The notes under the pieces were generated by a model. It ran no database searches, was not told where the DNA came from, and worked only from the letters and a program-made list of their open reading frames with translations. Position numbers and translations under genes: made by a program. From Dimorphilus gyrociliatus (taxonomy: Eukaryota > Animalia > Annelida), in assembly GCA_904063045.1 (NCBI GenBank), contig CAJFCJ010000016.1, forward strand, positions 248,001 through 312,000: 64,000 nucleotides of DNA, in the 5' to 3' direction. Numbering within the stretch: the first letter of the stretch is position 1; the number at the start of each line of letters is the position of its first letter. Positions 1-64,000 of the stretch are shown in pieces.

Positions 1-712
1 AAAACAACCAATTACATACTTGTCTTCATAAAAGTATCAGCCTTTGGTGCTTCGTTTGAATTTAATAATATTATTCCCGCACCATTGTTCTTCCTCTCAC
101 TAAGATCACTCTCAATTACTTTTACTTCTGACATTTTATCTTGGACTGATCCTGGATTGGAACCTTTCTCTTTATAATAATTGAATTTTACCTGTAATAA
201 TTTATAATAAAGTATGTCAAAAGAAATGTATATTCTGTTACTCTATCTCCTGGGAATAATCCACACCAGATTTCATTCGCTCGCCCCAAAGAACATTGAA
301 ACCTTAATCTGATGAATTTTAACAAACAAAATATTTAAAAAGTAGCCATAACAAGTAGTATTTAAAGCTTACATTTGTTTATCATCCACTGTTACATACT
401 TCTTTAATAGAACTCGTCTGCCAGGATGTTTGGGGCAATCATGGAAAGGTTCGCTAATAAAGTAATATTTATAATATAATCTCTTTAGACTTTATTGATA
501 TATTTATATAATCAACAGTACTTTGAAGGCATCGAAAAATCACATTTCTTGTCACTGCAGACATAGTGCAATGAAGGTTTTGACTTCTCTTTATTTGAAG
601 TAACAATTTGAAGGCACAATAAAGAAGCTGTAAAAATTAATAATTATGATAATTGAATTAGCCGCTATTATCACAGTGACTTACTATGCTTGGCGCAATA
701 CTTTTTTTCCAT
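1..712 (-). CDS. TTF2: 5' part of a transcription termination factor 2-like protein (N-terminal Cys/His zinc-binding region); the gene runs off the left edge
   Basis: Spliced exons give MEKKYCAKHTSLLCLQ...HYVCSDKKCDF...HDCPKHP...RFQCSLGRANEIWCGLFPG. This matches the C-x2-H, YVC-x4-C, C-x2-H and WCG pattern of the TTF2 N-terminus. Introns are GT-AG. The helicase domain is not in the window. Confidence 0.6.
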
Positions 713-1101
713 TTGGATGATTTACTTAAAAGATAAATCTAAAAGACCAGTAATAAAATTCTATCTATAAAGTTTTAAAAGTCTTCAGCCGTCAATAACA
801 GTTTCCGGGTGACTGTTTCCGCCGTTACCGATCATCTTTGAACAAACCGGTGAAAGTGTGGTTAACGTCCGAATTGAAACCGGTATCCCAAAACGATATC
901 GCGATGAATATATATTGACAGAAAAAAAGCAATTAAGTAAGTTATTCTGAAGGTTAGAATCTTTCATTTTAAAATAAATTTTAACAAAATAGACTAATTG
1001 TGATTTTAAATGGAAATTAAATGATTTTGTTAAGTTATATATAAAGTTGTTTGATTATCCTTATTCTATGTGATATATTTATTTCGATAGAAGAAAAAAA
1101 A

Positions 1102-4101
1102 ATGTGGCACGAAGCTCGCCGGCAAGAGAGGCGCTTGAAGGGCATGATGGTTGATTATAGTCAAAGAGCCGAAAGACGGAAAGCTTATTACGATAAAATT
1201 GTATTTAAAATTGACATATAGCTCTTAGTATCAAAACTAAACGTCTTTAATTTCTAGAAATTGGAACCTAAACAATTTCTTCGGATTTTCGGAACAAACA
1301 TGAAAATTCATATAGATCAAACTGTTTATGAAAATGCAGAAAGCACTTTGTATGCAACTTACAACAATTATAGAATTATTCTATCTCTTTCATTCCTAGA
1401 GACATTTTAATATTAATCACTTTCATTACCTTTAAAGAGTTCCATGGCAAAACGATCCAAACCTCATAATAGATCGTTTTGATGTTCGCGCTCATTTAGA
1501 TTTCATTCCTGATGATCAAAATTCTGCAGATGATGGGTTTGTTTACCACCCTTTGTACTTCTCAAAGTCTCATAATTAAACAAATTTGTTAATTATTGTT
1601 AGAATTCTACCTTCCAAAGAAGCTGATGAAGAGAATAAATGTAATTATGAGAGATATAGAATTTTAGTTCAAAACGAGTTTGCTGGCGTAAACGAAGAAC
1701 AATGTCTTAAACAAATTCATATAGACGAGCAATATGGAAATACAAAAATTAAGGAAGAGAAGAAAAAGTAATTCAATATGATTTAACTAAAATTTTTTGT
1801 CAACACTGCTTCCATACCTTTAGACCAGTAGAAAAAAAAGCAGCAATTGCCTTTACCTATGAAGATTCCGAAACTGTTCCTGCACCAGTGAAAGGCGAAA
1901 AAGAAGAAGAATTTGAAGATGATGATATGGATTTAGGTATATCATACTTATATTCTACGCTTTTACAAAAATTTCATGTATCTTAATCTCACAGATATGG
2001 AAGTTGATGTAGAAAAATTATCTAAAGAACAAGTAGAGGAAATGAATAAGCATGCTATGAAATACGGAATGATTAAAAATGAATATTATCAGTAAGAGTT
2101 TACCACATATATATTGCTAATGCTATAAGAACTATTTCGAAATCAATTTAGAGCTTTATTAAAAGATAAACAAGAAGCGGAAGAAATTCGTATGGCCAAA
2201 TTACTTGAAGAGGAAAAAGCTCAATTTTCTGTAATTTCCCAAAAAATATTACGTTTCTGCAAATCACATTTATTATTAATAGGGTAGAAAAGCTAGGAAA
2301 GAAAGAAGAATATATAAAGAAAAAAGAATACGAGAAAGAGGTCGATTAAGTCCACCAAGGTATTTATATTTACAAAATTATAAGCTCTACTGCTAATTTC
2401 TGATTATTGCCATTAGTTATGCCGTTCGCGAAAGCCCAAAGCGAGAGAATAGCCGCAGAGAGTAAGATAATTAGTTTAAAATAGCTCTTTGACTCATTTA
2501 AATTTGTTTTAACTTTTGTATTAATTGTTTTAGGTCCTCAAGTTCTCGATCATCTTCTCCAGGGGAGGAGCGTATAACATTTATTACTAGTTTCGGAGGC
2601 GACAGTTCTGATGGGACAAAAGGTGTTGTTCATGGCCCTGCTATTCCTCGTCACCTGTAAGACCAATCCAAGAGCTTAAAATTATGTAATCAATTTATTG
2701 ACCGTAGGAGACAGTCGCAAAAACCATCAAATTATCGCAATAAAAGATATAAAAGATCACGATCGCGAAGTAGAAGCCGGAAACGAAACAGAAGATTTCG
2801 ACGATCTACATCAAGTAGCTCATCACAATCTAAATCCCCATATTCTTCAATTAGACAGAGTTCGCGAAGAGCCAGACGCGATTCATCTAGTTCAGTATCT
2901 TCTGACAGGTTATTTTTCATATCCATTTCTAGATCATTCTTCAATCAAAACCAATCATATATCCAATTTTAGAGATCGATCGAAGTCATCTTCAAAGTCT
3001 AAATCACCCGAAGTAAAAGTACCTATAAAAAAATATAGACGAAAAAGTCTAGAAGAAAGCGTTAGCGATAGCTCATCATCATCGGCCGATGAAGCAACAA
3101 CGAATTCAACAGTTCGCTATAGAACGTTGGTTTTCGTAAATTATTGATCTTTAATAATAAGAAATTTTTTTTTACAGAGGCCAATCTATAGCGATGCCCG
3201 GTAAAAGTCGTTCCTTGAATAAAGTCAGTAGTAAGAATCATTTGTTTTATGGAATAGCTCTCGATACTCCCATATTCGCTAACATTACTTAAAAAGCAAA
3301 ATAGGATAATATTTATTGAAAAAAATATGTAAAAATCGTAGATAGCGGCTTTTTCCCATAGATATATCCTCTTACCAAATTATTAAAGAGACTTACAGTT
3401 CTAATATTTTTTAAAGTTCTAAAGTAATATGTTTATAGTCTGTACACCTTTTATATTTTTCGTCATGTGTGTACACATGGTACTACTCATAAAAGATTAT
3501 ATGTAAATGTATATATACTGTAGTATATATTTTTAACATATAATTTTTTATGTAAATGAATCAACTGTATATTGAATTGTTCTCGCACATGATCTTATTT
3601 TTTGTTAATTTTTTTCAGAAGGCTCTCTCTCAACGAGAATTATTACAGAAACGAATGCAAGCTCAGCTTTCAAAGCATTGTTAGTAATCAGTTTGTCAGA
3701 AATTAATTAAATACTTTAATTTCATTTATATATTAGACAAAGCAGACAAGAGAGCAGAAAAAGAGCGTCACGAGCGTGAAGAGCAGGAAAGAATGGATAG
3801 AGAAGATGAACTAAGAGAATTGTCACTAATGCTGCGAAAACGAGATCGCGAAAGACGTCATAGACAAAGGGAAGACTTAGATTTTGGGGAAGATAGATCG
3901 AGCAGGTCAAGAAGCAGATCTAGATCGAAAAGTAGAAGTCGATCAAGGAGATATAGATCAAGATCAAGGTCAACTAGCAGGTCAAGAAGAACACGATATC
4001 GCTCCTATTCGCGTTCACCTAGACGAAGACGTTCGCGATCTTCTAGATCATCGAGATCGTCATCAAGATCCAATAGACGAGCAAAATTAGTTGATTATTA
4101 A
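1102..4101 (+). CDS. CLASRP: CLK4-associating serine/arginine-rich protein (SFRS16), multi-exon
   Basis: Starts MWHEARRQERRLKGMMVDYSQRAERRKAYYDKI and contains IDRFDVRAHLDFIP and KCNYERYRILVQNEFAG. The C-terminus is RS-rich with DREDELR (ORF 3793-4101). Confidence 0.95.
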
Positions 4102-4440
4102 GTGAAATATTCTTGTTTAAAACTTATTAACGATTGTCTGAATGCAATATTTAACTCGTATATACTTAGAATCCCTTATTCTGGTTTTTTTTATGCTAAT
4201 CTTTTATCATTCATTTTTAAATAAATGAATTCAATAGTTGAATAATAACTGTTTTTCGCTTTAAAAAGCTCTGTTTCAGAAAATTTCTTGTAATTGTACT
4301 TGTACTGAATATCAATACAAGAGTCAGTGATACACAATGCTGGTCAGAATTATTGTAATAATGTAATAGCTTTTACAGTTAATGGATAGTTTTTATAATT
4401 AAAAGGCATGTGAAGAAAATTCCGAAGTGTCTCTTTTCAA

Positions 4441-5570
4441 TTATTTAATCTTTTGTCTGAGGGATTGCCCCTCTCCCTGAAAAGCCTTAAAATCTCTGGT
4501 ATCAGCTGCATCTTGTGAGGTTTCTTCCTTATTTCGTCGTTTGTCTCTGCTAAAGTGTAGATTATAAACATCATGATTATAATTTGGAATTCCCCTTTGC
4601 CTTCCATTTGCTGTTGTTTTTTGGGGTGCTGCCTGAGTATTTTTTTCTTTACCATCTATCCTATGTCCTTGTCCTTGAAAAGCACAGAATCCTGGATCTA
4701 GTATTTCCGATTCGGGTAAGTCATCTGTTGATTCTTCGCGAGTCTCCTCTTTCCTCTGATGCTCTTGATATCCGACTGGAGAAGCGAAATCAACGTTCAT
4801 GTCGCATTCAATGATAGACACTGCATTTCCTGGCTTAGTTTCCAATACGCAAAGTTCATATACCTTATCGTTATAATATATAGCGATGACATCTCCAGCA
4901 GTCAAACATGCGAAATGCCTGTCTAAGAGGTTTGATTCATAATATTTGTTCAATAATGTTAGTTAAGTATTGACTACATTTAAGGAAAATTTATGTAGTT
5001 GATAATCCTAATAATTTTAATTTAGACCCTGAAAATTTTCACCAAGCTAATTCCTACAGTGAATCAATGGATGTATCGCCTTATTGAAATTACATAATAT
5101 TTAAAATGAATAATTTAATTATGAATCACTCCCCTTAATACACGTTCTAACACAGCTTTGGGATTAGTTAAATCTAGAAATTCCAGGCTTTGAGGTTGAA
5201 ATTTTGCAAAAGTAGCTATTGGTAGAGAAACGTTTTCAATCTGACAGGTTTCACCCTCTTCCAAATATAGATTTTTCATCATCCAGTGAGGTACGTGCAT
5301 ATGACCCTCGTCTGCAATAAATTCAAGAACTCCGCAATGAGTCTGTCTGTCCACATTATCTTTTTTATTTGTTAATTTGAACAGCATAGGATACTGAACA
5401 TTCAATCTTGTCAGCTGATCCAAAGCCGATTGGGGTAATATGATTTTTCCTCCTTTTTCTAGGTCATCTCTCTCGATATGCATCATTGAGACCGAAAAGC
5501 ACCTATATGTTTCAGTAAATCTGATTGGATTTTGCATTTCGTCGCCAAAGAGCCGCTGAAAAGGAAACAT
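4441..5570 (-). CDS. UFD1: Ubiquitin fusion degradation protein 1 (p97/VCP cofactor), 2 exons
   Basis: ORFs 5115-5570 and 4441-4953 give [53 protein letters not shown] and FQGEGQSL. The intron donor appears non-canonical (see findings). Confidence 0.96.
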
Positions 5571-5806
5571 GACTACAGAGTTTTTCTAAAAATTAATAAC
5601 AGCGGAACATTCACAACTGTTTAATGTATAAACTGGTAGTATCCTTAAAAAGACTGGTGAATTTTTATCTGATATTTAGTTGGGCTCTCTCCTTAGTCGA
5701 AGTATTTTGTCTTTTTCCTGATGTTTTCACTCTATTTGATGTGTTTAACAAAAATTAAATCTTAATTAGAGACTTAACATGCAATGTTAAAGTGTCGTTT
5801 ATAACA

Positions 5807-8086
5807 ATGAATTCAGCGGCAGAAGACGATTATATAATAGAGGAAGCTGAGAGAAGTATAAACATATTTTATTCTAAATCACATGAAACTTGTTTACAAA
5901 CAATTATTGTCATTAGCTCTACTTCCATCCCAGTCAACAGAGAAAGCTACAGAATATGAGACGGCAATATCTGAAGCGGGTAATATTTTTAAGTACTTTT
6001 GGAAGATATTATTTTTAAAGATGTCTTATTGGAAATTTTAGGATATGGTAGATTCCATTTAAAATTGTTACTACTATGTGGTTGGGCTGTTTCGAGTGAT
6101 GCCATAGAAGTTGTTTGTATTTCTTTTGTCTTGCCTTCAGCAACATGTGACTTTCGAATGACCGGATTTTACAAAGGATTGCTGACTGCGATCATATTCC
6201 TTGGTAAGTTGAAGTACATTTTCCGTATAAGTAATTCTGTGTAAACAGAATTGTCTGTCATCCAGGAATGTTATTTGGTGGATATATCTGGGGCGCTATA
6301 TCAGATATCTTTGGTAGGCGATCAACACTGTTAATGTCCTTACTTATCAATAGTATTGGAGGTGGAGTTTCAAGTTTATGCCAAAAATACTGGATGTTTC
6401 TTATATTCCGGTTAATTAGTGGAATAGGGTACTTAACACAGTATTCTGTATATATAAGAAATATTTCTAACTATAATGAAACTTTTAAAGGGTGGGCGGT
6501 GCTCTACCAGTAATATTTACATACTTTTGCGAATTCCAACCAAAGGCCAAGAGGGGAATAATGATATCAGTGTTAGCTACTTGCTGGATGTCGGGCAATA
6601 TTATTTCAGCAGGTTGTACATATTCATAACCATTGAAATATTCTATTTTTAATTAAAATATGACTTCTTTCAAATTAGCCCTAGCCTGGTTGATAGTTCC
6701 CTTAAAATATGGAACAACTTCAACAAGTTTTATATTCAACAGTTGGAGATTATATTTGTTAATTTGTACAATACCTTCATTCACTTCTTTATTACTTTTT
6801 ATAAGAATGCCAGAAAGTCCTAAATTTATCATGCAGGTAAAGAGAATATAGTTAATTATCTATTTTCTATTACAAATAACAATTTCTCTCTATTATGATC
6901 ATTAGAAAGGAGATGAAATAAAAGCTTTAGCTATTTTTCAAGAAATATTCAAATCAAATTACTCTACAAAAAACTATAGCGACTATCCGGTAAACTTTCA
7001 TTCTACTTACTTTTTTCGTTTTGCTATTGTAGCGATACTTAATTATTAACTGTATTATTAACAGATAAAATCATTAAATATAAAACCATCAAGGAGTTTG
7101 TCCGGAGGCAGACAAGTAGCAGTTAAAATATTCCAACACACTTCTAACTTATGGCGAGGAGGTCTAATAAGACGAAGTTTAGTACTGACAAATATATATG
7201 CAACCTTTTCTTTTGGGTATATGTATATCTATAGGATGCGATAGAAAACGTCCACAAATGTATGGTTTTACCCTAACCCTAACCTAACCTTTAGAAGGAT
7301 TCAAATATCTCATTTGTGGACGTTTTCTGTCGACCCCATTTCTAAATATATCTAAATATAAAAACTTAAATTTAACATAGCTTCTATGGACTTTGGATGT
7401 GGTTTCCAGAAATTTTCAACAAAATGGAAAAGTACGGTGGAACCGTTTGCTCAATTTCACATGGAAATTCTACAGTGAATGAAACGCAGAGTTTTTGTGA
7501 TCCTATATCTAAATCTATCTATTGGGAGGGATTAGTAGTTGCTGCTGCTAATCTTCCAGGCAATATTTTCACAATATTTTTCATAGAAAAAGTTGGTAGA
7601 AGGTGGCTTTTATGTAAGAATAATGTCTTTTTTAATTGTGAATTCATTAACCTATTTTAAATATTACTATTATAGCTGCCAGTATGGTAGCATCAGGCTT
7701 ATCTGCCTTTGCAATCCTTGGAATGAAAACCAGACTTCATAACATTCTACTGTCATGCTTATTTAGTTGTATAAGCGTTGTAGGATGGAATGCATTGGAT
7801 GTTCTCAATCCAGAGCTATACCCGACAGAATTAAGGTTTTTTTTTAGTTTTGTTTCTACGTTATGAGTAGGAAAGTTTCAAGTTTATTTCGTATATGAAC
7901 AGATCAACTGCAACAGGATTTTTTAGCGGCGTTGGGAGACTGGCAACAATTGCAGCCAATCTTTCATTTGGACTGCTGGTTGACATCCATTGTGCTATTC
8001 CTTTAATTCTTGTCTCAGGTTTGCTGGTTTTTGGAGGACTCTCTTCTCTACTGTTACCTGAAACGAGAAATGTTGATCTGCACTAA
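5807..8086 (+). CDS. SV2/SVOP-like major facilitator superfamily transporter, multi-exon
   Basis: Spliced YETAISEAGYGRFH...WAVSSDAIEV, MFS motif SDIFGRR, GVGGALP, RMPESPKF and ELYPTELRSTATG, with many hydrophobic segments. Confidence 0.88.
7239..7332. mobile_element. Short palindromic MITE/HINE-like insertion with a telomere-like core, inside an intron
   Basis: 22-bp inverted repeat with 1 mismatch (7239-7260 and 7311-7332) flanking ccctaaccctaacctaacc at 7271-7289. Confidence 0.5.
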
Positions 8087-8681
8087 TAATAAATGTTATA
8101 TATTTTCATAAATAATGAGGAAAAAACTTGAAGAAAATACTATTTGTATTGATATTAATATTCGAAATAATTCATATATCCAAGTGATGTAATTTCAGCA
8201 ATACTACACTTCTAGAAATAATAAATTGATTATGATTGCATTTTTACTCTCAAGAGTTAATGCTTTTTCTCAAATTTTCCGACTGTTTCTTGTCTTTTCT
8301 CATATTCTATTATATTTAATTGTCAAACTGAATTAGCTTTTTTTTTGGCTGACAAATGTCAGGTATTTGTATAAAATCGCCTGATAAAAAGCAATCGGCC
8401 TACGGCAAGTCTACTGCAATCACAATACTGTTGAGGACTTAATTCTGCTTTGTAGTGAACATGAAATCAATTTAGCCAGTTAATATCTATTTGAGAGTAC
8501 TCTAAAGTTATCGGAATGTAAAGTGTGGTTATATTACATTATTAATCATTCTCTGAAATTCAACATTTTAGTGAGTTTTTTTTATAAATAATAGAGTTTC
8601 TGGGAAGATTCCCTGACCATATATATTTCTTTTTTCTGAAAAGATATGTAGAAAATCCCCTTCCAGAATTTCGATGGAAAA

Positions 8682-9177
8682 TTAAAGTCCAAGCTGATGT
8701 AGATCATTTTGAATTTGAGCTTGACTGGCAGCATATTCTGTTCTATTAGCATTGATTGAATAGTAGGTGAAGTTCTTTAAGCAAAAACTACTACCTAGCC
8801 TTTGGAAAACTATCAACCAGTTCCTGTGCAAGAGTACCTTGTTTATCTGTCCGAAGGCATTCTACAAATGCAGGAAAATGGTTACTATTCCGCATGAGAA
8901 AGCTTAGCAATTCATTAGCTTTTCCTAATCTACTAGGTTTATTCTGAAAATTGAAATATATCAAATGAAATGATCGAAAACTTTGTAATTTGAAATACAG
9001 TCTAACCTCAATCTCCTCTTTTTGACCCAAGGTAATAATCTCTTTTGCTAATAGTAAATTAAGAACTGATCGACCTGAAAATTCCAATCTTTCACAGACA
9101 TTTGAATAGTTATTTTTTAATATTATTTTATAAATTTCTTGAGCTGTATTAGGATGGTTTACGTCAATAAAGTTCAT
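8682..9177 (-). CDS. CARD-only (death-fold) protein, 3 exons
   Basis: ILKNNYSNVCERLEFSGRSVLNLLLAKEIITLGQKEEIE|NKPSRLGKANELLSFLMRNSNHFPAFVECLRTDKQGTLAQEL follows the six-helix CARD pattern. The last exon ends HQLGL*. Confidence 0.75.
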
Positions 9178-9220
9178 AACTTTTCCCTTAATTTACTTTC
9201 AACTGGAAGGTCTTTTTCTT

Positions 9221-9231
9221 TGCGCATGCGC
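9221..9231. promoter_or_regulatory. NRF1/Ewg-type palindrome TGCGCATGCGC in a divergent promoter
   Basis: Matches the core of YGCGCAYGCGCR. It lies between the CARD gene start and the MOSPD2 start. Confidence 0.5.
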
Positions 9232-9537
9232 TAAGCAGCTGAGATTTCACTTTAGGAATATTAACTGGTAACACACCAGTTTTAGGATTACCCATCGTAT
9301 GACTTCGAACAAAATATGTTTTAATTAGAAAATTTAACAGTGTTGCGCAATAACTGCAAATGTCCGCATTCGTTTTAGACAATAGGGAGGAGAAGCTTAG
9401 ATTGATTCGAAAAGAATTTGAAAAATCATTATTAAACGGTAAAATTTATTTAAATGAAATAATTCTAGTTCATAGTCCAAGTTACTTTTAAGTAACCCGA
9501 CACAATGTATCAAAGTAATGGATAATCATACAGCACA

Positions 9538-11595
9538 TGAAAGAAATACCTCTAATAAATGATATTAATTGCGCCATTAAAACATTTTTCAGTGTTAGAA
9601 AAATATTAATTTTCTTTGTCTCTGTTTCGAAATTGCAGCTAATATAGTTCTAATAAATGCGAAATATCCTTTTAAGCATAGCCTACATTCTTAAATACTC
9701 TTTGTATAATTTTTAATTTATTAAGGATAAATTAACTTATTATTTAACAGCATCAACTAAAGAAGAATACGATGAAATTGATATTGAACAATTTCGTACG
9801 AACGATGATCTTGTAGAAGCGTTTCTCCTTAGTAGAAAAGGAAGTGTAGAAGCTACAGCAAAACTAATCAAAGTTGTATTCAAATGGAGGAAAAGCATTC
9901 AATTGCATAGTATATATTCAATTTTATACTTGTATTTTTAAAACTATTAAACTTCAACTTTTCTTTAAGAATTGAACGATGATAGTTTTCCAATTGAAGC
10001 TCATGAATTGGGTGGTCTCTTCTATCATAGTCAAGACAAAAATGGCAATAAAATACGTAAAGAATCTTAATATAACTGAACTAGTTTGCATATTAAAATT
10101 GTATATATTAAAGTTAATTTTAGAGTTTGTCAAATGAAGAAAGATCCAAAAAAAACAGAATTAGTAAAAAAATTCGTTGCATATTGGATAATGAAACATT
10201 ACAAACTTTATCCAACACGTAAGGTTGTTTGTTTAATGGATATGACTAACACTGGAATTTCGAATATGGTTGTATTCACTTTTCTTAAAGTTTCTAATAA
10301 ATCATTTTCTTTTTTTAAACATTGAATTTTAGGATTTGGATTTGATAAAATTTATTGTCACTTGCTTTATTCAATACTTTCCAGCTTATTTAGGTATTTA
10401 TTTTAGAGATATCTTCTACTTTTATCATCTAATTCGTATTCATGCAATTTCTTTTTATAGCTTATTTATTGATATTTGATATGCCTTGGCTGTTTAATGG
10501 TAAGATATTTTTCATATAAAATCGATAATTTAATAACAATGTATATTTCATTTTTCATAGCAATTTGGCAGGTTATTCGTAAAATTCTATCCGAAGAAGA
10601 AAGGAAATTTGTAATTTTTGTCACAAAATCAAATATAAAAAATTATATTGATGAAGATCACTTATTTTCTCATATGGGAGGAAATGATACTTTTGAATAT
10701 AAATACGAAAGACCTCTTCAAACTCCTAAAAGAGAGATGTCATTTTCTAGTGTTAAAGATAGCAGTGTACGTTTTATAAAAGTTGCAAATTTCTTTATCA
10801 TAAAATTTAAAATTTCAGACTCAAGAGAGCAGTAGTTTCAAGAAATTTTTGACCTCTAAAGAAAGTCTTAATAGTCCGTTAATTGAAAATGGAGGGGTCC
10901 TCAAACCAAAAAGACTCTTTTCTGGTGATATAGCTACAATTACTCCCTCAACTGACCTTGTATTTGAACAGACCTCAAAGTCTTATACAAGGCAAAGTAT
11001 AGAAATCATAGCTCATTCAAAACCGATCGCGTTTAAGGTCAAAACAACCAATCCATCGGCCTTTAAAGTTAAACCCAGTAGTGGGATCACAAGTTCACAA
11101 TTTCAAATTGAAATATTCGCCTGTGACGGAATAACTAAAAATATTATTGAAACAAGTCGATTTTTAGTTATGATTCAGTCAATTGATGAAGACATTACAA
11201 GTGTTAACCAAGTAACTCATTGGAGAGACAATGACAAATATAAGTAGGTGTTTCGTAAATATTGCAGATATATCTTTATCTTTATTCCATAACTGTGCTG
11301 TAGGTACATGGAGAAACAACTGAAATGTAAGATATTGAAGCCAAAGTATTCCAAACCTGCTACTTTGGAATATCTACAAAGAGAGATCGAAGGTTTAAAA
11401 ACAGAGCAATTAAGATTAAAAGCAGATTTGAAGAAATTTACTAGCTTTCGACAAAGAATTCTTAATAGTATATATGGCCTTTTCTTGACAATATTCTGCT
11501 TATATTTACTGCAATGTTTTCGGCTAACATTATCGCCAATTTCTGATCACATTCTTGACTTGTTTTTCAACACTTCTTTTTGGAAGATGGAGTAA
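9538..11595 (+). CDS. MOSPD2: Motile sperm domain-containing protein 2 (CRAL-TRIO + MSP + C-terminal TM); start codon approximate
   Basis: CRAL-TRIO motifs (DMTNTGISNM, HMGGNDTFEY), MSP motif FKVKTTNPSAFKVKPSSG, a coiled coil and a C-terminal hydrophobic anchor. Confidence 0.88.
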
Positions 11596-11743
11596 CTTTT
11601 ATTCCAAAACATTTTTCTACAATTTATTTATTACAAGCAGTTGAATTGGAATAGTTTCAATTTTCATTTAAGAAATTGAATAACCAATATATTGAAATTA
11701 CGAGTTTACAGATTTAATTAAAAAAATAATTGAAATAAAATTA

Positions 11744-12120
11744 TCAAATTCTATTTAATTTCGTTACAATTAATACCCTTAAAGTTTGGTCAAAAGCAGT
11801 ACAAACGCACAATCCACATTTGTCTGGACTCCAATCAAAACCAGATATAGGTTGCGTAGACATGACAGTATTTTGAAGTAAACTCAAATTTCCAGCTACA
11901 CCTTCTTCAACTCCTTCCGAATCTTCTTGAACTCGTTTTCCAGGATAATTACTGTAGGATATAATTAGTTTACTGTTGATGGAAAAATCTTTAAAAACTT
12001 ACTATTTCCATAGATGAAGAGATCCAGAACCACCCAATGTCATGAAAATATCTCTATTTTGCGGTAGATGTTTTCCCAACCAAACAGTTGATTTATGAGA
12101 CTGGAAATATAAAAACAGGC

Positions 12121-12162
<42 letters not shown>

Positions 12163-13125
12163 TATAGGTATAATAGACATGACTAAATATTTAAAACCTT
12201 TTCGCTGACACATGCAAATCCTCTCTTTGGATGTTGAGTTCTTAGATCGTACACATGTATACTAGATTCTAAGCAAGTGGCGACTAATTTATTCATATTT
12301 ATATCCTTTCTATCAAATTCCACGGAACAAACACCATTTTTAACGTTTGTTTCCCATTTAACACTCATACTTCTTAAATCGAATAATTTTATATCACCAT
12401 TATCGTATCCAGCAGCAATGCATCTATCATGTGGATTGTAGGCATGACCTACACAAAGGGAAATTTTTTAAATACTATTTAATATTTACTGTAGACTAAC
12501 CGAATGCAACCGTCCAGCAATCTCTTCTTTCTTCTCCCTCTCCAGGAGCCATTGTTGCGACTGGATCATCTTTTTGTCTGGGATCCCAAACTTTAACAGA
12601 ACCATCCCTACTACCAGTAACAATTTCTGGCGCCCCTTCTCCAATTCCTAATCCACCAACTCCATCAATACAGTTAACAATCTCCTTATGGCCTTTCACG
12701 CTATAAATTGGTACTTGAGTTGATTCAAGATCCCTGAAGTTGAATTATAATTTAGAGATTTCATTTTATTTATCTGGAAACAGCAGACAGTACAAACCAA
12801 ATTTGCATAGCTCCATCAAAATTTCCCGTTGCTAGGTATCGTTGTTGTAAACTAGAAGCACCAAATGTACCGCATTTAAAAGCGCTCGGTTTTTCCGCCT
12901 AAGGTTTAATAGGAAAATCTAAGAACAATGTTAATTTTTTTAATGAAATACCTCAGAAATTAATTGGGCATCGCCGTGAGCTATTTCATAAACTTGTAGA
13001 GCTCCTGTGCCTCTGGCATGATTACCAAGAACGACAAACTTAGCACTAGACGGAATCCATTTACAGTCGAATAAGGTGTAATTTAAGGACTTTTGAATAT
13101 GAGCTAGAATTTGTGGTTTTTCCAT
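11744..13125 (-). CDS. WDR92: WD repeat protein 92 / dynein axonemal assembly factor 10
   Basis: [41 protein letters not shown] and C-terminal [16 protein letters not shown], all very close to vertebrate WDR92. Confidence 0.96.
12124..12159. repeat. (AT)n microsatellite in a WDR92 intron
   Basis: Perfect alternating AT run. Confidence 0.95.
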
Positions 13126-13460
13126 TTTTCTTAAAAATATTTAAAAGTGTTATCACGTTTCGAGGAACGCCGCGCAAAACACTCTTAAGTATTTTTTCTA
13201 AATTTTTGGTTATACCTAAATACCGTATAGTAAAATGAATATTAGTGTTTTTTTGAAAATTTTATTCCATAACTTAAAAATAATTAAATCAATCTAAAAT
13301 CTTTATTATAAAGTCAAATAGTTATTAAGAATTTTCATTTTAAAGTACGATAATGACTCGAATCATACCTTTTAATTAGAAATTTAGTAATCCTCTGATA
13401 GAGCCCGGGTATAGGTAAAATCAAATTGTTTACAGGTTTAGAAAGTTGCTAAAAGTTGTA

Positions 13461-14866
13461 ATGAACTGTTTTTATTATCTCATAATTTTATTTCAATTAA
13501 TCTTAATAGGTAAATATCTTTATTTAATCATATTTATCATCAAGATTGTAAAATAAAAAGGATTTATCTTCGATAGTATCTTCACAAAATCCTACAGTAG
13601 AAATAGTAAAAACAGAGCCAGCAGCGAACAAAGGAAGAGTAATATATGCGCAAAGAGATGAAGACGTAACTATTTGGTGTTACGTTGAAAATTTAAGGCC
13701 TCTGACTAAAGTTAGATATCAAAAGACGTCCAAATCTCCTACTGGAAAAGTTCAGTTAATAGACATTTCTGAAAATGAAAGACCAAAGGATAACACTAAA
13801 TACGGTAATGTTTTCTTAGGTATAATAGATTTAAACTGACTTTAATTAAATGTTCTTTCAGCAATTGAAAAACCAAAAGATTTTACCTGGCGTTTAAGAA
13901 TAAAATCTACTCAAACGCACGATTCCGGAGTTTATTCATGCTACATAAGAATTTCAGAATATAAGTCGGAATTTTCAAATGTTACACTTATTGTATTTTG
14001 TAAGTTATTGGTGGTAGTCTACTTGACAAAATCCTAAAAATTTTCTCTTCCTATTTAGCTAAACCAACTTTTGTTGATCATAAAACAACTTCTGATGCCG
14101 AATATAAAAAGGATGAGCACGTTAAATTACAATGTACAACTGAAGGTGATCCTAAACCATATATTGAATGGACTAGAGTTGGTAATGCTCTTCTACCGAT
14201 AGGAAGAGAAAGGTCTGAGGTAAGTTTCCCACACCCTAAAATATTTAAGAGTTTAGAATGAAAGTGATCATTCACGCCTTGCAGAATCCGGTTCTTGATA
14301 TTTCAAGGATACAACCGCAAGATAGAGGATTGTACAGATGTAGATCTTGGAATATGATGGGAGAAATATCCAGACAAATAGCTGTAGGAGTATTATTTCC
14401 CCCAGTTATAGAAGCTTCATATTCTATAGTAAAACAAACAGAGGGTTACCTTATCGAATTACAATGCTTAGTCGAAGTTAATCCTTCACCCACGACGGCT
14501 TATTGGTTAAAAGAAGATGGGGAAATAATTGCACGGTCTAATGGAAGGTTTGAGAAACTTTATTTGAATAAAAAACGCATTTTATTCATTTTCTCTGTCT
14601 TATTCAGATACGCAGTAAATACTTTCAAAGGAGCATTTGGTCACTACACTATTGAACTCGTTATTAATGGAGTAAAAAGTACAGACTACGGAAGTTATAG
14701 TTGTTACGTTACTAACGTTATTGGCACAGAGCACCAAAGTGTTACTTTAATTAGATCTGATGTACCGATGCCTTCTTTTAAACAGGGAAAAATAATCTCT
14801 TCAAGTTCAATGATAAAATCTTCTTATTTTATTATGATACCCTTGTTTTTATGTACTTTTTTATAG
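13461..14866 (+). CDS. Lachesin/IgLON-like cell-surface protein with three Ig domains, likely GPI-anchored
   Basis: Signal peptide MNCFYYLIILFQLILI, three Ig domains (DSGVYSC, DRGLYRC, DYGSYSC) and a hydrophobic C-terminus with no cytoplasmic tail. Confidence 0.85.
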
Positions 14867-15048
14867 TTTGTTAAGAGAAATACTCCATGGCAGAAGTAAT
14901 ATTGCTTTTGGTCTCCTTTTAGAGTATCAAGATTCATTTTTTTTAGCTTTAAATCTTATTAAATTAGTCTTGATTAATAAATTATCTATATTGTTTTATT
15001 TAATAATGGATATACATATTTATATTTATCTATATATTGTCTCTTTAC

Positions 15049-17426
15049 CTACCAATTTTTTGCTAAGGGATGATCTGCGGCGTAACCACCATTTTTACAA
15101 ACGGCATCAGATATATGTGCAGCGTTAGCGTCTATTTCAACTCCTGTTCCATACGACAACATATTTAATTTAACTTCGACATCTTCCAATATCGTATCCC
15201 CGTATAGGCATGCTAATCTTAATTCATGATCCGCATTTCTTAAACCAATACATAGAGACCTTGACGCTCTGGCGGCTGAGGCGCTTAGAACGAATAAAGT
15301 AGTTGATATTTCTGCTAGTCTTCCCAATTGATATTGTTGTTCAACTATTCCATTACCAAAAACAACTAAATTCTTTTCAACTAAAGACTGAAATCTCATT
15401 AATTTCTTTTCAATTTTTTCCATGAGTAGGGCAACACTAGGATGAACGTGGTTATATAACTTAAGCAAACAACGAGGATTTTCGTAAGATCTAAATGATT
15501 TGGATTTCATAAGATTCCATATTTTTTTTGGTTGATTGTAAATATCTCTTATCTTTTTCAAATCATCTTCTGAACTTCTTCCAACGTATTGAAGACTTTG
15601 TAGAGAAATAAATAATTTAGCTATATCATTTGTTCCATTAAGCATAGTTAATATTCTGCTATCCCTTATAAATCTTTCCATATTATGAGATTTAATATAG
15701 GCCTATAAAAGTAATAATTGACTGTTATAGAATAAATTTGTAAAAAGGTAAACGAGTTATACCTGTCCCCCTAAAATTTGAGTGGCGTCATGAATAAATT
15801 GGAAAGCTGTTTCTGATGAAAATAGTTTTAACATGGCTAATTCTACTGTTGCGTCGGGTTTATGATAATTGTCCAAAATTCCTGCCGTAAAATACAGAGC
15901 CGATTCAAGACAGTAAATGGATGCCGCCATCCAAGCTAATTTTTGTTGAATTAAACCATAATCCATCAGTGGCCTACCAAATTGTTGACGGCTTATTACA
16001 TGGTCAGTAACATCTTTCAAAATTCTTTTTAACATGCCACAAACTGAACCTAAAGCAAAATTACTAGAATTAAGACTATCTATAGCAATCTTGAAGCCAT
16101 CGCCAACTTCTCCAATAACATTTTCAAGTGGAACTACTGTATCTTTAAATTCAACATGTGCAATATCGCAGGCGGTTAAAGCATGTTTATTTTCTATATA
16201 ATTAGCAGTAATTCCACCAAAGTCCTTCTCAACAATAAAGGCAGTGACTATATAACAATGAAGAGTTAAAAATTATTTGTTAAAAAAACAAAACTAGTAA
16301 GATAGTAACCTTTCATCTCTTCATTAGGTAATCCAATTATTGGTGCTTTAGCGAATACAATAAATACATCCGATGAACTACCATTAGTTACCCATAATTT
16401 TTCACCATTCAGAATATAATGTGTTTTCTCTTCATTCAAGTTGGCTGTAGATTTTACAGATGCAGCATCACTTCCACTCTCTTTTTCTATAATATTTTAT
16501 AAAGTCTTATGAAAGAACTTTATTTATATGAGTAATAACAACCTGTTAAGCAAAATGAACATATTTTTTCGCCACTGGATAATGCTGACAAGTATTTTTC
16601 TTTTTGCTCCACACTTCCAAAATTAAGAATCGTTTTTAGTCCTAAATCCTAAATTAGTTAAAAATAGAAAATAGATTACTATTTATGATAACAAGACATT
16701 ATTTAATAATGCGAAACCTGGTGGGCATGAAGAGTGACTGCTATTGATGGGTCTAAACTTATTTCTTCACATATTCTAGCATATTGCAGTGGGGATAAAT
16801 CAAGACCACCTTTGTAAATACAATAAAGTTAACAGTATATAATTATACAGTATATATAAAACTGTTAAAATAAAACAAACCATATTCTTGAGGTACGTTC
16901 AGGCCAAATAATTTGTATTTTTTTAGACTCGATAGCACTCTTTCGGAGAGTTTTCCTTCTTCCTCAAGTTTCTGCCCATCTTCCTTGTAAACTGTTTATG
17001 TTTTATATACTATTTATAACTCTGAAATAACATAAAATTTTTACAAAAAACCTCTTTCAAAAAGTCTTGAAATTGGTTGGCACATAGCTTCTAAATCTTT
17101 TAACTCTTCCGTTGTCTCAAATTCAGGATATTCCAAAAGATTCTATTGAATATTATATAGTTAATTTCAATTTAAACTAAGAACCATTTAGAATAAAGAA
17201 AATATACTTTATCAAATTTTCCCATGAAAAGACCTTTTGCAAATGGAGTGTGCTGTGTTAATTTTTTCTTGGGTTTACGTTCAACAATTAAATATTCTTC
17301 GGCATCTTTGATTTCTTTTTCCATGTCTTTAACTTGATTTTGCGATGCCGTGACACTTAATGAAAAAGACTTTGAGCCTATTTTCCATGATTTACGGCAA
17401 ATATTTCTTGAGCAATAATGAAGCAT
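15049..17426 (-). CDS. ACAD9: Acyl-CoA dehydrogenase family member 9-like (complex I assembly factor); catalytic Glu absent
   Basis: Mitochondrial presequence, FCLTEKESGSDAAS, GEVGDGFKIA, RQQFG, QILGG and the VLCAD/ACAD9-type C-terminal extension ending HPL. Confidence 0.85.
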
Positions 17427-17976
17427 TCTTATTTAATTTTAACTATGAAATAACTAATCAGATGAAACTGTTAATTTCTATTTTATTCAAATTATTACGC
17501 CAGATTCATCCGGCAAGAACTTCACGTTTGTCCTTAGGTCAAGGTCGAATAAGCAAAAATATGTGTTTCAAGATAGAATATAAAGAGTTAAATTGCATTT
17601 TCATGTGATGAAGTTATTCAAGAATATATTTTTTTCTGTCAGAAAAAAACTCAATATAAAATTTCTTTTTAATAACACTTTTAACGCATACATAAAATCT
17701 ATATTTAATATCTTCCATTAAACTAGCTTTTGAGTTTGAAAAAAGTTTTTTCTATAGTGCTCCGCGACCGTATTTGTACTCATATACACCAACAAGAACG
17801 GATAGCCAGTCAAAAAGTATTTCTTGTTTTCTCAGAACAGGAAGTACGTAATCGTCAAGGTAAATCCCAACTTTTGTTGAATGACTAACCCTCACCACTT
17901 TTGGATTGTTCATAATCTTCTGACAATTTCTCATTTATCTTAGGAGGCAGTTCGAATCTATAGTCACTCTTTCACC

Positions 17977-19094
17977 ATGTTCCGTGCCGGATTGGACGTC
18001 CAAAAATTAAAAACCAATCTTCGCCTCTGTATAAATAGGTTGAAGATGCTGGAGAAAAAGAAAACAGAACTAGCCGTTAAAGCTAGAAGGGAAATTGCCG
18101 ACTATCTGCAAGCTGGAAAAGATGATAGAGCCAAGATTCGGGTAGAACACATTATCCGTGAAGATTACTTGGTCGAGGCAATGGAAATAATTGAAATGTA
18201 TTGTGATTTGTTGTTAGCCAGAATGGGGTTAATAGATAGCCAGAAACATATCGACGAGGGTCTTGAAGAGCCGATCGCGACAATAATTTGGGTCTCACCA
18301 AGACTTGAAGCTGAAGTTCCCGAATTAAAAATGGTTGTAAATCAGTTCTCAAAAAAGTATGGCAAGGAATGGGTAATGGCTTCTAGAGCAAATGAATTTC
18401 AAAAAACTAATCCAAAAGTAGAGCATAAGTTGTCTGTTAAAGCACCCGATCCTAACTTGGTTGATAGATATCTCATTGAAATTGCTAAAACTTACAACAT
18501 TCATTATGAACCAAGTCCTGGATTACCTGACATAGAAGTTATGAAAGCAGAAGATTTACTAATTGATTTCAATGACAAAAAAAATCCTAGAGGAGGTGGA
18601 AACGATGGTAATCCGAGTGGTGGTGCAGGAGGAGGAAGTGGAGGTGGAGGTGGAGGTGGGGGCGGTCAAACATACCCTTTTGCATACCCTGCCACTCCTC
18701 AGCAGCCCTACGGGGCAGCCTCTCAACCACCACCTTTGCCCGTTGTTCCTCCAATGGGAGGAGCACCAGTGGCTCATGGCGGAATGCCAATGGGAATGCC
18801 GCCAATGGGACCTGGCGTTGATAATCCACCAGCACCCAGCTATGAAGAAGCCACTAAACCCAGTCAGTCACAGCCAACTGCTCCAAAAGCTGATGATGCT
18901 CTCAACTTACCGGAACTACCTAGAGTTCCAAGCAATGACCTTATTTCTGGAGGTAATTATCATCTCAATATGCTCAGCCCATTTTTATTAAATCATTTTT
19001 TCTAGGTAAAGCTGGAACACAGTCCAACGATGGAGATGATGTCGATTTCGATGATTTAACAAGAAGATTCGCAGATTTAAAGAATAAGAAATAA
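17977..19094 (+). CDS. IST1: IST1 homolog (ESCRT-III associated), 2 coding exons plus a probable 5'UTR intron
   Basis: KLKTNLRLCINRLK, RVEHIIREDY, a Pro-rich linker, the MIM2-like LPELPRVP and terminal MIM1 DFDDLTRRFADLK. Confidence 0.96.
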
Positions 19095-19317
19095 GTTTTT
19101 ATTATTTATTTTCTATTGAATGAACATCATATATGTATGTATATGGATATAACTATTGATTATCTCTGTGATTTATTTTACACAAGCTTTATCCTCGTAT
19201 TGTCTTTAAAAAAATATGACTCATTCATTTCGCAATGAATAATTGAACTAGGAACTATTTTATTTATTAAACGAAGAGTTTAAATAATTTTATAAAACAT
19301 TTACACTTGTAAGGAAT

Positions 19318-21290
19318 TCAAATCTGTTCAATCTTATCACTCTGGCCGGCTTCTTTTAAGAAATTAGACCTGTAGAGTAATCATTCAGACATTAAATAAA
19401 CGATGATTTTAAAGAAATAGATAAAAGGCTAACCAAGTAATTGGAAAATATTCTCCCACATCCGAAGTATCTAGCTTTCCTTGCTTTAATTTGGGAAAGA
19501 ACCATTGGAAAAAATGATCTATCAACTCCTAACATGAAAAGTTTAAATGAATTGAAATGGTTTGGGTTATGACTTGAATTAAAAGAATTATATTATTACC
19601 TGCCATTTTGATGTATATTGATTCTCTAAACCTAACCATTGCTGAATTTCCCTTAATCGTTTTACAGTCTATAAAATATACTGGTTAATAAATCGAAAAA
19701 CGCAAAACCGGATTGTTATACCTTTTCATGAACTTCTCTTGGATTCATTGGATTCTTTTTGTGTTTATGAAGAGCATTTCTTACCTTTTCTCTGATTGCC
19801 CGACAAATAATATACCTTTGAAAACAAATAGAATTGAGACAATACATCGAGATCTTATATTAAGATTAATCTCTACCAGGCTGTTTTCTTTTTCAGCAAG
19901 CCAAAAACCTGTCCTGATGAATCGAGGAAATAAAAAACTTTACCCTCGTATTGATAACCATTTCTAACTGCTTTAAATTGATCATCAAGCTCCTGCGGTG
20001 GAATTTCTGTATACGATACAGTATCAAAACCTAAACATTTGGCTATCTCAATTCCTATATGTGGTGGCACGCATCCCAATTGGTTATTATTTGTTAAAAG
20101 AGCATCATTAAAAGTCCAAGTAATAAACATTAGTTTAGGCCTAAGGGTAAAAATATAAATTTTTTATAGGTAGATGTGTATTAAATGATAAATAATATAA
20201 TTACTCTTTCAAGTAAGACAGATTCTCAACGTGTTGGGTTTGAGGATTAAGAATTTCGAATATACCGGTCACCCTTGCTCGAGACAAAAATTCTAAGATT
20301 CTATTAAACAAGAGTATATACGCTTTGATAATCTTATTAAATAAAAAATATATTGGAATACAAACAAGTGTTTATCATTCTTTGAAAGTTTCTTTAAGAA
20401 ATGTGCTATTGTGTATGCAACAACTTTAGCTACTGCATATCTTTGACCTTCATATTCATCAATTTGATCTATAATGAAAATATTTAATAACTTGGTACAT
20501 TTTATATTTAATGGTATTTCTTACTTGTTTCTGTAAAGTAGATGTGAACATTCTTTGAACCAGCACATATAATATGCTTTCCATTAACTTTTAGACAACT
20601 TAAATGAGCTGCTTCACCATTTGCTTTATCGGTGGCTATAATTAACGATGCTTCCTCAAGTGGCTAAAAATTATTAGATAGTATGACGGATTTGTTTAGA
20701 TCTCATTATAAACTTATTGTTACCCTTGCAAAATATCTCTGCCATATTTTTTCATCTCCTGAATCGTCAACTCTATCATCGTCGTCTCCGAGTCCACCAG
20801 TGAACTTCTTTAAAGCGAATGTTGTACATACTGGTCCTTGACTTCCCTCTACGCTTAGAAATGCATTACCCCTGGCAACCCGACTTCTTATTTCCTGATG
20901 TCGATCATAAATTTTATCGTCTGGGCCGTATTTAACAAAAACTTTTACATCAATCGCAGTTCCATTAAGTATACTATGAGGGACCTTGGTTTCGGTTAAT
21001 CGTAAATTATTGTTTTGTCTTGCCCAATTAAGCCAACTGTTACATATTTTTAAAAACGAGGTTATAAGTTATAGTTAATATAAGTTGAGAACACATAACA
21101 TTGTGCAATCAATTGAAGACTACAAAGCTTACTCTTTTGCTTCAGAAACAAGTTGATCCGCCGGTGTTTGAGATCTCTGCTTCAAAATTTCAAGATATTC
21201 GTTTATAGATGTAATATAGTTGCTTTGTTTAAGTTTTTCTTCAATAAAAGCAAAAACGTCAACACATTTTATATCACACGGCGATGCCAT
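19318..21290 (-). CDS. Putative ATP-dependent RNA ligase, T4 Rnl1/Trl1-ligase-like, 10 exons, about 460 aa
   Basis: Spliced GT-AG reconstruction shows ARG..KKF, motif I TDKANG (Lys at 20625-20627), Ia GSKN, III GIFEIL, IV YEGKV and V KKKTAWY, in the correct order. Confidence 0.72.
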
Positions 21291-21592
21291 GGTCTTTATA
21301 AAAACTCAATATCAAAATGTATTCTAAACACTAAACACGATGTCCAGACAATTGGGCGCGATATTAAAAAACGAAAGCTTAGGCCTACTAGTCAATATAA
21401 ACAACAATTTCCAAAGTATAAAATCGTAAAAGAACTCTTAAAAAAAACAGATAAATTACAAAAAAGCGCAAGTTTATTTAATGATAAGAAGATGTATGTG
21501 CAAAAAAAAAAAACCCCACTTTTTGTATCTATAAATGACGTTTAAGATCTTGAAGAAAAATTAAAAGTAAAATATAAGAAACTTAAAAAGTT

Positions 21593-22565
21593 TTAAAACA
21601 TAAACGGATAATCTGTTTGATGGGACCTTTTCATGGCGTTTTCCCTAACTTTCTCTTGTAAAATCACTTCAATAGTTTGAATTTTTCTAGCTAAAATTTC
21701 AGATTGTTGAAAAGTTAAATCTCTATCCATTTCCAACTTTAAACGAAGGTATTGACAAACTTCAGATAAAATATGGGAATTATAAAATTCTAAAGCTTCT
21801 TTATCCTCCAAATAATTACCTATTTTATATTAGAAAAATAATGTATGATTCATATATCGTTGCCTCTTTTTCTTCTTTTTAAAAAGAGAAAACAAAAAAA
21901 GGGTCTGTGTATTTACCTGAAGCAGTTTGAACATCTTCGGAATTTGTTAATTCTTTGGAGTAGCAAGATTCTGTAAATTCTGAGAATGTGATGTAGGCTG
22001 AAACTAGGTCATCTTCACTTATATCACCAAGAATACTTTTGTTATACATGTATTGTAATTTTTCTTCCCAGAAATTAGTATTAATGGTACGAATATGACA
22101 CCTTTGAACGCACCTTGAAATTTCATAAACATCCCTGGCGTTTCTGAGTTCTTTTATTACGCCTTCAATAATCTCTTTTGCTATTGTTTTTGTTCTTAAA
22201 AAATCGTATTTATATGCTGGACTGAGTTGACGAAAATCCGAATGATCCCTCCAAAGGAATTTATCTAAATCTAGAGGATCAATTTTTTCATCCTGTCTGG
22301 CTGGTAATGGAATTTCAGGTTCAGAATACGAATGGCAAGATTCTTCCTTCTGTTTGTTACAGGTTGGCTGTTCACTTTGCTTTAGGAAGAATACGCAACC
22401 GTTTCTCTGTTCCATAACATATTCACCAATATATTTATCTTTCTCTTGGTGTTGATTATCTTTAACCTCTTCATGGACCTCTTTCACCGGCTTCTTGGAA
22501 CCCTTTTTCTTGTTTTTAGGTTTGTCAGCAGGTTTAGCCTTAGGTATTGTGTGTCGCCGTCCCAT
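21593..22565 (-). CDS. Uncharacterised two-exon protein with a basic N-terminus and a predicted helical C-terminus
   Basis: The 228-codon ORF 21879-22565 splices in frame (TCAG|gtaaat...aaatag|GT) to ORF 21593-21811. No recognised domain. Confidence 0.6.
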
Positions 22566-22738
22566 AATAACTTTTTTTGTAATTTTTCTAAAATTTTATA
22601 AAACTTCTCTGGTGAAGGTCTGAAGACTGTTTGATATAACGGTATGAGTTTGAGCAGTGTCATATTGGTTGACAAGTCGATGAACTTCATTTGACTCTGT
22701 TTATTCGCTTATTTCTAATTAAGCGCCAAATAGACACC

Positions 22739-22784
22739 AACCGGTTAAATGAGCAGACCGGTTTCCTCGTCATGCTACCGGTTT
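22739..22784. promoter_or_regulatory. Cluster of three ACCGGTT Grainyhead/TFCP2-like sites in a divergent promoter
   Basis: AACCGGTT at 22739, GACCGGTT at 22756 and TACCGGTT at 22776. Confidence 0.35.
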
Positions 22785-22877
22785 TATAGTTAGTCACATG
22801 ATGATTCTTTGAGAAAAATAAACAGACGATTTTATAAACCTATTTATACATCTTGCCATCCCAGAAACAATCTAGGT

Positions 22878-23708
22878 ATGGGTTGTTGTTTCAGTAATGA
22901 TGAAAATAAGCATAGCCCCGTAAGTAACTTCAATACTATAAATAACAACTAATTTCGAGCGGCGTGTTCTTTTCGATGGAATATCAGGAAAGCGAAAGCG
23001 AAGAAAGTAGAAGGCTTTTAAGCGAAGGATCAAGTGAAAATGGGGGATTTGACACAACGTATGTATAAAAGAATTAAAATAACTGTATTAACATTCATAA
23101 CGAATTCTCTATGACAAAAAGGTATCACACAATGCAAATAGATAGCTCATCTGGTGACGAACAATCGGCTTTGCTCAAAATCGTACAAAGAACTGCAGAG
23201 TATAATTTATATTAGTATTTGTAAAGTAGCAGCTATAAAAAATCCTTTAATTTCTTTCAGCCGAGTAATTGATGTTTCTGCGATAAATAGTACTAATATG
23301 GAATATCAAGATTTAGCTGACCGAGAAAACCAATACAGGTATTTTAATCAATTATTCTATATATTTAATATTAAATCACTATTTATCTCTTGAAATATTT
23401 ATAATTTATAAAATCCTCATACTTTACAGACAAAAATTGAATTTAACCCTTAGCAGTAGCCTTCAAAAGAAAAAGATATTAACAGTTGGAATTAGAGATC
23501 CTCAAGCTGTTTTGTCTTCTCCACTTATAGATAGTAAATTCATAACTTTGGTAATTATATAATTAAATATAAATGACAATTATTTATATGCCTTTTTGTT
23601 TTACAAAATATTTAGGTTCAACAAGCGGCTTTAGCTGCTAATAATGCTGTTTCAGAAATTAAAATACAGCATAAAGAAAACTTAGTTGTTCCTTTTACAG
23701 TGCCCTGA
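22878..23708 (+). CDS. LAMTOR1: Ragulator complex protein LAMTOR1 (p18)
   Basis: N-terminal lipidation motif MGCCFS, acidic dileucine-like ESRRLL, DEQSALLKIVQRTA, RVIDVSA and C-terminal HKENLVVPFTVP*. Confidence 0.9.
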
Positions 23709-23980
23709 TGTTATTACTAACAATACTGATAATCTGACAATTTAATTACACTGCAAAAAAAAAAAAAAAATAAAGTTGAAATGTTCTAAATTTTTCAAAA
23801 CGTGTTGACTTACAACCTGTCAATTGTATTGACTAAAAATTATAAAAATATGTTGAATTGCTGAATAAATTTTGGCGAAATTTTATAAATTATATGCATT
23901 CTTAGATGTTTAATTCATTCAAATAATATTCCCTAAAATAAACGCATAACTTTGTTTCGATTTGTTCTCGAATTGTCGCA

Positions 23981-23993
23981 TACGCCCTCTATA
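23981..23993 (-). promoter_or_regulatory. CTCF-like motif upstream of PEX13
   Basis: The minus strand reads TATAGAGGGCGTA, similar to the CTCF core AGRKGGCGC. Confidence 0.25.
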
Positions 23994-24076
23994 GGGTCTA
24001 AAATTAGGATCAAGGTGAAGGTCAACTGATCAAAGTATAGAGAAATTTTGCTGTTACTTTGACCGAATTTTTAAAC

Positions 24077-25225
24077 ATGTCTGCCCCTCCAAAACCTTGG
24101 GAAGGAAGTGCTCCCACAATGGAAAATTCGTATAATCCCATTAGTTCTAATGGATTGCTGTGAGTAATTTAAATGAACAACTAGGAATTAAATTCACAAT
24201 TTCGTATTGTTCTTCAATTGCGTTAGTTCTCAAACTCCATCACAAGCTCCTCCAGTTCCTGTACGAAATCAACAAGGCTCATATTCAAGCTATAATTCTC
24301 CATATTCTTCACCTTACTCCTCGCCATATATGTCTGGTGGAATGGGACTCTCTCCATACTCATCATATTCACCATATTCGTCAATAGGCGGTGCATACGG
24401 TGGATATGGAGGATATAGAAATTATGGCCAAGGTGGCTATCCTCAAAGTAACTTTGTAAGGCAGGCAGAGGCATCCTCTCGAAATGCTTTCCAGTCGATC
24501 GAATCAGTTGTCAGCGCTTTCAGTTCCATAAGCATGATGTTGGAGTCAACTTATTCAGCTTTATATAATTCTTTTCGAGCGGTTTTGGGTGTCGCTGGTC
24601 ATCTGACTCACGTTAAAGACCAATTAACTGCAATACTATCCTCCATCGCACTTTTTAAAACATTACGATACTTATGGCGAAAACTTCAGGTGCTCCTAAA
24701 ACTAAAGCCTGAATCAACCGTAGAAGATGTGTGGAAAGAGGTCAACATTCGAAAAGCTACAGGAGATGGAAATGGTAAATCCAACTGGCCTATTATTATG
24801 TTTTTTGCTATAGTGATGGCAGGACCATGGCTTATTTGGAAGCTATTGTCATCTTTGGGGAAGAATTCAGGTAGAAAATATATTCATTTATTTATCGAAG
24901 TCACTGATTGACGTAACGATTTTTTTTATCTATAGAATCAGAGTGGCATTTAGGAAAGTCTCCACATTTTATCTGTCAGGTAAATTATGATTTTGAAGGA
25001 AGGCAAGAAGACGAAATATCCGTTAAACAAGGTGAAAAGCTACGAGTTGCCCCCCAAGAAATGCAAACTGTTCAAAACTGGTTAATATGTGCAACTCCTT
25101 CTGGAAAAATTGGCTTAGTTCCTCAAAACTATATTAAAATCATTGGAAAAGGACGAATCGAAGATGAAACTGAAGTTAAACCTCCAAGCGAAGAAAATTT
25201 GAATACAGCTTGGAAAGAAGATTGA
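24077..25225 (+). CDS. PEX13: Peroxisomal membrane protein PEX13
   Basis: MSAPPKPWE, a Y/G-rich region, AEASSRNAFQSIESVVSAFSSISMMLESTY, a TM segment WPIIMFFAIV and a C-terminal SH3 (YDFEGRQEDEISVKQGEKL...GLVPQNY). Confidence 0.96.
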
Positions 25226-25399
25226 AAATTGATTGACTCTTTTAAGACTGAAACTTAAGCAATTCTTTTCTTTTAAGTCATTTTACTATAAACAAAAAAT
25301 CAAAAGAAAAAAGACAATTTGAGATAATACTGAACAAATTCCATTGTTTACAAACTTTATTATGATTACACATTTGTCTAAGAAAGTTTAAATTAACAT

Positions 25400-26700
25400 T
25401 TAAGACCTAATATTATAATTTTTTAATAATGAACTGTCGTATGAGTTCCGCCTACGATGTGTATTCTCCATCTCACCTGGATAATATCTTGCATAGTATC
25501 CACTTTGATCACCACGACTAAATGAATATCTTCGGGATTTATTCTCCATTCCTTCTACATATCTGTTTGAAATGGCTATCATTAAGCAATTTATTAAGAC
25601 AAAATCACTTGAAAAACTTACGTAGAATAATGGGCATAAACTATTAAATAATAGACGAATATAAATATTATATAGAAAATTGATGCAATAATATATAGAG
25701 CAGTTGTTAAGGGATTAAACTGAAAAATAAGCATAAACAAATTTATAAAGTTGATAAGAATGTATAAAGTAGACTATCTTTTACATCGTCGGTATGCCTT
25801 TTCCAATAATTTTTACAACTAAGAAATTTGCATATTGTTTCGTTTAATCGGCCTATAAAACAAATATTTAACCTAATTAAACAACTTGTCGTATACTTGT
25901 TAATTACCCCATAGATATCTTGCATCTGCTTCTTGGAGGGATGGTGGAACACATTTCGTTATCATTTTCTATATAAAAATTAATTAATGAAGTAGTTGGT
26001 AGTGGTGTTATCATTTTTGCACTTACATAACATTCTTGCTTTCTTTTGTTTAAATGTATTCTTGGACAATTACTCTCTTCCCATTGAATCACTCTATCGT
26101 AGTAGTCCATATGAACGTCACAACGAAAGTATGGACATAAATCAGATAAACATTTCAGATCCTAAAAAGAAAGAAATGTATAGTCATTTCGTAATAAAAT
26201 AAACTTTCTAATTACGTTTCTAAGATGTCCAGGATGCTTTAAATCAAAATGATTTTCTAAAAATTCTTCAGAAACGAACGATTTTCCACAAAAATTACAA
26301 GTCCATTTACTTGCTGTTTCCTCTACTTTCCTCATTTCGTAGTTTTGATAAACCTCCGATCTTAAATCAAATGGGCAAGTTTCCGGAAATGATTTTTCAC
26401 CGAATGTTGTTAACTCCGACTTTAAATGCTTTCAAAGAAATGCGTTTTTGAATTGAATATTGCTGTTATAAGCTTTCAAAAACGATTTTTTACTTACGTT
26501 TTTTACAAATTTTCGAACAAACTGAGATCCTACTTTTGAACAATTCGATCTATGATCATCTAATCCGATATTAATTTTATTATTATTGAAAAATGATAAG
26601 TAATTTGGAAAATAAAACACATACCTCCTAATATTTCACGAAAGAAGGATATACTAAAAATTGATAGTATAATTTGCTTTCTTAGCACACTATTCCTCAT
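25400..26700 (-). CDS. Type I membrane protein with a lumenal/extracellular C2H2-type zinc finger and Cys-rich region
   Basis: Spliced product has signal peptide MRNSVLRKQIILSIFSISFF, CPFDLRSEVY, WTCNFCGKSFVSEEFLENHFDLKH, KCLSDLCPYFRCD, TM ALYIIASIFYIIFIFVYYLIVY and a short tail. Confidence 0.75.
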
Positions 26701-27452
26701 CGTAAAATCATTTATATAGGCTTTGAAATAATATAAACATAGTATTTAAGTAAGAATGATCAATCTCATTAATGTTAGGCAGACGATAGTATGAACATTT
26801 TGGAACCTATTGGAAACTGGTATAAGCGGAAGTAAGAAATAGGAAAAACATTTATTGTAAATGGATAATCTTTTAAAATAAAAACAACTGTCTTTTTCAA
26901 TTAAATTACTAAACTATTAACAAATTTAATTTAATATGAGTTATAATTTATTATATTCCGTCAGCTCTGAAAGATTGTTAAATTTTATACTATCATTTAG
27001 AACGAATGATAATGGCGGGAATTTAAGTATCAAAATAAAGCGAATGTTTTTTTATTTCACTAAAAATTATGTAAATATTACTTTTATTACAATGAAATAG
27101 AAATCTAATTAGTCGAACAATTGTTGTATTATGTTTTAAATCTGGAAAAAGTTTACCTTCTTGACAAATAGAAGTTTTAACAGTTCATAAATTAAAATTC
27201 GTGGTATATATCCTTCTAATGTGTTATTATTTCTATACATCAACTATTTTTATAAACAAATAGGCCTATTCATGAAAATGTTTATAAAACAAAGAAAAAA
27301 AGCAAAAAAAATTTAATACTTTTTGAATTTTATGAGATAATTGGATGTTTGAAAGTAATTTTGAGTATATTATGCTCATGTTCGAACTGAACCAGATTGG
27401 CATATTTCAAGATGAAATTGTCTTTTCTTCAATATAAACCGCTTTATTTGCA

Positions 27453-28742
27453 ATGATTTCCATTGGAGAAGTTAACAAACGTTCTGCAAAAAATAACATT
27501 GTTCTTAAACTTCCAGAAAGACTGACAAATCCGTCAAACAGAGAAAGATTGAAAAAGGAATTGTTAAGATGCCTCTATTATCGTTCATGGGGCTATATTT
27601 CAGAACCTCAGATTCCTATGTACACAGGCGTTTTTTCATTGGCGTTTTCGAGAAAAGGGTAAGAAGTAATTAAAGTACAATAACCGTTAATATTTAACAA
27701 ATATGCAATCTTTTTTTAGAAATCCTTTGTTAATAGGCTTTGACCAAGGAGAGATAAGGGGTTTTGACGTAACCTCCAATAAACAAATATGGGATAATGT
27801 TGATATGCATAACTGTGGTGTTAACTGTTTGGAGTAAGCAAATATCTCTTTATTTAATTTATTAAAGAAAAAATCATTAAAACACTTTCAATTTTTTATA
27901 GATTCATAAATGATTATCAGTTCGTAAGTGGATCCGATGATACTGTTGTTAAACTTTGGGATTTACGTAAATTGGATTATTCTATACAGAATCTTTACGA
28001 TATGGATGAATGGGTTCAGGATGTTAGCTTTTCTTTCGGTCAAAAACTTCTAATAACGAATGGAATTGGAAGTGGATTCTTTGTTTACCAATTAGTGGAT
28101 GGTAGATTTGAATTGGTGGCTGTTTGTAAAAATGATAAACCTATTTATAGAGCAAAGTTAATTGACTCAAACGATGGTATGATGGTTTATAGTAATTGGG
28201 GAGACTCCAAAGCCTATATAGTGCACAATTTTTATCGTCTTATTCGTGAAAGATCGAATCATACTCCTCCTTCAGAACTGCATTTAAAAGAAGAGATTTC
28301 TTGTAAATTGGAAGGTTTAGCAGATTGTATTATAAGTTCTATTGCCGTTCATCCGTTTGAAAGACGTTTTGCTATGAGAGGTACAACAGCAGGACGAAAA
28401 AAACGACATATGAAATCCTATACATTTATTTTTGATGCTAATCGGGTATCAGAATCTTGTGAACCAACTTGTACTCATCAAGAATCGTCTAAAACTCGTA
28501 ATTTTACAAAAGAAATGAGTTTTTCATTCGACGGCTATGCTTTATCGTCACCGAATCGTAGTTCAGTTAGACTGCTGGGTCTAATTAATAATCCGATGTC
28601 TAAGAATCGTCTGCAAGTGCTAAATGAAGTAAAAGGTTCTAATTCAGCCGATTCAGCAATTGTTACCCGTTTTTCGCCAGTTGAACCACTATTGGCAGTT
28701 GGGTGGTTAAGTGGTTCCATTAAATTGTTTAAACCATCATAG
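27453..28742 (+). CDS. DCAF10: DDB1- and CUL4-associated factor 10 (WDR32)-like WD40 protein
   Basis: GVFSLAFS, FVSGSDDTVVKLWDLRKL, KEMSFSFDGYALSSP and RFSPVEPLLAVGWLSGSIKLFKP parallel DCAF10, but the sequence is divergent. Confidence 0.8.
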
Positions 28743-28894
28743 ACTTCAGGAAAAGTTTCAAAGATAGCTTCCGTGAAGTGTTTTTAATGATTTTTTTTAT
28801 ATTACGCTCTACTTTTATATGCTCAATGTATTTTTATTTATTATTTTAAATTAAAATCGCAATAAATTAACTTGAGAAAAATAATGATCAGTTT

Positions 28895-30597
28895 TTAGCC
28901 TTTGATGACGGCAACAGGTCGCAGCTTGAAACATTTCTGACTTATTCCGGCAATATGACCTGTTTTGAGAAAGACCTTCGTTAATAGAGATTATTTAAAT
29001 TTAAACAATACACTTACAAGTATCAACAACATCTGTAACATTTTTGTACGATTCCGGTGCTTCTTCCATAACCAGTTTTGGTGATGCCACCCTAATAGAT
29101 ATTCCTTGCTTATCTAACGCTTTCAGGACATCTACGTAATCTAAATTTCGCCTAGACTTTGCCCTGGATAGTGCACGTCCAGCTCCATGGCAAGTCGAAC
29201 CAAATGTCTGTTGCATACCAATTTCAGTGCCTGTCAAGACATAACTACAGGTACCCATAGTGCCACCAATAAGTACTGGCTGACCAGTTAGTTGATAATC
29301 AACGGGTATTAAAGGATGGTGAGGAGGAAAAGCTCTAGTTGAACCTTTTCTATGAACAAGTAGAGTTTTTTCTTTACCTTGGACGAAATGTTGTTCAACC
29401 TTAGCAATATTATGGCTAACATCATATATCATATGCATGTCTAAATCATCTGGGGTAGAGTTAAACATTTTTGCAAAACTTTGTCGACAGAGAAAAGTCA
29501 TCGAAGATCGATTGACCCATGCATAGTTAGCAGCGGCAGCCATACCTTTTAAGTAATCTTGACCTTCCTTTGAGTGAATTTGAGCACATGCTAACTGCCG
29601 ATCATTTACCTAAAATAATATTAAAGATAATTTGAATTGTGTTGATAAAAAAGTCATATAGTATTTGATGGCTACCTCAATTTTATCTCTTTTCATTGCT
29701 TTTTCCATGGACACAAGTGCATCTGTAGCCACTTGGTGACCTAATCCTCGTGATCCACAATGGATCATGACACAGACTTGTCCCTCGAATTCTATACCCA
29801 TTCTCTTGGCGTTATGTTCATTGAAAATTTCTTCAACAACTTGAATTTCAGCATAATGATTACCAGCACCTAAAGTACCAAGTTGAGGTAGACCGCGTTT
29901 CTTTGCTCTGGCCGAGACACAGTTAGGATCGGCTTGTAGCATACGACCATATTCTTCGCAATGTTCTTTATCTTCAGCCCAAATGTAACCTTCTCTTAAC
30001 GACCAATCCATTCCCATTTCAAGAGCTTCTTCCAGATCTTTAGCTCCCATTGGTATAATTCCCTTAGAGCCAACTCCAACAGGAATATGATCAAACATAG
30101 ATTGAGCTAATTGTTCCTTAACCGGCTGAACATCTTTTTCAGATAAATTTGTTCTGAGTAGCCTCACACCACAATTAATATCAAAACCAACACCCCCGGG
30201 AGATACTATTGCATTTGGATCATCCATGTCAAAAGCAGCCATGTTTCCAATTGCAAAACCATAACCCGAATGAATATCCGGTAAACCTATTGAATTCTAT
30301 ATAAAGAAAATATTATTAGCTTCATGCTGGAACTCAATGGAAGAGAAAATTATTTACCCCGACAATTCCTGGTAGGGCAGCAACATTTGCTATTTGTTTT
30401 ACTCCTGGAAGAAATCCACCAAAGCCTCCCGGTCTGCATGCATGCTGAAGCTCTTCAAACATCAACTTCTCCAAATGATCATTTACGTAGAAGACTCCTT
30501 CCACTTTCATATTTGGTACAAAACCTTTCTTGATTCTCCATGATGTTGGAGTAATTCTTTCAAGATACTCCAGTTCCTCACTGTAGCTTCTAACCAT
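28895..30597 (-). CDS. RTCB: RNA-splicing ligase RtcB (3'-phosphate/5'-OH ligase), 4 exons
   Basis: [46 protein letters not shown] and RPVAVIKG*. All metal-binding and guanylylation motifs are intact. Confidence 0.98.
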
Positions 30598-31066
30598 TTT
30601 CTTAAAGAGTGATAATTAGATTTAATCACAGATAATAGTCATTCAATTTAAAACATATATCATTTGAGAAATATTTCCCAAATAATTTACTTTAATATTG
30701 TAACTTTATTTAAAAAGTAGACTTTTTAACCTACCCAGTATTGTTATCACAAATTTTACCGGAAGGAGTCGCAATGTGGAGAGGCAAAACAGTTTCTCTG
30801 AAGACTATCAGTTTTCGGAAAAGTATCCAATCAGCTGTGAAGGAGTAGCACTTCCGGTGTGGATGTAAACAAAACGTAGCCAATTCTAAAAAAATTGGAG
30901 TTTGACATATAAATTTGGAAACATCAATCTACCCACCGATCAGTTGGATTACCGTCGTTGATTTTTAATATTTTACATAGATGTAAATTATTATAAAATG
31001 TATTTATTAACACGTATTATATATTTTTAAAATTTCTTTCAGCGTATCCTGCAGAAATCGAAGGAA

Positions 31067-31888
31067 ATGCAACTGAATCACTCCTTATATATTTTACTTC
31101 TTTTACCTATGTTAATATTAGCTAGGGACTATTATGATATACTTGGTGTGGATAAAACAGCCAGTAAAAGAGATATTAAGAAAGCATTTAGAAAGCTAGC
31201 TCAGAAATATCATCCTGATAAAAATAGAGATTTAACGAAGGAAGAAGCAGAAAAGAAATTTGTAGAAATAGCAAAAGCATATGAGATTTTATCTGATGCA
31301 GAAAAAAGAGCAAAATATGATAAATTCGGTGAAGCCGCTTTTGAACAAGGTGATGGAGGGAGCAGTCACGATTTTAATTTTGCCGACTATTCCAAAAGTA
31401 ATATTCTTTTTTCTTATTTACTTAAATTTTTATATTTAATTAATTTTTTTAATACAATCGGCTTATATTTAATATTCCATAAATGTAGGCTAAATTTAAT
31501 TGAAACTTTATTTGCCTTTTGACGATTTTATAGATGGAATTATTTCACATCTGTTACTTTTTTTACAGTTTTTGAGGAAATGTTTGGCGGTTCCCACTTT
31601 AAACAAGGAGGTGGCGGATCATTCTTCAATTTTGATGATCATTTTAGTGACTGGGGTGAAGACGATTTTGACAATGGAGACTCTTTCTTTCAGCATTTCA
31701 GCCACGGACATGACAATGTTGGAGGTGATGTTGGTGGTGGAAATGGTATGTTCGATGATTTTGTTAACATGGATTTTGGAGGTTTTAATGAAGTTCATCA
31801 AGGAGGTGGAGGTGGTGGAAAGCAAAGGTGTAAAACAATTACCAAAAGACAAGGAAATATGGTTAGCACCCAGACAATTTGCTCATGA
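31067..31888 (+). CDS. DNAJB9: ER-lumenal J-protein DNAJB9/ERdj4, 2 coding exons
   Basis: Signal peptide, J domain with HPD, a G/F/D-rich region and C-terminal [20 protein letters not shown] matching the ERdj4 tail. Confidence 0.88.
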
Positions 31889-32072
31889 AAAATGAATTGT
31901 TAAAACTTTATCTCGAAATTGAATTGTACAGAAATTTTAAAAAGTTTGAATCTTTTAAGAAATTGCTTATATTGGTAATAATAAATAAATTCAGTCTTTT
32001 CTCTTTAGGTATAGTTTACTTTTGATAATTCGTGAAAAAAATGTAAGAAGCCAAAAAAAACTTTGAAATTAA

Positions 32073-33032
32073 TCAAGCTTTAGCATGTTTTTCATTGTTA
32101 TTTTGAGAAATTGGTTGTTTTTTTTCAACTGTTCTTAATTCTCTTGTCCTAACTAGAGCGTAGCAAACTGAAGCTGACGCAACAATAAGGACGGATAACC
32201 ACCAGAGAATAGGCCTAGACTCTTTTTCTATTCTTGAACCAATGAATGTTTGAACGACTGATTTCGCGGAAGCCGAAACATGATGAGTAATTGGAGATGT
32301 ATAGGCTATTTGGAGGGCAGAGATCCAAGACATCGCAGCAGCCATTAATCCAGTTAAAACAAGAAGCATAACATTGAAATTGTCAAATAATCTCTCGACT
32401 TGCCATTGGCCAGTAAATAAGACAAGAGGAAAGAGGAGAATTGCAGCGTTAGTATTCAGTACAAAAGCTAATTTGACGGCATTTCCATCTAAAGCATGCA
32501 TAGCTTTAGATGTTAGTACTCCGTTAAGAGCAACAACAAGTGAAGTAACTATCCCATAAATAACTCCTGATAAATTTAATGAACCAGCTGCTCTTTCTTG
32601 ATCAACACCTAAGGCAAATCCTGTTGATAGAGCAATACAACAGGTTAAAGCTGAACACGAGATACTTTTCTTCAGTATAATTGCAGATAGCGATACCACA
32701 AAAAGCAACGTTAGAGATCTAGCAATTTGATAGAAGACAACCCCAACTAACTTGAGACAAAAGTTATTGAGGGTTAACATGAGAATATGGCTAAACGATT
32801 GTAAAACAACATACTTGTTTGAAAAATCTTTTGTGTTGAAGTCACCCCTAAGTAGGATAACAATACAAGTGCTAAGAGACCCAAGTGCACTTTGAGCCCA
32901 TGCACAAAAAACAGATATATCTTCCGATTTCTTGGGTCCCAACAATTTACTGTTAGCAATAACTAAACCAATTGATATAACCCAATAAGTAGCTACAATT
33001 GCCAGAACAACAAAAAATCTTCGCAAATCCAT
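32073..33032 (-). CDS. SLC35C1: GDP-fucose transporter (SLC35C1)-like, intronless
   Basis: YWVISIGLVIAN, LNNFCLKLVGVVFYQIARSLT, GFALGVDQE and QIAYTSPITHHVSASAK, with about 10 hydrophobic segments. Confidence 0.8.
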   Translation of the reverse strand: MDLRRFFVVLAIVATYWVISIGLVIANSKLLGPKKSEDISVFCAWAQSALGSLSTCIVILLRGDFNTKDFSNKYVVLQSFSHILMLTLNNFCLKLVGVVFYQIARSLTLLFVVSLSAIILKKSISCSALTCCIALSTGFALGVDQERAAGSLNLSGVIYGIVTSLVVALNGVLTSKAMHALDGNAVKLAFVLNTNAAILLFPLVLFTGQWQVERLFDNFNVMLLVLTGLMAAAMSWISALQIAYTSPITHHVSASAKSVVQTFIGSRIEKESRPILWWLSVLIVASASVCYALVRTRELRTVEKKQPISQNNNEKHAKA

Positions 33033-33585
33033 TATTACCACTTAAGTCATATTTTTGTTAATACTTCTAACATAAATTACATACTGTTCTACTGCTTAAC
33101 TTTGCTTTTAATCAATTATAAACTGAAAGATTATTGATTCGTGTCGTCTGCTTTACTGCACGATTTAAAAAAAAACATCCGGAGCCACGTATGAGCATTA
33201 AAAGAACGTTTATGATTCGATATCGATTTTGGCCAATCAAGAGTGTTCTTTTTTTTTCTAAAGTTTAATATTAGACGAAGTCTAAGTCTTCAATATCGAA
33301 TACTTGCATCAGACAAATCGAATATATTCGATATATTAAAAATAGAAGAGTATAATTAGTAGATGCTAGTCACATTAAAACAAAATAAAAGAAAAAAAAA
33401 ACACAACATTCATTTTAAATTCTCCTCTTTTTTCAATATTAGCCTAATCGATACTTGCAAAAATTTTGATTTTCAATGAAAATTAATATTCTTCTAAAAC
33501 AGAGGAGATAAAAAACTGCTGTTACAAGGTTCAGTAAATATTTTTTCAACACTTACATGAATATGCGTATACTTAGAAATGTATA

Positions 33586-33628
33586 ATATATATATATACA
33601 GTATATATATATATATATATATATATAT
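33586..33628. repeat. (TA)n microsatellite interrupted by CAG
   Basis: atatatatatataCAGtatatatatatata... Confidence 0.9.
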
Positions 33629-34118
33629 TGTGAAATATGTAAATTCCATTAAGAACATTCATTATTCTGATACACAAACTTTTTTCATTTGTTTTCGATT
33701 AAGACGGACGGATGAAGATGATACAGTAAAGGAACAATACAATCTGGATGATTAGTAACATTTAAAAGATAATTAAAAACAATACTTAAATACGGAAAGT
33801 GCTTCAGAGTTTTTATAATTTTTTCTTATCTTTTAGCATTTAAAAAGATGCTGGGACGGAATTTTATAAAGAAAAAGAAAAAAATATTGTGAAATATCAT
33901 ACGTGCAAGACACAAACTAATTGTTCTTTTACAAACGTGTTAATGTGCTTTATATTACTGAATTTTATAGAATGAAGAGAGTTAAATATTTTATTTCTAT
34001 TAATGATTCTTCCCATAAAGCATATTAAGAACGTTGTAAGAGTATGGCTTTACTGTTTTTTTCTTGATAAATAATATAATCCCTAAATGTTGTAAAGGTC
34101 GGCTTAGAAAGGAAGCTG

Positions 34119-35016
<898 letters not shown>

Positions 35017-35560
35017 TGTTTTGCAGATGATCTGTAGTGTAATTTAGAGTTGTCAAAACGTGGAAGAGAAATTTGTGAGAGAATATTAATCCAAACGCAA
35101 ATTTTTCTTGCGTACGTACGGACTTGTTAAAAAATAGAAGCAATCGAACCGTTCAAAGGAATCCTTTGCTGGAGTGTCTAAATGGAGGAGAGAATGGAAA
35201 TTATGAAAATTTACTATATGTATCTTATGACATTTTGAATGATTATCTAATATTTCAACTTATTAGAAAATTTTATTATTGTTTTTTTTAGCTAAACATG
35301 TGACTTCTGTAAGAATATAGTATTAACGTTGAAGATATTCTATTCGTTCTCTGGAAGATAATATATTTTTGGACAATTTATGCAAATTTATCACTAAATA
35401 AATAATTACAAAGGCATCCTATTATGACTTGAAAACTTAAATATTGCTAGACTACTTTTGCTTTTAGTTTTAATAAATATAAGTTTTCAATAGCTTTAAG
35501 CTCTGTTCCAAACCAGGAAGACACAAGCGGCATTAAGTACTACCGTTTTAGGCTCAATTC

Positions 35561-35572
35561 TGGGCATGCGCA
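35561..35572. promoter_or_regulatory. NRF1/Ewg-like site TGGGCATGCGCA upstream of MRPL53
   Basis: One mismatch to YGCGCAYGCGCR, about 50 bp before the ATG of a mitochondrial ribosomal protein gene. Confidence 0.4.
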
Positions 35573-35620
35573 CTACAGTTTTCCTGTAGCAAATGAGGTG
35601 AAGGTTGACCTACTGTCCGC

Positions 35621-36093
35621 ATGACTTCAAAGATAGTGTTGTCGTATAATAGAGCCATCGGCTACCAAATTAAAAATATCGATTTGCAATCGGTTAAAAA
35701 GATCATTTGCAAATTCAACCCTTTTCGAGAAGATGTACAATCTGCCAGGTACAAAACACTAATCTTTTGAAATGAACTTTTCTTGAGCGATATTTCAACT
35801 TGTTTATAATATTTCAGAGAAGTTGCACACTTTATGTCATTTAAAAATATCAAGAAAACAAATCCGACATGCTCTCTGAAAGTAAACGTACAATCAGATA
35901 ACTCTATACCGGAGATTGACGTTAAATTTAGTAAGGATAATCCTTAAATACTTCTTTTAATACTTTTAATCACTCAATGACAAATATAGATGATGGCCAT
36001 AGAGCTCTATTTAAAACATCCAACTTGACAAGTTTAGAAGTTTTACAAGAATTTAATAAACTTTGCAAAGAAAGAAACGAACTAAAAAAGTGA
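35621..36093 (+). CDS. MRPL53: Mitochondrial ribosomal protein L53, 3 exons (not in the ORF track)
   Basis: LQSVKKIICKFNPFREDVQSAR|EVAHFMS...TNPTCSLKVNVQSDNSIPEIDVKFN|DGHRALFKTSNLTSLEVL. Confidence 0.9.
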
Positions 36094-36453
36094 TAGATTT
36101 CTCATAAAAGTATTATTTTTTTGCAAACATTTTCTGCACGTGGAGAAGCATTCGTTTACGTTGTATTACTTTTAATTATGTGTAATTAATTGTTATTCAT
36201 AATATTCAAATTATTTTAAAGTTTGTGTCCATGTAAAAAAATCATGTAAAAAATGTCATTGCTGTTACACTTAAATTATCCTCAAGAATACCAAGTTAAT
36301 AGAAGTTGAACATAAAATAACAAGAATAATAATCTAAAAGAAAAAGAATGTTCTGTCAACAGAAAGCCATTTCTATAAAATAAATTAATTATATTAATGA
36401 TCTTTAACTTAATGACAAATTAATGAGGAGCTGGCATAATTGGCTTCATTTTC

Positions 36454-37948
36454 TCAAAATTTAGCTCCTTCACACCATGTCGCATAATTATTAATTCTTT
36501 TTCTTTTATGCAGCGATTTATCAGTTCTTCAATAGTTAGACAAGTCTATATTCAATAATGGAATATTAGTATTATAAATGAAACTAGAAAAATGGTGTCT
36601 GCATAGATACTAACAATTTCTGTATCTTTCTTTTCGCCAATTGCAAATCTCTTATTTTCTGTTATACGAATTCGTATATTGAAAATTTCGTCGTTAAACA
36701 TAATCATTAATGTAAGTGGATGATCTTTACAGCGTCCAGGTCTGTCTTGAGATTGTCTCACAAGAAATGTTCCATCCTATACTCGTGAAAGAAAACGTTA
36801 CCTAGAAATGTTATGTAGTATCTCTAATTGAACCTACTTTATTGATTTTTTTTAGACGCCTTTCCCCTTCCTTTCTATTTATACAACCATGATACCATTG
36901 AAACTTTGATACAATAATACCGAGAAAATTAAATTGTCTTTGGCAGTACAAATTTAACTTACTTCCTCTAAAGACTCGCATTCGAAAACATTATTTATCT
37001 GTTCGTCCGAATATTTAGATGTACTTTTTGAAAAATCTGAATTATGCGATTCAAATTCTATATCATCTGCTATTCGATAATTGGAATCTTCGCTTCCGCT
37101 CTGCCTAACTATAGTCTCCCTGTTAGTCATTGGAAAGCTTAAAAATCTTTTCCTCATTTGATTTAACTTTAAGGAAGTAGATTTTTTTAACTGTGTCCAC
37201 CTTTTCCTGAGCCATTCATCTCTCCGATCAATTATAGGCTTATTTTTTCATTTATAACAATTAAACTTTGCTTTTGATAAAAAAAGAACTTACCTCTCGC
37301 CTAAGGGTTGTAAAAATTTCTTCATAGATGGAATCCTATTTTGAGGAGGTAAAAAGGAAATATTTATGCTGTCAGCACTTAATAACAGAAACATATAAGT
37401 AAACATAGTATTTTAGTATTTATAAATAGAATAAATAGTAAGGATACTTCTCTATTTAATAACAGTTCGTATTCTAAAGGAAAAATGCCAAATAAAAAGA
37501 TTTTATTATCGTTAAAGTAATATTTAATTAGAAAGGAAAGTATAAACTGTTAATACCGCATGAATCATGATCAGAGTTTGGCTTTTCATCACTAACTAGG
37601 TCAGGACTATGGCTATTTTTAAACATATAAAATATGATTAGCTAGAAAATATATCGTTTGTTATGGTCAATCATAATAACAAAATCTTACTTTGAAGCCA
37701 TAGGTCTTTCTTAGATATACAGCAAAAGCTTTCAGCATTCCAGGGCTTAATTTCTACATTATGAAATTGCATGATTAGCTATATATGTACATAACTGTTT
37801 ATACTGTAAATACAATATATATATATATATATAACACTATATTTATAGATAGTCAACTATTTATATATGGCCTCTAAATAAACTAACATTTTTCTCTATT
37901 TGATCACGTAAATGTAGTTTCGGCTCATCATAATTTGAATGCATATCC
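36454..37948 (-). CDS. BLNK/SLP-76-family-like adaptor with a C-terminal SH2 domain and N-terminal acidic Tyr motifs; 5' end unresolved
   Basis: SH2: QWYHGCINRKEGERRL...DGTFLVRQS...PLTLMIMFNDEIFNIRIR...FAIGEKK. Upstream mini-exons give DSIYEEI (37315-37326) and NYDEP (37921-37932). Confidence 0.7.
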
Positions 37949-39294
37949 CTGATAAAGAATACTATCATATACAAAGCAATTATGGTTCATCTCTACAAAA
38001 TATAAAGAATTTCATAAATATACCAAGTGGTTTTCCTTGGCTTTTATTAATTGTAAATAGAGAAGGAAAATGATAGGAGATCATTTTATCAGTGAACAAT
38101 CTGTCAGAAAAGGATACGTAATTTTTTCAATTTGTCTTTACTCCCAAGTTAAAGCTTTTAGCGTAACGATGAACTCTATTAACTCTGATCTATAAAATGC
38201 TTTCATAGAAGTACAAATTAGAACTTTTCACTTTTTCTCAACTATTTCTTTATTAGATAAATTTCATAGGAATAGATCAATTTTTCTACCCAGTTTTCAC
38301 TTATCATCTATAAGTTTATAACTTTTGTGTTTTACAATTATAGCCTTTTTAACTAGAATACAATAATCAAAACTAATGGCGAACTTCTTCATTAATTCCA
38401 TTACCAATATGAAAATAACGAGCGAAAAGTCCTTGAAATGTCTGCTATTCATTAATGCTGTAGTCGAATAGAGAAATAACATATAAAAGAGTATTTTTTC
38501 TTTATATTTCATTTTGAATAGTTTTGAATTTTGAGAGAAAATAAACATATAATCACAGATTTAAACTCTATAATCATGGACATTGACAATATTATTCTTT
38601 AAAGTAATGAGATATTTGAGGTATTAATATCCAACATTTCTGTAGAGAAGGGAGTTTTCCATTTCTAAATGTTGTAAATAATGATATGAATGAGAGATAT
38701 GGTAATTTTGTCAAAGTTGTTTTTGTAAAGAAAAGCTAGGTCTCATTAAAACTATAAGATAAAGCTAAAGGTGAATATTAAATTATTTCAAACCTTTGTT
38801 TTAACCTGCTGACAAACTTTTTTATGTTATATATTTATAGTAAATTAATATAAAAGTTATTGTATACATTGAGAAATGGACTATCTCAGCAGGACAAAGG
38901 CTTCTATTCTTTAATTACAAACTTTATATTTGAGTAAAAAAACTCTCTATTCATTTTTCTATTCGAATTGTTAATTTAGTTGTTATTACAATAATTAGTT
39001 TTATTATTTCTACTATAATTCAAAGTGTAACACATATAATTATAAAATCTGAATAAATCAGCATGAATTATTTACTATTAGATTATTTACAAATGTTCAA
39101 AAGAGAAACATATAAGAAAAAAGAGAGAAATTCTTTATTAATAGCCATATTTATTGTTGTTTGTTAATAATCATACCACGCTTTTCTTTTCTCTCTCAAA
39201 TACCATAATTTTAATAATAACCTTAACAATTTGAACGCAACTGTGGGAGGGAATAACATACTTTTGTATTTCTATACTAAACGAAACGTAATAT

Positions 39295-40370
39295 CTAGAA
39301 TCTTCTTTTTATTATTTTCTTCAGAAGGTTGACGTACAATCTTCGATAACTTTTATTCAATGCCGCATAGATAAGAATATTTACTGCTGAGTTTGTCAAT
39401 ATTATATCTCTAATTGCTCTGTAAAGAATTGTTTTAAATGTAATATTAATAAAACTAATGTTAAAAAAAAAGAAACAATGAAAGATAATCAAATTAACCT
39501 TCTCATTGCTATAGTTGATGGTCTGAATATTCTAGATGCGAAATCAATCAAGACTGGAATATTTAGACATATGTAAACAACCCAAACAGCAAAATATGGC
39601 ATAATATTAACAGATTTTACTCTATGACTTTGTGCTGCTGAAAAGTTTATCTCTATAAAAAAACAAAAAGAAATATTATTTCTAAAGCTTCTTTTGTATT
39701 ATTATATCATACCTGACGTATTTGAAGGGGCCGAAAAATGATTAATATTCGAAACTCTCTTTTTGGATGCACGAATTGACAAGAATATCTTTAAATATAG
39801 TGCTGCTATTAAAGGTATTGTTATAATCAGTAAAATTATAGCTGGTGCTCTAACTATATTTTTATCTTTCTTAGAAATATTAAATGCACATGTTAATCCT
39901 GGTATTCTTTTATAGAAACTTTTCATTAGAAACGGCCAGCAAAACAGACAAACTGAGATAATCCATCCCAAAACGCACCACGCAATCGAAAATCTTGGAG
40001 AGAATAGTTTATGATACAAATTCTTTGACTTCAAAATATATGTATAACGATTTATAACGATTAAAGCCAAGCTTAAGTGAGATTGATACGTTGCTGCATT
40101 ATGAAATGGAGAAAATGTATTACATACGATTTCTGACCAAAGTGATTCCCCTTTGTAATATTCCATTAAAATCCAAACATGTATGGGAAAAATGCAAGCA
40201 AAAGTATCAGATAAAGCCAAATTGAATACAAAAATATGTGTTGGCTGCGCTATTTTTCTGCTCCAGACGAGCATAATTATAGTAAAGATATTTCCAATAG
40301 CTCCAAATATAAGAATAGCAATTAATTCGTACGTAAAGAAGATAAAATTCGAGTAATCCGAGAAAATCAT
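39295..40370 (-). CDS. Class A GPCR (melatonin/Tre1/Moody/GPR84-like), 3 exons
   Basis: GN in TM1, NLALSD in TM2, INRY in TM3, a TM4 Trp and TM7 NSAVNILIYAALNKSYR. Confidence 0.85.
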
Positions 40371-41646
40371 ATTTAATTTTAGTTTAATTAAGTTTAAGAG
40401 AAGGAAAGGATAAAATTTTTCTCTAATTACTCTTACATCTCTCGCATAAAGTTTCTAAATGCGTTTGCTTTCGTTTTGTATCAGTCCTCATCTAGGTTTC
40501 GCTTACCACATATTGTTTTTTAAGGAGTAGAATTACGAGACGCTATTACTTAGGGGAAAAACACAACTCTTCTTAACATATAATACTTTTGAAATATATA
40601 GCTAAATAGCATAAAAACTTATTATTAAAAGTGATAGTCACGGACGGCTATTTTATAATTCCCTCATACTATAGAAGTAATGAGAATATTTCTTTGTCAT
40701 TAAACAGATAATTGAATTTCATAAGTAAAGTTATCGTATTATAAGTATTATTTTTTCTTTATTTATTATACGTTTATTAATTTAAGTATTGTATTTGTAT
40801 TTACAACGAATCCCATTAGTAGTTTTTGCGGGAATCAACGTAAACTAATAGTCAATATTCATTACAACGTCATTCAAAACAATTTATATTGGCAGCTATA
40901 TTCGACAAAAATTGTCCTTTAAGAGTGTTGGAAAACAACTCGTTTTACTTTGTAGCATACTCATAATACGACGACTGTTTGGAATATTGTGTAAACAAGT
41001 TTTTAAGTTGACAAAGTCTTCTAGACTCTCATTGAAATAATTGCATAATGTCTCTTTTGAGGCATTCTCTCCATGCTGTCTCTAATTTGTATTGAAGAAT
41101 TTTAAATAGATAGTAGAGGAAGAAGTAATCCTAAAGCTTTACGTGAGTCAATTCAAAAGCAGCTCAATAGTTGTGATCAATTTTATATATCTTCTTTCTT
41201 CATTAACATGACAAGTAGCTTGCATTAATCGTATAACATAGAATGCTAAAGCTTTCGAATGATTATTACACTACTAGATGTTAAATTGTAAGGAATTAAT
41301 TTACTATGTCAAACAATAACAGGTTTGAGCATAAATATTTTTGATTACATTTTTCATAAGCTAGTTCTTTATGTCAAAATAGAAAAAGTCAATTTCTGTG
41401 TTCAATAATTTAAAAGAAACATGTTCAATTCGAAAAAAGTGTATAGAGAGTTACTTTTGTACATAATTCGCTTCATCTTAACATTCGTATCAAACACCTC
41501 ACAAAACTTACTTATATATTATAAAATTTATAGCATTTCATTATGTAACTTTTGGTAATAAATAATAAAAAAAGAGAGAAAAAAAGAGAGAAACAAAAAC
41601 AAAGGGTTCAGTGTAAGTTTAGTTTCTTTTTTATTTATCATCATTT

Positions 41647-44600
41647 TCAATGTTGACTAGCACTGTCACTTGTTTCTGATTGGAAAAGTTCGTTCAAAAT
41701 CTTCGTAAATTTCATTCTTTCTATGAATTGTAGACGAAAATCTTCTTTTAAAACGGTATAATAACATTCGGCAGCTTTTGTGAACATTCTGAATATTTCG
41801 TAAAGAACTTCTCCGTTTACTTCTTTAAAGCTGTTAAAAAGTATTTTGGGTCATTAAACAAACTGAAAATGTCAAAACACCCCGTAAGTATCTTTTTATT
41901 AAATAAAGTTTTCTTAATAGATTAGTTATTAGCTTCATTATTTCTTATTTGTCTTTCAGTTATTACTGATCTGCAAGTCGGTGGCGCCACCTAACGCCTA
42001 AAAGTCTATTTACTGGGTTGTTTTTGGATATTATAGTTTTAATCCTACCGTTTACAGTATATATTATATTAAACTAGGAAGAAATTGAGTGTTAAACTAA
42101 TTCTTTGCAAATATGGGAGCACTTAATGGTAAGCAGGAGGAAGTGATATGAAATTTATCTATAGCCAATTATTTTTAGACCTATTTCGCCTGGTTGGTTA
42201 ATCAAGAGGGTAGCCTTTACAAATTCTAAATAAAAGAAGCTTTTAGGCAGAAAAAACGGTCTCAAGCAGGGCTGATTGATCAAGAGATGAGAGCTTATTC
42301 AAAAATCATACATTGCTTATTTGATAATTGAGATCAACTAGGGAAGCCGAAACTTTAGGGACTTCTTTTCTTCACGCTTTAATAGTTATTAAAGCAGCAT
42401 AATACCTCCTTGAATAAATTCTTTCAAAAAAAAAAAAAATCTGCTTAATAATCTCACCAATCGGCAGTCCCATTCAAGTTATTCTCCTTTAGCCAACTTT
42501 TCACTCGTTCAACATCCCAGCCAGATATAGATTTTAAATTATCTTTTCTTTTTATAATAGTTTTTGCTCTTTCTTCTTCTGTGCCTACAAAAAAAATTTG
42601 CAACATTTTATTAATTGAATATCGTTAGTTTCATAGTCGAATTGGTCATAAATTACCAGTAATACTTTCTCCTCTATGAATTTTTATTCCACCCAGTTGC
42701 AATAAAATAGCTCCAACGGTAATATTAATATTGTCTGCATGAAAGAAATCTAGCACCGCGCTCTCACCGATTATAACGGAAAGCCATCCTTCTAATTGCA
42801 TTGATCGGTCGGCTCGGACAAATATGATTTGTTTCTTTAATATTGTAGCATATTCAATTTCTGTTTTGAATTAAAGTTTCAATTATTCATTTAATTTGAT
42901 TTAATAGAATGTTCAAAAAAATATTATCTTACCCATTCTCGAACTGGGACTTTCAAGAAAAGATTGACATATACAGGCGATGACCACGCGACTAGTTCTT
43001 ATCTTAGAAGATTTTGATAAACGGCTTCTCTCTGGTAAACATTAATTAAATTAATTAATTCAATAATTAAAGTATTTCAAAATAAAAAATATTTTACCTC
43101 TGTCATCTTCATCTGGGCAAGAAACGACAAGACCTTCTTCGATTAAACTCTCTCTAAGCAGTTTAGCCAAATCATTCGATTCAGAATGACGTAAGATAAT
43201 TATTTTATTATCGCCATTTTTTAGTTGATCTAGATTTAATAACTTATTAAAATAACTAATGATTGAATAATTGAATTGATAAGGAATCACCTGCACTGGC
43301 TGCTACTCTCTCACTTCCCAATTTATTAAATATTTGACATAAAACACCGGCAGCACCTTCCTTAATTTGTTCTCTTTTAGAGTGCGCTTCCAACTTACCA
43401 ATACCTAAAAATATAGAGACATAATAGTTAGTTTTTTAACTAGGTGTAAAAAAAAAAAACTACGCTCATCACCTTCCATACAACGATCATGATGCCTTAA
43501 TACATCTCTTACTGGTGGGAAGAAAGCTAGCAACCAAAGTCCTTGTAAACAACCGTGTTGTTCTTCAGCAGAACCCTAAAATTTAAAATAAAACCGTTGT
43601 CAGAAATAAAACTTTTATATGACTGTGGGAAATCGTCAGTCTTCTATTTTCAAGTTAAGTATTTATGTAGATATATTAGATTATAAACCTCCCACAAATA
43701 GCTAAAATATATCTGATGTCAACGAGATATCATCGGCTAAATTTTATCAATAAGATCAAAAAGCTTACCGTATAGAGGAAATTAGCATAGAGGTTTAGTA
43801 AACCTCTTCTCACAAGATATTGCTTATTACCGTCATAGATGGCGTAACGGTTGAGTCCTGTAGAACAATAAGGAAAGTACACATATAGAAGGGCAATCTG
43901 TCATTGAATTAAGATTGACATTGGGATTGTGTATTACGTAATCGTAACCACTTTACGCAATTTCTCGATTAGGTTTCTTATTAGTGAAATAGAATTTTAT
44001 AGCGAAAAATTAATAAATTCTACATGTTCTTATAAGAGGGTATTATATTATTTATAGAAATATCCCAAGTTTATTTTTATCAACAGGTGTCGCTTTAAAA
44101 AGAGGACTGAGAAGCTCGAGAAAATATTCAAGATATTTTTTTTAATAGGCATATGATAATTATTCCGTCATTGTTCATTCAATGGTTCGGTAAACAAAGG
44201 AAATTTGTCATACATTCTCTTGCTCAATCGACAAATTATGCAAATTTACTTTTAACGAGATTAAATGCAGATGGTGACGCTTGCCCCATTAATAAAAACA
44301 AGAAATAAAGAACGAAGGAAGCGTTCATTCAAAAGCGTTTCCGTTCATGCATTTAAAAAAATAGAGAGCAATAAAGGAATAGTGCTTAAATCAATAAAAA
44401 GGATATATTTCCAGAATATTTTCTGGAAAAGATCCACTAAAAGGTGTTAGCTATCAAGTTAAAGGTTTGTTATACACATTAACGGCTCATACTTCACGAG
44501 TTTCAACATTCTTTTTATATTAAAATGCATAGCCGTTCAATCGCCACCCTAAAGAAATCGTTTCATCAAACAATACCGCAGAATTTATTACGGATATTGA

Positions 44601-47600
44601 GTACTTGTAAACATAAAATTGTTTATCCCCCAAATTGCAGTTTTATGTCAGCTAAATAAAGCATCAATAGCCTATGTTTTTTCTCCTATATAAAATAGCT
44701 AAATAGACTGTTAAATATGTGAATAGACGTATAATTAATTAACTTATTATTAATTTGATTGAAAGGACGGGTGTATGAAAAACTACCTTCTAAGGTAAAT
44801 TGTTTTGACGTGCAACAGATTTTGTAGAGTTATTACTTTCTCGTAGACAGCTGCCCTTTTGTGTTGTTTATTCCACCTAAACACACTCAACTGTTCATTT
44901 ATTCGATATAAACTGTTTGATTCACCATTTGAAAATAAAGAAGAGAAATTTATACGAATAAATAACTAAGGAAATAAGAGAAATGCTAAAGCGAATCAAT
45001 TGGACTTGGTTTGTCAATTTTTTTTCTTAACTACATGGACTTTGAGATAAGGAGAAGATTTATAGTTGTTAGCTCTATTGGACAATACAATTCTCTCTTT
45101 CTCTTCTAGTTTTCTCCCAGAGCAGGCTTATCTAACGACAGACAAACTTGTTAGTTTTTTAGGGGGTGGTTTGTTATTGCCAGGATGGAAACAGCTGTAA
45201 AGCTAGTATTATTTACACTATACGCACTCGACCTTTCATTCGTCAAGATTACACTAACGACATAAACGTCACTTTATTTCTCAAAAACAAAAGGAAATGT
45301 CTAAACTAGAGCGATTCCCTTCCAAACACTTAATATAAGTGAATCACGTTAGTTGAGGTTTGTTTATCCAGTTGACTATAGTAATCAATTTTCGGCAAAC
45401 CGACCACTAGAAATACGGAGAAGGAATGCCTTCCAGTTGAGCCTTGAGATTTCTAATAGAGGAAGGAGGCGTTCACCAACAGTTGCTTCTTAATCAATCA
45501 TAAACATAGCACATATAAACCACAAAATTTTATACAATAGACTATATTTACATATCTCTATATTGACATCTTGCATAAGCATCCTACTCTAGGCTGAAAA
45601 AATTCGAAATTCAACACACCGGTGCTAAATCGTTTCAAAAATGCCTTTGGCGTGTGTCATTTAAGTCAAATACAAATAGACAATGGAGAAAGAATATTTT
45701 GCCGGGAATGTACAGGCGCCAAACTTTCCTTGGTTAAACATTCTATGTTGGCCGTATAATTAATGGCGAGTAAACAGGGAATTATAGGAATATGGGGCGT
45801 GACTAACTTCATATTTATATAACCTATTTTTTAATCAATATAATATTCATTAGGTAACGACTCCCATTAATTATCGCGTTACTGACTTGGTGAAGACAGG
45901 CGATTTAATTGGCAAGGGAATTTGCCAGCTGTCGAGGTCAAATATAGGCGATAAAATCAATGTAGAACATTTGTTAGCTTGTTTATTGTTTACTTTATTG
46001 TCTTATAGTAACCTTAGGCAATAAACGCTGAGGCGTTCAATTGAAATAATAAAAAGTATTATAATTTGTTAAAAAAAACTTATTGAGCAATCGGCGTTTT
46101 TATTGTTAGTTTTTCCAACTAAAAATAGTTGATTTTTTAATAAAAATTCTTGAATAGAAAGGAATCGACTGATAGATTAAATACCGACAAGATAAAAAGA
46201 GGAGAAGGAATAAAAATAAAGTAATGAATTGGAAAGGAGTAAGGATAGGAGCGAATTGAGAAAATCTCTCTATCCGTTTGTGTGTTTTGGCTCATTGTCA
46301 AAATTTTAACATAGCGGATTGCATGAATTCCATCTTCTTTTTCAGTTTTAGGAGGATAACGGAATGTTAGCTATATATAATATTTTTTTACTTAGTACTA
46401 CAACTAATAAATAAACTTAAGATAAATAAAATTATTCCCGTTACGTATGTTATGAAAATAAAGAAAATGAACTTACCGGATATGACGTCTATAGCCCAAA
46501 TACCTAATTTCCTTGAAAAATGTGAATCACTCTCTAAACAAACTTGCAAAACTCTCGCAAGAAAGCCCAAATTTTTATCCGTGCAATTTACAATATCATT
46601 TTCATTCTCCGATATTACGTAACTAATTAGAATTAAACATCTTGCTCTAATAACTGTTATTTGCGACTTGGTATGTTGAATTAGCGCCTTGATAAGACCT
46701 ATTTTTCGATATTCAGCTCTGAGACTAGGTCCAATTTGCCTGACAAGGTTACAAAGGAGATGAAGAATTGATTTAACAACATGTAGCCTATTTTGATCTT
46801 TGAGTTCGCTGGCATTCAAACCAGGGTGGAATAAGTCTCTAATTATCATATGGTGAATATTCATTTGGACGCACTGTTCACATAATGCGTAACTTTTTTC
46901 TGTGCAATTAACCAAAATTGTAAATGCATGCCTAACATTAGCATAGCATAAAATTTGAGCTGGAGTTGATGACTGACAATTCAAATCTGCGGTGCTTGAC
47001 AAACAACTCACTTCACTGACGTTATCGATAGAATTTTCTTGGCGTTTACCCAAAGCTGGGCTCTGCTGTACGCCGTATTGTTCATATAGACTAATCTTAT
47101 CAGTCGCAAAATCACTATTCCTGCTTATATCCAAATAATTTAGACTATTTACGGATTGATAGACGTTGTAGAAGAGTTTTATGGAGCCAAGTTCTATTAA
47201 CTTTCCGATTAGAACCCGTCTAACCTAGTTTTATTAAGACACAAGGTCGAAATTATTTCAAAAATCTTATCATTTAATTGTTCAAGTTGAATAACCTACT
47301 TGCTGGTCACTTATATAGCGAGCTTGTTGGCTTAAGTAAGAGAGGTCATCGAGAGTTTCTTCAGTTGTAAAATCCGTATGCTTATTCAATTTGGCAAAGC
47401 AATTCTCCATCTTATTCAGAATTTCTGTCAACGTGTAATTTCTTGCTTGACCATTTGTCTGCGACGAAGCGAGACGACCCGATGATGCCTTGGAGACGCC
47501 AGATATAACCGATTCACCTAGACTGGACGTGGGGCTAACACTCCTATCCATAATCAATAGTCTACCGTTAGTTTTTGGTTTAGGCTCCATTTCTATATCG

Positions 47601-49133
47601 GCTTGAACGATTTGCTGTAAGTAATATAGTAATGTTGAAGGCCGTCCGATTAATTGTGGTGATTAACGATCAATTTACAGAGGAGCTAGATATACTGGCG
47701 CCAATTTATATGATCTAAAACAAAACTATGATGAAAAAAACTCCTCTACAACTTTTTTTACAGTCTTAAGTATAGAAATTTTTTCCTTAGAAGTTCAACA
47801 AGGGGAAGTAGGGTTATTTTTTTTTTACTATTTAAACTAAGAGAATATTACCAGATTAACATAGTCCTATGTAAATAAATATTACATAAAAAATCGTGTA
47901 ATAAAAAGAAATGAGTAAATAGCTTAACTTAAAAAAAAACAAAGAAGAGAAGAGAACCTTCCAAAAAGTCTGGTCCCCCGTTAAATTAAATTTAAAATGG
48001 TATATAGCTATATGTTATATACACATAACTACATATACTTAAATCGCTCTAGTACAGTTAAGGCCTATAGTAATCGTATAAGAATTACTAATAAAAAGTT
48101 TATATTGTAGAAGCGAAAGATTTTAGCCACCCAAATGAAGTACACAATGGTATAATGAAATATATCCATATATATACATGCATGTTCTACACGTATAAAT
48201 AAAAACAATAAACGATATATATAAACGATATATATATATATATGGAAATGGAATCTGTTCCTCCACCTCCTTTAGATTTTCTGTTCTTTTTTTTTTGATT
48301 TTTGATCAACGTCTTCATCTACTTACTTACTTACTTTCCCACCCCTTTAACATATTTAGAATTCTATGTTTTTGTTTAGAAAAGAAAAAAAAATATGATT
48401 AATAGAATAAACGTTTGAAAAAAGAAAAAAAAAGTAGAAAGGGAAAGAGATCGAATCGTAAATTATTAAGAAAATAGAAAAAAAGAAAATATTATTTAAA
48501 GGATATTACTTTTGCTACAGTCGTTTTTGGCTTCAGCGTTGATTCGTCAATACTATTTTCTATACCATTTCTTCCATTTTTTATTAATGTACCGTTTGTT
48601 ACCTCCGGATGATCCTGTACTGATACGGTGTTGGTGGCGCCACTATCTGTTTGCATAGTTTGTTCGGTACATTTGGCCGACCGACATTTAACCTCTTGTT
48701 CTATTTGTCTATTATTATCCCTTTCTTTCAGGTCTTCTTTACTATCCTCTTGAATTTCTTGATCGGATGCCAGAGAAACGCTGGACACAGAGTTGGCAGG
48801 TCTCGGAAAACCATTTTCACTTTTAGGCCTTTCGCTCTTTTTTCCTCTCTTCGAAGCGAAGAACTTGCCAAACCTCGAAGAACTCTTCGATCGAGCAGGT
48901 GAAGGCGGTAAACCGCTTTGATCTTTCTGTGAAATATCGCTCTGACCTAACATGCAGACATCTGGTTCGAAAAGAGAATTTCTTATCGTTGTTGCCTCTT
49001 TCGAGTGTTTTTCCAGGGGCGGACTCGGTGGGGTTTTATGATACTTTTTACGCTGACTTTTTCCCATTTTCCGCCTGTAGATATCAAATATGTTATACAA
49101 AACTGAACGAAAGTTAGAATCTACGTCCTCCAT
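41647..49133 (-). CDS. ARM-repeat + TIR + SAM domain protein; N-terminus uncertain
   Basis: Spliced product has ARM-like helices (GLNRYAIYDGNK, GCLQGLWLLAF, GAAGVLCQI), TIR C-half VVIACICQSFLESPSSRMEIEYA...QIIFV...EGWLSVIIG and SAM WDVERVKSWL...VNGEVL. Confidence 0.8.
41983..41995 (-). promoter_or_regulatory. CTCF-like motif in the last intron of the TIR gene
   Basis: The minus strand reads GTTAGGTGGCGCC, matching the CTCF core YAGRKGGCGC. Confidence 0.4.
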
Positions 49134-49209
49134 CTTCAATATAAAAAATAAGAATGAACATTTTTAACTATTATAAAGGGGACAGAATAAACTAGATATT
49201 TGATATCCG

Positions 49210-49222
49210 CAGCGCCCTCCGA
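49210..49222 (-). promoter_or_regulatory. CTCF-like motif
   Basis: The minus strand reads TCGGAGGGCGCTG. Confidence 0.3.
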
Positions 49223-49464
49223 CGATCTTCTTGGGTTATAAATCAAAGAGGTGTAAGTATAAGAGCGTGATTATTCTCGACTCCGACGACTATTCGTTTT
49301 ATTTTTGGTGAAAACTTTACTTCTTTTATTTGACTTTTTCTTTGTTTTTAGGCTTTCCCAACAAAAAAAAGAAAAGTCATGTTTAAATATGTAATTTGTT
49401 AACCGACGACTTGTCAACTTTCGATTCGCGTCGCTTAACGGGCCTGATTTGAATTAGTATTGAT

Positions 49465-49478
49465 AACAGAGGGCGCTA
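49465..49478 (+). promoter_or_regulatory. CTCF-like motif
   Basis: AACAGAGGGCGCTA. Confidence 0.4.
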
Positions 49479-50845
49479 ATAAAATTAAACATTGTACTAC
49501 ATTTCTTTTACTATACAGTCTTTAAATAAGTAATGAGTTTCCTTATGAAACTTTTCCGCGTCTTTTTGTGGAAAATCTTTGAATTTTAGTCATCTAGAAA
49601 ATTATTTACGATATACATTTACGTTAACGATAAACTTTAATTTATTTTGATTCCACTAGCGATAACAGTGTACTTATCTAGTAGGTAAATTCAATAAGAT
49701 AAATACAACGCTCTTTTATTATATATAGGCTTTATCAGTATTTCCTGTTAAAATTTGCAACAAAGGAATCAAATCATATCTTATTCAATTATTTTAAAGG
49801 TTTAAAAAAGTTTTAAATAGTAAAGAACAAAGAAGTTTAAAAAGGCCAATTAAAAAAAAGTTTGCTCAACGGCTAAATAAAAAAAAGTAACAATTTAAGA
49901 TGTTTATATAGTAAATCCGTTAGATACTGATAACTTACCTAAAATAGTATAGGTATTAATCCGTAAAGGGCAAAATCAGGTAAAATTCTCATGTTTTATC
50001 AAAAAACCTTCTCCGCTGCGCTGATGTTACGTCTTTAAATTTGCTTTCCATCTGGTGCCCATGTCTGAGCTCGAGGAAAGCCCGAGTGGAACAGGTATCA
50101 TGGTATTGCTAAGAGACGGACGTTCCGTTTCATGCTTAACTAGTCATATGACTTGTTTCAGTTGGGTTTTGTAATTAAATTCAGATGTGTAAATACAAAG
50201 CCTTTATCATCTTACACACTTTTTGAAAGACAATAATGAGTCTTTTATACTTTAATTAGTATTTTGTATAGTTTTTTCCGGTTGTTTGATAACATTTTAT
50301 TCATCTTCTACAAGCATGAAGTTTTTTTTACATATCAATTTAATTCAAAATTTAATTCAAAAATACAGAAGAATTTATTAACTTTATTTAAAAGAAAATT
50401 AGCAAGAAAAAACTCCCTTGGTCTAACTTCACAATATATAATACAAAGAAAAGGATTGAAAGGTAATGGGATTATTTATTCAAAAATTTCTTTACAATTT
50501 AACGCTTTGTAGGATTTATCCTTTTAAAAATAAGTAGCAAAAACATCCACTATAGTTGGTTAAGTCCATTAATAATTGACATATTTAACAAAGAAAAATA
50601 ATATATAGTAGTTATTCTAGACAGTGTCAAAATCAATTATAAACCGAAAGTCAAAAACGCAAATAATTCTTTTGGTAATAGATGATATTAGTACTAAATT
50701 TAAAAATAAATTCTATTTTAAATAAATTGTCTATTTGTCTATTTTAAATAAATATTCAAGTTAGCGAGTGTAAGTTTTGTTTATATTTTCAATCAATTTG
50801 TGAGTCGCATTTAGTTATACCGATTGGGATTTCCTAAAATGTTGA

Positions 50846-50860
50846 CAGCGCCCTCTGTGA
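50846..50860 (-). promoter_or_regulatory. CTCF-like motif in the CDC27 promoter
   Basis: The minus strand reads TCACAGAGGGCGCTG, about 135 bp upstream of the ATG. Confidence 0.45.
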
Positions 50861-50993
50861 ATATTCATAAGTCATAGAAAATGGCGGACGGTTGTTAACT
50901 TGTTATTTGATAGCTGAGAACATTTCTCGTAAATAATTCAAAAAGCCTTTGCGATTTTCCAGATTTAAAAACTTATAGGCAATAGTCGCAAAA

Positions 50994-53900
50994 ATGCTCG
51001 TCCAAGAACCTGTTCAGGTAAGTGAATTATATGTTTATTTTCAATCCACAGCATTTTTTTGTCCACTTCTTGTTATTTTCACTGTACGTGTTAGTACTCG
51101 TTTGTGTTTATCGGAAAAAAAATCTTGGAAATTTATAATCTGCCCTTTGCAGGTTCTTCTTTGGAATTGTTTGAACAACTATGCTTATAGAGACGCCATA
51201 TTTATCGCGGAGAGGTTGAACGCTGAAGGTAATTAAATTTTAGCTCATCTTTTTTGGTCATGTATGATGCATCAAACTCTTTATTAAATTAAAGATCAGA
51301 CCCAAAAGTTGCATTTTACGACTAACTAACATAAATATAATTTATTAGGTTTTTCCGAGCTTTTTGAATAAAATTTTTAGCTTAAATTACAAATTAATTC
51401 TTGTATGATAGATTAGCGATAATAACTTAAAAGCTCTTACATTTATACTCTAGTTCTTACTATTGTGTGTAATAAACTGGCTAAAAGAGTTCAAAGCTAC
51501 TTTTTGTCAGCTACAGTACAAAATATTGGATTGGGCATTGCCTGTTTGCGCGAGATGCATTCATAGTGATGTTTGTTAACGGCATCTTAAATATGTTTAA
51601 TTATGGTTTTCTTTTAATTAATTAATATAATTTCTTTTATTTTTTTAGTATTTAATGAAGAAAGTCATTACCTCTTGGCAACTTGCTACTATAGATCGGG
51701 TCAACATGGTAGAGCCTACCACTTTTTAAAAGATGCCAAATTTAATTCTCCAAGAATGAGATATTTAAAAGCGGAATGCTGCTATTCTCTCAAATTGTAA
51801 GGAATTACAATATTAAGAATAATGAATAATTATTTACCTACTTCTTTTAATGAAATTTATTCTGAATAGATACAAAGAAGTGGAAGAGGCTCTATTTGAA
51901 AAATCCTCATCGAGAATCGGTGGATTAGACATAAATAGCGATATGTTCAATGAATTTCAGGAAGTAGACTGTTATGCTATGAACTTATTGGCTCAGGCTT
52001 ACATGTAAACTTAAATTTTAATCAACGTAAATGATACTATTTTTAATTAATATTTCTTTTAAATCTTTTAGAAAGACGAGTGCCTCCGATAAAGCAGTGA
52101 AATTATTTCGTATGTCCTTGAAGAAAAATCCATTTTTATATTCGGCTATTGAGAATTTGTGTCATTTAGGTTTGCAAAAAACATTATATGATTTGAGCTT
52201 AATCCTTCATTAATTTTAACAGCCGCATTTAAAACGGACATAGAAGATATTTTCAAGGTGAACTCAGTTAATGATTTGGCTGCGAATTTATTCCAGAAAC
52301 CACCGAATTCCGTTTGTGCAACTGATGCAAGTAGTTTGTTCTCAACGTTTTCAACCAATAAAAAAGAGAGTGAAGTAATTATTTTTTATAATTCGCTCTT
52401 TTCGGTTGAAAAGTATTACCTTATTAGTATATATATAATTATATCTTTACCTTAAACCAGCAGATTATTAAACCTATGGTACCTCGAAGCCGTCCAACCG
52501 AAACGACAAACCATCCAAATATAGAACAACGATGCTTGAGAAGTCGCAAGAGCAACTCAAGATCAACACCCAACACTACCCTACATTCATCGGTACCTCC
52601 GCCTCCGCCTAGAAAGCAAACTGTTCGACGGAATGCTTTACATATAGATAAAACCGATCAATTAAAGACTCCTAAACAAGTTGTAGATTTCGAAAAATTT
52701 TTAGAACTGGAAAGACCTAAACCAACTTTTGGCCATTTACCTTTAGAATTAACGCCTAGTCCTTGTGGTCCTAGTCAGGCGTTTATAACGCCACCCGTGG
52801 GCGTTGCTCTTATGGAAAAATCTCCTATAATTGCAAACGATGCTATTGGACAGAGAAGGACCAGAAAGAAGGTAATAAATTTATTGTTCTCCTTTCTAAA
52901 AGTAGGGATTACAGAGGTAAAATAGTTGTGATCTAAGAAGTTGAAAAACATTATCAAATTCTGTGCTATTGTCTAACGAAATGTTTTCATAATCCAGTTA
53001 TTGGTAGAAAAATCACCACAAAGAACAATAAATCAAAATATCGATGAGAAAAAGATGGATTTGGATCACAATAACGATTGGTAAATATTTTTTTGAAACA
53101 AAATTGGTATTTGAATATTTATACGATCGGTTTCATTTTAGTATTATGCAACAAGAAACAATGCCTTTAAGAAGATCCAGTCGCTTATTAAATCCAGTTA
53201 ACAACAATGTCATAAATGAGAATACTAAATCAATTAATAAGAAATCGTCTCGAATAAATACTAGAAAATTAAAGAACACTGTCAGTAGCCTTTCATCAAA
53301 TACGACTAAAAACGAACATAGGTAAGTTTATCAATTGGTAATATATTTTAAATTGAATTTCTATATTTAATCTATATCTATTTTTTTGGAATGTTAGTAC
53401 AACAATAAAGCCTCTGAGAGATACCATCGATATTGTTAGATCCAGATCAAATTCTCAATTATCATCATTTTCTGAAACAAACATTGCTGAGTCAACCGAT
53501 GCCATGAATGCGGTTCAAAACCATCTCATTCAGTGGCAAAAGAAAGACTTAGGTTGGATTATTTTTTTAAAAAACTTGAAAATATTTTCTTAATGTAATA
53601 ATTTTTCATATTTAACAATTAGAAAATCTCTTGCATCTATTTAAGCAAGTAGCGTCCATAATCTTGTCATTAGGACGTTATAAACCTCATGATACTGTCA
53701 AGTTGATTAAGAGTTTACCAGCACATCATCTAAATACACCCTGGACATATTATCAGTATGGAAGGGCTCATTATCTTTTGGCAGAGTATGACTTGGTAGA
53801 TATTATACTTTTTTAAGTTTAACTTTTCAATTACATCTAACTAATAAATTTATGACTGCTTTCTAGTCTAGAGAAGCTTTCCAAATTATGCTCGAGTTTG

Positions 53901-55562
53901 ATAAAGTTTATATAGATGGAATTGATATTTATAGTTCAGTTTTGTGGCATTTAAATATGGAGCACACTCTATCATCGATTTGTCATTTTATGGGTAAATG
54001 GGCACCCGAAGCCAAGCAGGTATGATTTTTCGATGTTTATACTCTATAAATGATTTGAAATATTGTTATTTTTCAGACTTGGTTAGCTCATGGTAATTGT
54101 TTTAGCGTACAAAAAGATCATGCAACAGCAATGAAATTTTTTAGACGGGCAAAACAGGTTTTAAACTTTCATCAAGGTCGTTAATATATTACTATAATAT
54201 ATGCTTTTTTTTCACCGTCCCCTCCCCTTTTGCGCCACCTCACCTAAAGATCGATGAGCATTACTATTATGCTTATACGCTAATGGGACACGACTACATG
54301 GTAACCGACGAATTGGAGTCGGCTTTAGAATCTTTTAGAAAAGCTTTGGAAATTGATTCTAAGCATTTTTACGCTCGGTACGTTATTTTCCATTTCATTA
54401 ATGTAATTTGTTATAAGAGATCTATGCCTTTTCAACAAATTGCAAATTATAGATACTTTTTACCTTAAATATTTCATTGACCTAATTAGGAATTCCTTGA
54501 GAAGATGCTTTCGAACTAATTTTTTAATCATTCTAAAACTGATTTTGTAAACACAGCCAAATATTAGTCTTTTTAAATAGATCTAGTGCATTATTTCCTG
54601 GAAATGAGTGTTGCTTCTATAGATTTTTTTTTATTTAGGTTTAGTATTGGGTCTGTTTATTATAAACAAGAGAAATTCACTGAAGCTGAATTTGAGTATC
54701 GGGAAGCTCTTAAAATATTTCCTACATGCATTTCTTTACTTTGTCAATACGGAATGGTTAGTATATTTTTATATATGTACTCTGTTCTTATTTCACCTAA
54801 ATATTCTGTTAACCTAAATAACAGACTTTACATCATCTACATCGTTCAGAGGAGGCTCTACTTCATTTAGAAAGAGGCATTGAGCTAAATCCGAATCATC
54901 CCTTATGCAAATATCATAAAGCCACTGTTCTAGTTGCGTTAAACCGATTGGATGTAAGTATAACGTTTAATAATTCAAAGCATGAAGCATATATTTTATC
55001 TCATGTTTAAGTTTTCGAATTATGATATTTACTTTGTTAACAGAGTGCGTTAGAACTTTTAGAAAATCTCAAAAATATGGTACCAAAAGAAAGCGCAGTG
55101 TTCTATTTAATAAGCCACGTGAGTTGAAAGACATAACATTACGAAATGGATTATCAAACAGAGTATTATTGTTAATATTTTTTTATATAAAAACATTAGA
55201 TATTTAAACAAAAGGACGATTGTGTTAAATCCGCAATGTATCTGAGTTGGGCTAACGATTTGGATCCCAAAGGAGCAGCCAGTTATGTTAAAGATTTGGC
55301 AGATCGTAGGAAATTTCAGGATTTCACCATTGAAGGTAAATTAAATAATACAATTCAACGATATAAAATATATTTGACTGTTCAAAAGAAAATTTAACTA
55401 TTTTTTATTACTTTATTTATAACAAATTTAGACTCAAATGGTTTGGATGAGCATGATGTTTTGGATGGGGAGAGCCAAGTTTCAGACATGGAATCAGACG
55501 CTTCTTCTATAGAGATCGTTGGTCCGTTAGGTGAAGATGATGACGAGTTTGATGAAGAATAA
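50994..55562 (+). CDS. CDC27: Cell division cycle 27 / APC3, multi-exon
   Basis: MLVQEPVQ|VLLWNCLNNYAYRDAIFIAERL, LATCYYRSG, TPRs (GNCFSVQKDH, YAYTLMGHDY), PKES, WANDLDPKG and an acidic tail. Confidence 0.96.
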
Positions 55563-56034
55563 AAAAAAAGAAGAATGATATATGTTTTTATATTATTAAA
55601 CTAAACTTCAATCCGTAGGCTTGTTTTAAAAGTATTTATACATTGGACATACATAACATCTGCCTATTTATAAATTGAATTGAAAAGTAGAATTAGTTTA
55701 ATTATTGAATAAACCGTAAGTCATGAAAATAGTAATTACGTAAGATGCCTCCAAGGAGGCAACAGCACCTTCCGTATACTATAACGATACGTTCTATTCC
55801 AACGAAAACTGGTAAAAGAGAAAGGGATTATTAAATATTTTACCAATATCAGGTGAAGGCCACAGTCTGAATCGGCAGATTTGCATTTTTACGCCTTCCT
55901 AATGATAGTTTAGTAGAAATTTTGACTTATAATCTAAGAAGAGTATTTAGCTTAGTTGAATTTTAAAAATTGGGCTATTGTCAGAAAGCAGTAAAAATTA
56001 TTTTAGATTTTTTTAGTCATCTAATTTCCGCTTG

Positions 56035-58476
56035 ATGATGAATTCACTAGAAGGAAAGCTGTTAAAATGGACCAATTACATAAATGGTGAGATAATATTG
56101 TATAATATTTTATTATAATTATTTTGTTTTATTAATGTATTGTAAAATCTAATGATAAGTCTTATATAATCTAGTAGTAATAATTAGCTCTATCAAACTG
56201 TTAAGAATTCTGACACAATCATCAGATTTACGGGCTCTATAACTAAATTTTATCTAGAGCTTTACAAGGTCTTTTATAATTGATAACAAATATCTTTGAA
56301 TGCACTCTACAAAGATTTATTTAGGTTATCGCGATAGTTTAAACTGTGAGCTTTCATTTTCGATACATTCTTATTGAAAACTCTAATCAATAAGATAAAC
56401 TTGAACAGATTCTGTCAGATATTTGTAAGATTTTCTGAACAATTCAAAATAAAAAAAGAATAAACACGAGTAATAATTGACATAAAAAAAGCATCAAGTA
56501 CTAAATACTATATATAAATACAGTATTGTAACTTATAGAGTATAAACTATATACTAAATAAAGTTCATATAGACTTATTATTCAATCAATAGCCGCTATG
56601 TTTGATAAGTATGGAACAGATGTTTGTGTTTTAACAATTCTGCAAAATTGCTTCCGTGTAGCCTCATTTCTTTCTAAAACTATAATATTTAATTAAAAAC
56701 AAATTGTGTGCCTTTACTAGGCTGGCAGCCCAGATGGTTCGTTCTAAAAGGAGGCATATTGTCTTATTACCATTCTCGAGATGATATTAATCTGGGATGC
56801 AGGGGAGCTCTCAAAGTAAGATTATATATTTAATTCTCCTCATTCGTAAACAACTTTTCACAACATAAACTCTTTTACATATTGAACAAAAAATAGGTAT
56901 CAGCTTGTGACGTATCACCACATTCCAAAGATCAGCTACGGTTGGATATCACCATTCCAGGGGAAGCTTATTTGTATGTTAGAGCAGCTGACGCAAAAGA
57001 AAAACAAAAATGGTTAGTGGCGTTGGGAAGTTCAAAAGCCAATGCAGACAGCCAAGCAAATGTTCCTAACCCAATTGAAGAAGATGAAAAGATAAAAGGC
57101 AAAAAATCAGAACTAAAGTTCTATTGCGATCTTTTAATAGAGCAAGCATATAGAATAAGAGATTCTTCGGCGCCTATCAGTAATAATCATAATACGGAAA
57201 CAAATGAAGATCGCGAGAATGATTTGGACGAAATGGCCAGAACGTTAAATGTTACTTGCGATAATTTTGTAGCAACATTGGACGAAATAATGAAATTGGC
57301 AACAACCAAAAGAGGAGGAAAAAAGTATTCTACACCGAAGAAAACAAGATCACCATCGGGCAATGAACATTTGTTAAAAATATCACCATCAACAGAATCA
57401 AGTAGGGGATACGACCAACCTCATTCGTCCACTAATGATAGGCCTAGTGATACTGAATCTTTATCGAGCGATAAAGGTTGTAGCAGTGGAACGTTCTTTT
57501 CAGAAGTTAATAAGAAGTCAGTGAACTTTGATTTATTTTTTTAATATTCTACTTTTCATTCAATCTTTAATAGAATAATGTGCTGATATAATACCATTTA
57601 TTTTTAAGGTTGGGAAAGATCATTGAGGGAAATCTAGTGATCACGAAGCATTTTTTAGATATTTGCGATGAGACACTAAACTTATACGGTTTGTTTATTA
57701 TTTTTATATCATTATAAATGTAACTTACTATTTGAATAGATTCCCATTTTGCGTCCCTTCCGTTTCCTTTCCTCTTTATCTTCTTTTCCCTTTATATGTT
57801 TTTTTACTCTATATTTCTTTATTTCCCCCTTCTTACCAAATATTTATAATCGTTTATGTTTTAAATTTTTTTATTCATTTTTAAATTTGCAGATAAATTA
57901 AATCCCTCAACATTCACACCGATAAAAATGGAAGTTTCTGGAAATATTGAGGTATATACATTGTATATGTCTTTTTAATTGCAAATAATAAATATATATG
58001 TAGATATATCTATATATTCTTTTTATTAGAAAATTCGTGAGAAATATTCTACGGATCCATTAAATTTTGAAAGCATTCAGAGTATGATCGAAAAAGAAAT
58101 TGCGGCTAAACAAGCTAAACTGCAAAATTCCGCAACAGAAGCCATTATTTTTGTGACTCGTTCGTTACATTTTCTGCAGCTTTTTACAAACGAGATAACC
58201 GTCAACGACAGCCATTTTAGTGCTCAAAGGGCTTACGTATTAGCATTAAAACCATATCACGGTTTAGTAGCTCGACAAGTTTATTCCGTAGCCATAAATA
58301 GTGTAGTTAATAAAAGGGAATTCAATAATAGTATAATTTATGGAGATGAATCAAAAGTTGGTGACTTATTGAACGACACTCTGAAATACTTTTCAACAAA
58401 TGTCGCTGTGATTGTAAAAAACCTGTATAGCTTTTTCGAAGAAAAGAAACTTTATGAAACTGTCGGCATTCAATAA
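56035..58476 (+). CDS. PLEKHA8: FAPP2-like PH + GLTP lipid-transfer protein
   Basis: [14 protein letters not shown]|[33 protein letters not shown] and GLTP-domain NSATEA...KPYHG. Confidence 0.9.
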
Positions 58477-58633
58477 AATTAATGCTAAAACTAATAACAT
58501 CACTAACCAAGAACAATGACAACTAACTTTTATACTAGATACTAAAATACAAATAAAGGAAAGAAAAAAAAAGACTGAAGAATTGTTAATTTCTCAAATA
58601 AGCAGCGATGATAATTAAAATATTAGAAAATTC

Positions 58634-58637
<4 letters not shown>

Positions 58638-58673
<36 letters not shown>

Positions 58674-58742
58674 TAGATAAACAGAGAAAGATAGAGAGAG
58701 AAAAGGAGGAAAAAAGGAGAGAGGCAGTGAAAAAAAAAGAGA
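58638..58742. repeat. (GA)n microsatellite decaying into a purine-rich tract
   Basis: Perfect GA run at 58638-58664, then degenerate. Confidence 0.9.
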
Positions 58743-59464
58743 AAGTTTTGGAAATAAATCTTGATTTCTTCTTCCGGTCTTTTTTATTTATTTTCTTTTT
58801 TTGACATGTCATACATTAATATTTCTAAATTTGTTTCTTGTTTAAAGTAAAATGGTATATATATATATATATATGTACAAATACAGTATATATAAAGTAT
58901 TTATGTTACACGGGTAGGGACTCTTTTCTAGACAGTAAGTTCAAGACTAATTTGGTATTATATTCAATTTTTAAGCGTTTTATTCTTTTAGACGTTTTAT
59001 TTTCTAAATCTAAATATAACTTGTTGAAAATAAAACATTTTATAGAAACAATAAAGCCTAAGAGAATTATGTCTACATAATGACCTATCTGGAACTCAAT
59101 TGTCCAGAAAACAGTTCTGACTTATATATATACAGCATATATATACAGTATATATATATATTACGTAAACAAATGTTAATTTATCTAAAGCGTAAATAGA
59201 TATATGTAAAAATTTTATTGAAAATAAAGGAATACAGAAGATATATTGAAAGCTTAAAATTTTTAATCTACTTACTTTTTCTCATCTTTCTTCTTATCTT
59301 ATCATTTAAAAATCATCATATTTCATTGATAATAATCTATCAAAACTATAGTTCTATATTACATATATATATAATAAGATATTTAAAGTCTAGTTTTCAG
59401 TGAATTTAAATATTTTTGACTAGAAATATTTGATTTAAAAATAGAATTAAAAGAATAAAAAACT

Positions 59465-61088
59465 ATGATAATTAGAAAACTTATTTTCGTATTTTTCTTA
59501 TTAAATAAAAGCAAAGATTGTGCGAAAGTATTAAAGTATTGTTTAAAATTTGATAATAAATACGTTAATTGCAAATTTTAGTAAGTTGTATAAATATTTA
59601 CATTATTAATAATGATGAAGAAAGAAGAGAAATAGAGGAATATGTAGCATTACATTATATCTTACTATATATGTATATCTTTATATATACTGTAAATATA
59701 TATATATTCTTTTCTTATAGCGATAATTCTACAATTACTTGTTTAAAGAATGACAATGTTAATTCAGATTTGGGAGAACATCGAGTTTGCTCATCTAACT
59801 ACTATAATATAAGATTATCTTGCTTTAATGAAATGTATTATGGAATGGAAGACAAAAGTAAACTTATTTTACAAGTTGATTATAATACAACTAATTTACA
59901 GGAACTTGAATATAAATTAGAGAGTTATAATCCTAAAATATTAATATCGAATTGTTATAATGTCTATATTCAAGTAATAGCGAAATCTCTGCATTTACAA
60001 ATTGAATATGTAAACTCTTTAAGCATAAATCAAGATTCTCTAGCAAAACTATGCGCCATTGAATCAGTTAAAGTAACTTATCTAAAATTTAAGTATATTG
60101 ATAAGAAGGATAGTTGTACCAAGTTAATTGATATACTGGATTTAGAGAAATGTAATTCAATAGGGAAATTTCGAATATATAAATATTTAGAATTCCGAAT
60201 AAAGAGCGTAACCGAAACAAGATATAATTTAAATTTATATAAATTGTTAAGATATTATGAGTTTGCATTGGATTCAATTGTTAATTTCATTGGTTTTCCT
60301 AATTTTAGTTACAAGAATAAAAATTTCTTGGATGATTTTACAAAAATTATTCAATCAAGACTCTATACAATGTAATAAATATATACAGTATATATATATA
60401 TATATGTATATACATACGTATGTTCTAAAAATAGACCAAAGATAAAACTAGAAGTTATTGGAAGATGTCGACACTGGTTGGATGTTGAATACTTTTGTAC
60501 GCTTAGGAAAAGTCATATAAGAGTAAGAGATCTTTGGAAAAGTGGAAAGAAAATATGCCCAGATGCAATATTAACTGAAACCGATCACTCTTATCAAAAG
60601 ATAAAAATTATGAATAATTACGAAGTTTCTACTAAAAAATGCTCTAAATTAGCATTTCCAACACTTCAAACGGACGAATATAGACTCTTCCAAGAAAAGT
60701 ATAACTCGGAAAAAGAGATATGCTCCAGTAAGTTTGAATGATAATTAACTTAAAATCTCTTACAGCCTTCTTATATTTAACACATATTTATGTTCATCTC
60801 TTCTTCTTCTTCTTCTTGTCTATCCCGTTATCAGAGAATATTCGACCGAACGACAAAGAAACAGAGAGTAGTACAGATTTTCTTATGTACATAGGCCTAT
60901 TATGTTTGATTGGCGTACTATGTATTATTGCGGCTGCTTTGTGTTGCTACCTCAAGAATAAGAAGGAAGAAGGACTAGGAGAAGATCATAAAAGACAACA
61001 GAAACCTCCAAATAAGCATATTCCACGTCAGCACCACAGTTCTTTGAAACGACCTCCCGCGTATGAATACGAATATGCTTATTATTGA
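59465..61088 (+). CDS. Orphan type I membrane protein, 4 exons, with a Cys-rich ectodomain and a Tyr-rich tail
   Basis: Signal peptide MIIRKLIFVFFLL, in-frame GT-AG junctions linking ORFs 59569-60375, 60478-60741 and 60738-61088, TM FLMYIGLLCLIGVLCIIAAALCC and tail PPAYEYEYAYY*. Confidence 0.65.
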
Positions 61089-62475
61089 TCATTATTAGTA
61101 TTTCATAATTGAATGAGTTATTCAACAAACGAATGTATCGTAATTAATAAATTTTCGTATTTTTTTCCAAGTTTTTTATTAAATATCTTGAACCTTCAAC
61201 AATTTTATATATTCAATTAATAAAAAGAGAGGAGAATACTAAATTCTTCGTACTTTTGGCATTTTATCTTACTCTTCAAAGAGATTATTAAAATGTAAAA
61301 ATGAAAAACAAAGAAGAAAAAGCAAGAAGGTTGACATAGTAAGATTTCTCTTCTATACCTTTCTCTATATCTCCTTCCACTTTAATCCCTTTTATACTAA
61401 TTCCCTATTTCGAATCAACTTTTGGTTTCTTTTTGTATTTTTTTCGTTTTTGATGAAAAAATTTGGTCTTCTTTATTGCATTTTGTTAATTGAATGTATC
61501 CTTTGTAATAATGTAAATTAAATAAAGATAAAGTAACTTTTCCCCTTCGTAAATTGGTTTGTAGTGTTATTCGTTAAGTATACGAACAGCAAATATATAG
61601 AATTCTTACATACTATTTTAATACGGATAACTGGAAACTCTAATTTCATCCTTTTCTTTGAATATTCCTTTAAAATATTAATTAAATAGGCTTTATTAGT
61701 ATTCTTATAGAATCATTCGAGATTTTAATATACTGGATAGTCTATTCTATCGAATTCCTTTGTGTCAAGGTCAGCTTCTCTCTATTCATCACTACTCTTT
61801 AGTTAAAAAATGACGTTTTTTTTAGTAGTAAGGTTTTAGTTTTAATTATTTATAGAATATCTTTATCTTAAACAAATTAATCTGTTGGAAAGTACGACAT
61901 TGTCAAGTCAAATAACATTATTAATGGCCCTTGATGCGCGTCTATGTTGAATGATCAAGTTGAATAATTAAATCAAGCATATGATCTATTACTGTAGTTA
62001 ATCAGGCGTGTGGATAGCATGTTAAAAAGCATTCAATTTTGTTCAATATAATGTGAAATCACGTTTCTCAAGTTGTTCATTTATTTCATTTTCAATAGAC
62101 AATATAAGTTTTATAGATGTTATGTATATAGTATATATACTGTATATGTACAGTATATCTATATACTGTATATAAATATATGTTTATTACGATATAGAGA
62201 TAATCAAAACTCCACCCCCTTTTCAAGCTAATTACAAAAACGTCTTTTATAAATAAAAATAGCATAGAGCCGAGTATACGATCGAAAAGTAAGGACAAAA
62301 GAAACGTCAGACTGGAAAACTGTTGCAGTTGCGTATATGGTAGATTTTTTTGCAGCTCATTGATTTCGGCTTCTCTTTGAACGGAAGCCAATTGTTCTTG
62401 AATCGGTCGCTACTGTATAATATGCATTTTTCAACAGCTATACGACTTGTCTATAATTTTTTTTTTACTTCAACC

Positions 62476-64000
62476 ATGAACGCCGATACGCCTCGACCGT
62501 CCAGCGCGAGCTCTTCCAGGTAATAATCGTTACGTATTGCATTTATTGCTTGATATTTATATGATATAAGGTATCTTATTTAATATTATAATTTGTTGTT
62601 GTTTACAAGAGTTTTAGAAGAAAATAGGTAAAAATCGTTGAAACTGTTTTGAACATTTCCCTTAGGGGATAATTAATTTAATATACGTTTAAAGATATAA
62701 TTATCAAGTATTTCGTTTGGCTATGTAAATAAGTATATATACGTAGTTTATAGAATAAACAATCTATATACATAAATTGAAAGAATTCACAAATTTTGTT
62801 TGTTTGAACTGTTGAAATTCTTTTCCTTTCTTTTGTGGATTTTTAAGAGTTTAGACTATTTTATACATTATTTTATATTTTATTACGAGAAAGGAGAGAA
62901 TCCATATAAAAAAATTTTCCATTAAATTATTCAAGTAGTGGAATAGAGGACTTGGGACTGAATTGAGTCAATTGACTATGTTACACAATGTATAGTATAA
63001 TAGCGAATATAGGTAAAAGAAGGAAAAAAAAAGCTGTAGCTTTTAGATATTCTCTATCTTAATTTATTATTTAAATAAATGATAGGACAAATCAAAAAAA
63101 TAATAATAAAATACTTGCGATATTTCTCAAAAAAGATCGGGAAGACCGGAAAGGATTAAAAGACTAGTGAACGAAATTGATTTAAGCGATGAAGATGATG
63201 AGGGGGACGCTTGGGAAGATGATAAATTTTTCGAAGAATATTTAAGGAAAAGTAATTATTTAAGGAGGAGAGGAACTCAAGAATCTAATTCTTTATCGGA
63301 TTACGAGAGTGTTGATAATTTTTCTACAACCGTTTCTTGCTGTAGTTATAGATCGATAGAAAAGTTTGTTAAAGATTTAACGTCATCCTTTTCCTTGAAA
63401 AAAGATAAAATACGTGCTATTTATAGTTGGCTAGTTCATAATTACAATAGGGTTGATTGCTGCAGAATTAGAAGAGAACTTACTCTTCTAAAAATGTGCT
63501 CATTAGTAAATATTCAATGTGAAATTGTTCATGGGTATAGGAAATCTGAAAATTTTATTCCTGGAGATAAATTAAATGAATTGTATCGCCATCAATGGAA
63601 CTTAGTGACTTTTGACGACATAAACGGCTTAATAGATGTAAAAACTGCCTTCTCGGAACCGTACGGAATAGATTATTTTTTCCTTACTAAGCCGGAAAAT
63701 CTTATAATTTCTCACCTTCCGGACAAAGTCGAACATCAACTTTTAGCGAATAAAATTAATGAAGAGAAATTTAGAAATTCCATAAGATCTTGGCCTGCAA
63801 AATTTGCTCTTTCAATCAAAACTTTGGCACCTATGGACGGAGTAGGCTTTATCCAAACAAAAACCGGTAAATTTTCTGTAAAACTAAGAGCAAGACGTCA
63901 TAGTTTGTCCAGCACCCTTGTTGTCATAGGCCTACACGGAGAGAAAAGGGTAGATGAGTACGTTGACCATAGAATATCGAATATTGAAGAGGAGGAAGTT
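62476..64000 (+). CDS. Kyphoscoliosis peptidase/hillarin-like transglutaminase-fold protein, partial (runs off the right edge)
   Basis: Exon 1 MNADTPRPSSASSS splices at about 63136 into an open frame with KIRAIYSWL, MCSLVNIQCEIVHGYRK, HQWNLV, LIDV, YFFLTKPE and HQLL. Confidence 0.75.

Follow-up and report, generated by a model that had tools for sequence, protein, structure and literature searches.

A stand-alone animal RNA ligase gene in Dimorphilus gyrociliatus, probably of the fungal Trl1-LIG branch and kept beside RtcB

Which RNA ends does an annelid RNA ligase of the lysine-adenylylating kind join, and where did its gene come from? Reviews up to 2026 have metazoans joining tRNA and XBP1 exons by RtcB, and place Trl1-type ligases in fungi, plants and some protists, with the lancelet as the lone exception. 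The window that we analysed, a stretch of 64,000 nucleotides from the annelid Dimorphilus gyrociliatus, holds a gene that an earlier note, made from the letters of the DNA, had read as a T4 Rnl1-like ligase, domesticated and possibly derived from a phage or virus. We reach a different answer. On balance we think it probable that the gene encodes a stand-alone ligase of the Trl1-LIG/Rnl6 type that binds a 2'-phosphate, and that it is of ancient holozoan origin, has come down by vertical inheritance and is retained beside RtcB.

Results

The gene lies on the minus strand, and its spliced model joins ten exons across introns that are all GT...AG (Table 1). The spliced coding sequence of 1383 nt encodes 460 residues followed by a TGA stop, and its base composition is ordinary for the host. 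Residues 1-457 of the spliced protein align by blastp with full-length homologues at 43-48% identity (E about 1e-139); these homologues are 450-490 residues long, the alignment runs end to end, and the N-terminus is in line with theirs from residue 1. Moreover, the spliced protein reaches 560.6 bits over residues 8-458 against a profile of 33 homologues, comparison with the family consensus shows the nine exon junctions free of indels, and all 38 family-invariant residues are kept. Together these results confirm that the ten-exon gene is real and not a chance assembly. The earlier note had the gene structure right: an intron-containing animal gene of 10 GT-AG exons and about 460 residues, only one exon of which, exon 6, is visible as a sizeable open reading frame in the mechanical list. 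The motifs that it listed (ARGNAF, KKF, KANG, SKN, FEILNP, EGKV and KKKTAWY) are present, every one.

Table 1. Features of the ligase locus and the neighbouring RtcB gene, in window positions
Feature	Position	Strand	Content
RNA ligase gene	21290-19318	(-)	10 exons
Exon 1	21133..21290	(-)	ATG 21290-21288; aa 1-53; N-terminal helices; donor GTAAGC
Exon 2	20724..21036	(-)	aa 53-157; R108-G109 (ARGNAF); K130-F131 (KKF); acidic loop TGGLGDDDD
Exon 3	20525..20663	(-)	aa 158-204; motif I KANG, predicted AMP-accepting Lys168 at 20633-20631; motif Ia S191-K192-N193
Exon 4	20366..20468	(-)	aa 204-238; helical insert
Exon 5	20205..20300	(-)	aa 238-270; motif III FEIL, Glu251 at 20263-20261; His259 at 20239-20237, candidate for the first place in the 2'-PO4 triad
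Exon 6	19877..20140	(-)	aa 270-358; motif IV E333-G334 (EGKV); motif V K351/K353 (KKKTAW)
Listed open reading frame showing exon 6	19873-20130		85 aa
Exon 7	19722..19815	(-)	aa 358-389; start of helical C-domain; RAIRE with Arg361 at 19808-19806 and Arg364 at 19799-19797, candidate RxxR of the 2'-PO4 triad
Exon 8	19600..19668	(-)	aa 390-412; C-domain helix
Exon 9	19434..19528	(-)	aa 413-444; C-domain helices
Exon 10	19318..19369	(-)	aa 444-460; TGA stop 19320-19318
Possible poly(A) signal	19259..19268	(-)	two overlapping AATAAA about 50 nt past the stop; hexamer frequency in the AT-rich window no more than chance
RtcB gene	29004-30242		

The protein belongs to a family that databases label 'uncharacterized' or 'DUF7920'. 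Exon 6 as the query recovered 93 representatives, and the full-length ones align with it at the same position. Nine of ten full-length homologues pass the Pfam DUF7920 model (PF25536; gathering threshold 27 bits) with 27.5-63 bits (E 1e-6 to 1e-17). A Pfam scan of the window protein's single exon pieces gave no match, nor did a search of NCBIfam. Membership of the window protein can be treated as safe in practice, by sequence comparison, because it reaches its 560.6 bits against a profile made from 33 DUF7920 proteins. A literature search on DUF7920, PF25536 and the Branchiostoma members found no paper.

Across the 33 homologues the residues R-G, K-F, KxNG, SKN, E, EG and KxK are invariant, and each is kept in the window protein (the last five as K168-x-N-G, S-K192-N, E251, E333-G334 and K351-x-K353). 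We take them to be the equivalents of T4 Rnl1 R54, K75/F77, K99, K119, E159, E227/G228 and K240/K242. The family also has an invariant feature of its own, an acidic KFTGGxGDxDD loop after the KF motif, which has low pLDDT and no described Trl1 motif assigned to it.

When ten homologues were scanned against Pfam at E values up to 1, the only matches were DUF7920, RNA_lig_T4_1 and a few weak, chance-like ones to unrelated families. The C12orf29/RLIG1 family was absent from these scans, in line with the remark in the earlier note that the protein does not resemble that enzyme. Neither a kinase nor a 2H cyclic phosphodiesterase domain was found in any homologue scanned, and the window protein ends after its C-domain. 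Copepod members bear a C-terminal B3/4 domain. This domain occurs in PheRS beta as well, and the fusion hints at a link to tRNA.

The fold was assessed on an AlphaFold2 model of a homologue (P0002) that is 44% identical to the window protein, built with the 33-sequence alignment (pLDDT 89.2, pTM 0.87; C-terminal helices at 357-453). Foldseek with this model, the comparison with T4 Rnl1 and Trl1 that the earlier note had proposed, finds an adenylyltransferase fold, and structures of fungal Trl1 LIG take each of the first six places (E 1e-12 to 4e-11). VIA-align against 6n0t gives a Z of 25.4 and an rmsd of 3.2 Å for 352 of 383 residues (model 20-462, chain 21-405), which takes in the all-helical C-domain of Cth Trl1 (residues 328-406). 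Sequence identity to Trl1 LIG in the structural alignment is just 14-17%. Among PDB sequences, exons 2 and 6 had no relevant match by phmmer, and searches with profiles of the whole family, the motif I-III block and the motif IV-V block found neither Trl1 nor Rnl1. Because these HMMER searches did not reach Trl1, the link to it rests on the predicted structure.

The homologue model finds its second-best structural family in T4 Rnl1, with a Z of 18.1 over the adenylyltransferase domain only. Alignments to 2c5u, 5tt6 and 9do4 run out between chain residues 278 and 288, of about 374, so that the tRNA-specificity C-domain of Rnl1 is unmatched. Sequence similarity to the T4 enzyme is remote. RNA_lig_T4_1 (PF09511; gathering threshold 28.3 bits) stays below threshold in the homologues at a best score of 18-20 bits, and a precomputed PF09511 match exists for the Mya arenaria homologue only. 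PHROG 562, the T4 RnlA family, is the best phage-family match for all six members compared, weakly (E 1.8e-8 to 0.04), and hhalign against T4 RnlA lines up motifs III, IV and V. The claim of a T4 Rnl1-like protein therefore holds in part: the homologue model points to a lysine-adenylylating ligase of the Rnl1 superfamily with a helical C-domain, but its closest enzyme is fungal Trl1 LIG. A C-domain of T4 Rnl1 type does not survive the comparison; the domain appears to be of Trl1 type, since Trl1 LIG superposes over both domains and T4 Rnl1 over the N-terminal one only. Judged by the model, then, the window protein is most likely a stand-alone ATP-dependent RNA ligase of the Trl1-LIG/Rnl6 branch of the Rnl1 superfamily, the Trl1 LIG domain being the founder of the Rnl6 clade.

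According to Ghosh and Shuman (2024, PMC11404444), fungal enzymes grip a terminal 2'-phosphate with a triad made of a His nine residues past the motif III Glu and an RxxR that closely follows motif V, where the C-domain begins. In the window protein His259 stands eight residues after Glu251, and Arg361 and Arg364 stand 8 and 11 residues after Lys353; 33 of 33 sequences have all three. Each is offset by one residue, the fungal spacing being wider by that amount. His259-Arg361-Arg364 is the candidate 2'-PO4-binding set, predicted from position relative to the motifs.

Roughly 200 relatives were found. They come from molluscs, an annelid, nemerteans, a bryozoan, a flatworm, rotifers, a tardigrade, copepods, barnacles, hemichordates, Branchiostoma, the choanoflagellate Salpingoeca and other protists, and cover all three bilaterian superphyla. 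Vertebrates, insects and nematodes are missing from the matches listed, which suggests repeated loss. The gene tree recovers within-phylum groups and places the window protein inside a lophotrochozoan group with support of 93/96, a placement that speaks against the gene having been taken recently from a phage or virus. We infer an ancient holozoan gene that would have been inherited vertically, the ligase being ancestral to animals.

Viral relatives do exist. In BFVD the best match, at 25% identity (E 2e-31), is a Panulirus argus virus 1 protein named 'T4 RNA ligase', and a DUF7920 protein without introns is encoded on one IMG/VR contig of 107 kb. In the tree this viral-contig sequence has a branch length of 5.3, and the window protein is not its sister. 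Among 50,697 phage records, tblastn with exon 6 found no relatives, and neither did an IMG/VR peptide scan with the same exon.

The RtcB gene of the window lies 8 kb from the ligase gene. We treat this proximity as coincidence because linkage of the two genes was not seen in Hypsibius or Brachionus.

The Branchiostoma orthologue (P0124/P0208, also P0203) and the window protein share 43-45% identity. Our searches returned exactly one Branchiostoma DUF7920 cluster, which includes XP_002604648.1; none of its eight members is named RNA ligase.

Discussion

Most likely the enzyme only seals and depends on a 2'-phosphate, like BfRNL of the lancelet. Lys168 in motif I would react with ATP to form ligase-AMP, and the AMP would then be handed to an RNA end with a 5'-phosphate. 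Attack of a 3'-OH on the adenylylated end would then join the ends. The all-helical C-domain, together with His259-Arg361-Arg364, would hold the terminal 2'-phosphate, and the ends joined would be 3'-OH,2'-PO4 and 5'-PO4, as with the tRNA ligases of fungi and plants and with BfRNL. Since the polypeptide has no kinase or cyclic phosphodiesterase domain, healing of the ends would fall to separate enzymes, and a Tpt1-type enzyme would take off the junction 2'-phosphate. Substrates may include tRNA halves, XBP1-type mRNA or damaged RNA.

The same fold and self-adenylylation might instead serve another reaction, such as ordinary 3'-OH/5'-PO4 sealing, circularisation or 5'-adenylylation, so that the protein would not be an equivalent of BfRNL or Trl1. 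The one-residue shift in His/Arg spacing would fit such an enzyme, as would the invariant features specific to the family, chiefly the acidic loop; RtcB already serves tRNA and XBP1 splicing in animals, and stringency for the 2'-phosphate differs among known enzymes (PMC11404444). However, the His and both Arg are invariant at the positions expected from motifs III and V, the C-domain, which fungi need for end joining, is structurally conserved, and the sole assayed stand-alone animal ligase of this kind requires the 2'-phosphate. We regard the alternative as unlikely.

That assayed ligase is Branchiostoma floridae BfRNL (Englert et al. 2010, PNAS 107:16834). It is described as a stand-alone ligase that requires 2'-PO4, is weakly homologous to ligases from yeast and plants and is without healing domains. 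A 2012 review has BfRNL stand for a family missed by the Pfam RNA_lig_T4 model. This description fits DUF7920, and on that ground BfRNL (gi|260818956) very probably belongs to it, the tie being one of published description and not of accession. The tie, if made, would give the family a function. To speak of an undescribed pathway in this lineage, as the earlier note did, was an overstatement, given that lancelets have an orthologue and that BfRNL, characterised in 2010, matches the family by description. There is a small chance that DUF7920 stands apart from BfRNL, as a separate Rnl6-like family of most invertebrate phyla and choanoflagellates; it would then be a third animal 5'-phosphate RNA ligase alongside RtcB and RLIG1.

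A phage- or virus-derived, domesticated tRNA-repair ligase of T4 Rnl1 type, with a C-domain that recognises tRNA as in T4 Rnl1, is far less credible. The remote similarity to the T4 RnlA family (PHROG 562, hhalign), the rank of T4 Rnl1 as second structural family (Z 18) and the relatives in eukaryotic viruses speak for it. Yet the match to Trl1-LIG is plainly the better one and spans both domains, the T4 Rnl1 C-domain finds no partner, and exon 6 met no match in the 50,697 phage records. The family check that the earlier note had called for shows a broad spread across invertebrate phyla, the choanoflagellate and protists in a tree that follows the phyla; the viral sequence sits on its very long branch away from the window protein, and the gene has nine introns and the base composition of its host. 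The fungal LIG C-domain, moreover, senses the 2'-PO4 end and not tRNA shape (PMC11404444).

A decaying or non-functional relic, or an artefact of the exon model, could be argued from the single exon pieces that match nothing in Pfam, and is scarcely credible for a reading frame that is intact over ten exons with canonical splice sites, keeps every invariant residue and scores 560 bits without indels at its junctions.

The preferred reading, a 2'-phosphate-binding Trl1-LIG/Rnl6 ligase of holozoan age, has consequences for how animals are described. Recent reviews still call them RtcB-only, and the family is thus under-recognised. Many invertebrate phyla would keep, beside RtcB, a sealing enzyme of Trl1-LIG type with an apparently intact 2'-phosphate pocket. 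The role of a second ligation pathway in such animals might lie in tRNA splicing, RNA repair or stress responses.

How does the protein compare with known systems? Two other enzymes also join broken RNA ends in animals: RLIG1/C12orf29, and RtcB, which has an unrelated fold, uses GTP and activates a 3'-phosphate. With T4 RNA ligase 1 (RnlA, gp63) the family has the adenylyltransferase fold in common, whereas the C-terminal tRNA-specificity domain of the phage enzyme has no counterpart in it. T4 Rnl1, moreover, does not need a 2'-phosphate. Trl1 LIG of Chaetomium thermophilum (6N0T, 6N67, 8RBJ) and Candida glabrata (9QW7) has the same two-domain plan, with motifs I, Ia, III, IV and V, motif I in the form KxNG, and an all-helical C-domain. 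Fungal Trl1, however, is fused to a kinase and a cyclic phosphodiesterase that the window protein lacks, the invariant acidic loop after KF marks DUF7920 off from it, and, unlike Trl1, the DUF7920 ligase occurs in animals that also have RtcB. The sealing-only ligases of Mucorales (for example Mucor circinelloides RNL) share the plan, by description: they too consist of LIG only, are served by healing in trans and prefer 2'-PO4 ends, although they are fungal proteins that sequence recognises as homologues of Trl1-LIG. The lancelet's BfRNL, like the window protein, is a stand-alone animal ligase free of healing domains.

Results

The gene has ten exons, as the earlier note had read from the sequence. 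Every intron is GT...AG, and the spliced coding sequence of 1383 nt encodes 460 aa followed by TGA. Exon 6 is the gene's sole long ORF in the mechanical ORF list, in line with the note, which had seen just one of the exons among the ORFs; as a lone query against 1.84 billion representative proteins it retrieved 93 relatives. Full-length relatives (446-487 aa) match exon 6 at about residues 272-364, the same place as in the window protein, the spliced 460-aa product. Homology runs from end to end: blastp aligns the window protein with full-length homologues at 43-48% identity over aa 1-457 (E ~1e-139), and a profile from 33 homologues gives 560.6 bits over aa 8-458. None of the nine splice junctions carries an indel, the window protein keeps every one of the 38 invariant positions of the 33-homologue alignment, and the motifs listed earlier (ARGNAF, KKF, KANG, SKN, FEILNP, EGKV and KKKTAWY) are all present.

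Features of the ligase gene and its surroundings in the window
Feature	Coordinates	Strand	Remark
IST1	17977-19005	+	flanks ligase gene, convergent
Ligase exon 1	21290-21133	-	read from sequence
Ligase exon 2	21036-20724	-	read from sequence
Ligase exon 3	20663-20525	-	read from sequence
Ligase exon 4	20468-20366	-	read from sequence
Ligase exon 5	20300-20205	-	read from sequence
Ligase exon 6	20140-19877	-	read from sequence
Ligase exon 7	19815-19722	-	read from sequence
Ligase exon 8	19668-19600	-	read from sequence
Ligase exon 9	19528-19434	-	read from sequence
Ligase exon 10	19369-19318	-	read from sequence
Lys168 codon	20633-20631	-	predicted AMP acceptor
Acidic loop, aa 129-143	20766-20810	-	follows KF motif
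Upstream gene	21593-22565	-	ORFs of 228 + 72 aa; immediately upstream of ligase gene
Peroxin-13	24207-24908		neighbour in window
RtcB tRNA-splicing ligase	29004-30242	-	two exons; Pfam RtcB, E 1e-61 each

Single exon pieces gave no Pfam match. All full-length homologues match PF25536 (DUF7920; E 1e-6 to 1e-17), and a few also match PF09511 (RNA_lig_T4_1) with E ~1e-3, under its threshold. The best PHROGs match of six of six members is phrog_562, the T4 RnlA family (E 1.8e-8 to 0.04), and hhalign matches motifs III, IV and V to their counterparts in T4 RnlA (NC_000866; E 0.0085). The general class proposed earlier, an Rnl1-superfamily RNA ligase rather than RLIG1, is upheld. In the databases all members are named 'uncharacterized', 'hypothetical' or 'DUF7920 domain-containing', and we found no literature mentioning DUF7920 or the members' accessions.

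The structure was predicted for P0002, a homologue 44% identical to the window protein, with the same 33-sequence alignment (mean pLDDT 89.2, pTM 0.87). The model has the ligase fold that the earlier note expected, but its closest structural match is fungal Trl1, not T4 Rnl1. The top six PDB matches in Foldseek are all Trl1 ligase domains (6n67, 6n0t, 8rbj, 6n0v, 9r3w and 9qw7; E 1e-12 to 4e-11, TM 0.64-0.71 on target), followed by T4 Rnl1 and then archaeal Rnl3, Rnl2 and Rnl5. In VIA-align, model residues 20-462 align with 6n0t chain residues 21-405 (Z 25.4, rmsd 3.2 A, 352/383 residues), so that the match extends across the C-terminal helical domain as well as the adenylyltransferase domain, whereas the alignment with T4 Rnl1 (Z 18.1, 249-271 residues) ends at chain residues 278-288. 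As modelled, the fold is therefore that of an Rnl1-superfamily ligase with a C-domain of the Trl1 (Rnl6) kind.

By their motifs, the residues that are invariant in the family are the classic ligase set: R108-G109, K130-F131, K168-x-N-G (motif I, with Lys168 the predicted AMP acceptor), S-K192-N (Ia), E251 (III), E333-G334 (IV) and K351-x-K353 (V). Three further residues are invariant in 33/33 aligned sequences, from choanoflagellate to lancelet: His259, eight residues past Glu251, and Arg361 and Arg364 (RAIRE), 8 and 11 residues past Lys353, where the C-domain helix begins. A loop after the KF motif, K-F-T-G-G-x-G-D-x-D-D, shows little or no variation among family members; model confidence is nevertheless low here (pLDDT 63-71), and we could relate it to no counterpart among the described Trl1 or Rnl1 motifs.

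The family occurs in molluscs (gastropods, bivalves and a chiton), the annelid Owenia, nemerteans, a bryozoan, a flatworm, rotifers, a tardigrade, copepods, barnacles, hemichordates, four Branchiostoma taxa and the choanoflagellate Salpingoeca punica. Further, GC-rich members are probably from protists. Among the matches listed (two lists of 120) there is no vertebrate, insect or nematode member. Maximum-likelihood trees recover phylum-level groups and place the window protein in a lophotrochozoan group (UFBoot 93, SH-aLRT 96); the sequence it resembles most is from Owenia (47%). Two GC-rich, possibly protist proteins, P0073 (712 aa) and P0077 (775 aa), have complete motifs and long Ala/Gly/Asp-rich insertions, and cluster with the choanoflagellate sequence.

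Some members are fusions. Copepod or marine-metagenome proteins of ~680-710 aa (P0181 from Neocalanus flemingeri, 709 aa; P0192, P0021, P0195 and P0198) end in a B3/4 domain (PF03483; E 4e-6 to 1e-4, slightly below threshold). B3/4 also occurs in PheRS beta, and the fusion hints at a tRNA substrate. P0088 (856 aa) has a C-terminal Methyltransf_16 (lysine methyltransferase) fusion (E 6.5e-22).

The RtcB gene lies ~8 kb away from the Trl1-LIG-type gene, so a single 64-kb window holds genes for both kinds of RNA ligase. This proximity was not seen in the tardigrade Hypsibius or the rotifer Brachionus. The gene immediately upstream of the ligase encodes a lysine-rich N-terminus and has no Pfam match.

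Discussion

A phage or viral origin, as the earlier note suggested, is not borne out as a recent event. Large DNA viruses of eukaryotes do carry this type of ligase: the 107-kb contig IMGVR_UViG_2974720306_000001 encodes an intronless protein of 384 aa (2938-4092, +; 28% identity to P0002, which heads the query alignment; Pfam DUF7920, E 1e-15), and the best structural match in BFVD is a 'T4 RNA ligase' of the crustacean virus Panulirus argus virus 1 (25% identity). Phage records gave zero tblastn matches, and in the tree the contig's protein has a branch length of 5.3 and is not close to the window protein. Recent capture is therefore unsupported. Exchange with giant viruses in deep time, in either direction, is conceivable.

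In fungal LIG, end joining requires the C-domain, and the triad that binds a terminal 2'-PO4 comprises a His nine residues past the motif III Glu and an RxxR Arg pair directly after motif V (Ghosh and Shuman, PMC11404444). The His spacing is nine residues in fungal LIG and eight in DUF7920. From the invariant ligase set, a His-Arg-Arg set placed like the triad relative to the motifs, and the predicted structure, we infer a three-step pathway: Lys168-AMP would form first, then AppRNA, and the enzyme would then seal 3'-OH,2'-PO4 and 5'-PO4 ends. Healing would fall to separate enzymes, since neither a kinase nor a 2H phosphodiesterase domain is part of the window protein. The gene most likely encodes a sealing-only Trl1-LIG-type ligase that databases list under a DUF label.

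Such an enzyme has a precedent. According to later accounts (PMC10946426, PMC3400036, PMC4408790), the Branchiostoma floridae ligase BfRNL (Englert et al. 2010) is a stand-alone, ATP-dependent enzyme that strictly requires a 2'-phosphate and is partnered by a separate PNK/CPDase; the Popow et al. 2012 supplement presents it (gi|260818956) as representative of an Rnl1-related family missed by the Pfam RNA_lig_T4 model. With its sub-threshold PF09511 matches, its Trl1-like fold and a single cluster of Branchiostoma proteins, DUF7920 fits that description exactly, and we consider it likely that the two families are the same. The window gene very probably belongs to the BfRNL family, and the earlier note's suggestion of an undescribed pathway is not supported. 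Papers up to 2026 still state that metazoans rely on RtcB alone and treat the lancelet as an exception; whether or not DUF7920 is the BfRNL family, the breadth of these ligases in invertebrates seems to have been overlooked.
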